A DNA stretch of 64,000 bases from an uncultured Candidatus Binatia bacterium (lineage in GTDB: Bacteria; Desulfobacterota; Binatia; UBA9968; JAJDTQ01), in the NCBI GenBank assembly GCA_965213675.1, contig OZ243916.1, positions 1,408,001 to 1,472,000 on the forward strand, in the 5' to 3' direction. Shown here piece by piece: positions 1 to 64,000 of this stretch. Within the stretch, counting starts at the first letter, position 1. Every line of letters begins with the position of its first letter. The notes under the pieces are model-generated. The model was not told the DNA's origin, ran no database searches, and saw nothing but the letters and a program-made list of their open reading frames with translations. A program made the translations under genes and the position numbers.

Positions 1-437
1 ACGTGGCGCAACTCCGGGACCCGCACCTGATCGAGAAGGCCGGCGTGGTGGAAGCCCCGCCAAGCGGCAGGAATGATGGCGACTTCGGGCCGGGTAAAGC
101 CCACGATGGCTTCCAACTCCGCGCGCCGCAGGCTCGGCGCCACGGTCACGAGCTTGAGACCCGCCTTCTCGCACGCCAGGCGGGCCAGAAAAAGCTCCGC
201 CGAGTTGGGCATCTGGATGAGAACGCGGCCGTCCCGCCGAAGGCCCAGGTCCAGCAGCGCCAGCGCCAAGGCGTCGGACCACTCCGCCACCTGGCTCCAG
301 GTGAGACGCCGCCGCACGTCCACCAGCGCCTCCCTGGAGGCGAAACGGCGGGCGTTGCCGTCGCAAAAGTCGGCCGCGGTCTTGAGCGGCATATGGCGCG
401 AGACCGCGTCCCGCAGAGCCGCGCGCGGGTCCAACAT
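1..437 (-). CDS. AMP-binding protein / acyl-CoA synthetase (5' part; runs off window start)
   Basis: Own translation MLDPRAALRDAVSRHMPLKTAADFCDGNARRFASREALVDVRRRLTWSQV...LGLRRDGRVLIQMPNS, typical adenylate-forming N-terminus; GGAGG RBS upstream; absent from the ORF track because there is no stop in the window. Confidence 0.75.
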   Translation of the reverse strand, partial: MLDPRAALRDAVSRHMPLKTAADFCDGNARRFASREALVDVRRRLTWSQVAEWSDALALALLDLGLRRDGRVLIQMPNSAELFLARLACEKAGLKLVTVAPSLRRAELEAIVGFTRPEVAIIPAAWRGFHHAGLLDQVRVPELRH

Positions 438-537
438 GGGCTGTCCTCCGGTCCGGCGCGCGGCGGCGCTCCCGTCCACAAGGGGGCATACGCTTCGGTG
501 TCCGCCCCCGTGCGGGCGCGTGCCTCGCCGCCCCGCG

Positions 538-1353
538 TCAAGGGGAATAGGGGCCGAGGAACCGCTTGGCGGCCCTTCGTTCCTCAATGCACTTGCGGTA
601 CTTCCAGCCCTGACTCAGGAAGTCGAAGAGTCCGCCCTCCTGTTTGGGATTCAGCGTGTCCAGCAATCCGAGAGCCTTGTGGGTTGGGGGGCTCATGGCC
701 CAGAGACGTTCGGGGAGCTGCACCCGGGGTCCTGACAGTTCGAGCGTCCGCCCGTTCGTCCGGTTGCGCAGAATGAGCGCCAACTCGAACTCGTCCCGCG
801 GCCGCTCCCTGGTCCGATCCGGCACCTCGAAGGCCAGCTCCGGGCCGTGGTGGTAGAAGCGGTCGGCGCCCTTCCGCTCGTCGCCGGGTTCCACGAACGT
901 GATCCAGTCCAGGGTTCCAGACCCGCCGGTGCGGAATCCAATCTTGCCCACCCCGTCCTCGACGTACGTGTCGGCTTCCGGTCCTTCCACCGCCGCGCCA
1001 GCACCACGAGTCACGAGACGCATCGTGAACGGCGCATCACGCCAGCCGTGGGGCGCGTCAAGCTTCAGCCGCTGCAGCCGCACGTCGATGTGCAGCGTCC
1101 TTCCACCCATCCCCCGGTATCCCGCCCGCACCGCCACCACGGCCCGCGCCCGGCCGCCGGTGGACTCCATCCGGGCGTATGCCTTGACCCGGTGCGGTTC
1201 CTCGTTCGCGCACATCCGGCTGAAGACGACGCGCCCGCCGGGCGGATGAAGCATCGGTTCCGGAGCGGTGACGGGTTCGGTGACCTGCGCGCCGCAGGCC
1301 GTGCTTGCCAAAAGAAGCACCAGCATCGCCGCCCGGCACAGCTTGTTGCTCAT
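538..1353 (-). CDS. Hypothetical lipoprotein
   Basis: MSNKLCRAAMLVLLLASTAC signal peptide with lipobox-like Cys; GAGG/GAAGG upstream. Confidence 0.6.
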   Translation of the reverse strand: MSNKLCRAAMLVLLLASTACGAQVTEPVTAPEPMLHPPGGRVVFSRMCANEEPHRVKAYARMESTGGRARAVVAVRAGYRGMGGRTLHIDVRLQRLKLDAPHGWRDAPFTMRLVTRGAGAAVEGPEADTYVEDGVGKIGFRTGGSGTLDWITFVEPGDERKGADRFYHHGPELAFEVPDRTRERPRDEFELALILRNRTNGRTLELSGPRVQLPERLWAMSPPTHKALGLLDTLNPKQEGGLFDFLSQGWKYRKCIEERRAAKRFLGPYSP

Positions 1354-1540
1354 CGGCGAACCTTCCTCGGTCTTCATCCTCGGAGCCCGCGCCGCGAGAT
1401 CCGTGACCCGACGTTCTCCCTCCAGCGCCACCGCCGGTCGCCCTTGCCCTCGACCGGGTGTGGCGTTTCGCTCCGGCTCGCCCTGAATTCCCCGTACCCG
1501 AATATCAAGCGGGGGTTGGACGTGCAACGTTTTGACCGAG

Positions 1541-1699
1541 GAGGCTGTCGGGTTTATCGAATCGTAGCGAGAGGCAGAGAAATGGAGGCCAGTTTCGGGC
1601 GGATTTGAGGAGAATATTGGTAATATTGGACGAAAATCCAACCGGAAATGGACCCATTTCCCTGCCTCGCAGCAGATTCTTGATAAGCCCGACAGGCTC
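1541..1699. mobile_element. 159-bp MITE family A, copy 1
   Basis: TIRs GAGGCTGTCGGGTTTATC / GATAAGCCCGACAGGCTC; near-identical to 37474-37632; right flank CTGG. Confidence 0.85.
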
Positions 1700-1964
1700 C
1701 TGGGGATAGGTGGTCCCGACGAACGAGCCAGGTTGGCAGCGCGATTCGCCTGCCTCGCCGCCGGCTCTGCCGGAACAGCAGGACATGTTAAACAGAACCC
1801 TGGCGGCACGATCCATTACCGCGGAATACACATTGTCTTCGCCGCCCAACTGTCCGACGATGTGGGACCATCGCATCTGTCCGCCCATGATCCACAAGGG
1901 TCATCGGCACGTGAAGCGCAAATCCGTCGCAGAGAAGCGGCGGGCGAACAAGGAGACGAATCGC

Positions 1965-3053
1965 ATGGTGATGATCATCAACGAGGAGGAGGCCAGGGAA
2001 CTGCTCGCCATGGACGAGTGCCTCGACCTCATGGAGGACGTGTTCCGCGAGATCGGGCGCGGCAACGGGGTCAACCCGCCGCGGCTTCGCTACTCCTGCC
2101 CCACTCCCGATCCGCGGGCGAACTACTTTGCCAACATTCACGCCGGCGCGCTGCCCAAGTACGGGGTGGCCGCGGTGCGCCTCAACTCCCGGCTCACCGA
2201 AGAAAAGGACGACGAGACCCGCCGGGTGGAATTCAAGCACCCGACGCGCCGCTACTGGGGGCAGTTTCTGATCTACAGTCTGGAGACCGCCGAGTTACTG
2301 GCGATCATCGTGGACGGCACCATTTCTCCCCTGCGGGTCGGCGCCACCAGCGGCGCCGCGGTCCGGTTGCTGGCGCGGCCGGACTCCCGCGTGGCCGGAC
2401 TCTTCGGCACCGGCCACCAGGCGGAACTGCACGCCCGGGCCCTGGCGGCCGCCCTGCCCCTCCAGCGCCTCAAGGTGTACAGCCCGTCGCGCGCGCACCG
2501 GGAGGAGTTCTGCGCCCGCTTTGGCGACGAACTGGGCATCCCCGTCACCGCCGCCTCCGAACCCGGCGAGGTGGTGCAGAGGTCCGACGTGATCTGTTGC
2601 GCCACCAACTCCTCGGCCCCGGTCTTTGACGGCGGAGACCTGGAACCGGGACAGACCGTGGTGTCCATCGTCAACAGCGACGTGGTGTTCGAGCGTCACG
2701 AAGTGGACCGGGAAACCATCCGGCGCAGCGACCTCATCGTGGTCAACGGGCGCGAGAGCGTCCACGCCAACCGCCAGAAGGAGCTACTGGACCCCATCGA
2801 AGCCGGCGAGACCTCCTGGGACAAAGTCGTGGAGCTGGGCGAAGTGGTGAACCAGGCCGCCCCCGGCCGGCGGGACCCCTCGGACATCATCTACTACAAG
2901 AACAACTCCGGCATGGCGATCCAGTTCGCGGCCGTGGGCAAGCTGGTGCTGGACAAGGCCCGGGCCACCGGGGTGGGGCGGGAACTGCCGGCCGAGTGGT
3001 TCTCCGTCGATCTCGAACCCTGGTTCGCCAGGGGATACTCGCCCGCGTCGTGA
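1965..3053 (+). CDS. Ornithine cyclodeaminase / mu-crystallin family protein
   Basis: LRVGATSG, GLFGTGHQA, DVICCATNS, YYKNNSGMAIQFAA motifs; AAGGAG RBS. Confidence 0.85.
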   Translation: MVMIINEEEARELLAMDECLDLMEDVFREIGRGNGVNPPRLRYSCPTPDPRANYFANIHAGALPKYGVAAVRLNSRLTEEKDDETRRVEFKHPTRRYWGQFLIYSLETAELLAIIVDGTISPLRVGATSGAAVRLLARPDSRVAGLFGTGHQAELHARALAAALPLQRLKVYSPSRAHREEFCARFGDELGIPVTAASEPGEVVQRSDVICCATNSSAPVFDGGDLEPGQTVVSIVNSDVVFERHEVDRETIRRSDLIVVNGRESVHANRQKELLDPIEAGETSWDKVVELGEVVNQAAPGRRDPSDIIYYKNNSGMAIQFAAVGKLVLDKARATGVGRELPAEWFSVDLEPWFARGYSPAS

Positions 3054-3057
3054 ACTC

Positions 3058-4170
3058 ATGACCGAGGCCATGACCGGCGCCGACCTTGCCAGGCTGGCCG
3101 GCCGCATCAAGACATGGGGGCGGGAACTGGGCTTCCAGCAGGTGGGGATCACCGGCGTGGACCTGAACGCGGACGAGGCGTTGCTGGAACGCTGGCTGGC
3201 CGAGGGGCGCCACGGCGAGATGGGCTACATGGCGCGGCACGGCGTGCGCCGCTCGCGGCCGGCGGAACTCGTGCCGGGCACGGCGCGCGTCATCTGCGCG
3301 CGCATGGACTATCTCCCGGGAGACGGCGCGGAGCCGTGGCGGGTGCTGCGCGACGGCCGTCTCGGATACGTTTCCCGCTACGCCCTGGGACGGGACTACC
3401 ACCGGCTCTTGCGGAAACGCCTGCAGGCGCTGGCGCACCGGGTGGCGGCGTCGGTAGGTCCCTTCGGCTACCGTGTGTTCACCGACAGCGCACCGGTACT
3501 GGAGAAACCCCTGGCCCGCAACGCCGGCCTCGGCTGGATCGGCAAGCACACCAATCTCATCCACGCCGGCGCCGGCTCCTGGTTCTTCCTGGGCGAGATC
3601 TACACGGACCTGGCGCTCCCCGTGGACCATGAAGCGCCGGACCGCTGCGGCACCTGCCGCGCATGCATGGACGTGTGCCCCACGGGCGCCATCACCGGGC
3701 CGTATCAACTGGACGCGCGCCGGTGCATTTCCTACCTCACCATCGAGCTCCGCGGCCCCATCCCGGTGGAACTCCGCCCGCTCATGGGGAACCGCGTCTA
3801 CGGCTGTGACGACTGCCAGCTTGTCTGCCCCTGGAACCGCTACGCGCGCTTCACCCGCGAGGACGGCTTCCGGCCCCGGCACGGGCTGGACGCACCGGCT
3901 CTGCTGGAACTGTTCGGTTGGAGCGAAGCGGATTTCCTGCGGCGCACCGAAGGCAGCGCCATTCGCCGCATTGGCCACGTGTGCTGGCTGCGCAACGTCG
4001 CCGTGGCATTGGGCAACGCGCCCTCCGACCCGCGCATCGTGGACGCGTTGCGCAAACGGCGCGAGCACCCGTCCCCGCTCGTGCGGGAACACGTGGCATG
4101 GGCGCTGGAGCGGCAGGAGCGCCAGCGGAACGCGCGCCCGGGGACGGCGGGTCAGGACGGGGGCGCCTGA
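3058..4170 (+). CDS. queG: tRNA epoxyqueuosine(34) reductase
   Basis: [51 protein letters not shown]. Confidence 0.95.
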
Positions 4171-4355
4171 AAGACCTTCCCGTCGTCGAGTCGCAGGGCG
4201 GTCAACGACCCGCCCCATACGCAGCCGCTGTCGAGGCACACCATGCCGTTCTCGCGGTGAAACCCCAAGGCCGCCCAATGCCCGAACAGCACCGTCTCCC
4301 CGCGCGCGTGCCGGCGCCAAGTGAACCAGGGGCGGCAGCCCGCGGGCGCAAGCCC
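4152..4355 (-). pseudogene. C-terminal fragment of a second apaH
   Basis: PWFTW...[12 protein letters not shown]...[17 protein letters not shown] matches the end of intact apaH at 7566-8378; no N-terminus; boundary approximate. Confidence 0.85.
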
Positions 4356-4384
4356 ATCTCCCGGGCGAGGGCCGCGGCTCGCGG

Positions 4385-4789
4385 CTAGTCGTGACCGGGC
4401 AAATCCGTGAACAGCGTCAGGCTCGCGCCCTGAGGGTCCTGTATGACGCAGAACCGTCCCACGCCGGGTATGTCCTTCGGCGGCACGATGATCTTCCCGC
4501 CGAGTTCCCCCACGCGGATGGCGGATGCGTCCACGTCGTCCACGTTCACGTACGCTCCCCAACACGGCGGCATCCCCTGGGCCTGGGCCGGCACCGCCAT
4601 GATGCCCCCGATCCCGGTTCCCTCCACCTTCACAAGATTGTATTCGAGATCCTGGCCGTTATCGAAACACTCGTGAACCACAGTTTCCGTGGTCCACCCC
4701 AAAAGCTCGGTATAGAATCTCTTTGCGCCGTCCACGTCCGTGGTCAGAAGCTCGCACCAGTTGAAGGTTCCATGTTTTGAAGTGCTCAT
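4385..4789 (-). CDS. VOC/glyoxalase family protein
   Basis: [18 protein letters not shown]...[12 protein letters not shown]. Confidence 0.9.
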
Positions 4790-5064
4790 TCGTGTTCCTT
4801 TCGTCTTCCCGTTACGCGGGAATGCCCGCAAACTTGCTACTACGTCATATGACAGCGGCGGTGCGGGTTGGCAACCATGCCGTCCCCGACGCGCTGTGGA
4901 CCGCGTTGCCGGTACGTAGTACGTTGGACACCCATTCACCGGCTCAAGCGTTCGGCAAGCACTGAGCACTTGTTGCCGACAGGTTGGCGCCCTTCGTCCC
5001 GAGCGTAGCGAAGGGCGCCGTCTCAATGGATTGAAGTTCCGGCAAAATTCTACGGCGGTATTCC

Positions 5065-5811
5065 ATGCTCAAACTCTACCATTGGTGGAGTTCCACCTGC
5101 TCGCGGCGCGTGCGCATTGCCCTGGCGGCGAAACAACTCGCCTGGGAGAGCGTCTACGTCAACCTGGCGAAGTTCGAGAACCTCGAGCCCTGGTACGTCG
5201 AGATGAACCCCAACGGGGTGGTGCCGACGCTGGTGCACGACGGCCGCATCGTCATCGAGTCCAACTTCATTCTGGAGTACCTCGACGACGTATTCCCCGA
5301 AGTGCCGCTACGCCCCGAAGATCCCTACGAACGCGCGCACATGCGCATATGGATGGATCGCTTCGAGCACGAACTGCACCGCAACGTGAACATCATCTCC
5401 TTCATCAAGCAGGGTCGCATCAAGCGCTACGCGCACCTGTCCGAGGAAGAGCGCGAGGCCGCGGTCATGCAGCAGCCCACCGAACCGAAGCGCGCCCTGT
5501 TGCGGGACCGGCTCCGAAACGGCATCTCCGAGGAGCAGATGGCCTACGCGGAGGCGCGGCTGGCCGAGATCCTGGACGACGTGGAAAACGCGCTTCAGGG
5601 GCGTCCCTGGCTCAACGGCGAACGCATGTCGCTGGCGGACTGCTCCATCGCTCCGTTCATCGAACGCTTTGAAGCCAACGGGCTGGAGCGGCTGGTGGAC
5701 TGGGATGCGCGCCCGGCAGTGGGCGCGTGGTGGGCGCGGATGCAGGCCACGGAAGCCTGGCAGACGGCCCATTCCTTCAAGGCTCCTGGGAGCGTTCCGA
5801 AAATCGACTGA
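5065..5811 (+). CDS. Glutathione S-transferase family protein
   Basis: LYHWWSSTCSRRVR, NPNGVVPTL, ESNFILEYLDD, SLADC. Confidence 0.9.
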   Translation: MLKLYHWWSSTCSRRVRIALAAKQLAWESVYVNLAKFENLEPWYVEMNPNGVVPTLVHDGRIVIESNFILEYLDDVFPEVPLRPEDPYERAHMRIWMDRFEHELHRNVNIISFIKQGRIKRYAHLSEEEREAAVMQQPTEPKRALLRDRLRNGISEEQMAYAEARLAEILDDVENALQGRPWLNGERMSLADCSIAPFIERFEANGLERLVDWDARPAVGAWWARMQATEAWQTAHSFKAPGSVPKID

Positions 5812-5937
5812 CTTGAGTCACCGTGGGCTTGACCCGGGGTCTTCCCCGCGGGGCGACCGCCAGGGCGACCGCCGGTCGCCCATACAGGTCCTCGGCCTTG
5901 CCGGCGACAAAATCCTCCACACCTGAGTCCAGGTATT
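5780..5937. repeat. ~155-bp direct repeat, copy 1 (contains REP-like GGCTTGACCCGGGG)
   Basis: Near-identical to 9613-9771; supplies the GST C-terminus APGSVPKID and its stop codon. Confidence 0.85.
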
Positions 5938-6248
5938 ACCGCTACGCGCGGTTCACGGCCGAGGCCGGTTTCGTGGCCCGGCACGGCCTGGACGCGCCGG
6001 CGTTGCTGGAGGTCTTTCGCTGGAGTGAGGCCGACTTCCTGCGCATTATGCGCGGGAGCGCCATCCGCCGCATCGGCTATGCCTGCTGGCTGCGGAACGT
6101 GGCGGTGGCCTTGGGCAACGCTCCCTACGACCCCCGGGTGGTCCGGGGATTGCAGGAGCGCGGCGACGACCCGTTGCCGCTGGTGAGGGAACACGTGGCG
6201 TGGGCACTGGAACAGCAGCGCCGCAACCAGTCGGGGCCCCGGCGCTAG
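5938..6248 (+). pseudogene. C-terminal fragment of a second queG
   Basis: RYARFT...[22 protein letters not shown]...[12 protein letters not shown] aligns to the queG C-terminus; lacks the Fe-S domain. Confidence 0.85.
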
Positions 6249-7544
6249 CAGGCCGTGGAAAAACGCCTAGATTTGAGCGTTTGTGAGTGATTCGATGGAA
6301 AATCCGGCTTCAGGGCATCGAGATAGACTTGTTTCACCGGCCATTTCAGGCCAGCGGGCGCGGCGCAGACGCACTGAGGCCATGGACGCATGCTCAACCC
6401 CCGACTCCCAAGGTGCGCAGTCGTACCAGGTTGTAGGCGGCGAAGGTGAGGGTAAACTGGAAGTCGACCTTGGCCAAGCCCCGGTGCTTGAGTTTGCGCA
6501 TGCCTCCGATGGTCTTGGCCCAGCCGAAGCCTTCCTCGATCCGTTTGCGGATGCGCTGGCTCACTGCGTAACCACCGTGACGGGTGGTGCGCCGGTCAAT
6601 GGCGGAACGCCGGTGGGTATCGTTCTGGGCCACATGCGGACTGACGTTGGCGCAGCGCAGTCCCTCCACAAAGTCTTTTGTATCGTATCCCTTGTCTGCC
6701 CCGAGGGTGAGCCGATCCGTGCCGGGACGCGCCGTCATCATCGCCAGGCCCGCCTCGCGCTCAGCCCGTCCGCCGGCTTCGGTGGTACGGGTATCGACGA
6801 TCAGTCCATGGCGGTTATCCATCAACGCATGGCCCAGGTAGCACAGCTTCGCTTCCTGCCCTTGGCCCTTGCGGTACAGCCGTGCCTGTGGATCGGTGCC
6901 CGACTGGTGGGTCGCATTGCTGCGCTTCTCGCCGTGGAAGTCCGCCTCGGCGTTGCGTCCACCGCCACCGCGCCGTCCGCCTCCATCTTTCGGCCGGAAC
7001 GACTTCATCGACGCCCACGCCTCCAGCAACGTCCCGTCCACGCTGAAGTGTTCATCCGACAAAAGGCGTCCTTCACGGGCCTGACCCAGCACTTGCCCAA
7101 AAAAGGCCCGCGCGATGTCCGACCCGATCAACCGCTCCCGGTTCTTGGTGAACGTCGAGTGGTCCCACACCGGATCGTCCATCGACAGTCCCACAAACCA
7201 CCTGAACAGCAAGTTGTAGTCCAGTTGCTCCACCAACAACCGTTCGCTACGGATCGAGTAAAGTACCTGAAGCAGCAACGCCCGCAGCAACTGCTCCGGC
7301 GCGATCGAAGGCCGCCCCGTGTGCGAGTACATCTCCTCAAACTCCCGCGTCAGTCCTTCAAGCGCCCTGTTCACCATTTTCCGTATCGCTCGCAACGGAT
7401 GGTCCGCTGGCACTCGCGCCTCCGGCGACACATAACTGAACATCCCTTCCTGACGCGGATCTGTTCCTCTCATCGTTTACTCCCTGTCCTTACGAATAGG
7501 ATACTTACTGTTATCCGCGTCAGGCGGAGTTTTTCAACAACCTG
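6249..7544 (-). mobile_element. IS5-family insertion sequence
   Basis: Imperfect TIRs CAGGCCGTGGAAAAAC / GTTTTTCAACAACCTG; CTAG direct repeat at 6245-6248 and 7545-7548. Confidence 0.93.
6394..7473 (-). CDS. IS5-family DDE transposase
   Basis: VPADHPLR, GRPSIAPE, FRWFVGL, SVDGTL, GADKGYD, RKRIEEGFGWAK. Confidence 0.95.
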   Translation of the reverse strand: MRGTDPRQEGMFSYVSPEARVPADHPLRAIRKMVNRALEGLTREFEEMYSHTGRPSIAPEQLLRALLLQVLYSIRSERLLVEQLDYNLLFRWFVGLSMDDPVWDHSTFTKNRERLIGSDIARAFFGQVLGQAREGRLLSDEHFSVDGTLLEAWASMKSFRPKDGGGRRGGGGRNAEADFHGEKRSNATHQSGTDPQARLYRKGQGQEAKLCYLGHALMDNRHGLIVDTRTTEAGGRAEREAGLAMMTARPGTDRLTLGADKGYDTKDFVEGLRCANVSPHVAQNDTHRRSAIDRRTTRHGGYAVSQRIRKRIEEGFGWAKTIGGMRKLKHRGLAKVDFQFTLTFAAYNLVRLRTLGVGG

Positions 7545-7565
7545 CTAGTGTCCTTTCCCACGTAA

Positions 7566-8378
7566 TCAGTGCACGCGTGGCAAGCCGCTGGGCACCTCGA
7601 AGACCCGCCCATCATCCAGTCTCAACGCGGTCAGCGTCCCGCCCCACACGCAGCCGCTGTCCAGGCACACCGTGCCGTTCTCGCGGTGGAACCCCAGAGT
7701 CGCCCAGTGTCCGTACAGGACCGTCTCGCCCGGGTTGGCACGGTGCCAGGTGAACCAGGGGCGGTACCCTTCCGGCGCGTCCGCCGGCGGCCCGGAGAAC
7801 GACAGCGCCATGCGGCCGCCGGCCGTGCAGCAACGGAGTCGCGTGAACACGCCGACAATGCCGCTCCACCTCTCAGGGCCGGCCAAATCATCGGACCACA
7901 CGTCGACGGAGTGGGCCATCTGCCGCCGCAGGAACTTCCCGTAGTCCGCGGCTTGCATCCGCGATTCCACCTCCCGCGCCAGATCCACGGCCTTGCCGGT
8001 GGTCCACTGGGGCAACAGGCCGGCGTGGGACAGGACGTATCCATTCTCGCGATGGATCAGCGGAAGACGCCGCAGCCAGTCGATGATCTCGTCGCGGTCG
8101 GCAGCGGCCAGGACCTTGTCCAGGGTGTCCCGGCGCTTGGGTGCGGAGATGCCCCTGGCCCGGCAGATGAGGTGAAGGTCGTGGTTGCCGAGTACCGCGA
8201 CGCCCGCCGGTCCGAGTCCCTTCACGAAACGCAGCACCGAGAGGGAGTCCGGGCCGCGGTTCACGAGGTCGCCGGCAAACCAGAGGCGGTCGGCGGCCGG
8301 ATCGAAGGCGACGAGATCCAGCAGCCGCCGCAGGGGCTCGTAGCAGCCTTGCACGTCGCCGATGGCGTAGGTGGCCAT
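7566..8378 (-). CDS. apaH: Symmetrical bis(5'-nucleosyl)-tetraphosphatase
   Basis: [39 protein letters not shown]. Confidence 0.95.
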   Translation of the reverse strand: MATYAIGDVQGCYEPLRRLLDLVAFDPAADRLWFAGDLVNRGPDSLSVLRFVKGLGPAGVAVLGNHDLHLICRARGISAPKRRDTLDKVLAAADRDEIIDWLRRLPLIHRENGYVLSHAGLLPQWTTGKAVDLAREVESRMQAADYGKFLRRQMAHSVDVWSDDLAGPERWSGIVGVFTRLRCCTAGGRMALSFSGPPADAPEGYRPWFTWHRANPGETVLYGHWATLGFHRENGTVCLDSGCVWGGTLTALRLDDGRVFEVPSGLPRVH

Positions 8379-8385
8379 GAGTCCG

Positions 8386-8781
8386 CTAGCGGGAACCGCG
8401 GAGGCTGAATGGTCCGCCGCCCCGGGACGCGATGTACAGGAACACGAAACAGAAGAGCACGGCCAGCTCGCCGCCGTTCTCGATGGGCCAGAAACTCCTC
8501 CCGGCGTGGGCCATGAAGTAGGCCGCGGCCATCAGGCCGCTGCAAATGAATGCCGCGACGCGGGTCATGAGCCCCAACGCCACCAGCAGGCCGCCCACGA
8601 GCTCGATGGCGCCCGCGAGGCCCATGAGCGAGAGCATCTCCACCGACCCGCCCCGGCCGTCTGCGCCGCCGAGTACGCCGAACAGCTTCTGTGCGCCGTG
8701 CTGCGCGAACGCGAGTCCGACGACGAGTCGCATGAGCGAGTAGGCGTAACGCGAGGCACCGCGAGCAAAACGTTCCGACAT
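8386..8781 (-). CDS. DoxX family membrane protein
   Basis: HGAQKLFG, ELVGGLL, NGGELA. Confidence 0.9.
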   Translation of the reverse strand: MSERFARGASRYAYSLMRLVVGLAFAQHGAQKLFGVLGGADGRGGSVEMLSLMGLAGAIELVGGLLVALGLMTRVAAFICSGLMAAAYFMAHAGRSFWPIENGGELAVLFCFVFLYIASRGGGPFSLRGSR

Positions 8782-8810
8782 TGCGTTTCCCTCCTCGTTC
8801 CGTCCGTGCA

Positions 8811-9425
8811 TCAGGGGCTTGCGTGAACGATGGCCCGATGCCTGAAACACTGCACCAGGTGATCGTTCACCATCCCCACCGCCTGCATGAAAGCGTAGCA
8901 GATGGTCGGCCCGACGAACCGGAACCCGCGGCGGGCGAGGTCGCGGCTCATGGCTTCCGACTCCGGCGTACGCGCCGGGACGTCCTCATGGTCGCGCCAG
9001 CCGTTGACCCGCGGACGTCCGCCGATGAACTGCCAGATGTAACGGTCGAAGGTGCCGTGCTCCTCCTTGACCCGGAGAAACGCCTGCGCGTTGACCACCG
9101 CGGCGTTGACCTTGAGACGGTTCCGGACCAGGCCGGAATCCGCCAGCAACTCGCGCCGCTTCGGTTCATCATAGCGGGCGACGGTGTCGGGGTCGAAGTT
9201 GGCGAAGGCGCGGCGATAGCCATGCCGCTTCTTGAGGATGGTGTCCCAACTCAGCCCCGCCTGAGCGCCCTCGAGGATCAGAAACTCGAAGAGCGTCCGG
9301 TCATCGTGGCACGGGACCCCCCATTCGGCGTCATGATAGGCCGTGGACAGCTCGGTCTTGGCCCAATCGCAGCGCACGAGCGGGTCGCCGGTGAGAAGCT
9401 CACACCGGTGCCGGAATGCATCCAT
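8811..9425 (-). CDS. tag: DNA-3-methyladenine glycosylase I
   Basis: YHDAEWGVP, LEGAQAGLSW, FVGPTICYAFMQAVGMVNDH. Confidence 0.95.
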   Translation of the reverse strand: MDAFRHRCELLTGDPLVRCDWAKTELSTAYHDAEWGVPCHDDRTLFEFLILEGAQAGLSWDTILKKRHGYRRAFANFDPDTVARYDEPKRRELLADSGLVRNRLKVNAAVVNAQAFLRVKEEHGTFDRYIWQFIGGRPRVNGWRDHEDVPARTPESEAMSRDLARRGFRFVGPTICYAFMQAVGMVNDHLVQCFRHRAIVHASP

Positions 9426-9583
9426 CGAGAACTCCTTCTCCAATTGGAATCATGAAAACCTATGCAGGCTCGCGGGCCACTGTCAAACCTTCCACCGATG
9501 GCAACTTCCCCGCGAGACCGCTGTTTTCGGACGGGTCTTCATTCGCGCCGCCAACCTGCCGCTGGAGGTTTTCCATGCTCAAA

Positions 9584-9634
9584 CTCGGAACGCTCCCAGG
9601 AGCCTGCGGCGCAGGCTCCTGGGAGCGTTCCGAG
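9584..9634. repeat. 51-bp perfect palindrome
   Basis: CTCGGAACGCTCCCAGGAGCCTGCG-G-CGCAGGCTCCTGGGAGCGTTCCGAG (25-bp arms). Confidence 0.95.
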
Positions 9635-9771
9635 AATCGACTGACTTGCGTCACCGCGGGCTTGACCCGGGGTCTTCCCCGCGTGGTGACCGCCAGGGCG
9701 ACCGCCGGTCGCCCCTACAGGTCCTCGGCCTTGCCGGCGACAAAAATCCTCCACACCTGAGTCCACGTATT
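9613..9771. repeat. ~155-bp direct repeat, copy 2
   Basis: Near-identical to 5780-5937. Confidence 0.85.
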
Positions 9772-9805
9772 TGCGAAACGCAGCACCAGGCGCGGCAGCC
9801 GCGGT

Positions 9806-11881
9806 TCACTCGTAACGCAACGCTTCGATGGGATTGAGGCGCGCGGCCCGGTTGGCGGGCTGGAAGCCGAAGAACACGCCGATGGCGGCGGCAAAGGCGA
9901 AGGCCAGCAGGATGGAGCCCGGCGAGATGACGATCTGCCAGCCGCCCATGTAGGAGAGTCCCAGTGAAGCCGCGGCGCCGGCAAGGATGCCGGCGATTCC
10001 CCCCATGAGGCTCAGCACCATCGCCTCGGTGAGGAACTGGCGGCGGATGTCGCGCCGGCGGGCGCCGATGGCCAGGCGCACGCCGATCTCGCGGGTGCGC
10101 TCGGTCACCGACACCAGCATGATGTTCATGATGCCGATGCCGCCGACGATGAGCGCTACCCCGGCGATGCCCGCCAGCAGGAAGCCCAAGGTGTTGGCGG
10201 CCTCGTTGGCCGCCTCGACGATGTCGGTGCGGTTGCGCACCCGAAAGTCGTCCAGCTTGGTGCCGGTTATCTTGTGGCGCACGCGCAATAGCCCGGTGAT
10301 GCCGTCCTGCACGTCCGACGTCGCTTGCTTGTTTTCCGCGCTCACTTCGATGCCGCGCACGTAGCGTATGCCCAGAAGCTTCCGCTGCGCCGTCCGCAGC
10401 GGGACGATGACGATGTCGTCGAGGTCACCGGAGAACGAGGACGTTCCCCGTTCCTTGAGCACGCCCACCACCTCGAAGGGGATGTGCTTGACCCGGATGG
10501 TCTGTCCCATGGGATACGCGTCGCCGAAAAGCTCCTTGGCCACGGTCTGCCCGATCAGGGCCACCTTGCGATTCAGGAGCATGTCGTCCGCGGTGAAGTT
10601 GGACCCCGACTCAACCCCCCAATTCATGATTTCGAGATATTCGGGTGTCGTGCCGGTAAATCCCGGATGCCAGTTCTTGTTGCCGTAGACCACCTGAGCG
10701 GAGCCCCGGACATGGGGCGCCACACGGACCACTCCGGGCACCTCCGCGAGGATGGCCCTGGCGTCCGCCTCGGTGAGCGTCGTGATGCGCGCGCCCCGCA
10801 CGCGCCGGCCGCCGCGGGTCACTGTGCCAGCATAGACCGAGACGCGATTGCTGCCGAGGCGCTCCATCTGCTTGGCGACTCTGGCCTTGGCCCCCTCGCC
10901 AATGGCCACCATGGCAATGACCGCGCCTACGCCGATGATCACGCCCAGCATGGTCAAGGCGGAGCGCAGCTTGTTGACCCGGATGGCCCGCAGGGCGATA
11001 CGGACGTTGGCCCGGAGACCAGCGCCCAAACCCCGCCTGCGGCGCTGCCCCCCGTTGCCGCCGCCATTGCCGTCGCCGCCGCCCGCGCCGGTGTCGCCCG
11101 GCCCAAGGAGGTCGTGGACGCCGCCCGCTTCAGACCCGTCGCCGGAAGCCCCCGAGCCCCCCGCCGCGGCCGCGTCCAATCCCGCGTGGGCGCCCACCTC
11201 CTCCCGTTCCACGAGCCCGTCCTTGAAGTGAATGATGCGCTGTCCGTGGGAGGCCACCTCGGGATCATGGGTCACGAACACAATGGTGATGCCCTTCTCC
11301 CGATTGAGCTTCTTGAAGAGATCGATGATTTCCGCGCCGGTGCGCGTATCGAGGTTTCCGGTGGGCTCGTCCGCGAGAATGATCCGGGGATCGTTGAGCA
11401 GCGCCCGGGCAATGGCCACCCGCTGTTGTTGGCCGCCGGACAACTGCGTGGGGCGGTGCGTCTCCCGTTCGCCGAGGCCCACCAGCGCGAGCATCTCGCG
11501 GGCCTTGCGGCGGCCGGCCGCCGCCGGCGTGCCGTTGTAGAGAGCGGGAAGCTCGGCGTTTTCGAGGGACGTGGTGCGCGCCAGGAGATTATAGTTCTGG
11601 AAAACGAAACCGATCTCGTGGTTGCGCACAAAGGCCATCTCGTCCAGCGAGAGTTGAGCCACGTCGTCCCCGTTCAAGCGATACCGGCCCGTGGTCGGCC
11701 GATCCAGAAGACCCAGCAGGTTCATGAGGGTGGACTTGCCCGAGCCGGAAGGTCCCATGAGCGCCACGATCTCGCCCCGAAAGATCGTCAAGGAAACGCC
11801 TTTCAGGGCCTCCACCCGCTGCTCACCAAGATCGTAGACCTTGGTGACGTCTTTCACTTCGATGACCGGCAACCGTTCCAC
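9806..11881 (-). CDS. macB: MacB-type ABC transporter (ATPase-permease fusion)
   Basis: GPSGSGKST, LSGGQQQRVAIARAL, GIGIMNIMLVSVTERTREIG, NPIEALRYE. Confidence 0.9.
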   Translation of the reverse strand: MERLPVIEVKDVTKVYDLGEQRVEALKGVSLTIFRGEIVALMGPSGSGKSTLMNLLGLLDRPTTGRYRLNGDDVAQLSLDEMAFVRNHEIGFVFQNYNLLARTTSLENAELPALYNGTPAAAGRRKAREMLALVGLGERETHRPTQLSGGQQQRVAIARALLNDPRIILADEPTGNLDTRTGAEIIDLFKKLNREKGITIVFVTHDPEVASHGQRIIHFKDGLVEREEVGAHAGLDAAAAGGSGASGDGSEAGGVHDLLGPGDTGAGGGDGNGGGNGGQRRRRGLGAGLRANVRIALRAIRVNKLRSALTMLGVIIGVGAVIAMVAIGEGAKARVAKQMERLGSNRVSVYAGTVTRGGRRVRGARITTLTEADARAILAEVPGVVRVAPHVRGSAQVVYGNKNWHPGFTGTTPEYLEIMNWGVESGSNFTADDMLLNRKVALIGQTVAKELFGDAYPMGQTIRVKHIPFEVVGVLKERGTSSFSGDLDDIVIVPLRTAQRKLLGIRYVRGIEVSAENKQATSDVQDGITGLLRVRHKITGTKLDDFRVRNRTDIVEAANEAANTLGFLLAGIAGVALIVGGIGIMNIMLVSVTERTREIGVRLAIGARRRDIRRQFLTEAMVLSLMGGIAGILAGAAASLGLSYMGGWQIVISPGSILLAFAFAAAIGVFFGFQPANRAARLNPIEALRYE

Positions 11882-11885
11882 GGCG

Positions 11886-13319
11886 TCAGAGACCTCCGAG
11901 AATCCGCGAACGCACGCGTGAGGTGGTGTTGGTGGCGCGCTTCATGGCCTCCGAGCGTATTCCCACGATGACCTGATCGCCGACCTCCAGACCCGAGACG
12001 ACCTCCATGTTCCTGGCATCGGTGGCGCCGAAGCGGATGCGCTTCCGAACCGGCTTGTCGTCCTGGTAGACCCACACGCCGCCGCGGCCCTCCAGCATCC
12101 ACCGGCGCCTCTGCTCGGCGCTGGGCCGACCGCGCCGGCGCCCGCCTCCTGGCCGGGGCAGATCGGGGTATAGCTGGCGGATGTCCCGGCCGCTGACCCG
12201 GAGTGCCGCCCCCGGCGCAATGAGCACGTTCTGCCGCCGGGCCAGTATGATGGTGACGTTGGCCGTCATGCCGGGCTTGAGGGCCAGGTCCTTGTTGGGC
12301 ACCCGGATCTCGGTGTCGTAGGTGACAACGTTGTCCTTGATCAGAGGCGACGGAAAAATACGCACCACCTTGCCCTCGAACGTCCGCCCCGGGTACGAAT
12401 CCACCGAGAACTCCACCTCCTGCCCGACCTCCACCTTGCCGATGTCCGCCTCGTCGACAAAGGCCGAGACCTTCATTTCCTCCAACTCGGCGATCTTCAC
12501 CAGTGGCGGCGACGACAAGCTCGCCGCCACTGTCTGCCCCGCTTCCACGGTCTTCTGGATCACCACGCCGGAGATGGGCGCGACCACGACGCTGCGGTTG
12601 AGCCGCACCCGCGCCATCTCCAACTCGGCCTCCGTCTGCTGGATGTCGGCGCGGATGCCCGCGATCACCGCCTGCTTGACCTTCACCTCGTCGACCCGGG
12701 CCGACTCCTCCCGGTGGCGCGCGGCGGCGCGTTCGTACTCCGCCTGGATGGACTCGTACTGTTCCCGCGAAATCAGGTTGCGCCCCGCGAGGTCCTTGTT
12801 ACGCCGGTGCTTCTCCTCCAGGCTGTCGAACGCCGCCTTGGTCCCCGCAATGCTCGCGGCCACCCGGGATTTCAGCATCTCCACGCCCGCCAGCTCTCGC
12901 GCGAGATTGGCCCGGGCCTTCGCCACCTTGGCTTCCGCCTGGAGCAATTGCGCCCGGAACAGATCCTGGTCCAGCCGCGCGATCAGATCGCCCTTCCGGA
13001 CCCGCATGGGCACGTCCACCGGCATATCCTGGATGGTGCCGGACACCTGGGTGGAGACGGTCACCGACGACACCGGGTTCACCGTGCCGGTGGTGGTGAT
13101 GCGGGAGAAGATCTCGCCCCTCTCGGCCTTTGCTAGCCGGAAAGGAAACACCTTCTTCGTCTCGTCCGCCGAAGTGAACCTGCCCGTCAGCGAAGAAAGC
13201 CCGCTCCGCACCGAACCCACGCTGCTCTCCACCAGCGCCGGATCGTACAGGAAGAGCCCCGCGCCCCCTGCCCCGGCCAGAACCAGGACAATGGCGCCAA
13301 TCCAAATGACACGCTTCAT
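11886..13319 (-). CDS. MacA-like periplasmic adaptor subunit
   Basis: N-terminal TM, VSTQVSG, APISGVV, VDEADIG, LKPGMTA; adjacent to macB. Confidence 0.9.
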   Translation of the reverse strand: MKRVIWIGAIVLVLAGAGGAGLFLYDPALVESSVGSVRSGLSSLTGRFTSADETKKVFPFRLAKAERGEIFSRITTTGTVNPVSSVTVSTQVSGTIQDMPVDVPMRVRKGDLIARLDQDLFRAQLLQAEAKVAKARANLARELAGVEMLKSRVAASIAGTKAAFDSLEEKHRRNKDLAGRNLISREQYESIQAEYERAAARHREESARVDEVKVKQAVIAGIRADIQQTEAELEMARVRLNRSVVVAPISGVVIQKTVEAGQTVAASLSSPPLVKIAELEEMKVSAFVDEADIGKVEVGQEVEFSVDSYPGRTFEGKVVRIFPSPLIKDNVVTYDTEIRVPNKDLALKPGMTANVTIILARRQNVLIAPGAALRVSGRDIRQLYPDLPRPGGGRRRGRPSAEQRRRWMLEGRGGVWVYQDDKPVRKRIRFGATDARNMEVVSGLEVGDQVIVGIRSEAMKRATNTTSRVRSRILGGL

Positions 13320-13804
13320 CGAAGTTGCTCCGTTGCCCCCACCATGGCTGAACCCTCTGTCATTAGACCGTGGACGGTTTCCTTTCCGAGATGGAGTCAT
13401 CCGGCAATTCCATGCTGTAACTTACAGCAGTTATCGGGCAGAACGGAACAGGGAGCGAGGGGTTTACGGCCTGGAGTCAGGGGCAGTGAGGTCGAATCCG
13501 CTCCTGTATCGACGAGTAACGCTACGTCTCCCTCAATGTGGAAGCGGGGCAGGACAAGCTCACCCGGAAGCCCAGGTCCACCTGCGGGTCGAATCGTCCA
13601 TGGATCACGGCACGCAAGGAATCACGTTGGGGATGCGGTGCAGCCTGCGGAATCGAGAATTCTCGTTCCGCGCCAGCGACACAAGGCCACTCGCGACCCG
13701 CGATGCGATCTGATAGATCATGCACACACGGGCAACCTTGAACACACGCCGCTGAGCTGCACGCATGCTCATGTGAATGCGGGGCCGGCGGGGAGGCGAC
13801 ACCG

Positions 13805-14710
13805 ATGCTCAGCACACGCTACGACTACAGTCCGATCACGCAACGCCCGCGGCTGGTATGGCCGGGGAATGCGCGGGTGGCGCTCTGGCTGGGGCCCAAT
13901 ATCGAGTGTTTTCACATCGACAAGGCCCTGCCGCGGGTGAACGAGGCGCTGCCGGACGTACAGTCCTACTCGCTTCGGGACTACGGGGCGCGGGTGGGCG
14001 TGTTCCGCATGATGGACGTATTCGACCGCTACGACATGCGCGCCAGTGTGCTGTTGAATGCGGAGGTGTGCGCGCAACATCCGGCCATCATCGAGGAGGG
14101 CAACAAGCGCTCCTGGGAGTGGCTGGGCCACGGCATGAACAACAACACGCGCATGAACGGCTACGGCGCCAAGAAGCAGCGCAAGGTCATCCGCAAGGTG
14201 CGCGACATCATCGCCCAAGCCACCGGAAAGGCGCCCAGGGGCTGGCTCGGTCCGGGGCTCGCGGAGACATGGGACACCCCGGACTTTCTCGCCGCGGAGG
14301 GGTTCGAGTACGTGTGCGACTGGGGCTGCGACGATCAGCCGGTGCCCATGCGCGTGAAGGACGGGCGCATGATCGTGGTGCCGTACCAGCAGGGCATCAA
14401 CGACATTTCGATGTTCGTACACGCCAACCACACCCCAGCGGAGTATTACCGTATCGTGTGCGACCAGTTCGACACGCTGTACCGCGAGGGCGCCAACGGC
14501 GGGCGCGTCATGTGCATTCCGCTACACCCTTACGTGACCGGCATGCCGTTCCGCATCGGCGCCCTGGACCGCGCGCTGGACTACATCTGTTCCCACGACG
14601 GCGTGTGGAAGACCACCGCCGGCGAGATCGCCGACTGGTTCTACGAACACTACTACGAGGCGCCGGCACGGGCGGACGGCAAGCGTATCCGCGGGTTGGC
14701 GGAATCGTAG
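13805..14710 (+). CDS. Polysaccharide deacetylase family (PuuE-like)
   Basis: WPGNARVA, RDYGARVG, PRGWLGP, IPLHP. Confidence 0.85.
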   Translation: MLSTRYDYSPITQRPRLVWPGNARVALWLGPNIECFHIDKALPRVNEALPDVQSYSLRDYGARVGVFRMMDVFDRYDMRASVLLNAEVCAQHPAIIEEGNKRSWEWLGHGMNNNTRMNGYGAKKQRKVIRKVRDIIAQATGKAPRGWLGPGLAETWDTPDFLAAEGFEYVCDWGCDDQPVPMRVKDGRMIVVPYQQGINDISMFVHANHTPAEYYRIVCDQFDTLYREGANGGRVMCIPLHPYVTGMPFRIGALDRALDYICSHDGVWKTTAGEIADWFYEHYYEAPARADGKRIRGLAES

Positions 14711-14821
14711 ACTTGACGCCGTTCGTCTCGAGCCCTCCGACAGGCCCGGAACAAGCGTAGCCGGGCGAAGTCGAAGGACTCCTCGCTCGGAACGTCATCG
14801 CGGCCGAAACCGGGAGATTAC

Positions 14822-15634
14822 ATGGCGTCAGAATGGTCTTGCATTGTGCTGGAGCGCCTCGGCGGCGGGGTTGCGCGCATCCGCTTCAACCGGCCGGAGA
14901 AGCGCAACGCTTTGAGCCAGGCCATGACCGGCGAAATCCTTGACGCCCTGGAAACGGTGCGCGCCGACCCCGATGTGCGCGTGATCGTCACCCGCGGCAA
15001 CGGGCCGTGCTACTGTGCCGGGGCCGACCTGCACGATCTGCGGGCGCTCCACAAGGAACCGCCACGGGACTGGGACCGCTCCCACCCCAACATGCTCTTC
15101 TACGAGAGCTTCCGAAACTATCCCAAGGTCACCATCGCCCAGGTGCACGGCCACTGTCTCGGTGGCGGCATGGCGCTCATGACCTGCCACGACATCGCCA
15201 TCGCCGCGGACACCGCGAAGATCGGCATGCCCGAAATCGTCCGCGGCAGCTTCGGCCAGATGGCCTTGAGTTCCCTCTACCACACCGGGATTCCGGCCAA
15301 GAAGGCGGCGCTGATGCACTTCAGCGGACGGAATTTCCCGGGCACGGATGCCGACCGTTTCGGGCTGGTGTCGGCGTCGGTGCCGGAGGCCGATCTCGAG
15401 GACGTCACCCTCCAACTCGCGAGCGAGATCGGTTCGCGCCACCCCACGGCGCTTGCGTCCGCCAAGATCGCCGCGCACATGGGCCAGGACCTCCCCTGGT
15501 CGCAGGCCTTGCGCACGGATCAGCTCGTGGCCGCGCGCCAGCAGTTGATGATGGACACGTTCTCGGATGTGGAACGGTACCTGCGCTCCCAGAGCGGCGG
15601 CACCAACACCGGCTACCGGCGCGAAGATAGCTGA
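14822..15634 (+). CDS. Enoyl-CoA hydratase/isomerase family
   Basis: NRPEKRNAL, CAGADL, GHCLGGG, GMPE. Confidence 0.9.
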   Translation: MASEWSCIVLERLGGGVARIRFNRPEKRNALSQAMTGEILDALETVRADPDVRVIVTRGNGPCYCAGADLHDLRALHKEPPRDWDRSHPNMLFYESFRNYPKVTIAQVHGHCLGGGMALMTCHDIAIAADTAKIGMPEIVRGSFGQMALSSLYHTGIPAKKAALMHFSGRNFPGTDADRFGLVSASVPEADLEDVTLQLASEIGSRHPTALASAKIAAHMGQDLPWSQALRTDQLVAARQQLMMDTFSDVERYLRSQSGGTNTGYRREDS

Positions 15635-15639
15635 CGCGA

Positions 15640-15699
15640 CCGAAGGGACAGCGATAGCGAATTTTCGCTTTCGCGAACTCCTGCGGCGCAAGCTCCTGG
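15640..15699. repeat. Partial MITE family B
   Basis: CGAAGGGAC...TTCGCGAACTCCTGCGGCGCAAGCTC-CTGG matches 47252-47317, 54369-54420 and 62370-62432. Confidence 0.7.
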
Positions 15700-15710
15700 C
15701 GCGTATTGCC

Positions 15711-16841
15711 TCAGTCGCTCCGTGTCCACGAAGTGCCGCGCCTCAGCACGTCCACCGCCTGACGCACCATGGTCTCGACGATCCGTGCGGCCGGCCGCAC
15801 GTCGTATTCCCCCAGTAGCCCGGCGATCTGTCCGCCCGGCACGCTCATGAGATCCACCCGACTCCCCTGCTCCGCGGCCACCCGAAACTGGTCGTTGAGC
15901 ACTCCCTGGAACGGCATTTCAAGGGCCTGCAAACCCGACGCCTCCCACTTCCGGATCACCGGGCTGCGGTAGTGGCGGCTGGGCTTGCCGCTGGGGAAAC
16001 GGTCGAGCACGAAGTCCTCTGTGCGGCCCTGGATGAGTTGGGCCTTGTAGTCGGGATGAATCTCGCTCTCCGCACTGGCCAGAAACACCGTGCCGCACCA
16101 CACCCCCACCGCGCCCAGGCTCAGCGCCGCCGCCAGGCCGCGCCCGTCGGCGATGCCCCCGGCCACCACCACGGGGGTGGGACTCACCGCGTCCACCACT
16201 TGGGGGACAAGCGGGAAGTTGGCGATCCGACCGGTGTGCCCGCCGGCCTCGTAGCCCTGGGCGACGATCACGTCCACGCCGTTGGCCGCATGCCCCAACG
16301 CCTGCTTCACATTGCCGCACAGCGCCAGCACCTTCATGCCGCGTTCGTGGGCCAGCGGCACCACCCGCGCGGTGTCGCCAAGCCCCACCGCCAGTACGCG
16401 CACGCCTTCTTCCAGAATCACGTCCAACTGGCGCTGCACCATGTCCGGCGTCTTGACCTTGGACCACGGGTCCGGCCCCTGGGTCTCCAGGCCGAACTCA
16501 TCAATGGCGTCGCGCACAAAGCGCACATGGTCCGGATGGGTGCGTTCGAGGAACTCGCGCACGTTGCCGGCGTCCGCGTAGGGCGTCTGCGCCAGCCGTG
16601 GCAGCGTGATGTCCACGCCGAAGGGACGTTCCGTCAACTCGCGCACCGCGCGGATGCGTTCGCGTATGAACCCGGGCTTGAGCGGGCTCCCGCCGATGAC
16701 GCCGAGACCGCCCCCTTCCGAGACCGCCGCCACGAGCTTCGGCGGCGTGGTGGAGCCGCGGCTGTCCCATCCCATTCCCGCCTGGATGACAGGGTGCTCA
16801 ATGCCGAGGACATCGCACAAAGGGGTCGTGAGCTTCGCCAT
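15711..16841 (-). CDS. Nitronate monooxygenase / FabK-like flavoprotein
   Basis: HPVIQAGMG, AQGYEAGGH, VAGGIADGRG, GTVFLAS. Confidence 0.9.
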   Translation of the reverse strand: MAKLTTPLCDVLGIEHPVIQAGMGWDSRGSTTPPKLVAAVSEGGGLGVIGGSPLKPGFIRERIRAVRELTERPFGVDITLPRLAQTPYADAGNVREFLERTHPDHVRFVRDAIDEFGLETQGPDPWSKVKTPDMVQRQLDVILEEGVRVLAVGLGDTARVVPLAHERGMKVLALCGNVKQALGHAANGVDVIVAQGYEAGGHTGRIANFPLVPQVVDAVSPTPVVVAGGIADGRGLAAALSLGAVGVWCGTVFLASAESEIHPDYKAQLIQGRTEDFVLDRFPSGKPSRHYRSPVIRKWEASGLQALEMPFQGVLNDQFRVAAEQGSRVDLMSVPGGQIAGLLGEYDVRPAARIVETMVRQAVDVLRRGTSWTRSD

Positions 16842-17015
16842 ACCGAACTCCCATCGCGTCCTGAAGTGTCGTCATTCCTCTAACGCGTTGCGCCGGGCAT
16901 TGCCAATGATCGCGGCTGACCGCCCCGACGCCACCGCAGGCGACCATTGCGTGCGCGCCGGGAGCGCCGCCGCGTCATGGACAGGCCCGCTTCGTCTGTG
17001 TTAGCCCCCATTCAC

Positions 17016-17891
17016 ATGGAAAACCGTCGTTACGATTACCAACCCATTACCACCCGGCCCGTGCTCCAGTGGCCGGACGGCGCGCGCGTGGCGGTGTGGG
17101 TGAGCCCCAACATCGAGTACTTCCATTTCGATCAGCCCATCCCCAACTTCGCGATGTCAAAGGTGCCGGACGTGCGCGGCTACGCGCAGCGCGACTACGG
17201 CGCGCGGGTCGGGGTGTTCAGGATGATGGAGGTGCTGGACCGTTACGGCATCCGCGCCAGCGCGCAGTTGAATTCCGAGGTCTGCATCCACCATCGGGAA
17301 ATCATCGAGGAGGGCGTCAAGCGGGACTGGGAGTGGCTGGGGCACGGCGTCACCAACAACCTTCCCCTCACCGCCTACCCCGAGGACCAGGAGCTAACGG
17401 TCATCCGGCAGGTGCGCGACGAGATCGCCGCGGCCACCGGCAAGGCGCCGCGGGGGTGGCTCGGACCCGCGCTGGCCGAAACCTTCGATACCCCCGACCA
17501 CCTGGCCGCCGCGGGCTTCGACTACCTGTGCGACTGGGGTTTCGACGACCAACCGGTGGCCATGCGCGTGAAGTCCGGTCGCATGATCGCCATGCCCTAC
17601 GAGCAGGGGCTGAACGACATCAACTTCTTTCTGCGCTCCAACTACACTCCCGGCGAGTACCTCCGGCAGGTGTGCGACCAGTTCGACGTCCTCTACCGCG
17701 AAGGCGAGCGCAGCGGCACCGTGTTGTGCATTCCGCTGCACCCTTTCATCATCGGCGTGCCGCTGCGCATCAAGTACCTCGACCAGGCGCTGGAGTACAT
17801 CTGCTCCCACGACCGCGTCTGGCTCGCCACCGGAGGCGAAATCGCCGATTGGTACTTCGAGCACTCCTACGAGGATCCCGGCCGGCCGTAG
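17016..17891 (+). CDS. Polysaccharide deacetylase family (PuuE-like), paralog 2
   Basis: Closely similar to 13805-14710 (RDYGARVGVFRMM, PRGWLGP, IPLHP). Confidence 0.85.
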   Translation: MENRRYDYQPITTRPVLQWPDGARVAVWVSPNIEYFHFDQPIPNFAMSKVPDVRGYAQRDYGARVGVFRMMEVLDRYGIRASAQLNSEVCIHHREIIEEGVKRDWEWLGHGVTNNLPLTAYPEDQELTVIRQVRDEIAAATGKAPRGWLGPALAETFDTPDHLAAAGFDYLCDWGFDDQPVAMRVKSGRMIAMPYEQGLNDINFFLRSNYTPGEYLRQVCDQFDVLYREGERSGTVLCIPLHPFIIGVPLRIKYLDQALEYICSHDRVWLATGGEIADWYFEHSYEDPGRP

Positions 17892-17979
17892 GACAGGCTG
17901 CCGGGATTCCGTTTGCCCGCGGAGGGGTTCGCACGGGCGGCGGCGCGATCCGGACTCCGGACGGCGTTCGGAGAGGCGC

Positions 17980-18915
17980 ATGACAGAAACATTCGAGATC
18001 ATCCCGCGGGCGCCGTATTCCTTCGAATTCACCGTCGCGCGCTTCATGCGCTTTGCCACCGAGAATGTGGACGTGATCGAGGACGGCCGCTACCGGCGCC
18101 TGCTGGCCGCCGGACGTCAGCTTGCGCTGGCCACGATCACCGACGCCGGCACGGTGGCCCGGCCGCGACTCATCGTGGCTCTGGACAGTCCTTCCGGGGC
18201 GGCTCTCCGGCCGGATGCGTTCGAGGCGCAGCTTCGCCACATCCTGTGCGCGGACGTCGACCTCCGCCCGTTCTATGGGATGGCGCGCAAGGACGATCTG
18301 CTGGCGCCTTTGGTGAAGCGTTTTCGCGGTCTGCGCGTCGCCGCCAGCCCGACGCTGTTCGAGGCGCTGGTGGTGGCGGTGCTCTCGCAGCAGGTCAACC
18401 TGAACCTCGCCTACTCCATCAAGAAGGCGCTGGTGGAGAGCTTCGGGCGCCGATGGCGCCGGCACGGGCGCGACTGGCACGCCTTTCCCGAGCCACGGCG
18501 GCTCGCCGGCCAGACCCTGGAGACCCTGCGCACTTTCCGGTTGAGCAGCGCCAAGGCGGCCACGCTGATCCGCCTGGGCGAGGCGTTTGCCGGCGGCGCA
18601 CTCGGCGACCTGTCCGCGCATTCGGATGAGGAGATCATCGAGCGGCTGACCGCTCTCAAGGGCATCGGCCGCTGGTCGGCCGAAATCGCGCTGATGCGCG
18701 GACTGGCGCGCCCAGACACCTTTCCGGCCGGGGACTTGGGGGTGGTGAAGTACCTCGCTCAAGGCTTGCTGGGCCGAACCCGCAAGGCCACCGAAGCCGA
18801 GATGCGCGCCTTTGCCGAACGCTGGCGGCCGTTCCGCGCCCTGGCCCTGGCCTACTGCTACGCCGAACTGGCCACGCGCCGCGGCGGCTCCACGCCGGGA
18901 ATCCCGGCCCAGTAG
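17980..18915 (+). CDS. alkA: DNA-3-methyladenine glycosylase II (AlkA family)
   Basis: FEALVVAVLSQQV, HhH motif LKGIGRWSAE, FPAGDLG, WRPFR. Confidence 0.85.
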   Translation: MTETFEIIPRAPYSFEFTVARFMRFATENVDVIEDGRYRRLLAAGRQLALATITDAGTVARPRLIVALDSPSGAALRPDAFEAQLRHILCADVDLRPFYGMARKDDLLAPLVKRFRGLRVAASPTLFEALVVAVLSQQVNLNLAYSIKKALVESFGRRWRRHGRDWHAFPEPRRLAGQTLETLRTFRLSSAKAATLIRLGEAFAGGALGDLSAHSDEEIIERLTALKGIGRWSAEIALMRGLARPDTFPAGDLGVVKYLAQGLLGRTRKATEAEMRAFAERWRPFRALALAYCYAELATRRGGSTPGIPAQ

Positions 18916-19171
18916 GGACTTCGGGAGCGATCTTCACCCCCTCTTGCGCCGGCGCAAGCGGGTATGGAAGATTCCCGCTTCCGGTGGAGCGAAGGCCCGC
19001 GGGAACCCGCGAATCGCGTGCCGGTCCTGTCTGTGGTATGTACCGCACGAGAGGGCCTGGAAGGCTACAGCTTCGAAGGCTCCACAATCAGGCTTCACTC
19101 ACACGGGACGCCAAACCAGTTCCGACCGACTCCCTATGTGGCCTATCCCGGCCCCAACCCGCGCGAACGAC

Positions 19172-20299
19172 ATGTCGACCCGGCCCGACGATCCCCGCAA
19201 CACCGGCCTCAGCCTTTCCATCATCGTGCCGACGTTTCGTGAGGCGGCCAACGTGGCGCCGCTGGCCGAAGGCATCCGCACCGCCCTGTCCGCCAGCGGC
19301 ATCGAGTGGGAGCTGCTGCTTGTGGACGACGATTCGGACGACGGCAGCGAGGAAGTCGTGGCGGAACTGGCCCGGCGCCTGCCCGTGCGCATGGTGGTGC
19401 GGCGGGACGCGCCCCGGGACCTTTCCCTGGCGGTCATCGAAGGCATGCGCCTGGCGCGCTTCGACAATCTGGTGGTGATGGACGCGGACCTTTCGCATCC
19501 GCCCGAGCGCATCGCCGAACTGCTGGCGGCCCTCGACAGCGGCTGTGACATGGTCCTGGGAAGCCGCTATGCGCCGGGCGGCGCGGTGGACGAGTCCTGG
19601 AGTTTCTACCGCGTGTTGAACTCGCGGCTGGCCACCTGGATGGCGCGCCCGCTGGTCCAGTGCGCCGATCCCATGTCGGGCTTTTTCGCCACCCGGCGCA
19701 GCGCGTTGCCGGAACTGCTCACGCTGCGGCCCATGGGATACAAGATCGCGCTGGAACTCATCGTGCGCGGCGGTCTTCGGGTGCGCGAGGTGCCCATCGA
19801 CTTCCGCGACCGTAGCGCGGGTGCGAGCAAGATGAACTGGCGCCAGCAACTCCGGTTCCTGCGTCACCTCTCCAGGCTCTACAACTACCGGTTCGGGACC
19901 TTGGCCCGGGTGCCGCTGTTCGGCGCGGTGGGCGCCAGCGGGCTCGCCGTCGATCTGGCCTGCTATCTCGGCCTTCAGTGGGCCGGTGTCGAGCACCGCC
20001 TGGCGCGCTTCCTGTCGTTCTGGCCCGCGGTGAGCTGGAATTGGGCGCTCAACCGCGGCTTCACCTTCAGCGAGCGCGCGCGGCAGCCGCACCTGGGCCA
20101 ATGGGCGCGATTCACGGCCAGCAGCCTCGTGGGCCTCGGGGCGAACGTCGGCGGCTACGCGCTGCTCACGAGCTACGTGGATGTGTTCGAGCGCCACCGC
20201 CTGGCCGCTTTCTTTCTCGGCGTGGGCCTCGGCGCGCTGGTGAACTTCGTGGTCGCCGATCTATACGTCTACCAGAAGCGCCCGGACTCGGCGCGCTGA
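19172..20299 (+). CDS. Polyprenol-phosphate mannose synthase (DPM1/Ppm1-like GT2) fused to a GtrA-like membrane domain
   Basis: IIVPTFRE, VDDDSDDG, VMDADLSHP, GSRY, DPMSGF, GYKIALE, EVPIDFRDR..GASKM; C-terminal TM domain with NWALNRGFTF. Confidence 0.85.
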   Translation: MSTRPDDPRNTGLSLSIIVPTFREAANVAPLAEGIRTALSASGIEWELLLVDDDSDDGSEEVVAELARRLPVRMVVRRDAPRDLSLAVIEGMRLARFDNLVVMDADLSHPPERIAELLAALDSGCDMVLGSRYAPGGAVDESWSFYRVLNSRLATWMARPLVQCADPMSGFFATRRSALPELLTLRPMGYKIALELIVRGGLRVREVPIDFRDRSAGASKMNWRQQLRFLRHLSRLYNYRFGTLARVPLFGAVGASGLAVDLACYLGLQWAGVEHRLARFLSFWPAVSWNWALNRGFTFSERARQPHLGQWARFTASSLVGLGANVGGYALLTSYVDVFERHRLAAFFLGVGLGALVNFVVADLYVYQKRPDSAR

Positions 20300-20394
20300 T
20301 GCCGCGGACCGGACGGGTTTATCAGGACCCCCCGGGAGCCGGGCATTGCGGATGACCGGGCCGGGACGCACGCTCCCACACCCTCAAGCAACCG

Positions 20395-22926
20395 ATGGCG
20401 GCAAAAGGCAAAGGCAGACAACACACACCCCTGGATTCCACTCGCGACGGCAGGCCGAAAGCGGCCGCGGAGATCGCCGGTCCGCCCGCGGCCGGAGCAG
20501 GCGCGCCCCACGGGTCTTCACGCCGTCACGCGCTGACCGTGCTGGGACTCGGCCTTCTCGTGCTGGTGAGCTATTTCCCCGCGCTTTCGGGCGGCTTTGT
20601 CTGGGACGACGTGATCTTCTCCGAGGAGCCCGTGCTCCAGCGCTGGTCCGGCCTCTGGAGCGTGTGGTTCGCGCCCGCGGACATCAAGAACGAGGGACAC
20701 TACTGGCCCATCGTCTATTCGAGCTTCTGGCTGGAGCACAAGCTGTGGGGCCTCGCGCCGATGGGGTACCACATCGTCAACCTCCTGTTGCACTGGGTCA
20801 ACACCCTGCTCGTGTGGCGTCTGCTCGCGCGCCTGAGCGTGCCCGGGGCGCTGGCCACGGCCGTGGTGTTCGCCGTGCACCCGCTTCACGTCGAGTCGGT
20901 GGCTTGGCTCATCGAGCGCAAGGACCTCTTGTCGGGGTTGTTCTACTTCGCCGCCGCGCTCGCCTGGATGCGCTTCGTCGAAACCCCGAACCGGTGGAAC
21001 TACGGTCTCGCGTTGGGGTTCTACGTTGCCGCCATGCTCTCCAAGTCGGTGGCGGTGACCCTGCCGGTGGCGCTGCTGATCTGGCACTGGTGGCAGCGGG
21101 AACGGATCACCGCCGCCGACCTTGCGCGGCTGGTGCCCTTCTTCGTGATCGGACTCGCCATCACCGGCGCCGACTACCTGTACTACAGCGGGCGGGAACC
21201 GCTGGACCTGGGCTACTCGCTCGTCGAACGGGTCCTCATCGCATCCCGCGCCCTGTGCTTCTACGTCGGAAAGCTCCTGTGGCCCACGGACCTGGCGGTG
21301 ATCTACCCCGTGTGGGACGTGGGCGCCGGCAACCCGCTGGCCTGGGCCTACGCGGCGGCGGTGGCGGCCACGGCCGCGCTCCTGTGGCTGGGCCGGCGGC
21401 GCAGCCGGGCGCCCCTCGCCGCCGCGCTGTTCTACGCCGTGACGCTGGCGCCCGTGCTGGGTTTCATCGACTATGGCTACATGCAGTTCGCCTTCGCCGC
21501 GGACCGCTTTCAGTACGTGGCGGGCCTGGGCGTCATGGCGTTTCTCGTCGGCGCCGCCGCGTGGGGGGCGCGCCGGCTGTCCCCGACCCTCGCCCTCACC
21601 GCCCGCGGCGCGTTCGCCGCCGGCGTGGCGGCGCTGGCGGCGTTGAGCTGGACGCAGTCGGGGATCTACCGGGACGAGGTCGCCTTCTTCGGCCACATCG
21701 CCGCGCGCAACCCCGCGGCGCGGGACGCCTACCTGAACCTCAGCAGCGCACTATTCAAGCGGGACCGTTTCGAAGAGGGTCTCGCCGCCAGCCGCCGCGC
21801 CCTTGAGATTCGCCCGGACTCGGCCAAGGCGCTGTCCAACGTCGGGCACGGACTGTTGACCCGCGGTGACTTCGACGAGGCCGAATCGTACCTCAAGCGC
21901 GCCGTGAAGATCGACCCGCGCCACGTCGCGGCGCACCAGAACCTGGGCGAGGTGCTGCGCAAGACGAAGCGCCACGAGGAGGCGTTGTCGTCGTATCGTA
22001 CGGTGCTTCGGATCGACACGGACTACGCCCTGGCCCACAGCGGCATGGCCGCCGCGCTGTACGAGTTGAAGCGTTACGAGGAGGCTGCTTCGACGATGGC
22101 GAAGTCCCTGTCCCTGGACCCGGACACGTCCCAGGCAGCCGGGCAGCATCGCTTGATCGGGATGGCGCTCCAGGCCTCGGGCAAGCCGCGCGAGGCGGAA
22201 ACGTATCTCCGTCGGGCCATGGAACTGGCGCCGCACAAGACGGAGTACCTGCTGGCGCTGGCGCTCCTGCTTCGCGAGCAACAGCGTGGCGCGGAAGCCG
22301 ACGAACTTCTCGATCGGGCCAAGGCGCGGTCGAGGAACGATGTCGTCGGTCTCCACAACGTCGCGGAGGCGCTGCGGCTCCAGGGCCGACACGCCAGCGC
22401 CATGGAGTCCTATCGCGCCGCCCTGGCCGTCGAGCCGGAGTTTGCTCCAGCGCACGCCGGGCTGGGGATTGCGCTATTCCGGACCGGGAAGCACGCCGAT
22501 GCCATCGACGCCATGGCGCGGGCGCTCCGGTTGAAGGCCGATCTGCCGGTGGCGCCCACGCTGCGCATCCTGATGGCCCGCGCCCACGAAGCCATGGGCG
22601 ACACCGCGCGCGCGGGGCAGGTCCTTGAACGCGCCCTCGAACACGACCCCAGCCACGAGGAAGCGCTCGATCGGCTGGCGCTGATGCGCTTTGGACAGAA
22701 ACGCTACGGCGAAGCCCTGAGACTCTACCGGAAACTGCTCGAACTCGTTCCCGACGCGGCGCAGCACCACTCCAATCTTGGCGCCACCCTGTATCACCTG
22801 GGGCAGACCCGCGAGGCCCTGGCGAGCTTCGAGCGCGCCCTTGCCCTGAAACCCGACCTGAAGATGGCGCAGCGGGGCGTGGCCGACATGCGCCGGCTCC
22901 TGGCCCGATCCCGGAAACAACCCTGA
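20395..22926 (+). CDS. TMTC-like membrane protein (GT-C-like TM domain plus long TPR array)
   Basis: FVWDD after TM1, HYWP, HPLHVESVAW..ERKD, LSKS, ADRFQY, then many TPRs. Confidence 0.8.
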   Translation: MAAKGKGRQHTPLDSTRDGRPKAAAEIAGPPAAGAGAPHGSSRRHALTVLGLGLLVLVSYFPALSGGFVWDDVIFSEEPVLQRWSGLWSVWFAPADIKNEGHYWPIVYSSFWLEHKLWGLAPMGYHIVNLLLHWVNTLLVWRLLARLSVPGALATAVVFAVHPLHVESVAWLIERKDLLSGLFYFAAALAWMRFVETPNRWNYGLALGFYVAAMLSKSVAVTLPVALLIWHWWQRERITAADLARLVPFFVIGLAITGADYLYYSGREPLDLGYSLVERVLIASRALCFYVGKLLWPTDLAVIYPVWDVGAGNPLAWAYAAAVAATAALLWLGRRRSRAPLAAALFYAVTLAPVLGFIDYGYMQFAFAADRFQYVAGLGVMAFLVGAAAWGARRLSPTLALTARGAFAAGVAALAALSWTQSGIYRDEVAFFGHIAARNPAARDAYLNLSSALFKRDRFEEGLAASRRALEIRPDSAKALSNVGHGLLTRGDFDEAESYLKRAVKIDPRHVAAHQNLGEVLRKTKRHEEALSSYRTVLRIDTDYALAHSGMAAALYELKRYEEAASTMAKSLSLDPDTSQAAGQHRLIGMALQASGKPREAETYLRRAMELAPHKTEYLLALALLLREQQRGAEADELLDRAKARSRNDVVGLHNVAEALRLQGRHASAMESYRAALAVEPEFAPAHAGLGIALFRTGKHADAIDAMARALRLKADLPVAPTLRILMARAHEAMGDTARAGQVLERALEHDPSHEEALDRLALMRFGQKRYGEALRLYRKLLELVPDAAQHHSNLGATLYHLGQTREALASFERALALKPDLKMAQRGVADMRRLLARSRKQP

Positions 22927-22978
22927 CCGGCCGGCAAACCGACGACTCTACCGGCCAACCGACGCCGCCATTCGCGCC

Positions 22979-24955
22979 ATGAAGAGAGAAAAGGCCAAGC
23001 CGAGCCGTGGCGCGAAGACGACGCCGGAAGAAGCCCCGCAAGCGACGGGTGCGCCCGAGACCCGTCGGGCCCCGAGCCTGCCCTCCCGCGCCGACGCCCT
23101 CGCGACCGCGACGCTGGGCCTGTTGATCGCGGTCAGCTACTTTCCCGCGACCCGGTTGGGCTTCGTTTGGGACGATGTGATCATCACGACCCTGCCGGCG
23201 ATCCAGGACTGGCAAGGACTATGGGATTTGTGGTTTGCGCCGGCCAGCGCCTACCGGAAGGGCTTCATCGGCGAGGACCACTATTGGCCGGTGCTCTATA
23301 CAACCTTCTGGCTGGAACACAAGCTCTGGGGGTTCGCCCCGGCCGGTTACCATATCGTCAACCTGGTCCTTCACCTCATCAACACGGTGTTGTTGTGGCG
23401 TCTGTTCCTGCGGCTGGCCGTGCCCGGCGCGTGGTGGGTGGCCGCGATCTTCGCGGTGCATCCCCTGCACGTGGAGTCCGTCGCCTGGGTCATCGCCCGA
23501 AAGGATCTCCTCGCGACCCTGTTCTATCTTGCCGCCTTCGCCGTCTGGCTCCGCTTCGTCGGGGCGCCGCGCATCGGGCGCTACGTCGCGGTGATGGTCC
23601 TGTTCGCCGCGGGGATGCTGTCCAAGTCCATCGTGGTCACGTTTCCGGCCGCGCTGTTGATCTGGCACTGGTGGAAGGCGGGACGGGTCACCGGGCCGGA
23701 CCTGATCCGGCTGGTTCCTCTGTTCCTTCTCGCCGCGGCCCTGGCCGCCCTCGACCTGGCCATCTATCAGAAGGTGAACCTCTCCTTCGACTACACCTTG
23801 ACCGAGCGGGCGCTGATGGCGGCGCATTCCCTGTGGTTCTACGCCGGAAAGCTCCTGTTCCCGGTTCACCTGGCAGTCCTCTATCCGCCGTGGGATCTGG
23901 CGGGTGCGCCGGCTTGGGGCTATCTCGCGGCCGCGGCGGCCGCATTGGCGTCCCTCTGGCTCCTGCGCCGGCGCGTGGGGCGAGGTCCCCTGGCCTGCGC
24001 GCTGTTCTTCGGGCTCACACTGTCGCCCGTCCTGGGCTTCGTGGACTTTGGCTACATGAACGTTTCCTTCGCCGCGGACCGCTACCAGTACCTGGCGGGA
24101 GCCGGCGTGCTCATGCTCGTGGCGGGCGGCGCCGCGCGCGGGGCGGAGCGCCTTCGGGGAGCCGCGAAAACGGCTGCCACGGCCGCGGCCGGCGTCGTGC
24201 TGGCGCTCCTGGCAACGGGCGTCTGGCTTCAGTGCGGCGTCTACCAGAATGACCTTACGCTCTTCCGCCATGCCGCCGCCACCCACCCGGACTCCTGGGC
24301 CGCCCACAGCCGCGCCGGCGCGGAGACCCTCAAGAGAAAGCGCTACGACGAGGCCGAGCGCCACTTCCGGCGCTCCCTGGAACTCCGCTCGCACGACGCC
24401 ACCGGGCGGCACCGCCGCGACACCCTTCAGAACATCGCCGAAACGCTGCGCATGCGCGGGCGACATGCCGAGGCCCTGGCGACCTACCGGGCCGCAAGCG
24501 CGGAAGACCCCGGGTACGCCCTGGCCCATCTCGGGATGGGTGCGGCACTGTTCAATCTGCGCCGCTACGACGAAGCCGTGGCCGCTCTGGAGCGGGCGCG
24601 GATTCTCGGTCTGCAACCGGCCAGGGACGCGGCCATCCGGCGGCTCCTGGCGCAGGCCCTCGATCGCGCCGCCCATTCACGATTCACCGGCCAACGCTAC
24701 CAGGAGGCCCTCGAACTGTATCGCAAGCGGATAGCCCTCGAACCCGGCCATGCCGAACCCCACGCCAACGCGGGCGCGGCGCTCTTCTATCTGGGCCGGC
24801 TCGACGAGGCCCTTCGAAGCTTCGAGCGCGCGCTGACGCTGAAACCGGACCTGGAGTCGGCCCGTTCCGGACGGGAAGCCGCGCTGCGACGCCTCCGGCA
24901 AGGCGGGGGGAGTGGTCAGGTACGGGAGCGGCCGGGCGGGTCCGCGCGGCCGTAG
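22979..24955 (+). CDS. TMTC-like membrane protein, paralog 2 (shorter TPR array)
   Basis: FVWDD, HYWP, HPLHVESVAW..ARKD, LSKS, ADRYQY, TPRs. Confidence 0.8.
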   Translation: MKREKAKPSRGAKTTPEEAPQATGAPETRRAPSLPSRADALATATLGLLIAVSYFPATRLGFVWDDVIITTLPAIQDWQGLWDLWFAPASAYRKGFIGEDHYWPVLYTTFWLEHKLWGFAPAGYHIVNLVLHLINTVLLWRLFLRLAVPGAWWVAAIFAVHPLHVESVAWVIARKDLLATLFYLAAFAVWLRFVGAPRIGRYVAVMVLFAAGMLSKSIVVTFPAALLIWHWWKAGRVTGPDLIRLVPLFLLAAALAALDLAIYQKVNLSFDYTLTERALMAAHSLWFYAGKLLFPVHLAVLYPPWDLAGAPAWGYLAAAAAALASLWLLRRRVGRGPLACALFFGLTLSPVLGFVDFGYMNVSFAADRYQYLAGAGVLMLVAGGAARGAERLRGAAKTAATAAAGVVLALLATGVWLQCGVYQNDLTLFRHAAATHPDSWAAHSRAGAETLKRKRYDEAERHFRRSLELRSHDATGRHRRDTLQNIAETLRMRGRHAEALATYRAASAEDPGYALAHLGMGAALFNLRRYDEAVAALERARILGLQPARDAAIRRLLAQALDRAAHSRFTGQRYQEALELYRKRIALEPGHAEPHANAGAALFYLGRLDEALRSFERALTLKPDLESARSGREAALRRLRQGGGSGQVRERPGGSARP

Positions 24956-26373
24956 ACATCTTCGTAACGAACGATGTCGTCTTCTTCCAGATAACCGCCG
25001 GTCTGCACTTCGATCACTTCCAGCGGATCCACGCCGGGATTCGCCAGCCGGTGTTTCGTTCCCAGGGGAATGAAAATGGACTGGTTCTCGGCAAGGGTGA
25101 CGGTCTCCTCGCCCCGCGTCACCCGCGCCGTTCCACGCACCACCACCCAGTGCTCGGCGCGTTGGCGGTGGGACTGCAGCGACAGGGACTGGCCGGGTTG
25201 GACAACGATGTGCTTGACCTTGAAGCCCTGGCCCGCGTGAACCGAATCGAAGGTGCCCCAGGGACGGCGCACCTTGCGGTGGTCGTGGTGTTCTTCCCGG
25301 CCCTCCGAACGGAGCCGCGCCACCACCCGGCCCGTGTCCTGAGCCGTATCCCGCCGCGCCACCAGCAGCGCGTCGGCCGTATCCACGATGACGAGGTCGG
25401 ACACGCCCACCGCGGCCACCAGGCGTTTGCCGCCGCGTACGTAGGTGTCCCGGACCCCCTCCAGGAGCGCGTCGCCCCGAACCACGTTGCCGTCGCCGTC
25501 CGCTGGCGCGAGATCGGCCAGCGCCGCCCAGGAACCGACATCGGACCACCCGGCGTCGAGCGGGATCATCACCGCGTTGGATGTGCGCTCCATGACCGCG
25601 CGGTCCACGGCGATGGCCGGGCAACGCGAGAAGGCGTCCGCATCCAGCCAGCGATAGCCCGCGCGCGCCACCGCCTTGCCGTAGGCGTGCGCCGCGGCGT
25701 CGCGCACGGCGGGCGCGTGAACGCCCAGGTCCGTGAGGTACCGTGCAGCCGCGAATACGAACATGCCGCTGTTCCAGTAGTGACCGCCCGCCGCCAGACA
25801 GGCGGCGGCTCCGGCAGCGTCGGGCTTTTCCACAAACCGGTCCACCCGGCAGCCGTGCGCGCTGACGCCGGTGGCGGCGCCCGCCTTGATGTACCCGTAA
25901 CCGGTCTCGGCGCGGTTCGGAACCACGCCGAAGGTCACGAGATGCCCGGCGGCGGCTTCGCGGACGGCGGCGCGAACGGCGCGGGCGAATCGGAGCGCGT
26001 CACGGATCACGTGGTCCGCCGGCAGCACCAGCAGGACGGGCACCTCGCCGTCGCCCGCGAGGTCGAGCGCCTGCAGCGCCGCCGCCGCAATGGCGGGCGC
26101 GGTGTTCCTCCCGGCCGGCTCCAGCAGTACCGCCGTGGTTGCCACATGGATCGCGTCGAGTTGTCCGGACACCATGAACCGGTGCGACTCGTTGCACACC
26201 ACGATGGGCGGGCGCGACTCCTCGATCAGCGCCAAACGCCTGGCGGTGGCTTGCAGCAAGGTGTGCTCTTCCACCAGCGGAATGAACTGTTTGGGATGGC
26301 GCTCCCGGGACAGGGGCCAGAGCCGTGTGCCAGCGCCGCCGGAAAGAATGACGGGGAACAGAACGTGACGCAT
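24916..26373 (-). CDS. manC: Mannose-1-phosphate guanylyltransferase / mannose-6-phosphate isomerase
   Basis: ILSGGAGTRLWPLSR..PKQF, EPAGRNTAPA, GWSDVGSW, cupin RPWG...LSLQSH..RAEHWVVV. Confidence 0.95.
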   Translation of the reverse strand: MRHVLFPVILSGGAGTRLWPLSRERHPKQFIPLVEEHTLLQATARRLALIEESRPPIVVCNESHRFMVSGQLDAIHVATTAVLLEPAGRNTAPAIAAAALQALDLAGDGEVPVLLVLPADHVIRDALRFARAVRAAVREAAAGHLVTFGVVPNRAETGYGYIKAGAATGVSAHGCRVDRFVEKPDAAGAAACLAAGGHYWNSGMFVFAAARYLTDLGVHAPAVRDAAAHAYGKAVARAGYRWLDADAFSRCPAIAVDRAVMERTSNAVMIPLDAGWSDVGSWAALADLAPADGDGNVVRGDALLEGVRDTYVRGGKRLVAAVGVSDLVIVDTADALLVARRDTAQDTGRVVARLRSEGREEHHDHRKVRRPWGTFDSVHAGQGFKVKHIVVQPGQSLSLQSHRQRAEHWVVVRGTARVTRGEETVTLAENQSIFIPLGTKHRLANPGVDPLEVIEVQTGGYLEEDDIVRYEDVYGRADPPGRSRT

Positions 26374-26542
26374 CTGGGCAAACTCGATTCACGGGTCCAC
26401 GCTTGTGGGGCCTTGGACTACACCCGAGAGAGGGCAGGCGCAAACGGTCTCCGAGATCCGCAGGGAGCTTGCGCCTCACCGGCACTGCCGGAGGGAAACC
26501 GGACTCTTGAATGGATCTGGAAGCCGTGCGCCCGAAAGGACG

Positions 26543-27319
26543 CTACAGATCGAACTCACGCACCAGCGCCAGGCGCAACAGGATCAGGTGATTCTCGACC
26601 CGGTAAGGACAGGCCGCGAGCGCGCCGCCCGACCCGCAAGGGTTGTTGCCGGAGCGGTTGACCCAGTGCGTACCGCGACCGAAACCCAGGTACGAGGCAT
26701 CCAGCCGCCATCTCCAGGAACTCATCCGGGGCGTCTCGATACCGATTCCGAGCACCCAACCTATGCGGGTGGCGTGGTGCAGAAACGAATCGTCCGGATC
26801 TCTACGCGGGGGCATGTCCGGCGAGAAATCGATGTCGGTCAGGGTATTCGTGATGCGCGCCAGGGCCGCGCCCCCGTTGATGAAGACCGTCCACGGCCCC
26901 TCCCGGTGCTCCAGCCCCAGGCGCGCGGTGGCGGCCCAGCGGACCCGCCCTCTCACCGTCTCGTCCCGCCCGGCGGGGTCGAGGCGGTCCGACTTTCCCG
27001 ACATCTCACCCCAGGCCCCGTCGAGTTCCAGCCTCAGGCGCGCCTTGTCCAGGGTGAATTTGCGTCCCACCAGAACACCCCAGGAAAAATCGCCGTCGTC
27101 GTAATCCGTGGCCCAGCCCGGCATGCCCCAGTTGGCAAAGCCGCTGCGGTCGATGATCCGGTTCTCGGTGCGAGCGGCGCCGGCGAATACACCAGCGTAG
27201 GTTTCTCCCCAGGCCGCGGCGCTGGTGGTCGAGGGGATGCCGGCCGCAAGAACGAGCGTCCAAAGCAGAAACCGCGCGAATCCGGCAAGGCCGGTGCGAA
27301 CTGAGTCAGTGGAATCCAT
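26543..27319 (-). CDS. Outer-membrane beta-barrel protein
   Basis: Signal peptide, YAGVFAG, ATARLGL, GWVLGIGIE, amphipathic beta strands. Confidence 0.7.
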   Translation of the reverse strand: MDSTDSVRTGLAGFARFLLWTLVLAAGIPSTTSAAAWGETYAGVFAGAARTENRIIDRSGFANWGMPGWATDYDDGDFSWGVLVGRKFTLDKARLRLELDGAWGEMSGKSDRLDPAGRDETVRGRVRWAATARLGLEHREGPWTVFINGGAALARITNTLTDIDFSPDMPPRRDPDDSFLHHATRIGWVLGIGIETPRMSSWRWRLDASYLGFGRGTHWVNRSGNNPCGSGGALAACPYRVENHLILLRLALVREFDL

Positions 27320-27537
27320 AGTGGGGCCGATCATGGGACGAATTTACGAGGAAACTTCCATTGTTTCCACCGGTCCAGATTCGCGCCGTTGCGGGCATCC
27401 TTCATGCCGGATGGAAGCCGGCGATTCCCGCCTCCGATCAGGGTCGCGGACAAACGTTCGCGGGCATGACATCTTCATGTCCATGACGAACCCCGGGGCC
27501 TGCTTTCGCATCGCTCGTCACGTACCTTCCTTCAACA

Positions 27538-28227
27538 TCAGGTTCTTCCCGGCATCGTCTCCCTTGGGCGGGCCTGGATCCAGCGGTGAGTTCTGGGACG
27601 GCCGGCGCGCAACCCGGCGGACTCGTCGAAGTCGCGGCGCAGCCGCTCCAGGTCGGCGGCCACATCGACGTCGTAGGCGCCGGCGACCATGCGCACGCGC
27701 AGGCCCAGTCGCCGGGCCTTGTCCAGAGTCTGATGGAGCACGGCCGCGGTGCTCCAGGCGACGCCGGTAAAGAGTCCCGCCACCGGTCTGTTGAGGCCGA
27801 TGAGATAGTAGCCGCCGTCGTCCGCCGGACCCAACACCACGTCGCAGGCATCCTGGCGCAACCAGTCGCACGCGCGTTCCACCGCGGCCGCGCTCAGGGC
27901 AGGAATGTCGCTGCCCACCACGACGACCTGCCGGTAACCGGAGTCCCGCAGATCCGTGAACACGGCGTGCATGCGCGCGCCAAGGGAATCGCCGCGCTGC
28001 GGCAACAGGTTCGGGGCCAACTCCGGAACGCGCGCGAAGTAGCTGCGGCTGCGCTCCGCATACGCCACCCAGGTGTGCCAGCGCGCCGCGCCCGCCAGGT
28101 GGTGGAGAACGTCCTCGAGGACACAGGCGTAGAAATCCGCGGCCTCCGCATGGGTCAGGGGCGGGCACAGCCGGGTCTTCACCGCTCCCGGTTTCGGCGC
28201 GCGCGCCATGACCGCCACGGCGGGCAA
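27538..28227 (-). CDS. TIGR04282/DUF2064 family glycosyltransferase-like protein
   Basis: MARAPKPGAVKTRL, QRGDSLGARM, VGSDIP, LGPADDGGYYLIG, WST, DVD; start uncertain. Confidence 0.85.
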   Translation of the reverse strand: MPAVAVMARAPKPGAVKTRLCPPLTHAEAADFYACVLEDVLHHLAGAARWHTWVAYAERSRSYFARVPELAPNLLPQRGDSLGARMHAVFTDLRDSGYRQVVVVGSDIPALSAAAVERACDWLRQDACDVVLGPADDGGYYLIGLNRPVAGLFTGVAWSTAAVLHQTLDKARRLGLRVRMVAGAYDVDVAADLERLRRDFDESAGLRAGRPRTHRWIQARPRETMPGRT

Positions 28228-28418
28228 GTCAATCCGCGCGCGCGACCCGGACAGCCGCGCCCCCGTGCCGCATGGGCGAGAGGATTCGTTGTGCATGGAA
28301 TTTACCTGCGGCATTAAATCAACTATAAACGAACGCGCCGACGCAAGACCGCCGCATTTTCGTGCCCACGTCGGCACAGCGCAGCGTGTCGGGTTCATGG
28401 AATCGCCGCGAGAGGCAC

Positions 28419-28457
28419 TTTCGCATCGCTCTTCACGAACTTTTTTGCAACATCGGG
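28419..28457. repeat. Short dispersed repeat (inverted copy at 55276-55314)
   Basis: TTTCGCATCGCTCTTCACGAACTTTTTTGCAACATCGGG versus the reverse complement of 55276-55314. Confidence 0.6.
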
Positions 28458-28544
28458 ATCTCGACAAACCCGACAGACTCCCAGGACGCACGCCGACGCG
28501 AGACAGAGGGAATCCCGACAAGACTCCGTGGGAGACATCCTTTC

Positions 28545-29249
28545 ATGAATCAACGCATCGGCAAGATAGCGGTAGTGGTGGTGGTGGCCGCTCTCGTCGC
28601 CAGCTTCTTCATCTTCGACCTGGGGAAGTACTTCAACCTCGAGTTCATCAAGGCGCAACGGGACGCATGGCTGGGCTACTACCAGCACAACCCCGCCATC
28701 ACCATCGCCGTGTACGCCGCGGTCTATATCGCGGTGACGGCGCTGTCGCTTCCGGGCGCGGCCATCATGACGCTTTTGGGCGGGGCGCTGTTCGGGGTGA
28801 TCACCGGCACCATTGTCGTCTCTTTTTGCAGCACCATCGGCGCCACCCTGGCGTTCCTGGTGGCGCGTTTCCTGCTCCGGGACAGCATTCAGGGCAAGTT
28901 CGGCGACAGGCTCGAGACCATCAACCAGGGCATCGCCAAGGAGGGGATGTTCTATCTCTTCACCATGCGGCTGATCCCGGTGATTCCTTTCTTCGTCATC
29001 AATCTGGTGATGGGGCTCACCCCCATCCGCGCCGTGCAGTTCTTCTTCGTGAGCCAACTGGGCATGTTTCCCGGCACCATCGTCTTCGTGAACGCCGGCA
29101 CCCAACTGGCCCAGATCGATTCGCTGGCGGGCATTCTGTCCCCTACGCTACTGGCGTCATTCGCGCTGCTCGGGCTGTTTCCGCTCATCGCGAAAAAGTC
29201 CATCGGGTGGGTCCAGAAGCGCAGACAGGCAAAGACCGCCGGAGACTGA
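28545..29249 (+). CDS. TVP38/TMEM64 (DedA/VTT superfamily) membrane protein
   Basis: ALSLPGA, GATLAFLVAR, RLIPVIPFFVINL, SQLGMFPGT. Confidence 0.9.
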   Translation: MNQRIGKIAVVVVVAALVASFFIFDLGKYFNLEFIKAQRDAWLGYYQHNPAITIAVYAAVYIAVTALSLPGAAIMTLLGGALFGVITGTIVVSFCSTIGATLAFLVARFLLRDSIQGKFGDRLETINQGIAKEGMFYLFTMRLIPVIPFFVINLVMGLTPIRAVQFFFVSQLGMFPGTIVFVNAGTQLAQIDSLAGILSPTLLASFALLGLFPLIAKKSIGWVQKRRQAKTAGD

Positions 29250-29406
29250 CCGTGTTGCGGGCGCTCAAGGGAGGGCGGAAACCTGTTCCGAACCTGTGGA
29301 AGGGCTCTGGACGAACGGAAGAAGTTTTCGCCGAATCGTCAACCTGACACCGTTCGTCCTGAGCGAAGCAAAGGCGACGGATGCCGTCCGGACCGGGAGA
29401 ACAAGC

Positions 29407-30936
29407 ATGCGTCACATTCCGCAACTTTCGCCGCAGGATGAATACAACGAGGTGCTGGGGTCCAACACGCACCCGCCGGACTGGACCAATCCGGCGCCGG
29501 CCGACCGCTACAATCTGGTGGTCATCGGCGCCGGCACCGCCGGGCTCGTGACCGCGGCCGGGGCCGCCGGACTCGGCGCCAGGGTGGCGCTGGTGGAGCG
29601 CCATTACCTCGGCGGCGACTGCCTCAACGTGGGCTGCGTTCCGTCCAAATGTCTCATTCGTTCGTCGCGGGTGGTGGCGGAGATGCGCGAAGCAAACACG
29701 TTCGGCATCGGGCGGCCGGATGAAGTGCAGGTGGACTTCGCCGCGGTCATGGAACGCATGCGCCGCATCCGGTCGCACATCAGCCACCACGACTCGGTGA
29801 AGCGCTTCAGCGACCTGGGCGTGGACGTGTTCCTGGGAGACGCGAGCTTCACCGGCCCCGAAACCGTGGACGTGGACGGTCAGCCGCTCCACTTCAAGAA
29901 GGCCGTGATCGCCGCCGGCGCGCGCGCGGCCGCGCCCCATCCGCCCATCGAGGGGCTGGAGGAAGCGGGTTATCTGACCAACGAGACCGTGTTCTCGCTG
30001 ACCCGGCGTCCGGAGCGGCTCGCCGTCATCGGCGCCGGCCCCATCGGCTGCGAATTGGCGCAGACCTTCCAGCGCCTGGGTTGCCAGGTGATGCTGTTCC
30101 ACAACGGCGACCACATCCTCAACCGCGAAGACGCCGACGCCGCGGCCATCGTGCAGGACCAGTTCCTGCGCGAAGGCATCCAACTGGTGTTGAACAGCGC
30201 GCTCAAGCGCGTGGAGATGGAGAACGGCCGCAAGGTGGTGCACTTCGAGGCAGGCGGGACCCCCGACACGGTAACCGTGGACGAGATTCTCGTGGGGGCC
30301 GGACGCAAACCCAACGTGGACGGCCTCAACCTCGACGGCGTGGGCGTGCAGTACCACCCCTTTCGCGGCATCGTGGTGAACGACTACCTGCAGACCACCA
30401 ATCCGCGCATCTTCGCCGGCGGCGATGTGTGCATGGACTGGAAGTTCACCCATGCCGCCGACGCGGCCTCGCGCATGATCATCCAGAACGCACTCTTCTA
30501 CAAGAGCAAGAAGCTGAGTTCGCTGATCATGCCATGGGCGACGTACACCGACCCGGAGATCGCCCACGTGGGCCTGTACGAGCACGACGCCGGAAAGCAG
30601 GGCGTCGCCATCGACACCTACGTGCGCGAACTCAAGGAAGTGGACCGGGCGCTGGCCGACGGGGAGGAAGACGGCTTCGTCAAGATCCACGTGAAGAAGG
30701 GCACGGACACGATCGTTGGCGGCACCATCGTGGCGCGCCACGCCGGCGAGATGATCAGCGAAATCACCCTGGCCATGGCCGGCAAGGTCGGCCTCGGCGC
30801 CATCGGCAACGTCATTCACCCCTACCCCACCCAGGCCGAAGCCATCAAGCAGGCCGGCGACGCCTACAACCGCACACGGCTGACGCCCACGGTGAAGAAG
30901 ATATTTCAGCGCTGGCTGGCGTGGAGCCGGCGATAG
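29407..30936 (+). CDS. Pyridine nucleotide-disulfide oxidoreductase (mercuric reductase / dihydrolipoamide dehydrogenase-like)
   Basis: IGAGTAG, GGDCLNVGCVPSK, IGAGPIG, HPYPT; no C-terminal CC pair. Confidence 0.85.
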   Translation: MRHIPQLSPQDEYNEVLGSNTHPPDWTNPAPADRYNLVVIGAGTAGLVTAAGAAGLGARVALVERHYLGGDCLNVGCVPSKCLIRSSRVVAEMREANTFGIGRPDEVQVDFAAVMERMRRIRSHISHHDSVKRFSDLGVDVFLGDASFTGPETVDVDGQPLHFKKAVIAAGARAAAPHPPIEGLEEAGYLTNETVFSLTRRPERLAVIGAGPIGCELAQTFQRLGCQVMLFHNGDHILNREDADAAAIVQDQFLREGIQLVLNSALKRVEMENGRKVVHFEAGGTPDTVTVDEILVGAGRKPNVDGLNLDGVGVQYHPFRGIVVNDYLQTTNPRIFAGGDVCMDWKFTHAADAASRMIIQNALFYKSKKLSSLIMPWATYTDPEIAHVGLYEHDAGKQGVAIDTYVRELKEVDRALADGEEDGFVKIHVKKGTDTIVGGTIVARHAGEMISEITLAMAGKVGLGAIGNVIHPYPTQAEAIKQAGDAYNRTRLTPTVKKIFQRWLAWSRR

Positions 30937-31035
30937 TTCGCCCGCGCCGTCGCCTCGCCGCAATGAAAGCGACCCGGCATGGTTCGGGATGTGGACGGGC
31001 CGTTTCGCGGGCGTCGCGCATCCAACGCAGACAAG

Positions 31036-32700
31036 CTACTGTCTGGACGAACTTCGGAGGCGCCGCCCCAGCGCGATCAGGAACATGACGCTCTTGCCGG
31101 CGGCGTGGGGCGAGAAGAACGCGGTGACGTCGTCGTCGAAAAAGGTCAGGCCGGAAGCCCCGAACCCTTGGGCGTAGGCCGCCAGGTAGATGCGACCCGC
31201 GGCAACCGCGGCGTCCATCTGCGCGAGACGGTAGCCGCGGTTGCCGTAGCGCCGCAGCACCGCCTCAAGGTCCGTCATGAAGTAGACGTTGACACTGGCG
31301 TCGGCCGGGATCTCCTGACCCAGTCCGAGAAAGCCGGCCTCCTTGCGGAAATTGCCTTCCTTGAGAAGCTCCAGCCGTTCGTCGTCGCGGTGCTGGACGT
31401 AAGCCCCCGGCGCCATGCCATCCACGTGATGGACGATGAGATAGATCTGGTTGAGCGCGCGCGACCCGACGGGGTCGGCGTCGGTGGCGACCCCGCGCGT
31501 GGCGTAATGCAGGGCGTTGGACAACTGGCCGAGGCTGATGGACTCGCGGGAGAAGCGGCGCGAGGAGCCGCGGCGCAGGATCACCGGCTCGATGCCGTCT
31601 GCCGGGAGTTCCGCCGCCGCATCGACACTCAGCGTCACCCTGCGGCCAGCCGCCCCACCCGCGGGTGGGGCGTCCTCGCCCGGTTTCTCGGGAGCCCGTC
31701 CAGAACCCTCTCCGCTTCTCCCAGGAACGGTCGCCACGGGTGGCGCGGACGCTGTCTCCAGCGTGTCCGTTCGCGCCCGGCTCGAAGCGGTCGCGCCGCC
31801 CTCGCCTTCACGCCAACGCCGCGCCTCACCGCCGCTCTCCAGGCATGACGCCGCGTGCGCCTCCCGGATGGAAGGGTAGTCCACTTCGCGGGCGGACAGC
31901 GGCCGGGTAGCGGGGTGAAGCATCGCCGGCGCTTCAGCGTTGGCGGCCGTGGGCGCGGGTGCGCCGCCCAGGGGCACGAGGCACAGCGACACTTCCTTGC
32001 CGGTATCGAGACCCAACAGACGGTTCACCAGCGCGTCGGCGAAGCCCATGACCGTTCGCGACGGAATGCCGCGCGCCACGGCCGCAGCGAGGCAGTTGGC
32101 CAGCAAGGTGCCGCCGTCCCAGAAGCAGTGCCGGTACGCACGGTCGCGATATTTCCAGCTATTGCGCCAGAAGGTGGAGGTGAGCACCAGCACCACCGGA
32201 GCGCGCGCCACCGCGGGCTCGCCGCCGCTCGCCTCCACCAGCACGCCGCGATGATCGCCGGCGCGCAACGGAGTGAGGGCGAAACGGTCGGGGGCGAAAT
32301 GGTAGACGCCGGCGTCCAGGTCGGGCGCCGGACCTGTGACCGCATAGACGTCGATGTGGTAGAGCGCGCCCGTGCACGCCGCCGCGCGAAAGAGCATCTC
32401 GCCGCCGAAGTAGCGGCGGCGGCGCGTGACACCGGCGCAGAGAAACAATACCTCCGCCAACTCCGCGCGGGTCACGCCGCGCTCCAGTTCCGGGACCGTC
32501 CCGGAAATCGCCCGCAACGCCGGCACGCCCGTCGACTGGAGGCGCTGCTCCAGCGGCAGCGATTCCAGGTTCTTGTAGACCTTGAAGGGGTGCGGCTGGT
32601 TGTCCCAGTCCAGGTGGTGGGGACCGCTGCGAACGCTCGCGAGCGAGTGCTTGGTGCGTTCGTGGTAATCCCGCGCCGCGGCGATGTCTCGATTGTTCAT
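31036..32700 (-). CDS. SagB/ThcOx family (two-domain nitroreductase-like) dehydrogenase
   Basis: YHERTKHS, LDWDNQP, RAAACTGALY, WKYRDRAYR, RRGSSRRF, FFDDDV. Confidence 0.85.
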   Translation of the reverse strand: MNNRDIAAARDYHERTKHSLASVRSGPHHLDWDNQPHPFKVYKNLESLPLEQRLQSTGVPALRAISGTVPELERGVTRAELAEVLFLCAGVTRRRRYFGGEMLFRAAACTGALYHIDVYAVTGPAPDLDAGVYHFAPDRFALTPLRAGDHRGVLVEASGGEPAVARAPVVLVLTSTFWRNSWKYRDRAYRHCFWDGGTLLANCLAAAVARGIPSRTVMGFADALVNRLLGLDTGKEVSLCLVPLGGAPAPTAANAEAPAMLHPATRPLSAREVDYPSIREAHAASCLESGGEARRWREGEGGATASSRARTDTLETASAPPVATVPGRSGEGSGRAPEKPGEDAPPAGGAAGRRVTLSVDAAAELPADGIEPVILRRGSSRRFSRESISLGQLSNALHYATRGVATDADPVGSRALNQIYLIVHHVDGMAPGAYVQHRDDERLELLKEGNFRKEAGFLGLGQEIPADASVNVYFMTDLEAVLRRYGNRGYRLAQMDAAVAAGRIYLAAYAQGFGASGLTFFDDDVTAFFSPHAAGKSVMFLIALGRRLRSSSRQ

Positions 32701-32759
32701 GGGACCGAAGACCTCGTCCCGCGCCACCTTGAGCACGCGCCGGTCGTTCCGGAGTTCCG

Positions 32760-33170
32760 TCAGGAGGGATGGGCCAGCGCCTTGCGCCGGGCCTCGGCGG
32801 GGTCGCAATCGGAGCCGCGGTCCCGGGTGATGAGAGAACGAAGGCTCTCGGTGTGCTCCAGCCACGCCACGCGTACCGCCTCGGGCACCTGGAACTCTTC
32901 CAGCGTCTCCCGCAGGATCTGCAGCCGGCGGGCGAACTGACCACCCATGATGGGATGGGGCGCGTGGGCCTGTTCGAGGGGACGCCCTTCGTACTGGACG
33001 TCGGCGCCGAGGACCCGCGCCGTGAACTGGAATTCCAGCTTCTTGACCCGTTCGCGGTCTGCGTTGCGGAAGAAGAAACCGATCATGAGGTCATCGAAGA
33101 TCCGGTCCACAAAGACGTCGATGACTTCTCGCAGGCGCTCCGAGCCGATCTCGTCAAACAAGGAAGCCGT
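32760..33170 (-). CDS. Group 1 truncated hemoglobin
   Basis: SLFDEIG...FVDRIFDDLMIGFFF...YEGRPLEQAH; start is ACG (33170) after AGGAG, or TTG (33161). Confidence 0.8.
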   Translation of the reverse strand, partial: TASLFDEIGSERLREVIDVFVDRIFDDLMIGFFFRNADRERVKKLEFQFTARVLGADVQYEGRPLEQAHAPHPIMGGQFARRLQILRETLEEFQVPEAVRVAWLEHTESLRSLITRDRGSDCDPAEARRKALAHPS

Positions 33171-33220
33171 GGGTTTCTCTCCTGTGATCCCGAAGACGCG
33201 AGCCCGGCGGCGCCGCCTCC

Positions 33221-33550
33221 CTACTCTTTCGCGGCAGGGTTGAGCAACGCGGCCAGCTCGCCCCGCTCGTGCAGTTCGTGAACGATGTCGCAGCCACCCA
33301 GGAACTGGCCGTCGACGTAGATCTGAGGGATGGTGGGCCACTTCGAGTACTGCTTCACGCCCTCCCGGACCTGCGGGTCGGAGAGTACGTCGAAGCTCTC
33401 GAACTCCGTGTTGTGGGCGCGCAGGATGTCCACCGTGTGGGCGGAGAAGCCGCACTGGGGAAAGTTCGGAGTGCCCTTCATGAACACCATCACCCGGTTG
33501 TTCTTCACTTGCTCTTCGATCCTGCCGAGAACGTCATCCGCCATGGTCAT
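33221..33550 (-). CDS. grxD: Monothiol glutaredoxin Grx4
   Basis: FMKGTP..PQCGFS, WPTIPQ, GGCDI. Confidence 0.95.
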   Translation of the reverse strand: MTMADDVLGRIEEQVKNNRVMVFMKGTPNFPQCGFSAHTVDILRAHNTEFESFDVLSDPQVREGVKQYSKWPTIPQIYVDGQFLGGCDIVHELHERGELAALLNPAAKE

Positions 33551-33836
33551 GTACCTCCGTTATGGGTGATCGTGTCGTGTCATGCAGATTCGTACAACCT
33601 GTTTCGACACGCAACACCCTTATGCTGCGTGTCACGAATACGTTTACCAACATGCTTGTCCTGTTCGCGCCGGCTGCGTTGCGTCGTCCCCCGGCTTGAC
33701 CCGGGGTAATCCACGCGTCTTGCGCGCTGGGGCGACCGGCACCCCGACCCACGGCCCTGCGGTCGCGGTGTCCCGGCACAGCCGCCGCAGGTTGCCCCTG
33801 CGGGTCATCGCGCCTTGCCGCCGGGTGAGCGGCGCG

Positions 33837-34145
33837 TCAAAGCTCGACCTCGATATCGGAACCGGAAACGCGCACGTTGAATTTGTCGACGCCCACGTCC
33901 GCCGGCGGACTCGATGCCTCGCCCGTAGTGATGTCGAACATGGCTCCGTGCCACGGGCACTGGATCTCCTTGCCCATGACCTCCCCTTCGGACAACGGCG
34001 CGCCGCGATGGGTGCAGATGTCGTCGATGGCGTAATAGGATCCTTCCAGATTGAACAGCGCCACCCGGCGGCCATTGACCTCCACCAGCTTGGGCTTGCC
34101 GGGCTCCACATCCCCGGTGGTCGCTACCTTGACATACTCAGCCAT
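33837..34145 (-). CDS. Rieske-type [2Fe-2S] ferredoxin
   Basis: CTH...CPWH; GAGGGAGG RBS. Confidence 0.9.
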   Translation of the reverse strand: MAEYVKVATTGDVEPGKPKLVEVNGRRVALFNLEGSYYAIDDICTHRGAPLSEGEVMGKEIQCPWHGAMFDITTGEASSPPADVGVDKFNVRVSGSDIEVEL

Positions 34146-34258
34146 GCGATTCCTCCCTCTGGACCCTCCGCCGGGCCGGCGTCGCCCCCTGTAACCGATT
34201 CCGATTGAACTCGAGTTGAACGGACCGCAACGAGCACACGGCCGCAGTGATTCGTGCC

Positions 34259-34759
34259 TCAGCGCGCCTCGGCGGCCGCAGTGCCCTTGACCAGCCAGCG
34301 CTCGCGCATGACCTTGTCCTGAATCCGCAGAAGGCCTTCGGTCAGGGCCTCGGGGCGCGGCGGGCAACCCGGGACATACACGTCCACGGGCACGATCTTG
34401 TCAACGCCCTTGCACACCGAGTAGGCCATCTGGAACAGCCCGCCGCAGTTGGAGCAGCTTCCCATGGAGATCACGTACTTCGGATCGGGCATCTGATCGT
34501 AGAGCAGCCGCGTGCGCTTGGCCATCTTGTAAGTCAGGGTGCCCGCCACGATCATCAGGTCCGACTGGCGCGGCGTGGCCCGGGGCACGCACCCGAACCG
34601 GTCGAGGTCCGCGCGCGGCCCGCCGGTCTGCATGAGCTCGATGGCGCAACAGGCCAGCCCGAACAACATGTACCACTGGGACGACGCCCTGCCCCAGTTC
34701 AACAGATCGTCGACACGAGTGGTGAACACGGTCTCGGGGAGACTGTTGGTAATCGGCAT
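34259..34759 (-). CDS. nuoB: NADH-quinone oxidoreductase subunit B (stand-alone)
   Basis: [34 protein letters not shown]. Confidence 0.93.
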
Positions 34760-35009
34760 CGAATCCTCCTGCAACGCGTCCGGAAAAGGGCCGCTGGATC
34801 GCGACTCCGCAAGAACCAACCAGCATAAAACACCCAAGGACGCCTTTCAAGTCCATGTGGCCTTCAGGCGGTCCCGGATGTCTGTCCCGCAAGGCAGGAT
34901 CGTGCCTCGCCCCCTTCCCGCCTTGCAACACCGTGTCCATGTCGCGGCGCCCCGCTGTGGTTCCGTCGCAATTGCAATCTCCTGCCCACTCCCCTATGAG
35001 AGGACACAT

Positions 35010-35134
35010 GAGGGTCCACACACGAGGGTCCACACACGGTTGCCATGCGGGTTACCGCCGGCATCGTCTCATGGTTCCTCGTATGACAGGACTCGCACGA
35101 CAGGATACTTGAGGGTCCACTCTTGAGGGTCCAC
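35010..35134. repeat. Four GAGGGTCCAC direct repeats in two tandem pairs
   Basis: Exact copies at 35010, 35024, 35111, 35125. Confidence 0.85.
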
Positions 35135-35292
35135 TCGTTGTGGCGGAGCGCCGCCGGGTTGCCTTCGCCCTGGACTTGGGCGGGCGTTTCAAGACCCCTG
35201 CGGGACTGCGGGATAGTAGTGAGCCGGAACAAGCGACCTTCCGCCCGGGGCGCGCGAGAAGCGCGTGGAGCCATTTGACCACACCTGACGCC

Positions 35293-35697
35293 ATGTTCCC
35301 CCGACTCCTGCTGCTGTTCACCGTGGTGCCACTGGCGGAACTCTACCTGCTCATCAAGGTGGGCTCGATGATCGGCGGGCTCCACACGATTTTGCTGGTG
35401 CTCGGCACCGGAGTGCTTGGGGCATTCCTTGCCAAGCTGGAGGGGCTGCGTACCCTGGGGCAGATCCAGCGAAATCTGAGCCAGGGGATCGTTCCGGCCG
35501 AGGAAATGGTGGACGGCGTCATCATCCTGGTGGCGGGCCTGCTGCTGATTACCCCGGGCATCCTCACGGATGCGTTCGGCTTCCTCATGCTCATCCCGAA
35601 TACTCGGAACGCGTTCAAGCGCTGGCTGCGGCGGCGTTTCGATCGCGCCACCGCCACCACGCGCATCTACACGCCGGGCGGGCCGCGCCCGTTGTAA
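35293..35697 (+). CDS. fxsA: FxsA family membrane protein
   Basis: VPLAELYLLIKVG, LLITPGILTD. Confidence 0.9.
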   Translation: MFPRLLLLFTVVPLAELYLLIKVGSMIGGLHTILLVLGTGVLGAFLAKLEGLRTLGQIQRNLSQGIVPAEEMVDGVIILVAGLLLITPGILTDAFGFLMLIPNTRNAFKRWLRRRFDRATATTRIYTPGGPRPL

Positions 35698-35770
35698 ACC
35701 CAAACCATTCTCCCCGGAAAGGAATACGATGCGCGCGTTCGATTTTCGCCCTCAAGCGGATTCGTAGGCC

Positions 35771-37150
35771 ATGAGGGCCGACGCCGCCACGCCTGCGCCC
35801 CCACCCTCCGACGCGCGCGACCTGCTGCGCCTCGCCGTCCCGGCATCCCTGGCCATTGCCAGCGAGCCGGTCCTCAACATCGTCGACACGGCCATGATCG
35901 GCCACCTGGGCGTGGAGCCGCTGGCGGCCAAGGCCATCGCCACGAGCCTCATCGGCGCGGTGAGCTGGATTTTCGCGTTCCTGATCTTCGGCACGACGAG
36001 CCTGGTGGCAAGCCAGTACGGCTCGCGCAACTACCCGGCCTGCGGCGAGATCTTCCGCCACGCCTTGGCGCTGGCCGTGGCCGGCGGGACGTTGGCGGCT
36101 TCCCTCTGCTTTCTGTTCGCGCCCCAACTCTACTCGATCATGGGCGCGACGCCCGCGGTCGCCGAACTGGGCATCCCCTACTTCCGCATCCGCTGCGCCG
36201 CCATCCCCATGTTGTTCTCCATCTACGCGGCGGTGGGGTTCCTGCGCGGCGTCCAGAACACGGTCGCCCCGATGCTCGTCGCGTTTGCCATGAGCGCGAC
36301 CCACATCGTGCTGGACTACGCGCTGATCTACGGCGGGTTCGGGTTCCCCGCCCTGGGGCTGCGAGGCGCGGCCGTGGCCGCGGTGGCGGCGCACGGGTTG
36401 GGCATCGCGGCGTACCTCCGGCTGCTGTTGTTTTCGGACTACACCGGACCCTACGAACTCAACAGCTGGAAACTTCGGGTGCGGCGTTTCCGCAACCTCT
36501 CCCGGATCGCCGGGGACCTGGCGGTGCGCACCGCCGGGCTGCGGCTGTCCCTGGTATTCGCCACGGCCATTCTGGCGCGCATGGGGCCAGTGTATCTCGC
36601 GGCCTACGAGATCGTCTTTCAGCTCTTCATCTTCTGCTCCGACACCATCGATGGGCTGGCCGTGGCCGGGCAGACGCTGGTGGCGCGGCACCTGGGGGCC
36701 GGTCATGGCCGCCGGGCGCTACGCCTGGGGCGCATGCTGGTGGGCTGGGGCTGCGCCGGCGGCGCCCTATTCGGCCTGGCCTACTTCGCGCTCCAGGAAC
36801 CGCTCCTGCGCTTCTTCACGGACGCCGCCGCGGTGACGGAGATCGTGCGCACCGAAGCCTTCCTGCTGCTGGTGGTGTTCCAGCCCCTCAACGGGATCGT
36901 GTTCGCGCTGGACGGGTTCCTGCTGGGCGCCCACGACACCCGGTTTCTCATGTGGGCGATGTTGGCGGGGGGCCTGCTCCTGTTCGCGCCTCTCACCGGC
37001 CTCGCCTTCCACCTGGAACTGGGTCTGCTCGGGGTGTGGTCCGGGTTCAGTCTGTTCATGGTCCAGCGCGTGAGCGCGAACCTGTGGCGCCTGTTCAGCC
37101 AGCGCTGGGAAGGAGCCTTCGCCGCCTACCACGCCGGGCACGGCGGTTGA
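35771..37150 (+). CDS. MATE family efflux transporter (DinF-like)
   Basis: VDTAMIGHLG, GFLRGVQNT, multiple TMs. Confidence 0.9.
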   Translation: MRADAATPAPPPSDARDLLRLAVPASLAIASEPVLNIVDTAMIGHLGVEPLAAKAIATSLIGAVSWIFAFLIFGTTSLVASQYGSRNYPACGEIFRHALALAVAGGTLAASLCFLFAPQLYSIMGATPAVAELGIPYFRIRCAAIPMLFSIYAAVGFLRGVQNTVAPMLVAFAMSATHIVLDYALIYGGFGFPALGLRGAAVAAVAAHGLGIAAYLRLLLFSDYTGPYELNSWKLRVRRFRNLSRIAGDLAVRTAGLRLSLVFATAILARMGPVYLAAYEIVFQLFIFCSDTIDGLAVAGQTLVARHLGAGHGRRALRLGRMLVGWGCAGGALFGLAYFALQEPLLRFFTDAAAVTEIVRTEAFLLLVVFQPLNGIVFALDGFLLGAHDTRFLMWAMLAGGLLLFAPLTGLAFHLELGLLGVWSGFSLFMVQRVSANLWRLFSQRWEGAFAAYHAGHGG

Positions 37151-37186
37151 GCCTGCTCGGGACGCGAAGCGGCACTGACAATTCCA

Positions 37187-37290
37187 ATGGTCATTCCCGC
37201 GGACGCGGGAATCCTGGGATGGCGAGGGGCCATACGGCATGTCTCCCCACCTTGCCCCGCCTGGATTCCCGCTTGCGCGGGAATGACCAT
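37187..37290. repeat. Inverted pair of ATTCCC-N8-GGGAAT REP-like palindromes (single copy at 44618-44650)
   Basis: GTCATTCCCGCGGACGCGGGAATCC ... GGATTCCCGCTTGCGCGGGAATGAC. Confidence 0.8.
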
Positions 37291-37473
37291 ACGGGGGTTC
37301 TGCGGCTCAGGAGTCTTGACACCGCCTGTTCCCCACGACTGACGACTCGGACCGTGGGCGCTGTTTGTCCTCGCAACGGCGCTCTGGCGCGGGTTGCTTT
37401 TCAATCCGCACCGGGATATGGATCGGCTGGCCTGGAGGGACACGAACGGGGCGTACGCGGTCCCGCGCCCCAG

Positions 37474-37632
37474 GAGCCTGTCGGGATTATCGAATCGTAG
37501 CGAGAGGCAGAGAAATGGAGGCCAGTTTCGGGCGGATTTGAGGAGAATAACGGTAATATTGGACGAAAATCCAACCGGAAGTGGACCCATTTCGCTGCCT
37601 CGCAGCAGATTCTTGATAAACCCGACAGGCTC
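37474..37632. mobile_element. 159-bp MITE family A, copy 2
   Basis: TIRs GAGCCTGTCGGGATTATC / GATAAACCCGACAGGCTC flanked by a CCAG direct repeat. Confidence 0.88.
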
Positions 37633-37669
37633 CCAGGCTTGAACCGCAAACAAGGAGGGACACAGGAGC

Positions 37670-38398
37670 ATGGCGGATGTTGTGATCGTAACCGGAGGGG
37701 CCGGTGGCTTGGGCTCCGAAGTCTGCGCCGCGCTGGCCAAGGACGGGCTTCGGGTCGTGGTCGCCGATTTCAGAAGGGATGACGCGGAGGCCGTGGCGGC
37801 CAAGCTCAAGTCCCAGGGCGGCGAGGCCATGGCGGTGGGCGTGGACGTGGGCGACAAGCAGAGCGTCGACGCCATGGTGCAGAGCGCCCTCGACGCCCAT
37901 GGACAGCTCGACGTGCAGATCAACTTCGCCGGCCTCATGGGGCGCGTTCCCATCGCCGAGATGACGGAAGAGGAGTGGGACCGGGTCATTCGCGTGAACC
38001 TGCGGGGCGTGTTCCTGTGCAGCCAGGCCGCGGGCGCGGCCATGCGCGCGCGGGGGGGCGGACGCATCCTCAATGTGGCGTCCGGACGCGGCATCGCCGG
38101 CGCGCCCAAGTCGGCGCACTACGCGGCCTCCAAGGCGGGCGTCATCGCCTTCACCAAGACCATGGCCGTGGAGGTCGCTTCGGACAACATCCTGGTCAAC
38201 AACATCTGCCCCGGACGCGCCGATACGCCCATGGCCCGGGCGGGCTACACCGACGAGCAGTGGCACGCCATCCAGGCCCTGAATCCGTTGCACGGCGGCT
38301 TGACCCAGAAGGACGAGATCACCGGGCTGGTGCGCTACCTGGTGTCCGATGCGGCGCGGTACATCACGGGGCAGACGTTCCTGTTGAGGACGCCATAG
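37670..38398 (+). CDS. SDR family oxidoreductase
   Basis: TGGAGGLG, YAASK. Confidence 0.9.
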   Translation: MADVVIVTGGAGGLGSEVCAALAKDGLRVVVADFRRDDAEAVAAKLKSQGGEAMAVGVDVGDKQSVDAMVQSALDAHGQLDVQINFAGLMGRVPIAEMTEEEWDRVIRVNLRGVFLCSQAAGAAMRARGGGRILNVASGRGIAGAPKSAHYAASKAGVIAFTKTMAVEVASDNILVNNICPGRADTPMARAGYTDEQWHAIQALNPLHGGLTQKDEITGLVRYLVSDAARYITGQTFLLRTP

Positions 38399-38643
38399 TC
38401 TCGTGTCCCGGAATTTCCAGGAGCCTGCGCCGCCGGCTGCGTGACGTCACCCCGAGTTCGACCCGGGGTCTTCGTCGCGTGGCGCCCGCCGGTCGCCCCT
38501 GCAAGTCATGGCGCGCTGCCGGCATCATGTCATCGCGCCTTGCCGGGGGGCTCGTTGAAGGCGAAGCGTCTTTGCGCCGCTGGTCCTGAGCGTAGCGGCG
38601 CCTCAGCGAAACGAATTCGAGGGACGCTGTTTCAGGAGGTGAC

Positions 38644-39372
38644 ATGTCACAGGTCATCGTGGTAACCGGGGGCGCCGGCGGCATCGGATCGGCCATCTGC
38701 CGGGCGCTGGCGAAGGACGGCCACCGCGTCGTGGCGGCGGATTTCAACGGCGAAGGAGCGCAGGCGCTCGTCGCGGACATCGAAGAGGGTGGCGGCCATG
38801 CGCTGGCCGTGCAGGTGGACGTGGGCGACAAGACCAGCGTGGACAGCATGGTGGCGGCGGCCATCGACAAGTACGGGCACATCGACGTGCAGCTCAACGC
38901 TGCGGGGGTGATCAAGCGTTGCCCCGTGCTGGAGATGCCGGCGGAGGAATGGGAGCGGGTCATCCGCGTCAACCTGACCGGGCTCTTCCTGTGCTCTCAG
39001 GCCGCAGGCAGGCACATGGCCGAGCGCCAATCGGGCCGCATCATCAACGTGGCCTCCGGCCGGGGCGTCACGGGTCAGGCGCTGGGCTCCCACTACGCGG
39101 CCTCCAAGGGCGGGGTCATCACCTTCACCAAGACCCTGGCCATGGAGCTGGCGCCCTACAATGTCACGGCCAACGCCATCGGACCCGGCGCCACCGAGAC
39201 GGACATGGCCCGCGCCGGCATGTCCGAGGAACAGTGGACCCGGAAACAGACCGCGTCTCCGCTCCTTGGAGGCTTCACGCAGAAGGACGAGATCACGGGT
39301 CTGATCCGCTACCTGATTTCGGACGCCGCGCGCTACATATCGGGCCAGCTCTTTCTCTTGCGCGCCGCGTAA
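38644..39372 (+). CDS. SDR family oxidoreductase (tandem paralog)
   Basis: TGGAGGIG, YAASK; similar to 37670-38398. Confidence 0.9.
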   Translation: MSQVIVVTGGAGGIGSAICRALAKDGHRVVAADFNGEGAQALVADIEEGGGHALAVQVDVGDKTSVDSMVAAAIDKYGHIDVQLNAAGVIKRCPVLEMPAEEWERVIRVNLTGLFLCSQAAGRHMAERQSGRIINVASGRGVTGQALGSHYAASKGGVITFTKTLAMELAPYNVTANAIGPGATETDMARAGMSEEQWTRKQTASPLLGGFTQKDEITGLIRYLISDAARYISGQLFLLRAA

Positions 39373-39488
39373 CCGCGGAGCGCCGCCGGCCTGTGCGGCG
39401 GAAACCGCCGCGACACTGCCGCGCTCCTGGTGCGCCGTTTCCGGGACGCCACACCGGGAGGCGACAGCATGGAACGGAGACCGGAGGC

Positions 39489-41168
39489 ATGCACACCGAG
39501 AACGCCATGCGGGCCGTGTACGCCATCCTGATGGCGGTCATCGGCTTCGTCATCCTCATCCCCGTGATGGCGCTGGTCTTCGGGAGCTTCTGGTCGGCCT
39601 CGCCCGTGGCCGCGGGGCATGTCACCCTGGCCAACTGGATCCGCGCCCTCACCATCAGCATTCCGGCGAGCATCCCCACGCTGGTCTTCAATTCGCTGGT
39701 TTTCGCCTTCATGACGGCCGCCATTTCGGTGGTGCTGGGCGTCACCATGGCGTTCCTGGTGGAACGCACCGACATGCCCTACGGCCGGGTTTTCGCCAAG
39801 CTCGGCATCGTCCCCCGGGCCTTTCCCGTGATCATCGCGGCACTGGCCTGGATCCTGCTCCTGAGCCCGCGCATCGGTGTGCTCAACGTTCTCTTTCGAG
39901 AGACCTTCGGCGCCAACCTTTTCAACATCTACTCGTTTCCGGGGATGATCTTCATCATGGTGCTCTACGAGTCGCCCATCGTGTTCCTCATCGCCCTGAA
40001 CGCGTTCCGGCTCATGGACCCGTCGCTGGAAGAACAGTCCATCGCCTGCGGCAACACGGTCATGGGAACGCTCCGCCGGGTGACCCTGCCGGTGCTGCGG
40101 CCGCTGCTCCTGTCGTCGTTCCTGCTGGTCTTCGTCATCGGGCTCATCACGCTGGAGGTGCCCATCCTCATCGGCGCGCCCGGCGGCATCTTTGTCTTCA
40201 CGTCCGCCATCTTCAACCTCATCGCGTCGGACTACCAGTCGCTGATCTACTACAACACCGCGGCGGCCCTGGCGATGATGGTGATCCCCCTGAGCCTGGT
40301 GTCGTTGCTCCTCTACCGTCACCTGGTGCGGCGCGCCGAGAGCTTCGTCACGGTCACCGGCAAGGCCCGGCCCGAGAACGTCCACCGCCTGGGCCCGTGG
40401 CGCTACGTCGCCCTGGCGTGTTGCTCGTTCTATTTTACCGTGGTCATCGTCTTGCCCGCGCTGGTGATCCTGCTGCTGTCCTTCTCGCAGTTCGTGGCCT
40501 CCCCGAGCCTGGACCTGCTGACCCACCTCACCCTCCGGCACTGGGAATCCGCCCTGGGGGACACGGTGTTCTGGCGCGCCCTCACCAACACCTTGATCCT
40601 GTGCTTCACCGGCGCCACCGCCACGGTGCTGATCGCACTGGGCATCGGCTATCTGCTGGTGCGCAGCGGCGTCAAGCTCAAGGGACCCATCGAGGCCGCC
40701 GCCATGCTGCCGCTGGCCTTCCCCGGCACGATTCTCGCCGTGGGTTTCGTGTGGGCCTACATCAAGACGCCGGTCTACGGCACCCTGTGGATCCTGCTGC
40801 TCTACTTCATCGGCAACTACCTGCCGTTCGCGCTGCGGACCCTGAGCCCGTTCCTGTTCCAGTTCCACAAGGAATTCGAGGAGGCGTCGTGGACCTCCGG
40901 CGCCAGCGCCCTCGGCACCATCGTGCGCATCGTCATCCCGTTCCTGCGCGGCGGCCTCTTCTCGGTGTGGATCCTGCTCTTCCAGATCTATCTGCGCGAG
41001 TTCGCCGGCGCCATCATCCTGTTCACCTACGGTAACGAGGTGCTCTCCACCCTGCTCTTCCAGCGCGCCTTCGACGAAGGCTCCTTCGGCATCGGCGCGG
41101 TCATCGGCGTACTCATGCTCGCCCTGTCCCTGGGTCTGCACCTGCTGGTGTCGCGGCGGGCGGGGTAG
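39489..41168 (+). CDS. ABC transporter permease (FbpB-like, two TM domains)
   Basis: ERTDMP, DPSLEE and EFEEAS EAA loops; no ATPase or binding-protein gene adjacent. Confidence 0.85.
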   Translation: MHTENAMRAVYAILMAVIGFVILIPVMALVFGSFWSASPVAAGHVTLANWIRALTISIPASIPTLVFNSLVFAFMTAAISVVLGVTMAFLVERTDMPYGRVFAKLGIVPRAFPVIIAALAWILLLSPRIGVLNVLFRETFGANLFNIYSFPGMIFIMVLYESPIVFLIALNAFRLMDPSLEEQSIACGNTVMGTLRRVTLPVLRPLLLSSFLLVFVIGLITLEVPILIGAPGGIFVFTSAIFNLIASDYQSLIYYNTAAALAMMVIPLSLVSLLLYRHLVRRAESFVTVTGKARPENVHRLGPWRYVALACCSFYFTVVIVLPALVILLLSFSQFVASPSLDLLTHLTLRHWESALGDTVFWRALTNTLILCFTGATATVLIALGIGYLLVRSGVKLKGPIEAAAMLPLAFPGTILAVGFVWAYIKTPVYGTLWILLLYFIGNYLPFALRTLSPFLFQFHKEFEEASWTSGASALGTIVRIVIPFLRGGLFSVWILLFQIYLREFAGAIILFTYGNEVLSTLLFQRAFDEGSFGIGAVIGVLMLALSLGLHLLVSRRAG

Positions 41169-41266
41169 AGGGCCTCTTTTGACGAGCCTGTTCGCCATTG
41201 AGCGGCGAGTGCGTATTTTCCGCTTGACTCTGAAAAACCCATGCCTCAACCGGAGCCGCCGCCAGG

Positions 41267-41530
41267 ATGGAGCAACGCTACGTCAAGGACAGCATCGAAG
41301 CGGACCTGGCGTGGTGTCTGGTTAATACGCGTCATAATCTGCGGGTCTTTTTCGCCGTCGGCTGCGTTGCTCTTCCTCGCGTGGTAACCCCCACTGCTCG
41401 TCATCGCGCCTTGCCGACAACTTAATATTCTCCGCACATTATGACGCGAATTAACCAGACACCACACTAGCGAATCGAATGGTTTTCGTCGGCGGGCCGC
41501 GCCAGGTCGGCAAGACCACGCTGGCTAAGT
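41267..41530 (+). pseudogene. AAA-family ATPase remnant interrupted by a MITE
   Basis: Removing the insert restores MEQRYVKDSIEADLANRMVFVGGPRQVGKTTLA; nothing recognisable downstream. Confidence 0.75.
41310..41466. mobile_element. 157-bp MITE family C
   Basis: TIRs GTGGTGTCTGGTTAATACGCGTCATAAT / ATTATGACGCGAATTAACCAGACACCAC; flanks CTGG and CTAG. Confidence 0.88.
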
Positions 41531-41695
41531 TGAGCCAAGTTCTATATGGCGTGTCCATTCTCATCAGGATCCGGGCAGCAAAGCGGAGGGTTTGGAAGCC
41601 TTCGATCTTTGGCAGTTTCACAATCCTCGACATGATTCGCGGATCCAGAGGAAGGGCTGCTCAGGTGAGTTTCATTTCATGGCGCTCCTCTCCCC

Positions 41696-42103
41696 TCACC
41701 CCTCTTTCCGCTTCGGCGGCGCATAGAGCTGCAACAGATTCCCGTCCGGGTCGAAGAAGTAGAAGCCGCGACCGGAGCGGCGTTCCACCACGGGGACTTC
41801 GTGGATGCGAACGCCGGCCTCGCGCATGCGTGCCTCGGCGGTCTCGAAGTCGTCGCTGTCCACGTAGAACGCCTGGTGGGTGACGCCGTCCTCGGCCAGG
41901 GCGTCCCGGTGGATGGGGTGGGGACGCTGGAACAGCACCACGATGCTGTTGCCGGAGCGCATGTCGGCGCGGCCCAGGCCCCGGAGGTCGTCGCGGGCGA
42001 TGTTGGCCACATCCATGCCCAGCACATCGTGGTAGAAGGCCACCGCCCGGTCGATGTCGTTGACCGGAATGCCGCTGTGATAGAGTCCCTTGGTCTTTAT
42101 CAT
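41696..42103 (-). CDS. VOC/glyoxalase family protein
   Basis: HSGIPVND..RAVAFY, HQAF, YFFDPDGNLLQL; AGGAGG RBS. Confidence 0.9.
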   Translation of the reverse strand: MIKTKGLYHSGIPVNDIDRAVAFYHDVLGMDVANIARDDLRGLGRADMRSGNSIVVLFQRPHPIHRDALAEDGVTHQAFYVDSDDFETAEARMREAGVRIHEVPVVERRSGRGFYFFDPDGNLLQLYAPPKRKEG

Positions 42104-42351
42104 TTCCTGCCTCCTGTGCCTGAAGGGCCTGGCGTCCTGTCATGTGACATCCGGACCGCTTCGTCCGTGAACGTCAAGGAGATCAGTCGCTGGTCTGAAG
42201 GGCCAGGCGTCCTGTCGTCCCCATGCGACAGGACACGCGCACCGTGCTCCATCGAATCCCGGGGGCAAACGTGCTATGCGGGAAATTCCATCATCGACCG
42301 TCACACGACGACAATCCACCGTCCCATGACAACAGCCAGAGGATACCACTG

Positions 42352-43635
42352 ATGAACGAACTGTGCAGACTTTCGGCCAGCGAGGCGGTGACGCGCGTCG
42401 CCAACGGAGAGATCACGTCCGAGGAGTTGACGCGCGCGTGCCTGGAACGCATCGAGGAGCGGGAACCGGCGGTGGAGGCGTGGACGCACCTGGACCCGGA
42501 GTACGCTCTGGCGCAGGCGCGGGAGCGCGACCGCGCGTCGAGCCGCGGGGCGGTCCACGGGCTGCCGTTTGCGGTGAAAGACATCATGGACACCGCGGAC
42601 ATGCCCACGGGCTACGGCTCGCCCATATGGGAAGGCTTCCGGCCCCGGGCGGACGCGGCCTGCGTGGCGCTCACCCGGGCCGCGGGAGGCGTGCTGATGG
42701 GCAAGACCGTGACCACGGAGTTCGCCAGCCGCCATCCGGGCAAGACCCGAAATCCCCACGATCCGACGCACACGCCCGGCGGCTCGTCCAGCGGCTCGGC
42801 CGCGGCCGTGGGAGATTTCATGGCCTTCATGGCGTTCGGCACCCAGACCCTGGGGTCGGTGATCCGGCCGGCGTCCTTCTGCGGCTGTGTGGGCTACAAG
42901 CCCAGCTACGGGGAGATCAGCACCGAGGGGGTGAAGGAGAATACCGGTTCCTTCGACACGGTGGGGCTGTTCGGCCGGGCCGTGGACGACCTGCCGCTGT
43001 TCCGGGCGGCGGTCACGGGCGAACCGGTGCGGCCGTTGGGCCCGGTCTCCTTGAAGGAACTGCGCGTGGGCCTGTGCCGCACGCCGCTGTGGGACAAGGC
43101 GCACGACTACACCAAGGCTCTCGTGGAAGGGGCCGCGGCCGACCTCGCCAAGGCGGGCGCGACGGTCTCGGACTTGGACCTGAGCGGTCCCTTCGCCGAG
43201 TTCGAGCCCATGGGCCGGCGGGTCAGCGACTACGAGATCTCCCGCGCCCTCACTTGGGAACGCACCCACCACTTCGACCTGTTGAGCGAATTCCAGCAGG
43301 GCAAGATGAAGGACTGGCCCGCGGTCTCCTACGAGGAGTACCGGGAGGGGGAGCGGGTCATGGCGGCGTGCCGGGCCTGGCTGGACGAGGCGATGAGGGA
43401 ATTCGACGTGCTGGTGATGCCCAGCGCCCCCGGCGAGGCCCCAACGGGGCTCCTCAACACGGGCGACACGTCGTTCAACATCCTCGCCACCTGGACCCAC
43501 GTGCCGTGCGTGACGCTGCCGCTCTTCAAGGGGCCGTCCGGCCTGCCCGTGGGGCTGCAACTGGTGGGGCACCGCTGCCGGGACCACCGGCTGTTCGAGG
43601 CGAGTCGAACGGTGCTCTCGGCCTTGTCGGGATAG
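42352..43635 (+). CDS. Amidase signature family protein
   Basis: GLPFAVKD, GGSSSGSAAAV, GTQTLGSVIRPAS. Confidence 0.93.
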   Translation: MNELCRLSASEAVTRVANGEITSEELTRACLERIEEREPAVEAWTHLDPEYALAQARERDRASSRGAVHGLPFAVKDIMDTADMPTGYGSPIWEGFRPRADAACVALTRAAGGVLMGKTVTTEFASRHPGKTRNPHDPTHTPGGSSSGSAAAVGDFMAFMAFGTQTLGSVIRPASFCGCVGYKPSYGEISTEGVKENTGSFDTVGLFGRAVDDLPLFRAAVTGEPVRPLGPVSLKELRVGLCRTPLWDKAHDYTKALVEGAAADLAKAGATVSDLDLSGPFAEFEPMGRRVSDYEISRALTWERTHHFDLLSEFQQGKMKDWPAVSYEEYREGERVMAACRAWLDEAMREFDVLVMPSAPGEAPTGLLNTGDTSFNILATWTHVPCVTLPLFKGPSGLPVGLQLVGHRCRDHRLFEASRTVLSALSG

Positions 43636-43706
43636 CCCGCGTTTTCGGAGTCCATGAAGGAGACGGAAGAGGAGTTTACGGGACACGACACCCGGGTTGA
43701 CGCGAC

Positions 43707-44576
43707 ATGTTCCGTTCGGCGATATGGCATCGAGTCCTGCTCTACTCCTTCCCGGTGGTCCTTGTGATAACCCTGAGCCATACTGGCCACCTCGAAAACT
43801 ACTACCTCTACCATCCGGTGCGCGAGATCAGCGCCACCCCGGCCGACTACGGAGTACCCTTCGAGGACGTGCGCTTCCAGGCCGCCGACGGCGTCCGGCT
43901 GCATGGCTGGTACGTCGAACCTCCCGGTCCCGACCGCCCCGTTCTGCTCTGGGCCCACGGCAACGCGGGCAACCTCTCCCACCGCGCGCACAACATCGCC
44001 CTGATCCACAAGGAACTGCGCGCGGGAGTCTTTCTGTTCGACTACCGGGGGTTCGGCCGGAGCGAGGGCAAGCCTTGGGAGTCGGGACTCTATGACGATG
44101 CCCGGGGCGCGTACGCCTGGCTGCGCCAGCGCGTGCCGCCGGAGCGCGTGTTCGTCTTTGGGCGTTCCCTGGGCGCCGCGGTGGCGGTGCGCATCGTGGC
44201 CGAGGGCGCCGCGGCCCGCGGTCTGATCCTCGAATCGCCCTTCGAGACTCTGCTGGCCATCGGAAAGGAGATATTCCCCTTCCTGCCCGTGAGTTGGCTC
44301 GTTTCGCAGAAGTACGACAACGCTGCCTACCTGCCCTTGGTCAGAGTACCCGTGTTCATCCTTCACGGAGACGCCGACGAACTCATCCCTCTCGCTCACG
44401 GCCGGCGGCTCTTCGAGCTGGCCCATCCGCCCAAGCGCTTCCATGTCATCGCGCGATCGGGCCACAACGACACCTGGCTCGCGAGCGGAGCGCCGTATTG
44501 GGACGCCTGGCGCTCGTTTCTGGCGAACCCCGGGCAAGAAGTCCCGCCTTCACAAGGCCCACGGGGCAAGCCCTGA
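43707..44576 (+). CDS. Alpha/beta hydrolase
   Basis: HGNAGN, DYRGFG, GRSLG, HGDADE, GHND. Confidence 0.9.
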   Translation: MFRSAIWHRVLLYSFPVVLVITLSHTGHLENYYLYHPVREISATPADYGVPFEDVRFQAADGVRLHGWYVEPPGPDRPVLLWAHGNAGNLSHRAHNIALIHKELRAGVFLFDYRGFGRSEGKPWESGLYDDARGAYAWLRQRVPPERVFVFGRSLGAAVAVRIVAEGAAARGLILESPFETLLAIGKEIFPFLPVSWLVSQKYDNAAYLPLVRVPVFILHGDADELIPLAHGRRLFELAHPPKRFHVIARSGHNDTWLASGAPYWDAWRSFLANPGQEVPPSQGPRGKP

Positions 44577-44673
44577 ACGGGCGGAGAGGAACCAACCGCG
44601 GGTGCCTCCCTGCCCGTCCCCGCCTGGATTCCCGCTTCCGCGGGAATGACGGAATAGGGATGCGAGCACGACA

Positions 44674-44787
44674 ATATGGTTGACGACTTACCTACAATAT
44701 GGTTACGGACATGAAATGGTGACGGATATGATATGGTTGCGGACTTACCGATATGGTTACGGATATGAGGGTGTGGTACGGACATGG
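44674..44787. repeat. Six degenerate tandem repeats, consensus ATATGGTTACGGA
   Basis: Copies start at 44674, 44697, 44714, 44731, 44751, 44771; locally AT-richer. Confidence 0.7.
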
Positions 44788-44984
44788 GGAGCGGATGCGA
44801 GGATGTCGGGGGACACGGGATGCGGGGATGACCGAAAGCACCGGACCTTCGAAGAGCCCTGACTCACGGGGCTTTTGGTCTCACCCGGCGAGTGTACTAT
44901 GAAAATGTCCCCCCTTGTTGTTTTTGACCATTCGCGCCGCCACGGGCCTGATTCGTGATCCGAACAGAGCCGGGAGGAAACGCT

Positions 44985-46361
44985 GTGGAACGTCTCAACG
45001 CGCTTATCGATTCGGTCAATGCCTTCGCCTGGGGTCCGCCGATGCTTGGCATGCTGGGCGTCACTGGCGTGCTGCTGACGCTGGGCCTGGTGTTCATGCC
45101 GTGGCGCAAGGTCGGCTATGGCTTTCGGCTGCTGTTCGACACCAGCGACGCGGGCGGCGGCGCGGGCGAGGTCAAGCCCTTCAACGCGCTGATGACAGCC
45201 CTGTCCGCCACGGTGGGCACCGGCAACATCGCCGGGGTGGCCACGGCCATCGCCCTGGGCGGACCCGGGGCGATCTTCTACATGTGGGTCATCGCGCTGT
45301 TCGGCATGGCCACCAAGTACGCCGAGGCGGTGTGCGCGGTCACTTACCGCGAGGTGGACGCCAACGGCAAGCATGTGGGCGGGCCCATGTACTACCTCCG
45401 GAACGGCGTGGGCGAATTCGCACCCGAGCTCGGCAAGTGGCTCGGCCTGGGGTTCGCCGTGTTCGGTGCGGTGGCGGCCTTCGGCATCGGCAACGCCGTG
45501 CAGGTCAACTCCATGGCGTCGGCGCTGGCGAACAGTTTCGCCGTCCCCACGTGGATCACCGGCATCGTCGTGGCGGCGCTGGTGGGCGTGGTGGTCCTCG
45601 GTGGCATCGAGCGCATCGGCGAGGTGGCGGGCAAGCTGGTGCCGGCCATGATCGTGCTCTACGTCGGCGCGGCCCTCCTGGTCATCGTCATCAACATCGC
45701 CTCGGTGCCCGCGGCCTTCGGACTGATCTTCACCTACGCCTTCACTCCGGCCGCAGCGGCCGGAGGCTTCGCCGGGGCGGCGGTGGCCGCGGCGGTGCGC
45801 TTCGGCGTGGCCCGCGGCGTGTTTTCCAACGAGTCGGGACTGGGCTCCGCGGCCATCGCCCACGCGGCCGCGCAGACCGACAGCCCGGTGCGCCAGGGCG
45901 TCATCGCCATGCTGGGCACGTTCATCGACACCTTGGTCGTCTGCACCATGACCGCGCTGGTAATCCTGACGTCCGGGGCCTGGACCCTGACCGGGGCGGA
46001 CGGCGGCGGCCTCACCGGCGTGGTGCTCACCTCCGCGAGCTTCGAGAGCACGGTGACCGGGGGCAGCTACATCGTCACCGTGGCGCTGGCGGTCTTCGCC
46101 TTCACCACCATCCTCGGGTGGTCCTACTACGGCGAGCGTTGCTGGCAGTACCTGTTCAGCGAGAACAGCCTGATGGTCTATCGCGTCCTGTGGGTGCTGG
46201 CGGCGTTGATCTTCGCCAATGTCAAGGTGGGGTTCGTGTGGAACCTGGCGGACACCCTCAACGGCCTGATGGCGGTGCCCAACCTCATCGGCCTGCTGCT
46301 TCTGGCGCCCATGGTGTTCAAGGTGACGCGGGAATACTTCGACAAGGCGGACAACCGGTAG
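44985..46361 (+). CDS. Sodium:alanine/glycine symporter (AGCS family)
   Basis: ATVGTGNIAGVA, GGPGAIF, GGPMYY, FSNESGLGS; GGGAGG RBS before GTG. Confidence 0.93.
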   Translation: MERLNALIDSVNAFAWGPPMLGMLGVTGVLLTLGLVFMPWRKVGYGFRLLFDTSDAGGGAGEVKPFNALMTALSATVGTGNIAGVATAIALGGPGAIFYMWVIALFGMATKYAEAVCAVTYREVDANGKHVGGPMYYLRNGVGEFAPELGKWLGLGFAVFGAVAAFGIGNAVQVNSMASALANSFAVPTWITGIVVAALVGVVVLGGIERIGEVAGKLVPAMIVLYVGAALLVIVINIASVPAAFGLIFTYAFTPAAAAGGFAGAAVAAAVRFGVARGVFSNESGLGSAAIAHAAAQTDSPVRQGVIAMLGTFIDTLVVCTMTALVILTSGAWTLTGADGGGLTGVVLTSASFESTVTGGSYIVTVALAVFAFTTILGWSYYGERCWQYLFSENSLMVYRVLWVLAALIFANVKVGFVWNLADTLNGLMAVPNLIGLLLLAPMVFKVTREYFDKADNR

Positions 46362-46431
46362 ACACCGGGCGCGACCCGAGGAAGCCGGCCGAACGCGCCT
46401 CGGCGAACCCTTGCGCCACAGCCGGCCAGTT

Positions 46432-47199
46432 TCAGAAGCCCAGACGGACACCGGCCCGGAAGACGTGATTCTGCATCTCGGCCTCGACGGGCGCGCCGTA
46501 GTTCCAGTCGGGGGTGGAATCGGTTGCGCCCATGTACCGGTAACCCACGTGCAGGACAAGCGAATCCCGCAACCGGTACCCCAGGCCCGCGCCGACCTGG
46601 TACGCGAACACCCAGTCACCGCTTTCGCCGCCGATCTCGTTGAGCACGCGGGCGGAGCTGGGCGGAAGCCCAAGCTGGGCCGCCAGCGAGCCCGACAGTT
46701 CCTCCGGAAGATCGATGTCGTAACGGACGTAGTTCACGCCCAGCCCGCCGCCCAGATACGGCGCCAGACCCATGCCGAGGTCGAAATCGTACCAGGCGTT
46801 GGCCATGAGACCCACCGTGGTGCGGGTGCCGTCGAGGTCCAGGCGGTCGTTGATCCGATTGACGCGCGAGCCCGTGATGGGCCGGTTGTTCAGGTTCAGG
46901 CGGTCGTATTCGATGGCGTCCACGTCCGTCCTCTCCCAGGTAGCCTCACCTTCCACACGCAGTCCCAGCAAGCCAACGCCCGCCGCCACGCTGTAAACGA
47001 GCCCCGAGTCGAAGTCCATGTCGCCAGAGCTGACATCCGACGTGAACTCCGAGGTCGAGCCGCGCGCCAGCCCGAGATCCGCCGCCAGGTAGAGCCCGCT
47101 CTGCGCTTCCGCGGTGGCGGCGATCCATGGAAGCAGACCCAGCAGCGCGAAGGCGCGGAACAGGTTCCCGAGGCTTGCAGGATATGGCGGCTTACACAT
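46432..47199 (-). CDS. Outer-membrane beta-barrel protein (porin/opacity-like)
   Basis: Signal peptide, MANAWYDF, PYLGGGLG, FAYQVGAG, terminal Phe. Confidence 0.85.
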   Translation of the reverse strand: MCKPPYPASLGNLFRAFALLGLLPWIAATAEAQSGLYLAADLGLARGSTSEFTSDVSSGDMDFDSGLVYSVAAGVGLLGLRVEGEATWERTDVDAIEYDRLNLNNRPITGSRVNRINDRLDLDGTRTTVGLMANAWYDFDLGMGLAPYLGGGLGVNYVRYDIDLPEELSGSLAAQLGLPPSSARVLNEIGGESGDWVFAYQVGAGLGYRLRDSLVLHVGYRYMGATDSTPDWNYGAPVEAEMQNHVFRAGVRLGF

Positions 47200-47251
47200 C
47201 GGGAGACTCCCTTGTCCGTCCCTGTAGGTCGAAACTCACAACCCCGTCCAG

Positions 47252-47317
47252 GAGCTTGCGCCGCAGGAATTCGCGAAAGCGAAAGTTCGCCATCGTGAAT
47301 TCCTACGGCGCAAGCTC
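47252..47317. mobile_element. 66-bp MITE family B
   Basis: TIR GAGCTTGCGCCGCAGGAATTC; flanks CCAG / CTGG; overlaps the amidohydrolase stop. Confidence 0.8.
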
Positions 47318-48652
47318 CTGGGTCCCTTCAGGCTGGAACCGTTCGGTGGCGTCGAGGCCGCGCTGGAATTTGAGGTAGGCTTCCCGAGTCATGCGGGGTT
47401 TGTCTTCCCGGAGGATCCGGCGCGCCGCCGCGGCATTGTCGTGGAGCAGGTCGATGGCCGTCATGGCCAGTAGCTTGGCCGACTTCACGTAGACCGAGTC
47501 CTTGTCCACCAGCAGGTAGTTGCGGGTGTGACCGCCCCCGGCGGCGCCGTTCACGTAGGGATGCACGGCCGGCATGATGTGAGACACGTCGCCGAAGTCG
47601 GTGCTGCTGGTACGATGCTCGGCGGTGCGCCTGAAACCGCCGGAGCCGAACAACCGCGCGGCGTTGTCGCCCCAGTGCCGCGCCATGGCGTCGTTGTTGG
47701 TCTGAGGCAGGTAGCCCGGCACCGTGACGATCTCCACCGACGCGCCCACCGCCATGGCCGCGCCGCGAAGGGCGTTGTCTACCTTGCGGTTGGCGTCCAC
47801 GATGGCGTCGATGGTCTTGCCGCGGATGAAGGTCTCCATCTTCACTTCCGCCGGGACCGCGCTCACCGCCTCGCCTCCCTTGGTGATGATCGGGTGGATG
47901 CGGATGGTGTCGTCGTCGTAGAAGGTCTCGCGCTGGTAGGCAATGGCGGTGAGAGCCAGAGACGCGGCGTTGAGGGCGTTGACGCCGGCCTGCGGGCTGC
48001 CGCCAGCGTGGGCCGCCTTGCCGATGAACCGGATCTTCTTGATGAGCGCGCCGTTGGACGACCCCGCCACATGAGAGGCCAGGGTGTCGGTCTTGGTGTG
48101 GAACATCATTGCCAGGTTCACGTCGTCGAAATGGCCCAGCCGGATGAGTTCCGCCTTGCCGGCGAGGAATTCGATCTCGCCCCGCGCCTTGCGCTCAAGG
48201 CGCTCGTCCACATCGATCATCTCCTCCGCGGGGACCGCGAAGAACACCAGCGTGCCGGCAAGCTCCGGCGGCACGTTTGCGGACAGCAGCCCCATGGCGG
48301 CGCCCACCATGCCCGCCACCTGCGCGTTGTGGCCACACGCATGGGCGGCGCCGGTTCCCGGGTCTGCATGGGGATGGTCGAATACCTTGAGCGAATCCAG
48401 CTCCCCCAGGATGGCCAGCGCCGGACCGGACCGGCCGCAGTCCTTGCGGGCCTTGACGCCGGTGACCGCCAGACCCGTCTGCGGCTCCAGTCCGAGGTCG
48501 CGCAGCCGCGCCACCACAAGCTCGGCGGTCCTGAACTCGTTGAAGCCGGTCTCCGGTTGCCGCAGGATGGTTTCGCCGAGGTCGATGATTTCATCCCGGC
48601 GCGCTTCGATGACGCGACAGGCCTCCGCCTTGAGATCGTCCGCCGAGATCAT
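47303..48652 (-). CDS. M20 family amidohydrolase
   Basis: PETGFNE, ELDSL, HACGHN, PAEE, GKAAHAG, STDFGDVS; alternative start at 48676. Confidence 0.9.
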   Translation of the reverse strand: MISADDLKAEACRVIEARRDEIIDLGETILRQPETGFNEFRTAELVVARLRDLGLEPQTGLAVTGVKARKDCGRSGPALAILGELDSLKVFDHPHADPGTGAAHACGHNAQVAGMVGAAMGLLSANVPPELAGTLVFFAVPAEEMIDVDERLERKARGEIEFLAGKAELIRLGHFDDVNLAMMFHTKTDTLASHVAGSSNGALIKKIRFIGKAAHAGGSPQAGVNALNAASLALTAIAYQRETFYDDDTIRIHPIITKGGEAVSAVPAEVKMETFIRGKTIDAIVDANRKVDNALRGAAMAVGASVEIVTVPGYLPQTNNDAMARHWGDNAARLFGSGGFRRTAEHRTSSTDFGDVSHIMPAVHPYVNGAAGGGHTRNYLLVDKDSVYVKSAKLLAMTAIDLLHDNAAAARRILREDKPRMTREAYLKFQRGLDATERFQPEGTQELAP

Positions 48653-48680
48653 GGTCTCCGTTCCATTCACATTCAATCGG

Positions 48681-49163
48681 CTAACGTTGCCGCAGCGCTT
48701 CCTCCAGCAATCCCAGCGCGGCCTCGGTGAAGGTCCACATGTTGGCTTCGCGGTCGGGTTGGCCGGTCTCCACGGTGATGGCCCGCTCCGCCGGCCCGAC
48801 GATGGCCATGCAACTGTGCCCCGCAGCGTCGCCGTAGCGGTTCCCCGCGGGGCCGGTGGCGCCGCTTTCCGCCAGGCCCCAGGTGGCGCCGAGCCGTTCC
48901 CGGATGAGGCGGGCGCAGTCCAACGCGTAGGACTCGGTACTGCCGCGCACGGTCACCTGATCGGCGGGCATTCCCAACAGGCCCGCGCGCGCGTGTCGGG
49001 TGTAGATCACTCCCCCGCCCACAAAATACGCCGAGGCGCCGGGCAGCGACAGCAGCGCCGCGGAGATCAAGCCGCCACTGGACGACTCGGCCACCGCAAT
49101 GGTCTCGTTCCTTTCCCTGAGCAAGTCGCCCACCGCGCGTCCGAGGGTTGTCAGATCCGGCAT
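48681..49163 (-). CDS. CinA / NMN deamidase (PncC-like) family protein
   Basis: AVAESSSGG, PGASAYF, ESGATGP. Confidence 0.88.
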   Translation of the reverse strand: MPDLTTLGRAVGDLLRERNETIAVAESSSGGLISAALLSLPGASAYFVGGGVIYTRHARAGLLGMPADQVTVRGSTESYALDCARLIRERLGATWGLAESGATGPAGNRYGDAAGHSCMAIVGPAERAITVETGQPDREANMWTFTEAALGLLEEALRQR

Positions 49164-49204
49164 GGGTTCTCCTCTTCCCGAAACCCGTTGCGCCGCGTCC
49201 GGGC

Positions 49205-50668
49205 TTACTGCGTCGCGCCCCGCTGCAACGACAGCGAAAGCCCCGGACGGCGCACCTGGACGTCGCTGTAGCGGCTGCGATGGGCCAATTGTTCCATGAG
49301 CGTCACCATGGGCGCGCGGGCGCTGCGGTACTCCCGCGGTGGCCCGGCGGCGCGCATGGCGGCGATCTCCTCCTGGCCCAGCATCCAGCGCAGCAGCAAC
49401 TCCTCGTCGCTGACGCCCGGGCCGCCGAGCTTGCGCCGCACCTCCTGGATGGTGAGGTCGGGCGGCGCCCATCGGGCCATCTCCCTGCCCCGGGGGCGAT
49501 CCAGAATCTTGTGCTTCACGTCGGGGTCCATGGTGTCGGCGCCTTCCTGGCCCCAGAGCCCCAGCGCGTACTGGATGATCTGGTCGGTGACTTCCTGGTA
49601 GCGCTCACCGACGATGACGTTGATGGCCGCCTGGCTGCCCACGAACTGCGACAGCGGCGTCACCATGATGGGGTAGCCCAGGTCCGCGCGTACCCGCACC
49701 ACCTCGTCAAGGGCCTCCTCCGCCTTGTGCTCCAACCCCACCTTGGCGAGTTGGTGCCGCAGGTTGGAAATCATGCCGCCGGGCACCTGGTGCTGGTACT
49801 GGGCGTGGTCGTACTCCACCGGCGCGCCCAGCGGAAAGCCCTCCTGCCGCGCCACGGTGGTGAAGAACTCCGACACTTCCTCCAGCGCGTCCGTGTCCAC
49901 GGCGCAGGCATAGCCCAGGGCGCGCAGGTTGCCGGCGACGCTGAACACCGACGGATTCGACGAGGCATTGGCCAGCGGCGGCACCGCGGTGTTCACCGTG
50001 CGCACGCCGAGCTTCACCGCTTCCAGGCAGCACAGCGGACCCAGCCCGGTGGTGCAATGGGTGTGCAACTCCACCGGTATTCCACCGGCGTTCTCGAAGA
50101 TCATCGGCACCAGGGTGCGGGTGCGTTCGGGCGTGAGCAGGCCGCCGGGGTCCTTGAGGCACAGGAACGGCACCCCCAGGGACGCGGCCTCGCGCGTCTT
50201 GCGGGCGTAGTACGCGTCGGTGTGTCTGGGCGACACCGAGTAAATCAGGTTGACGATGGGTTCCAGGCCGTTCCTGCGCGCGATGCCCACCTTGCGCCGC
50301 CACCCCTCCAGCTCGTTCCATTCCTCGGAAATGCGCGCCTGCCGGATGCCGTTGGCCGCCATGCGCTCGATGAACAGTTCGTACACCGACACGGGCGTGA
50401 TCTCGAAGGCGTTCACCCGTCCGGCCATGAGCCGCAGCGGCGTCCGCGTGATGCGCTGCGCCACCAGGCGCACCCGGTCCCAAGGGTCCTCCTTGAGCTC
50501 GCGCACGCACTTCTTGAGGTGCGAGGCGGACATCAACTCGATGGCGTCGAAGCCAGCCTCGTCCATGGTGCGCGCCACCGGCAACATCATGCCCGTGGTC
50601 ATGCGCTCGGCCCACAGGCTCTGGTGGCCGTCGCGCAACGTCGTGTCTACAAATCGAATCTCGTCCAT
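49205..50668 (-). CDS. Pyruvate carboxyltransferase domain protein (PycB/OadA-like, no biotin carrier domain)
   Basis: DTTLRDGHQSL, CLKD, HTHCTTG, QVPGGMISNL, GYPIMVTPLSQ. Confidence 0.88.
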   Translation of the reverse strand: MDEIRFVDTTLRDGHQSLWAERMTTGMMLPVARTMDEAGFDAIELMSASHLKKCVRELKEDPWDRVRLVAQRITRTPLRLMAGRVNAFEITPVSVYELFIERMAANGIRQARISEEWNELEGWRRKVGIARRNGLEPIVNLIYSVSPRHTDAYYARKTREAASLGVPFLCLKDPGGLLTPERTRTLVPMIFENAGGIPVELHTHCTTGLGPLCCLEAVKLGVRTVNTAVPPLANASSNPSVFSVAGNLRALGYACAVDTDALEEVSEFFTTVARQEGFPLGAPVEYDHAQYQHQVPGGMISNLRHQLAKVGLEHKAEEALDEVVRVRADLGYPIMVTPLSQFVGSQAAINVIVGERYQEVTDQIIQYALGLWGQEGADTMDPDVKHKILDRPRGREMARWAPPDLTIQEVRRKLGGPGVSDEELLLRWMLGQEEIAAMRAAGPPREYRSARAPMVTLMEQLAHRSRYSDVQVRRPGLSLSLQRGATQ

Positions 50669-50857
50669 GTGTCCTCGCGTCAGCCGCGGCCGGTAACCGT
50701 GACAGACTCCTGCGATCGGGCGGGACGGCGTCTTGAGACTTCGCCACGGGGACGGCGAACGACCAGGTCAACCAATCCCTTGCAACCCCCGTGCGCCCTG
50801 AGCGTGGCTCAGCGACGTCGAAGGGCGCCATACAGCCCGACAAGGCCCTGCAACCTG

Positions 50858-52027
50858 CTACTCCACGATGCGGGGACCGAAGAGCGTCACCGCGTTGTCC
50901 CACAGGATCCTGCCCTTGGCTTCGGCCGGGATGGCCTGCGCGTCGAAGTCCGGCAGAGCCTTCTCCGGACGCGGCGCGTCCGGATGCGGATAGTCCGTGT
51001 TCCAGGCGATGTTCGCGCCGCCCAGGTGCTCCACCGCATAGGACAGCGCGCTCTCGTCGCTGTCGCAGGTCACCGTGATCTGGCGCTTGAAGTACTCGCT
51101 CGGCAGCATGGGCAGGCGCTCCACCGCGTTGCCCATGACGCTGTTGCGTCCGTGGGTATGCTCGTCCATGCGCCCGAGCCAGAACGGCACCCAGCCGACG
51201 TTGGACTCCAGGATGCCCAGTCGCAGCTTCGGAAAGCGCTCCAGGATGCCGGTGAAGATGAAATGCCCCATGGTGGCCATGTTGTCGCACGGGAAACCCA
51301 GTGCGTGGTCGAGGCCGCGCAGCGCGAGCTCCTGCATGTTGCGGTCGTCCACGTTGCCGCGGTTGCCGCCGGCAAACGGGTGGAACCGGCGCTGGCGGTA
51401 CTCGCCGTGCACGGAGATGGGGAAATCCAGCTCACATGCCAGATTCCACAGCGCGTCGTACTCGGGCTCGTGCAGCCACCGGCCCTCGGGCAGGAAGGGG
51501 TTGCGCACCGACACCGATCCCAACTCTTCCACCGCGCGCCGCGCCTCCGCCACCATGTCTCCGGTGTCCGCCCCCGGCAGCACCGCGACGAACTTGAGCC
51601 GCCTGGGATCGGCGTCGCAGTAGTCGCGGCACCAGTTGTTGTAGGCGCGGCACATGGCGGCCCCCAGCCTGGCGTCCTTCAGCGCCACGCGGTAGGCGAA
51701 GTTGCCGTTGTTGCCCGTAGGCAGCAGCACCTGCACGTCCCAGCCGTGGGCATCCATGTCCTTGAGACGGGTTTCCGCGGACCACCACGTGCGGTACTGC
51801 TCGCCGTATTTGGCTTCCATGTCCGCCCACGCGGTGCGCGGCAGCTTGGGCTGCTTCTCGGTCCTGGGGATGATGCGCCCGTCCGGCTCATAGACCATGA
51901 AGGCGCCGTCCATGAACGCCACCTTGGGCACCTGATCGCGGTAGGCGGGCTCGACGTATCGCTCCCAAAGGTACTGCGGCTCGTGCATGTGCGCGTCCGC
52001 GTCCATCACCTTGAAACCCTTCCACAT
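50858..52027 (-). CDS. Amidohydrolase_2 family protein
   Basis: DADAHMHEP, RAYNNW, LERFPKLR..ILE..GW, TDYPH. Confidence 0.9.
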   Translation of the reverse strand: MWKGFKVMDADAHMHEPQYLWERYVEPAYRDQVPKVAFMDGAFMVYEPDGRIIPRTEKQPKLPRTAWADMEAKYGEQYRTWWSAETRLKDMDAHGWDVQVLLPTGNNGNFAYRVALKDARLGAAMCRAYNNWCRDYCDADPRRLKFVAVLPGADTGDMVAEARRAVEELGSVSVRNPFLPEGRWLHEPEYDALWNLACELDFPISVHGEYRQRRFHPFAGGNRGNVDDRNMQELALRGLDHALGFPCDNMATMGHFIFTGILERFPKLRLGILESNVGWVPFWLGRMDEHTHGRNSVMGNAVERLPMLPSEYFKRQITVTCDSDESALSYAVEHLGGANIAWNTDYPHPDAPRPEKALPDFDAQAIPAEAKGRILWDNAVTLFGPRIVE

Positions 52028-52138
52028 AGCGGCGCTCCCTTCGATGCGTGTCGGGTTACTATTCCCTGTTTCGTCGCCCTCTTCAACCAGCGGCGGCGCT
52101 TGACAGCCCCGCGTCCGTTCAATAGGGTCGCGTGCGTC

Positions 52139-52807
52139 ATGACATCTCGGACATTCGTGGACTCGGTCATAGAGGAGATCATCCAGCCGGGCGTGGAGCG
52201 GCTGATGGCCTGCCGGTATTTTACGGACCTGCGCGAGGGCGCCTTGACCAGCCGCCGGCTTCAGGGCTTCGCGCTGCAGCACTACCTGCTCAACATCGCC
52301 ATCAACAAGGGGTTCACCTTGTGTATGGCCAAGAACGCCCACAACCAGGAACTCTTCGACCTCTACCTGCACGCGTTCACGGAAGAACAGACCCATCCCG
52401 ACCTGATGAAACGATTCGGCTTCGCCGTCGGCCTCACCCAGGAGGAATTCGACGAGGCCCTGCCGATCTTCGAATGCCAGGCTCACGCCGCCGCCATTCT
52501 CAGGGGCATGTTCCTGGGCTCACCCGCGGAGACCCGCACCAGCGCACTGGTGAACGAGAGCATGGTGGGCCGTTATGCGGCCGAATTCGACGCCTGCCTT
52601 GGGCCACGGTACGGCATCAACGACCATGACCGGGAGTTTTTCACCGTGCACGCGGTGGCGGACCAGGAGCACACCGCAGTGGCGGCTCAGGTCATCGCGC
52701 GCTTCTGCACCACCGAGCGCGACCGCCGGGTGGTGACCCACGCGGCGCGCAACATGGTACGCTTCAAGCTCGCCAAGTTCGAGGGGATCTACGACGAATA
52801 CGCCTGA
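52139..52807 (+). CDS. Heme-oxygenase-like fold protein (TenA/PqqC/CADD-like iron redox enzyme)
   Basis: EEQTH and FFTVHAVADQEH motifs; C-terminal part of ORF 49148..52807. Confidence 0.75.
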   Translation: MTSRTFVDSVIEEIIQPGVERLMACRYFTDLREGALTSRRLQGFALQHYLLNIAINKGFTLCMAKNAHNQELFDLYLHAFTEEQTHPDLMKRFGFAVGLTQEEFDEALPIFECQAHAAAILRGMFLGSPAETRTSALVNESMVGRYAAEFDACLGPRYGINDHDREFFTVHAVADQEHTAVAAQVIARFCTTERDRRVVTHAARNMVRFKLAKFEGIYDEYA

Positions 52808-52848
52808 CTCCGGCTGCCCACGTTGCGGCGGAGGCAACGCAACCCTGG

Positions 52849-52876
52849 TTGACGGCGGTTCGCGAGGCTCTATAAT
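52849..52876 (+). promoter_or_regulatory. Sigma70-like promoter
   Basis: TTGACG-16 nt-TATAAT upstream of the AGGAGG RBS of the LON-domain gene. Confidence 0.7.
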
Positions 52877-52899
52877 CGAAGGCAACAGGAGGGTTGCGC

Positions 52900-53586
52900 A
52901 TGGAAGACAAAACGGCGTCCGTCTCGTTGCCCGAAGTTCTCTCGGTGTTCCCGTTGACGGGGGTGTTGCTGCTGCCCGGCACACGGCTGCCGTTGCACAT
53001 CTTCGAGCCCCGCTACCGCAATCTGGTGCAGGACGCGCTGGAGGCCGAGGGCGTCTTCGGCATGATCCAGCCCTTCACCCCCCAAAGGGACAACATGCCC
53101 CGGCCGGGGGTGGATCACACCATTCCCGATCTCTACCAAGTCGGTTGCGCCGGCCACATCGAACGGTGGGAAAAGTCTCCCGACGGCCGCTACATGGTGC
53201 AGCTTCGCGGCATCAGCCGATTTCGCGTGAAGGAAGAGCTGTCCGTGGAACGCGGTTACCGGCGCGTGCTGCCGGACTACGGAAGTTTCGGCGACCTCGC
53301 AGAAGTCGCCTCCGAATCCATTGATCGTCCGCGCCTGACCCAAGCCCTGAGCCGCTATGCCGAGGCCCGCGGGCTCGCCGTCGATCTGGCACAACTCCAA
53401 CCCATACCCGACACCGACTTCGTGAACCTCCTGGGCGTCGCCATGCCATTCCATCCATCGGAGAAACAGGCGCTCCTGGAAGCCGGTTCCCTGAAAGAAC
53501 GGGAAGATTTGCTCGTCAGTCTACTGGAGTTTGGCGGAGACGCGCAGGCGACGCCGTCCGAGCCGGGGTCGCGCACGCTCAATTGA
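52900..53586 (+). CDS. LON peptidase substrate-binding domain protein
   Basis: FPLTGVLLLPG..LPLHIFEPRY, DGRY, EKQALLEA. Confidence 0.92.
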   Translation: MEDKTASVSLPEVLSVFPLTGVLLLPGTRLPLHIFEPRYRNLVQDALEAEGVFGMIQPFTPQRDNMPRPGVDHTIPDLYQVGCAGHIERWEKSPDGRYMVQLRGISRFRVKEELSVERGYRRVLPDYGSFGDLAEVASESIDRPRLTQALSRYAEARGLAVDLAQLQPIPDTDFVNLLGVAMPFHPSEKQALLEAGSLKEREDLLVSLLEFGGDAQATPSEPGSRTLN

Positions 53587-53628
53587 AAAGACTCTGGCGA
53601 GGCTCCGTCTTAGACCGAAGAGCCCGAA

Positions 53629-53653
53629 AATCCTGACTCAGTGAGTCAGGATT
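53629..53653. terminator. Hairpin between convergent genes
   Basis: AATCCTGACTCA-G-TGAGTCAGGATT perfect inverted repeat. Confidence 0.5.
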
Positions 53654-53660
53654 CGACGAA

Positions 53661-54323
53661 TCAGGGATTCTGTTCGTGGGCCAGCTTGCGGGACACGGCC
53701 CCAAGCAGTTCCACGAACTCCCGCGCTTTGGCCACGAGGCCCGCGTGGCCCTCCCGCGCCAACACCTCCGCCAGGAACGCGCTGCCCAGCACGATGCCCG
53801 TGACCCCCAGGGTGGCGTATTCGGCAACGTTGTCCTGGTTGACGCCGCCCGAAACCATGAAGCGGGCGTCGGGGAAGGGACCGAGCATCTGCCGGATGAA
53901 ATGCGGTCCGCCTACGCAGTCCGCGGGAAAGATCTTCACAAGGTCGGCGCCGGCGCGCAATGCCTGCACGACCTCCGTCGGGGTCGCGGCGGCGGGGATG
54001 GAGGCAACGCCGGCCTCGCGGCAGAGCGGCACGAGGTCCAGTTCCAGGCTCGGCGAGACGATAAAACGCGCTCCCGCCTCAATGCCGGTGCGCGCCTGTT
54101 CCGCGGAAAGCACGGTGCCGGCGCCCACCAGCACCTCGCCTTCACCGGACAGCGTGCGGATTACCTCCGCGGCGCCGGGAACGGTGAACGTCACCTCCAC
54201 GAACCGGACCCCGGCCTCCGCCACCGCCCGGGCGGTGGCCAGCGCCTCTTCCGCGCTCTTCGAACGAATCACCGCCACCAGCCGATGGGCCTGCATGGCC
54301 GTCATCAACTCCGTCTTGGTCAT
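53661..54323 (-). CDS. eda: KDPG/KHG aldolase
   Basis: EVTFTVP, GAGTVL, FIVSP, TPTE, KIFPA. Confidence 0.85.
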   Translation of the reverse strand: MTKTELMTAMQAHRLVAVIRSKSAEEALATARAVAEAGVRFVEVTFTVPGAAEVIRTLSGEGEVLVGAGTVLSAEQARTGIEAGARFIVSPSLELDLVPLCREAGVASIPAAATPTEVVQALRAGADLVKIFPADCVGGPHFIRQMLGPFPDARFMVSGGVNQDNVAEYATLGVTGIVLGSAFLAEVLAREGHAGLVAKAREFVELLGAVSRKLAHEQNP

Positions 54324-54368
54324 GGTACGTCTCTCTCGTGCCTGTGAATATGCCCGCGAATGCACCGG

Positions 54369-54420
54369 CCGAAGGGACGGCGATTGCGAATGTTCGCGTT
54401 CGCGAATTCCTGCGGCGCAA
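54369..54420. repeat. Partial MITE family B
   Basis: CCGAAGGGACGGCGATTGCGAAT...CGCGAATTCCTGCGGCGCAA similar to 15640-15699. Confidence 0.65.
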
Positions 54421-54423
54421 ACA

Positions 54424-55191
54424 CTAACTCAGGCTCAGGCCGCCGTCCACGAGCAGGGTCTGGCCGGTCACAAAGTCGCCGCCAGTGATGAGGCCCAACA
54501 CGGCGCCGGCCACCTCTTCGGGCCTGGCCACGCGCTTGAGGGGGTAGTTGGTCGAAGCGCGCTCGATGATGGCATCGTAGTCCGCACCGTAGTGGTCGCG
54601 CATCCACTGGGTGTCGGTGAAGGCCGGCGCCACGGCGTTGACCCGGATCTCGGGTCCCAAGGCCACGGCCAGTCCCCGGGTCAGGTAGATGAGGCCGGCC
54701 TTGGCGGTGCCGTAGGCCAGCGACGACATCGTCGACGGCGCGATCACGCCCGAGATGGAGGACACGTTGACGATCATGCCGCCGGTGGCTTTCAGGTGCG
54801 GCGCCGCCGCCCGCGCGCAACGGTACGCCCCCTTGACGTTGACGTCCAGGGTCATGTCCCAGATTTCGTCGGTCAACGCATCCATTTCGGTGATGGGCAC
54901 CCACCGGGTAATGCCGGCGTTGTTTACCAGTATGTCCAGGCGCCCGAACCGATCCACCGTCTGTCGCACCATTGCGCGGACATGGCTGTCGTCGCGAACG
55001 TCGCCATGCACGCACAACGCCTCCGCGCCCAACGCCTGCACTTCCTCCGCCAGACTCTCCGCGTGGTCCTTGGCCGAGCGGTAGTTGATGGTCACGCCGG
55101 CGGCGCCGGCGCGCGCCAGTTCCAGGGCGGTGGCCCGGCCGATGCCGGTGGCCGCACCGGTAACGAGCGCGATGCGTTCGGACAAAATCAT
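54424..55191 (-). CDS. SDR family oxidoreductase
   Basis: TGAATGIG, NNAG, YGTAK. Confidence 0.92.
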   Translation of the reverse strand: MILSERIALVTGAATGIGRATALELARAGAAGVTINYRSAKDHAESLAEEVQALGAEALCVHGDVRDDSHVRAMVRQTVDRFGRLDILVNNAGITRWVPITEMDALTDEIWDMTLDVNVKGAYRCARAAAPHLKATGGMIVNVSSISGVIAPSTMSSLAYGTAKAGLIYLTRGLAVALGPEIRVNAVAPAFTDTQWMRDHYGADYDAIIERASTNYPLKRVARPEEVAGAVLGLITGGDFVTGQTLLVDGGLSLS

Positions 55192-55343
55192 GATCACACT
55201 TCACTTTCCTCGCCACACCCCTCCGGATTCTACCGGGTTGTGTCAAACCCGTGAGGCGCCGGCCTTGGCGGATGCCCCAATGTTGCAAAAAGGTTCGTGG
55301 AGAGCGATTCGAAACACGGCCTGTTTCGCGGAAACAACGTCCA

Positions 55344-57074
55344 TCAGGACACCGGGGTCCCCCGCCGCTCCCGCGTGGCCGCCTCGTCGATGACCCACTG
55401 CTCCGGCAGCCGCACCTTTTCTTCGGCCCCGCCGTTGAAGCGCACCACCACGCCGTAGTCCCGGGCCGCGGCCTCGGGCGTGATGTAGCCGTGGACCACG
55501 TCCGCGCGCACGCGCTCGGGATCGCGTTGCATGGGATCGCCGTAGCCGCCGCCGCCGGGGTGGTTCAGTTGCACGCTGCGGTCCCCGCCCAGATGGGTCT
55601 GGGCCTTGGGATTGGGGCGCTCGCCGCCGTCCAGGATGAATTCGCCGGGGAGGCCCGGACGGCCGCCCATGATGCCGGGTGCGGCGTAGCGGGTGCGGTC
55701 GAGGATGCCGTTGACGCTCCACTGGCCGTGGGCCCGGTTGGCGAATTCGGTGAACTGGCCGAGGCCGCCGCGCCAGGTGCCGGCGCCGCCGGAGTCCGCG
55801 CGCAGTTCGCGCCGGCGCATGACCAGCGGCGACAGGCTCTCGATGACCTCCGCGGGCACGCCGGCCACGCCGCTGGGAAAGCCCACCGCGCTCAGGCCGT
55901 CCTTGGTGGGCCGGGCGCCGGTGCCGCCCACCTGGAACACCGTCAGGTTGAACGCGGGGTCCTGACCGCGCCACACGCTAAGCCAGATGGGGTCGGCGCT
56001 GGGCGCCATGAGCTTGCCCGGCAGCGCCTTGGCCAGCGCTGTGAACACCGCGGTGGGAACGAAGTGGCCCACGGTCTGGCGCGCCGCCACCGGCGCCGGG
56101 TCGTTGGCGTTCAGAATGGAACCCGCGGGCGCGGTCACGTGCACCGGGCGGAAGCTGCCCTCGTTGTGGGGCACGTCGGGATAGATGGCGGCCTTGGCCG
56201 CGAAGCTGGCGTAGGCGTGGGTGTAGTTCATCACCACGTTGATCCCGCGGCGGCTCTGGGGTGAGGAGCCGGCGAAGTCGATGAAGATCTCGTCGCCGCG
56301 CACTTCCAGCCGCGTCCTGATGAGGATCGGCTCTTCGAACCCGTCGCTCCAGGTCTCCCCTTCCCACGCGCCGTCCTCCAGCGCGGCGATGGCCGCGCGC
56401 ACCGCCTTCTCCGAACGGCTGATGATCTCCCCGGCCACCGGGTCGAAGCTGTCCAGGCCGAACTCGTCCATGGTCTCCACCAGCGCCCGGCCGCCAGCGT
56501 CGTTGCACGCCGACTGGGCGTAGAAGTCGCTCACCACCTCGTGGGGCAGGCGCACGTTGGCGCGGATCATCTTGAGCAGGATGGGGTCGGGCTCGCCCCC
56601 GTGGAAGAGCTTCATGATGGGGATGCGCAGCCCTTCCTCGTAGACCTCCCGCGCCTCCGCGGAAAGGATGCGCCCGCCGATGTCCGCGGCGTGGCAGGTG
56701 TTGGCGAAGAACGCCACCAGCCGGCCGCGGCGAAAGATGGGCGTGGTGATGGTGATGTCGTTCACGTGCCCGGCGGTTTGCCACGGGTCGTTGGTGATGA
56801 GCACGTCTCCGTCCACCAGGGTGTCGGCCGGGAACTCCCGCAGGAAGTGCCCCATGGACGTGGCCATGGCGTTGATGTGGCCGGGGGTGCCGCTCACCGA
56901 CTGGGCCACCATGCGGCCCTGGGTGTCGAACAGGCCGCAGGCCAGGTCCTGGCTTTCGCGCACGATGGTGCTGAAGGCCGTGCGCATGAGCGCGTCCTGC
57001 TGCTCGTTGGCCACCGACAGGAGCCGGTTCCAGATGACTTCGAGGGTGACGGGATCGATGGCGGTTTGCGTCAT
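55344..57074 (-). CDS. Hydantoinase B / oxoprolinase family protein
   Basis: DPVTLEVIW, TAFSTIVRE, NDPW, EEGLRIP, DSGGAG, GGGGYGDP. Confidence 0.92.
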   Translation of the reverse strand: MTQTAIDPVTLEVIWNRLLSVANEQQDALMRTAFSTIVRESQDLACGLFDTQGRMVAQSVSGTPGHINAMATSMGHFLREFPADTLVDGDVLITNDPWQTAGHVNDITITTPIFRRGRLVAFFANTCHAADIGGRILSAEAREVYEEGLRIPIMKLFHGGEPDPILLKMIRANVRLPHEVVSDFYAQSACNDAGGRALVETMDEFGLDSFDPVAGEIISRSEKAVRAAIAALEDGAWEGETWSDGFEEPILIRTRLEVRGDEIFIDFAGSSPQSRRGINVVMNYTHAYASFAAKAAIYPDVPHNEGSFRPVHVTAPAGSILNANDPAPVAARQTVGHFVPTAVFTALAKALPGKLMAPSADPIWLSVWRGQDPAFNLTVFQVGGTGARPTKDGLSAVGFPSGVAGVPAEVIESLSPLVMRRRELRADSGGAGTWRGGLGQFTEFANRAHGQWSVNGILDRTRYAAPGIMGGRPGLPGEFILDGGERPNPKAQTHLGGDRSVQLNHPGGGGYGDPMQRDPERVRADVVHGYITPEAAARDYGVVVRFNGGAEEKVRLPEQWVIDEAATRERRGTPVS

Positions 57075-57193
57075 GGGTGCGTCCATTGTCCGATGTGCAT
57101 GGGTCCGATATGCATGGCGCGGCTCCTGGCGAGGCGTGTTGCAGGAGTCGGTTGGATCCGGTGCGGTGGATTCCGTAGGGACGTTCGGCGCGC

Positions 57194-59269
57194 CTATTCG
57201 TAGTCGAATTCCACGACCACGTTCAGATGGTCGTCCACCCGGGCGCGCGCGCGCGCCGTCACCACCAGGGTGGACTCCCGTTCCTCCACGATGGCGGGGC
57301 CCGGGAAGGTCATGCCCGGCGTGAGCGCGTAGCGGTCGTACACCGCGGTGTCCACGAATGCGCCGCGCCGCGCGGAGTACACTGGGCGCGTGCCCTTTTG
57401 CGCGTCGCTGCCGGCCACGCGCCCTCGCGGCGTCGAGGAGTTGAGCGGCTGCTCCGGTCCGCGCGCCACCACGCGCCAGTTGATCACTTCCACCACCACG
57501 TCCGGCACGGTGCGCCCGTACATCTGTTCGTAGGTGCGTTCGAAGGCCGCGTTGATGGCCTCCAGATGAGTCGCGTCGAGCACTCCGTCCGGGATGGGCA
57601 CGGACACCTCGTGGCCCTGGCCGGTATAGCGCATGTCCGCGGTGCGCTCGTAGACGATGTCGTGCGGCGCCAGCCCCGACTGCTCCAGGATGGCGCGCCC
57701 CTCGGCGCACATGTCGTCGAACATGCCGTTGACAAAGTCCCAGTCCAACTCGTCCAGCAGGCTGTAGGCGCTGCGCACGAAGTCGAAGGCCAGCGGAGCC
57801 GCCAGCAGGCCGAAGGTGGAACCCACCCCCGCGCCCATGGGCGAGATCAACGCGGGCAGACGCAACAGCTCGGCCACGTGGCAGCCGTGCACCGGACCGG
57901 CCCCGCCGAAGGCGTACATGGGCAGCTCCCGCGGGTCCTTGCCGCGCTCTCCCAGATGCGCGCGGGCGGCGTTGGCCATGTTCTCGTTGACGATCTGGTG
58001 GATGCCCCAGGCCACCTCCTCCACGCGCATGCCGAGCCGGGTGGCGAGTTCGCCCAAGGCTTGGCGCGCCGCTTCCACGTCGAGCTTCATCTCGCCGCCC
58101 AGGAAGTAGTCGGGATCGAAGTAGCCCAGGATCAGGTTGGCGTCGGTGACGGCGGCGCCCGTGCCGCCTCGGCCGTAGCACGCGGGACCGGGCTCGGCTC
58201 CAGCGCTGTCCGGGCCCACCTTCAAGAGCCCGAGCGCGTCCACCCGCGCGATGCTGCCGCCGCCGGCGCCGATCTCGATCATGTCGATGACCGGGATCTT
58301 GATGGGCAGGCCGCTGCCCTTGCGGAAACGGTACACCCGGTCCACCTCGAACTCCCGCGCCTTGAGCGGATTGCCGTTTTCCACCGCGCACAGCTTGGCG
58401 GTGGTGCCGCCCATGTCAAAGGAGAGGAGGTCGGGATAGCCCGCGCGCTGACCGAGGGCGGCCGCCGCCAGCGCGCCCGCCGCCGGCCCGGACTCCAGCA
58501 TGCGCACGGGGAAGCGCGCCGCGGTCTCCGGCGTGCCGATGCCGCCGCTGGAGAGCATGACGAAGAAACTGCCGCGGAAACCCAGGCCGTCCAGCCGCTG
58601 CTGCAGCTCCTGCAGATAGGCGGCCACGCGCTCCTGCACGTACACGTTGGCGGCGGTGGTGCTGGTGCGCTGAAACTCGCGGATCTCGGGCACCACGTCC
58701 GCGCTCACGGACACGCGGATGTCCGGGGCCACCTCCGCGATGAGCTCCCGGGTGCGGTGCTCGTGGGCCGGGTTGCGGAAGCTGTTGAGATAACACACGG
58801 CGATGGCGCGCACGCCCTTGTCCCGAAGCTCCGCCACCAGACCGCGCACGTAACCCTCGTCCAGCGGCGCGAGCACGGCGCCGTCCGCAGCCACGCGCTC
58901 GGGCACGTCGAAGCGCAGGTAGCGCGGCACCAGCGGCCGGGGAAGTTCCAGGTCGAGGTCGTACAGCTCGTAGCGGTGCTCGCGGCCGATCTCCAGGGCG
59001 TCACGGAAGCCCGCGGTGGTGAGCAACGCGGTGAGCGCGCCCTTGCGCTCGATCAGGGCGTTGGTGACCAGCGTGGTGCCGTGCACCACCGTTCCCTGAC
59101 CGCCCCGGTCCACGATGCCGGTCTCCAGCCCCTCGCGCAGGGCGGTTTCCACGGCCACGCTCGGGTCGCCGTGGGTGGTCAGGGTCTTGCCGATGAAGGA
59201 CGTGCCGTCCTCCGCCACAAGAAGCAGATCGGTGAAGGTTCCGCCGATGTCAACGCCGACGCGATACAT
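57194..59269 (-). CDS. Hydantoinase A / oxoprolinase family protein
   Basis: DIGGTFTD, HGTTLVTN, ESGPAAG, DMGGTT, GAGGGSIA. Confidence 0.93.
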   Translation of the reverse strand: MYRVGVDIGGTFTDLLLVAEDGTSFIGKTLTTHGDPSVAVETALREGLETGIVDRGGQGTVVHGTTLVTNALIERKGALTALLTTAGFRDALEIGREHRYELYDLDLELPRPLVPRYLRFDVPERVAADGAVLAPLDEGYVRGLVAELRDKGVRAIAVCYLNSFRNPAHEHRTRELIAEVAPDIRVSVSADVVPEIREFQRTSTTAANVYVQERVAAYLQELQQRLDGLGFRGSFFVMLSSGGIGTPETAARFPVRMLESGPAAGALAAAALGQRAGYPDLLSFDMGGTTAKLCAVENGNPLKAREFEVDRVYRFRKGSGLPIKIPVIDMIEIGAGGGSIARVDALGLLKVGPDSAGAEPGPACYGRGGTGAAVTDANLILGYFDPDYFLGGEMKLDVEAARQALGELATRLGMRVEEVAWGIHQIVNENMANAARAHLGERGKDPRELPMYAFGGAGPVHGCHVAELLRLPALISPMGAGVGSTFGLLAAPLAFDFVRSAYSLLDELDWDFVNGMFDDMCAEGRAILEQSGLAPHDIVYERTADMRYTGQGHEVSVPIPDGVLDATHLEAINAAFERTYEQMYGRTVPDVVVEVINWRVVARGPEQPLNSSTPRGRVAGSDAQKGTRPVYSARRGAFVDTAVYDRYALTPGMTFPGPAIVEERESTLVVTARARARVDDHLNVVVEFDYE

Positions 59270-59407
59270 GGGTCACCGTCGTTGTGAATGAATCTGCATA
59301 GAACCGCCGCGAACAGGTTCGCAGAGCCGGGCGCGCCCGTCCCGCATGGCCGCATCGCGTCTTCGCGGAGCGGTCCAACGGCGGGGCGGGCGGATTCGAG
59401 TGCGCCC

Positions 59408-60412
59408 CTACTGGGCGAACAAGTCCATCAGGGCATCGGTCTGGTCCGCCGCCGCCGGCCGCAGCAGCGGGATCTTGACGCCCGCGTCGCGGTACTGCTG
59501 CACCCGCGCCTTGACTTCGTCGGGGGTGCCGCTGGCGGTCATGCCTTCCACGTAGGAATCCGGAATGGCCTTGATGAGCGCTTCCATGCCGCCTTCGGCG
59601 TGGGCCTTCTCGAACGTGGGGATGTCTTCCTCGTGGATATAGGGCTCGCCCACCTTCATCTTGGGGCGGGCGATGAAGGGGAGCTGGACGGGATCGAGCT
59701 TGGTGGCCACCTCCCAGCGAATGGCGTCCAGAGCCTTCTGATGGTCGTCGGCGATGGAGCAGTTGATCAACTGCGCCACCTCGAATTTGGAGAAATCGCG
59801 GCCCGCCTCTTCCGCGGCGTCCTTGATGATCTTCAGGGCGTTGGCGGTGTATTCGGGCGAGCACACCGCGTTCAGCACCACGCCGTCGCCGATCTGGCCG
59901 GCGAGCCTCAGGCCCGGGCGCGCGGTGGCCGGGATGTAGAGGGGAATGTTGTCGCGCAAGGGCTTCCAGCCGATGCCCACGTTCTTGAACTTGACGAACT
60001 GGCCGTCATAATCCACCTTTTCGCCAGTGAACAGCAGGCGCATGGACTCGATGTATTCCCTGAGCACTTGAGGGGGATTCTGGTGCTCCATGGCGTGGAC
60101 CCGGGCATGGCTTCGGGTGCAGGCGCCCGGCGCCAGCGTGACGCGACCGCCGGTCAACTCGTCCAGCGTCATCAGCGACTGCGCCATGCAGATGGGCGTG
60201 CGCAGGCGCACGATCTGGGTGGCTCCCAACGTGACCTTGGAAGTGGCCAGGCCCATGGCCGCGAGGGCCGAGACGGAATCGCGCATCAGCTCGATGGTCT
60301 CGGAGAAGAAACCCATCTCGAAACCCCGCTCCTCCGCGCGCCGCATGAGATCGGCGATCTCCCGGACATCGGTGAACTTCCCGTAACCCAGTGCGAAACC
60401 GACTCTGGCCAT
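59408..60412 (-). CDS. LLM class flavin/F420-dependent oxidoreductase
   Basis: TLDELTGGR, IPLYIPA..P..LRLAGQIGDG, GTPDEV. Confidence 0.88.
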   Translation of the reverse strand: MARVGFALGYGKFTDVREIADLMRRAEERGFEMGFFSETIELMRDSVSALAAMGLATSKVTLGATQIVRLRTPICMAQSLMTLDELTGGRVTLAPGACTRSHARVHAMEHQNPPQVLREYIESMRLLFTGEKVDYDGQFVKFKNVGIGWKPLRDNIPLYIPATARPGLRLAGQIGDGVVLNAVCSPEYTANALKIIKDAAEEAGRDFSKFEVAQLINCSIADDHQKALDAIRWEVATKLDPVQLPFIARPKMKVGEPYIHEEDIPTFEKAHAEGGMEALIKAIPDSYVEGMTASGTPDEVKARVQQYRDAGVKIPLLRPAAADQTDALMDLFAQ

Positions 60413-60705
60413 GACCTCTCCTGACTGTTTGAACGCAACCGCTCACGATGTTCGGGGCCGGTGAGCGCGCCCGTGCGGCAAAGGCGGTAGCCCGCCACCG
60501 ACGACCCGGTGGTCCTGCGCTTCGAGCTCCGGTGGATTCCGAGGAAAGCCGGCGGGTGTTGCGGTGTGCCTGAAGAAAACAGGTTATGTATCCGACGGGT
60601 TGCGGTTCGTCAAGGAGTTCCGGGGGTCGCCCGCCGGCAGCGCTGAACGCGACACGGACAGCCGCCGTTGCGGCGCACCGTTGGATTGCGTAAGCTCGGC
60701 TGACG

Positions 60706-61308
60706 ATGATGGGGCTGGACATTGACGGCGTGGTGGCCGACTTTCTCACTCCTTTTCTTCTCCGTCTGGAACAACGCATCGGCAAGCCGATTCCGGCCGG
60801 GTCGCTTGCGAGCGTCGATCTCACCGCGCATCCCGCGTTGACGGAGGAAGCGGTGGAAGCCTGCGCCGACGCGGTGCGGCGGGAGCCGCTCTTCTGGGAC
60901 GGTCTGGACTCGCTTCTCAGCCCGGAACAATGGCGCCGGCTGGACGCGCTGAGCCGGTGCGGACGGCTTTCGTTCATCACTCATCGCACGGGCCACGAGA
61001 GCTGGGACGTTCATGCGGGCACGATGGAGTGGTTGACACGCCACGGCATCACGCGCCCCGACGTGCACCTCGTCGAGCGCGAGAAATCCGCGGTGGTGGA
61101 AAGGCTCGGCGTGGCGCTGTTCGTCGACGACAACTACGAGAACTGCCGGGACGTGGCGGAGAAGACCTCGGCTCGTGTGCTGATGCCGCACCACCCCTAC
61201 AACCGTTCCTTCACCCACCCCGGCGTCACTCGGATCATGCACTTCGACGAGGTGTTCGCGCACTTGGAAACAGCGTTCGACACACCGGCGGCGGCTTTGG
61301 TTCCATAA
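60706..61308 (+). CDS. HAD-superfamily 5'(3')-nucleotidase (NT5C-like)
   Basis: LDIDGVVADF, FITHR, FVDD, HPYN. Confidence 0.8.
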   Translation: MMGLDIDGVVADFLTPFLLRLEQRIGKPIPAGSLASVDLTAHPALTEEAVEACADAVRREPLFWDGLDSLLSPEQWRRLDALSRCGRLSFITHRTGHESWDVHAGTMEWLTRHGITRPDVHLVEREKSAVVERLGVALFVDDNYENCRDVAEKTSARVLMPHHPYNRSFTHPGVTRIMHFDEVFAHLETAFDTPAAALVP

Positions 61309-61373
61309 AGAGCCATCGCTTCAGGATACCGTTCCGGAAACCCGGCTGGGCGCAAGACCAGGGGAGGCTCATC

Positions 61374-62099
61374 ATGTACGGTTGGCGCGCGCGTGTAGGC
61401 CACGTGGCTCCGTCCCGCGGAGACACGCTTGTCTATGAGTTCTATCGAATGCTGCCCGCGGGGTTCCAGTTGCTCAACAGCACCGGCACCATCCGGCAAC
61501 TGGTGGACGCCGACTTTGACCGTCAGCTCGAACGCATCGAGGAGGCGGCCCTGGATCTGGTGGACAACGGCTGCGACGTGGTCATCCTGGGGGGTTCGCC
61601 GCTCTTCACCAGGCTGGGCCACGGCAGCGACATCGACATGGGCCGCAGGCTCACCGAAAAGACCGGCATCCCCGTCACCGCGGGCATCACCGGCGAGGTG
61701 GAAGCCCTCAAGGCCATGGGACTCCGGCGGCTGGTGGTGGCCACGCCGCATGAGGACGAGTTGAACGCCCGCATGAAGGCGTTTCTGGAGGCTTCGGGCT
61801 TCGAGGTGCTTCAGATCGAAGGCTACGGCGTGCGCAGGAACTCCGCCATCTCGGACTTGCCCGTGCACGCCTCCTACAAGATCGCCAAGCGCCTCTACGA
61901 GAAGGCGCCGGAGGCGGACGGCCTGTTCATCCCGTGCCCGCGCTGGCCCACCATCGAGGACGTGGAGATCCTGGAGCACGAGATCGGCAAGCCCGTGGTG
62001 ACCAGTTGCCAAGCCTACATCTGGTACGCGCTCAAGCTGATCCGGATCAGGGAAAGCGTGACCGGCTATGGCAGGTTGATGGGCAGCCTGGCCGCGTGA
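61374..62099 (+). CDS. Maleate cis-trans isomerase / arylmalonate decarboxylase family protein
   Basis: MYGWRARVG, VATPH, ADGLFIPC, KPVVTS; GGAGG RBS. Confidence 0.8.
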   Translation: MYGWRARVGHVAPSRGDTLVYEFYRMLPAGFQLLNSTGTIRQLVDADFDRQLERIEEAALDLVDNGCDVVILGGSPLFTRLGHGSDIDMGRRLTEKTGIPVTAGITGEVEALKAMGLRRLVVATPHEDELNARMKAFLEASGFEVLQIEGYGVRRNSAISDLPVHASYKIAKRLYEKAPEADGLFIPCPRWPTIEDVEILEHEIGKPVVTSCQAYIWYALKLIRIRESVTGYGRLMGSLAA

Positions 62100-62345
62100 G
62101 CGCGCCGATGCGATGGGCGAGTGCGAGGTACACGCAATCGTGGATCGGACGGTCGAGCGCCAACTCCAGACGCAGCGCGTCCGCGGAGGCAAGTGAGGCC
62201 GAGGTACGCCATTTCGAGTTCCAGGTGGTGCTGTTGGTGGCCGCAGGAAGGAGGACCAAGGCTCGTTCAGGCTTGAGCCGAGGCACGGGGTGGGCAACGA
62301 GCTTGTTGAGGTTGTGGGCGATGCAGACCAGCGCCCGTTCATGAC
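62100..62345 (-). pseudogene. PIN-domain (VapC-like) toxin remnant
   Basis: ALRLELALDRPIHDCVYLALAHRIGA resembles a VapC C-terminus; N-terminus not recognisable; boundaries approximate. Confidence 0.5.
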
Positions 62346-62369
62346 GCAACTGATCCAGGCCGCGCCCAG

Positions 62370-62432
62370 GAGCTTGCGCCGCAGGAATTCACGGCGCAAA
62401 TCCGCTTTCGCGAATTCCTGCGGCGCAGGCTC
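62370..62432. mobile_element. 63-bp MITE family B
   Basis: TIRs GAGCTTGCGCCGCAGGAATTC / GAATTCCTGCGGCGCAGGCTC; flanks CCAG / CTAG (the bolA stop). Confidence 0.8.
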
Positions 62433-62690
62433 CTAGGAGCCGAACTTCTCCCACTGCTCGGGGCTGAAGGTCTTCAACGACAGGGCGTGGATTCGTTCGT
62501 CGCCAAGCTCGTCCTTGAGGGCTTCATAGACCATCTTGTGCTGGTCGATGAGACCCTTGCCGGCAAACGAATCATGCACGATGACCACTTGGTAATGGTC
62601 GCCCCCGCCGGTCAGATCCTTGATCATGGGCACCGTGCAACCCGGGAAAACCCGGCCCAGTGTATCTTCTATTTCCTGTGGCTGGATCAT
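62433..62690 (-). CDS. BolA family protein
   Basis: DLTGGGDHY, FAGK..IDQHKMVY, IHALSLKT. Confidence 0.92.
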   Translation of the reverse strand: MIQPQEIEDTLGRVFPGCTVPMIKDLTGGGDHYQVVIVHDSFAGKGLIDQHKMVYEALKDELGDERIHALSLKTFSPEQWEKFGS

Positions 62691-62950
62691 ACGGCTGGAT
62701 TAACACAAATCGGGCGCCAACACCATTGCGAGCCAGGGAGACTTCGAACAAGTGCTGCTTGGCGGATTCAGGACTTTCCCACGCTGCCGATTCACACGGA
62801 GGCCGGAGGTTCGGGCGGCGCCCTTCCGGCGGAATGAGGCTTCGCGAGGACCGGAACGAGCCCTACCCAAGCCTCGACGCGCATGCCCGGTCAGCGTGGG
62901 ACCGTCCTGTGACAGCCATGGAGCCCCTGGACTTCGCGCGGAAAATTCAC

Positions 62951-62990
62951 CCGTTCGCCCTGAGCGCGGCGCAGCGAAGTCGAGGGGGCG
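62951..62990. repeat. REP-like CCGTTCGCCCTGAGC...GTCGAAGGG family
   Basis: Related copies near 4990, 14720, 29350, 38583, 50790, mostly just downstream of genes. Confidence 0.6.
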
Positions 62991-63002
62991 CCATTGGCCA
63001 TT

Positions 63003-63509
63003 CTATGCCTGCGGGTCGTAGTCGGCCCGGAGTTGCTGGGTCATGGCGCGCATGTCCGCCCGCAACTCCTCATTGGTGGGCCGTCCGACGTAATACCAGC
63101 CGTTGTAGATGCGGTGGACCGACAGGTCCGGCAGGAGCGAGAAGGCGTACGGGATCGCCAGCGTCCCGTGCCGCTTGTCCGTGGTATCGACGATGTCCAG
63201 CGCCTCGATGGCCTTGAACTCCTGATCGCTGAGAAACGGGAATGTCGCTCCGAGACCGTTGCGCAGCGCCCCGTTCACCTTGGGCGGATCGACGCTGACC
63301 ACGGCAATCCGGCAGTAGCTCACGGGAAGTTCTTCCTGAAGGACGACCAGGTGGCGCAACTGCACCACGCACTTCCCTCACCAGTAGCCCCGGTAGAACA
63401 CCACCACGAGCGGGAACTTGCCCTCGGTGATTTCCGACAGCTTCAGTTCCGTGCCCCTCTGATCCTCCAAGGCCAGATCCGGAAAATTCGCGCCGACTGT
63501 TTGGTTCAT
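63003..63509 (-). CDS. Peroxiredoxin-like (AhpC/TSA) selenoprotein
   Basis: MNQTVGANFPDLALED...VVVFYRGYW-TGA-GKC (UxxC); the frame continues into ORF 63003..63368; GGAGG RBS. Confidence 0.85.
63351..63368 (-). promoter_or_regulatory. Candidate bacterial SECIS hairpin
   Basis: GTGGTGC-AGTT-GCGCCAC stem-loop beginning 10 nt after the TGA at 63378-63380. Confidence 0.6.
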
Positions 63510-63683
63510 GACGTGCCTCCTTGTGTGTCGTGTCCCGCAGCGGACTGTGACAAGTTGCGCGGAATTACCAGTTGCGCAGGATTTCTTCTTGCCGGCAAGA
63601 CCCGTTGACTTGCCAGGCCACCGGTTGCCGACCCGTTTACGGGAACCAGATGAGGAAGAAGTGGACCGGGCGGGGCGCCCGCG

Positions 63684-64000
63684 TCAGGCCCGGATGTCCT
63701 CCAGGAACAACCCGGTGGGGATCTCCCGTCCGAGGCCGGCGTCGCGGGCGCGTTCGTAGACGGCGCCGGTGACGGCGCTGAACTGCGGGCCGATGGCGCC
63801 GATGTTCATGAACCAGGCGGTCTGCTCCGGGCTGGTGCGGCCGGGGATCCGGCCGCTCATGACGTCGGGCAGCTTTGGAATGTCCACGATCTCGCGGGTC
63901 AGGTTCACACGCGGCACCAGCGCCCGCTCGTCTTCCTGGCCAGCCACGTACCCGAGGTAACCACCGCGGGCGTAGAAGGCCTCGGGCGGAAGCTTCTCCA
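63684..64000 (-). CDS. Ornithine cyclodeaminase family protein (3' part; begins beyond window)
   Basis: PGRTSPEQ..FMNIGAIGPQFSAV...GLGREIP resembles the C-terminus of 1965-3053. Confidence 0.75.
   Translation of the reverse strand, partial: EKLPPEAFYARGGYLGYVAGQEDERALVPRVNLTREIVDIPKLPDVMSGRIPGRTSPEQTAWFMNIGAIGPQFSAVTGAVYERARDAGLGREIPTGLFLEDIRA

Follow-up and report, generated by a model that had tools for sequence, protein, structure and literature searches.

Metazoan TMTC1-4 (GT105) are O-mannosyltransferases of the ER that modify cadherins and protocadherins, and in each an 11-TM GT-C domain is followed by a non-cytoplasmic TPR array. PMC7801869 mentions prokaryotic TMTC homologues and assigns the TMTC ligand motifs to DD and SHKSYRP in EL1, an Asp in EL2 with a Lys in EL3, DW in EL4 and the Arg of AERV in EL5. 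A bacterial enzyme of comparable build, TfpW of Pseudomonas aeruginosa, is described in a preprint (bioRxiv 10.1101/2020.04.19.049825) as a GT-C of the inner membrane with a DDx motif, in which 11 predicted TM helices are combined with a C-terminal TPR domain located in the periplasm; it uses a polyprenyl-phosphate monosaccharide donor and a pilin acceptor and was proposed to polymerise the sugar as well. Actinobacterial and fungal PMTs (GT39) rely on polyprenyl-P-Man from a Ppm/DPMS enzyme. Gtr-type systems (GtrA, GtrB and a GT-C) and ArnC/ArnT combine loading by a GT2, a GtrA-like module implicated in flipping and extracytoplasmic transfer by a GT-C; the known systems lack a TPR arm and act on O-antigen, teichoic acids or lipid A. 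Lastly, the archaeal type-III DPMS of Pyrococcus furiosus (PfDPMS) joins a GT2 catalytic domain and a GtrA-like TM domain in a single chain; this type, strictly defined, is restricted to archaea according to PMC12992685 (2026), which names N248, F338 and R341 (or Asn) as TM-pocket residues.

The window (the whole stretch of DNA analysed, 64 kb) contains a four-gene cluster (Table 1) that belongs to an already noted, very large bacterial TMTC-like family: a search of a library of 1.84 billion proteins with the TM domain produced 69,668 representative clusters at E<=1e-3. Members that were inspected carried the database name "tetratricopeptide repeat protein" or else "glycosyltransferase family 39 protein", and no experimentally tested bacterial member of the TM+TPR family was found in the literature searched. 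The novelty implied by an earlier reading of this DNA (hereafter the original prediction) was overrated, given that the sources cited above already mention prokaryotic TMTC homologues and characterise TfpW as a GT-C+TPR protein glycosyltransferase. The layout that it claimed agrees exactly with the coordinates: the first three genes are co-directional with gaps of 95 bp (GT2-GtrA to A) and 52 bp (A to B), and manC is convergent with them and overlaps the 3' end of B by 40 bp. The genes flanking the cluster in the window are of housekeeping type. With PF00535 and PF04138 in one protein and two GT-C genes directly downstream, the cluster has the three components of a Gtr-type system; in contrast to such systems, GtrA is here fused to the synthase, the synthase is much nearer DPMS than GtrB or ArnC, and the transferases carry a TPR arm.

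Table 1. Genes of the cluster, in window coordinates, with predicted products.
Gene	Position	Strand	Length	Predicted product
GT2-GtrA fusion	19172-20299	+	375 aa counted from ATG	type-III-DPMS-like polyprenyl-phosphate mannose synthase (predicted), C-terminal GtrA-like 4-helix membrane domain
TM+TPR protein A	20395-22926	+	843 aa	11-TM GT-C(A) domain (~residues 40-425) and ~12 predicted periplasmic TPR hairpins (428-840)
TM+TPR protein B	22979-24955	+	658 aa	GT-C domain paralogous to A, shorter TPR arm
manC	24916-26373	-	485 aa	bifunctional mannose-6-phosphate isomerase / mannose-1-phosphate guanylyltransferase (GDP-mannose supply)

Structure prediction placed the TM domains confidently in an 11-helix GT-C(A) fold (Z 19-22), in keeping with the fold assignment of the original prediction. 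The TM-domain model of A (pLDDT 91.2, pTM 0.89) has 11 TM helices, and the full-length model (pLDDT 88.7) continues from these into 24 TPR helices. Structural matches of the A TM domain were STT3 (Z 22.0), ArnT (19.5) and Pmt4 (19.5), with Pmt1/2 and Pmt4 together spanning 19.3-19.5. The distribution of charge in A, with 18 K+R versus 6 D+E on the predicted cytoplasmic side and 8 versus 14 in the outer loops, fits an N-in topology, and the TM+TPR proteins were matched by TPR families of Pfam. The relationship to GT-C enzymes was visible by fold comparison alone: the TM domain by itself had 0 matches at E<=10 to the sequences of solved structures, and a TPR-free profile of 52 sequences likewise had 0 matches to solved structures, including solved PMTs. 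A profile that retained the TPR tails returned TPR proteins only and was set aside as uninformative for the TM domain.

The architecture is of TMTC type, an 11-TM GT-C domain followed by a predicted periplasmic TPR array, and multiple paralogs carry different TPR arms, as in the TMTCs. Strict TMTC membership gained no support from the Pfam signature TMTC_DUF1736: neither TM domain matched at E<=10, the whole genome gave 0 matches at E<=1, and only 1 of 52 relatives matched (E 0.12). We therefore call the proteins "TMTC-like". For the TM domains, Pfam matches were instead to PMT_2 (PF13231, cut-off 26.1 bits), for which a genome scan identified four TM+TPR paralogs and nothing else, two in the cluster and a second pair elsewhere, at 27.3-35.7 bits (A 35.7, B 28.5). 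By hmmscan of the proteins A had no match and B scored 24.3 bits against the same cut-off, and among the family relatives 28/52 matched at E<=1 (best 6.5e-11). No TMTC structure was among the PDB matches listed for the TM-domain and TPR-arm models. In protein-language-model features, a TMTC cluster was among the nearest named clusters (rank 19, score 0.91), which we treat as a lead only.

The two TM+TPR proteins, whose GT-C domains are 54% identical, have in common FVWDD directly after the first TM helix, HPLHVESVAW, LSKS and ADR(F/Y)QY, so that every motif listed in the original prediction (FVWDD, HPxHxExV, SK and ADRxxY) is present in both. Across 52 family members aligned without their TPR arms, D72, H162, P163, H165, K217 and Y374 were invariant, and W70, D71, E167, A369 and D370 were at least 90% conserved; this conservation is more than chance. 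When the alignment was compared with the motif text in PMC7801869, the catalytic positions of the family fell in the loops in which that source puts the ligand residues of TMTC and ArnT. Putative counterparts of the TMTC motifs occupy the same topological places (D71/D72, H102-Y-W-P105, D177 with K217, and A369-D-R371). By this comparison of motif text, the two families probably have in common an acidic residue where TM4 begins, a Lys after TM5 and A(D/E)R before TM10, and also an aromatic-Pro motif, SHKSYRP in the TMTCs and H-Y-W-P here, that precedes the second helix of EL1. Unlike the TMTCs, the family of A and B lacks the DW of EL4 and has Y304-P-x-W307 in its place. The setting differs as well, being a bacterial periplasm with donor genes clustered with the transferases and, presumably, a bacterial polyprenol as the carrier rather than dolichol.

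Other GT-C enzymes resemble the window proteins in part. TfpW, likened here by its published description, is also a bacterial GT-C with 11 predicted TM helices, a DDx motif and a C-terminal TPR domain; in contrast to the window, its sugar is D-arabinofuranose and its gene lies directly behind the substrate gene pilA, whereas no pilin gene is linked to the cluster within the window. The PMTs share the GT-C(A) fold, Pfam PMT_2 and a polyprenyl-P-Man donor with the proposed system, but the window proteins have a TPR arm instead of a MIR domain, and DD where PMTs have DE.

Gene order was compared across 20 loci of the same genus, in which the backbone PDA-AlkA-GT2-GtrA-[slot]-manC-OMP is kept. Between synthase and manC, 13 of these loci have an empty slot, 6 have 1-3 TM+TPR genes and 1 has a GT22 Alg9-like mannosyltransferase. 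Members of a conserved B-type orthogroup invariably stand directly before manC, and their TPR arm (51-61% identity) diverges faster than their catalytic TM domain (65-71%). The manC gene is convergent with GT2-GtrA in 18/20 loci; for the remaining 2, manC was outside the stretch fetched. An ortholog of GT2-GtrA is present in 22/27 genomes of the genus: synthase and TM+TPR genes occur together in 19, 3 carry just the synthase, 1 carries just TM+TPR, and both are missing from 4 (Fisher p = 0.009, with no correction for relatedness). TM+TPR relatives are also present in other families of the order, there without a close synthase ortholog. Beyond the order, synthase, manC, GT22 and TM+TPR genes co-locate in Acidobacteriota and Proteobacteria too, and synthase orthologs (61-68% identity) adjoin TM+TPR genes in Vicinamibacterales, Holophagales, Terriglobia and one gammaproteobacterium. 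Conservation of the clustering, which the original prediction had named as a check, was upheld for the synthase-manC link, and for a co-location with TM+TPR genes that recurs in other phyla, but not as a general rule, since TM+TPR genes fill the slot in only 6/20 loci of the genus and 67/79 related loci have no GT2 neighbour. The latter count, the genomes that have one gene type only (3 and 1) and the relatives lacking a close synthase ortholog speak against the interpretation that follows.

Gene inventory, folds, conserved residues, synteny and co-occurrence were computed; from them we infer which sugar is used and in which direction it flows, as well as its flipping and its acceptor, as follows. 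ManC would produce GDP-mannose in the cytoplasm, and GT2-GtrA would transfer mannose from it onto polyprenyl phosphate at the inner membrane face, with the fused GtrA-like domain, a possible flippase, probably aiding passage of polyprenyl-phosphate-mannose across the membrane. On the periplasmic side, the GT-C enzymes A and B would consume the lipid-linked mannose. Catalysis would proceed via the Asp-Asp after TM1, with the donor phosphate bound by His/Tyr of EL1, Asp/Lys of EL2/EL3 and the Arg of EL5. The differing TPR arms of A and B may choose the acceptors, most likely Ser/Thr of secreted or envelope proteins, as for TMTC1-4, TMEM260 and TfpW. A periplasmic mannosylation module with synthase/flippase/GT-C logic and protein acceptors is the best explanation overall, and we regard it as an even call.

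The nature of the acceptor is the point on which the main competing explanation differs. By analogy, we lean slightly towards protein, since the characterised GT-C+TPR enzymes in the literature searched all modify proteins (TMTCs, TMEM260 and TfpW), and since the TPR arm of A has the peptide-binding TPR superhelix of OGT as its best structural match and such arms diverge faster than the catalytic domains. Alternatively, the same donor route could serve a glycan or glycolipid. The TM+TPR enzymes (with GT22 where it occurs) would then assemble or modify a mannan, lipoglycan, LPS core or exopolysaccharide in the periplasm, and the TPR arms would act as scaffolds or polysaccharide-binding modules. 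GT22 Alg9-like enzymes, whose known members extend lipid-linked glycans, adjoin TM+TPR genes in 9/66 loci in addition to the one same-genus slot, and such a partner would be just as much at home in a pathway for mannan or lipoglycan. The structures do not tell acceptors apart, because ArnT, which modifies lipid A, scores on par with protein transferases. Furthermore, the neighbours within the window include no linked candidate substrate gene, a point also counted against the preferred reading, and clustering of neighbours over 66 loci detected no recurrent secreted-protein family; apart from GT2 and GT22, it yielded only a hybrid histidine kinase in 5 loci and a cluster of shadow ORFs. The polymerisation proposed for TfpW and the use of TPR domains in polysaccharide export also suit a glycan acceptor. 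Against it, besides the record of the characterised enzymes, several paralogs with divergent TPR arms suit many protein clients better than one polymer, and a search with the GT22 protein of another locus (L026) found no GT22 in the genome itself. On balance we consider a glycan acceptor a serious contender, though an unlikely one.

The donor side of the proposed mannosylation module was assessed from the synthase and manC. GT2-GtrA matches Glycos_transf_2 (PF00535, 2e-24) and GtrA_DPMS_TM (PF04138, 2.7e-19), and its closest solved relative is PfDPMS (5mlz, E 2.1e-52), aligned over residues 13-361 and thus both domains, which bears out its earlier description as a DPM1-like GT2-GtrA fusion. 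ArnC (3e-15) and GtrB (5e-8) are far weaker, leaving PfDPMS ahead by 37 orders of magnitude. Of 13 named ligand residues of PfDPMS, taken from PMC5526996, 11 are identical: E12, D39, D89, D91, H94 and R117 correspond to E24, D53, D104, D106, H109 and R132, and R131, S135, K178, R202 and K208 to R147, S151, K191, R214 and K220. F177 is conservatively replaced by Tyr, and Q93 of the metal site by Ser. The DAD motif and the Arg/Ser/Arg phosphate site are shared, and the protein is built like a type-III DPMS, its GT2 domain carrying DPMS residues for donor and acceptor and continuing into a GtrA-like TM domain. In the TM pocket, Asn takes the place of R341, as PMC12992685 gives for most (non-Thermococcales) type-III members, while Asp stands for N248 and Ala for F338 in a HMMER alignment whose TM helices are uncertain at such distance. 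Unlike the archaeal-only family of that source, GT2-GtrA is a full-length bacterial relative of type-III DPMS.

Assignment as a mannose-type synthase is well supported, with the proviso that sequence alone cannot prove the sugar specificity of a GT2. The fold is common to GT2 polyprenyl-phosphate glycosyltransferases of differing specificity, all NCBIfam matches of GT2-GtrA are well under their cut-offs, and the Ser at Q93 is a departure, so that GT2-GtrA might load another hexose or hexosamine, with manC adjacent for an unrelated reason. This is improbable in view of the lead of PfDPMS, the identity of D89, H94, R117 and K178, the full set of four described as touching the mannosyl group (PMC5526996), the standing of manC as a fixed partner across the genus, and the mannose-specific GT22 genes in the same slot and islands. 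The manC product itself meets TIGR01479 GMP_PMI at 1.3e-184 and 614.4 bits (equivalog cut-off 372.95), with the Pfam domains NTP_transferase and MannoseP_isomer. The supply of lipid-P-Man from GDP-Man by manC and the synthase, as originally proposed, gains from their lasting linkage, and the donor half of the pathway is probably correct. Based on the DPMS match, the manC pairing, the slot contents and the co-location in other phyla, mannose is the likely sugar and the TM+TPR enzymes are its likely users. Since manC and a DPMS-like synthase are adjacent, around a slot that also accepts an Alg9-like mannosyltransferase, the sugar is better fixed here than by family alone.

Within the genome itself, all three GT2 matches to the GT2-GtrA query (3/3) adjoin TM+TPR genes, and the second TM+TPR pair lies amid transposase genes. 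That the TM+TPR genes merely occupy a variable intergenic hotspot, using another donor or being catalytically inert TPR scaffolds, would suit this transposase setting, the mostly empty slot and the many relatives elsewhere without a GT2 neighbour, but is very improbable given the same pairing in four other lineages, the three GT2 flanks, the co-occurrence within the genus, the catalytic residues conserved in 52 sequences and the short co-directional gaps.

More broadly, we would suggest, tentatively, that this could be a functional Gram-negative system for protein O-mannosylation that shares ancestry with the TMTC pathway of animals, and in which the DPMS makes and flips the donor and the TPR arms sort protein classes. 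If so, tens of thousands of 'TPR repeat protein' entries would become protein glycosyltransferases, and the TMTC branch of O-mannosylation would have originated in bacteria. Should protein targets be found, this would be a second bacterial O-mannosylation route beside actinobacterial PMT and a bacterial model for TMTC enzymology. The pathway is short: the transferases adjoin manC and a DPMS-like fusion of synthase and putative flippase, which gives four co-expressible genes.

Searches of the whole genome for the GT87, TMEM260-like and YfhO families returned no match. A 1227-aa reading of the leading gene in the second TM+TPR pair was dropped, as 369 residues at its N-terminus would lie over a GT2 gene of the opposite strand. 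A cadherin-domain scan of the genome produced a single match below threshold (26.8 bits against a cut-off of 28.8), to which we attach no weight; the frame, of 2566 aa, is distant from the cluster.

Composition-aware ORF calling and translation of the window (∼67% G+C) resolved a cluster of a GT2-GtrA fusion (hereafter the synthase), two proteins in which a multi-TM domain is followed by a TPR arm (TM+TPR proteins A and B), and manC (see table below). A TMTC-type protein O-mannosylation locus with its own donor pathway had been proposed here from the sequence alone, and its structural details were borne out: the intergenic gaps are 95 and 52 bp, the convergent overlap with manC is 40 bp, and FVWDD, HPLHVESVAW, LSKS and ADR(F/Y)QY are all present in both TM+TPR proteins. 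The flanking genes are housekeeping genes unrelated to the cluster, with two polysaccharide deacetylase paralogs, enoyl-CoA hydratase, nitronate monooxygenase and AlkA upstream, and a small outer-membrane beta-barrel, a DedA/VTT protein and a pyridine-nucleotide disulphide oxidoreductase downstream. The gene for the predicted beta-barrel, whose match to OMP_b-brl is weak (2.3e-4), is on the manC strand, 170 bp upstream of it, and 13 of the 20 loci inspected in the genus have it in this position. The DedA/VTT gene (PF09335, 6.6e-24) and the oxidoreductase gene that follows it lie 2 kb past manC, and the pair keeps its place in at least three of those 20 loci. DedA proteins have been connected with the recycling of polyprenyl phosphate, a role that could be relevant to a pathway using a lipid-linked sugar.

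Positions of the cluster genes, their neighbors and other loci discussed (window-relative unless a locus or contig is named; G000 is the window's own genome)
Feature	Position	Strand	Size
GT2-GtrA fusion (synthase)	19172-20299	+	375 aa
TM+TPR protein A	20395-22926	+	843 aa
PMT_2-scored segment of A	20728-21132		
TM+TPR protein B	22979-24955	+	658 aa
manC	24916-26373	-	485 aa
Small outer-membrane beta-barrel	26543-27334	-	
DedA/VTT protein, then oxidoreductase	28362-30936	+	
Cadherin-domain match	G000:C1:264151-264324		
Second tandem TM+TPR pair (L005)	G000:C1:3397000-3416900		
GT22-containing slot, same-genus genome G021	L113 9023-12027		
Gammaproteobacterial locus	L020 5397-9877		

The synthase carries Glycos_transf_2 (2e-24) and GtrA_DPMS_TM (2.7e-19) on a single chain (Pfam). 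Among all PDB sequences its top match by far was the Pyrococcus furiosus dolichyl-phosphate-mannose synthase (PfDPMS; 5mlz, E 2.1e-52), ahead of ArnC (3e-15) and GtrB (5e-8); the alignment runs from residue 13 to 361 and thus covers both the catalytic and the membrane domain. This alignment was compared with the residues named in PMC5526996 (PfDPMS numbers are chain numbering minus 22), and eleven proved identical (window residue second): E12=E24, D39=D53, D89=D104, D91=D106, H94=H109, R117=R132, R131=R147, S135=S151, K178=K191, R202=R214 and K208=K220, with F177 replaced by Tyr and Q93 by Ser. The mannosyl-group contacts described there (D89, H94, R117, K178) are all retained. Judged by the match across both domains and these identities, the window synthase is a bacterial protein related over its full length to type-III DPMS. 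That class, strictly defined, is stated to be archaea-only in a 2026 report from the group behind PMC5526996 (PMC12992685), where the GtrA-like domain is proposed possibly to flip its own product. Relative to type-III DPMS, the synthase has Asn at the R341 position, the same as most members, along with Asp at N248 and Ala at F338 (HMMER alignment).

Synthase genes were found in 22 of 27 same-genus genomes, and the order's other families gave a weaker match in 2 of 33 genomes. Of the 22 orthologs, 20 were examined with 18 kb of surrounding DNA, which revealed a conserved backbone, deacetylase-AlkA-GT2-GtrA-[slot]-manC-OMP, in which the slot between synthase and manC was empty in 13 loci, held one to three TM+TPR genes in six, and in one held an Alg9-like GT22 mannosyltransferase (588 aa; PF03901, 3e-28) in place of the TM+TPR genes, together with a 413-aa protein without a Pfam family. 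Multi-gene slots kept a constant order (A type, optional A' type, then B type adjoining manC), and their proteins were 65–71% identical to the window proteins in the TM domains and 51–61% in the TPR arms. One A-type gene (L118, genome G013) is split over two frames (residues 11–336 and 339–440), which suggests a frameshift or sequencing error. Across the 27 genomes, 19 had both synthase and TM+TPR genes, three the synthase only, one TM+TPR only and four neither (Fisher p = 0.009, a value inflated by relatedness). Polyprenyl-phosphate mannose is the probable product of the synthase, given its conserved pairing with manC, its DPMS-type active site and the occurrence of a mannose-specific GT22 in the slot that TM+TPR genes otherwise fill.

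No significant Pfam match was obtained for the TM domain of A or B with hmmscan (B reached 24.3 bits for PMT_2, whose cut-off is 26.1), nor any match among PDB sequences by sequence and profile searches. The model of A residues 1–440 was confident (pLDDT 91.2, pTM 0.89; 33 sequences used), and Foldseek matched it to ArnT, STT3, Pmt4, PglB and AftA. VIA-align gave Z 22.0 to yeast STT3 (319 residues, 4.3 Å), 19.5 to both ArnT and Pmt4, 19.3 to Pmt1/2, 18.8 to AglB (3waj) and 17.6 to PglB, with Z 11–14 to the ALG3, PimE and PIG-M type. On these scores the modelled TM domain has a GT-C fold and belongs with the ArnT/PMT/STT3 class (Z 17.6–22.0); a GT-C fold had been named beforehand as a check on the prediction. 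The full-length model of A (pLDDT 88.7, pTM 0.74) has 11 TM helices followed by 24 helices forming ∼12 TPR hairpins, whose closest structural match was the TPR superhelix of O-GlcNAc transferase; the charge distribution fits an N-terminus in the cytoplasm and a TPR arm in the periplasm. Across 52 TM domains aligned without TPRs, D72, H126, H162, P163, H165, K176, K217, Y290, P297 and Y374 were invariant, and W70, D71, E167, A369 and D370 were kept in at least 90%.

Conserved residues of the family model onto the ligand-residue places given in the published motif text for TMTC and ArnT (PMC7801869): the DD after TM1, an aromatic-Pro motif ahead of the second helix of EL1, a Lys after TM5 paired with an acidic residue where TM4 begins, and an Arg before TM10; the DW motif of TMTC EL4, in contrast, has no counterpart. 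The TMTC signature DUF1736, named for an HMM search to check the original prediction, did not match A or B, had no match at E≤1 across the 4.5 Mb genome, and matched one of 52 relatives at E 0.12 only. PMT_2 matched 28 of the 52, and in a genome-level scan all four paralogs, and no other gene in the genome, exceeded its cut-off. Scoring of A differed by method, with no PMT_2 match at E≤10 by hmmscan of the protein and 35.7 bits, above the cut-off, in the genome scan. In a protein-language-model look-up, a DUF1736 cluster from chordates ranked 19th (score 0.91), after bacterial PMT_2 and TPR clusters, and we regard this as a lead. Our reading is that the TM+TPR proteins function like TMTCs, with TMTC architecture and motif logic; "TMTC-like" is here wider than the TMTC family proper, whose Pfam signature they do not match.

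Among the GT-C families scanned in the genome (PMT_2, GT22, GT87, TMEM260-like, YfhO and DUF1736), the TM+TPR proteins were the only enzymes found, and they would therefore be the obvious users of polyprenyl-phosphate mannose. A protein acceptor is suggested by analogy: the GT-C enzymes with TPR arms characterized in the literature searched all modify proteins, namely TMEM260 (PMC10214176), the bacterial pilin arabinosyltransferase TfpW (bioRxiv 10.1101/2020.04.19.049825) and TMTC1-4 (PMC7801869). A glycan or glycolipid acceptor is a serious rival, favored by the co-location of a GT22 partner and by structural similarity at the level of ArnT; the modelled fold by itself does not discriminate between protein and lipid acceptors. 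Elsewhere in the genome, an open frame of 2566 aa, which may encode a giant adhesin, has a cadherin-domain match below threshold (26.8 bits, cut-off 28.8).

Relatives of the TM+TPR proteins are numerous: phmmer against 1.84 billion representatives returned 69,668 proteins at E≤1e-3 and 7,387 at E≤1e-30, and a scan of species genomes at least 628. The latter represent Binatia, Acidobacteriota, Latescibacterota, Gemmatimonadota, Chloroflexota, Planctomycetota, Verrucomicrobiota, Proteobacteria and others. Among the relatives listed by name, the labels were "tetratricopeptide repeat protein" or "glycosyltransferase family 39 protein". Two subgroups were apparent, an FVWDD...ADRxQY type that includes the window proteins and an FIWDDD type without the ADR motif. 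TMTC homologues are stated to exist "even among prokaryotes" (PMC7801869), as are those of TMEM260 (PMC10214176), and one paper lists a KEGG TMTC orthology number for a rhizosphere community; no bacterial member of tested function turned up in full-text literature searches. The cluster is a further member of a kind already known; what it adds is a variable consumer slot within a conserved manC-synthase backbone, DPMS evidence at the residue level, and a bacterial type-III-like DPMS.

Within the DNA available for each of 79 related loci (under 8 kb in 13 of them), a GT2 was present in 12 and had no match in the other 67, and manC occurred in three. Four of the 12 GT2s were close synthase orthologs (61–68% identity) directly adjoining a TM+TPR gene, from Vicinamibacterales, Holophagales, Terriglobia and a gammaproteobacterium. 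Unbiased neighbor clustering of loci of at least 8 kb ranked GT2 first (14/66) and GT22 second (9/66). Gene order was, for example, synthase, GT22, TM+TPR in a Terriglobia locus, and two TM+TPR genes, GT22 and manC, with GT2 on the opposite strand, in an alphaproteobacterial locus. The anticipated synteny was partly conserved: it held for the synthase/manC pair within the genus and for the synthase beside TM+TPR genes in some loci of other phyla, and failed at the empty slots and the loci lacking GT2. A gammaproteobacterial locus (L020) appears to be a rearranged or decayed version of the module: it has a GT2 part, the C-terminal portion of manC, one TM+TPR gene and, apart from these, a GtrA-like piece.

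Within the window's own genome, the four TM+TPR copies comprise the window pair and a second tandem pair 2 Mb distant, and all three GT2 matches to the synthase adjoin TM+TPR genes, one of them in the window; the second locus has the other two (327 aa, divergent, and 607 aa). That locus also contains 638- and 682-aa proteins without a Pfam family, two YhgA-like transposase genes and a histidine kinase/sigma-54 regulator pair. Most of its genes failed the third-position G+C filter that the window genes passed, so this region may be acquired DNA.
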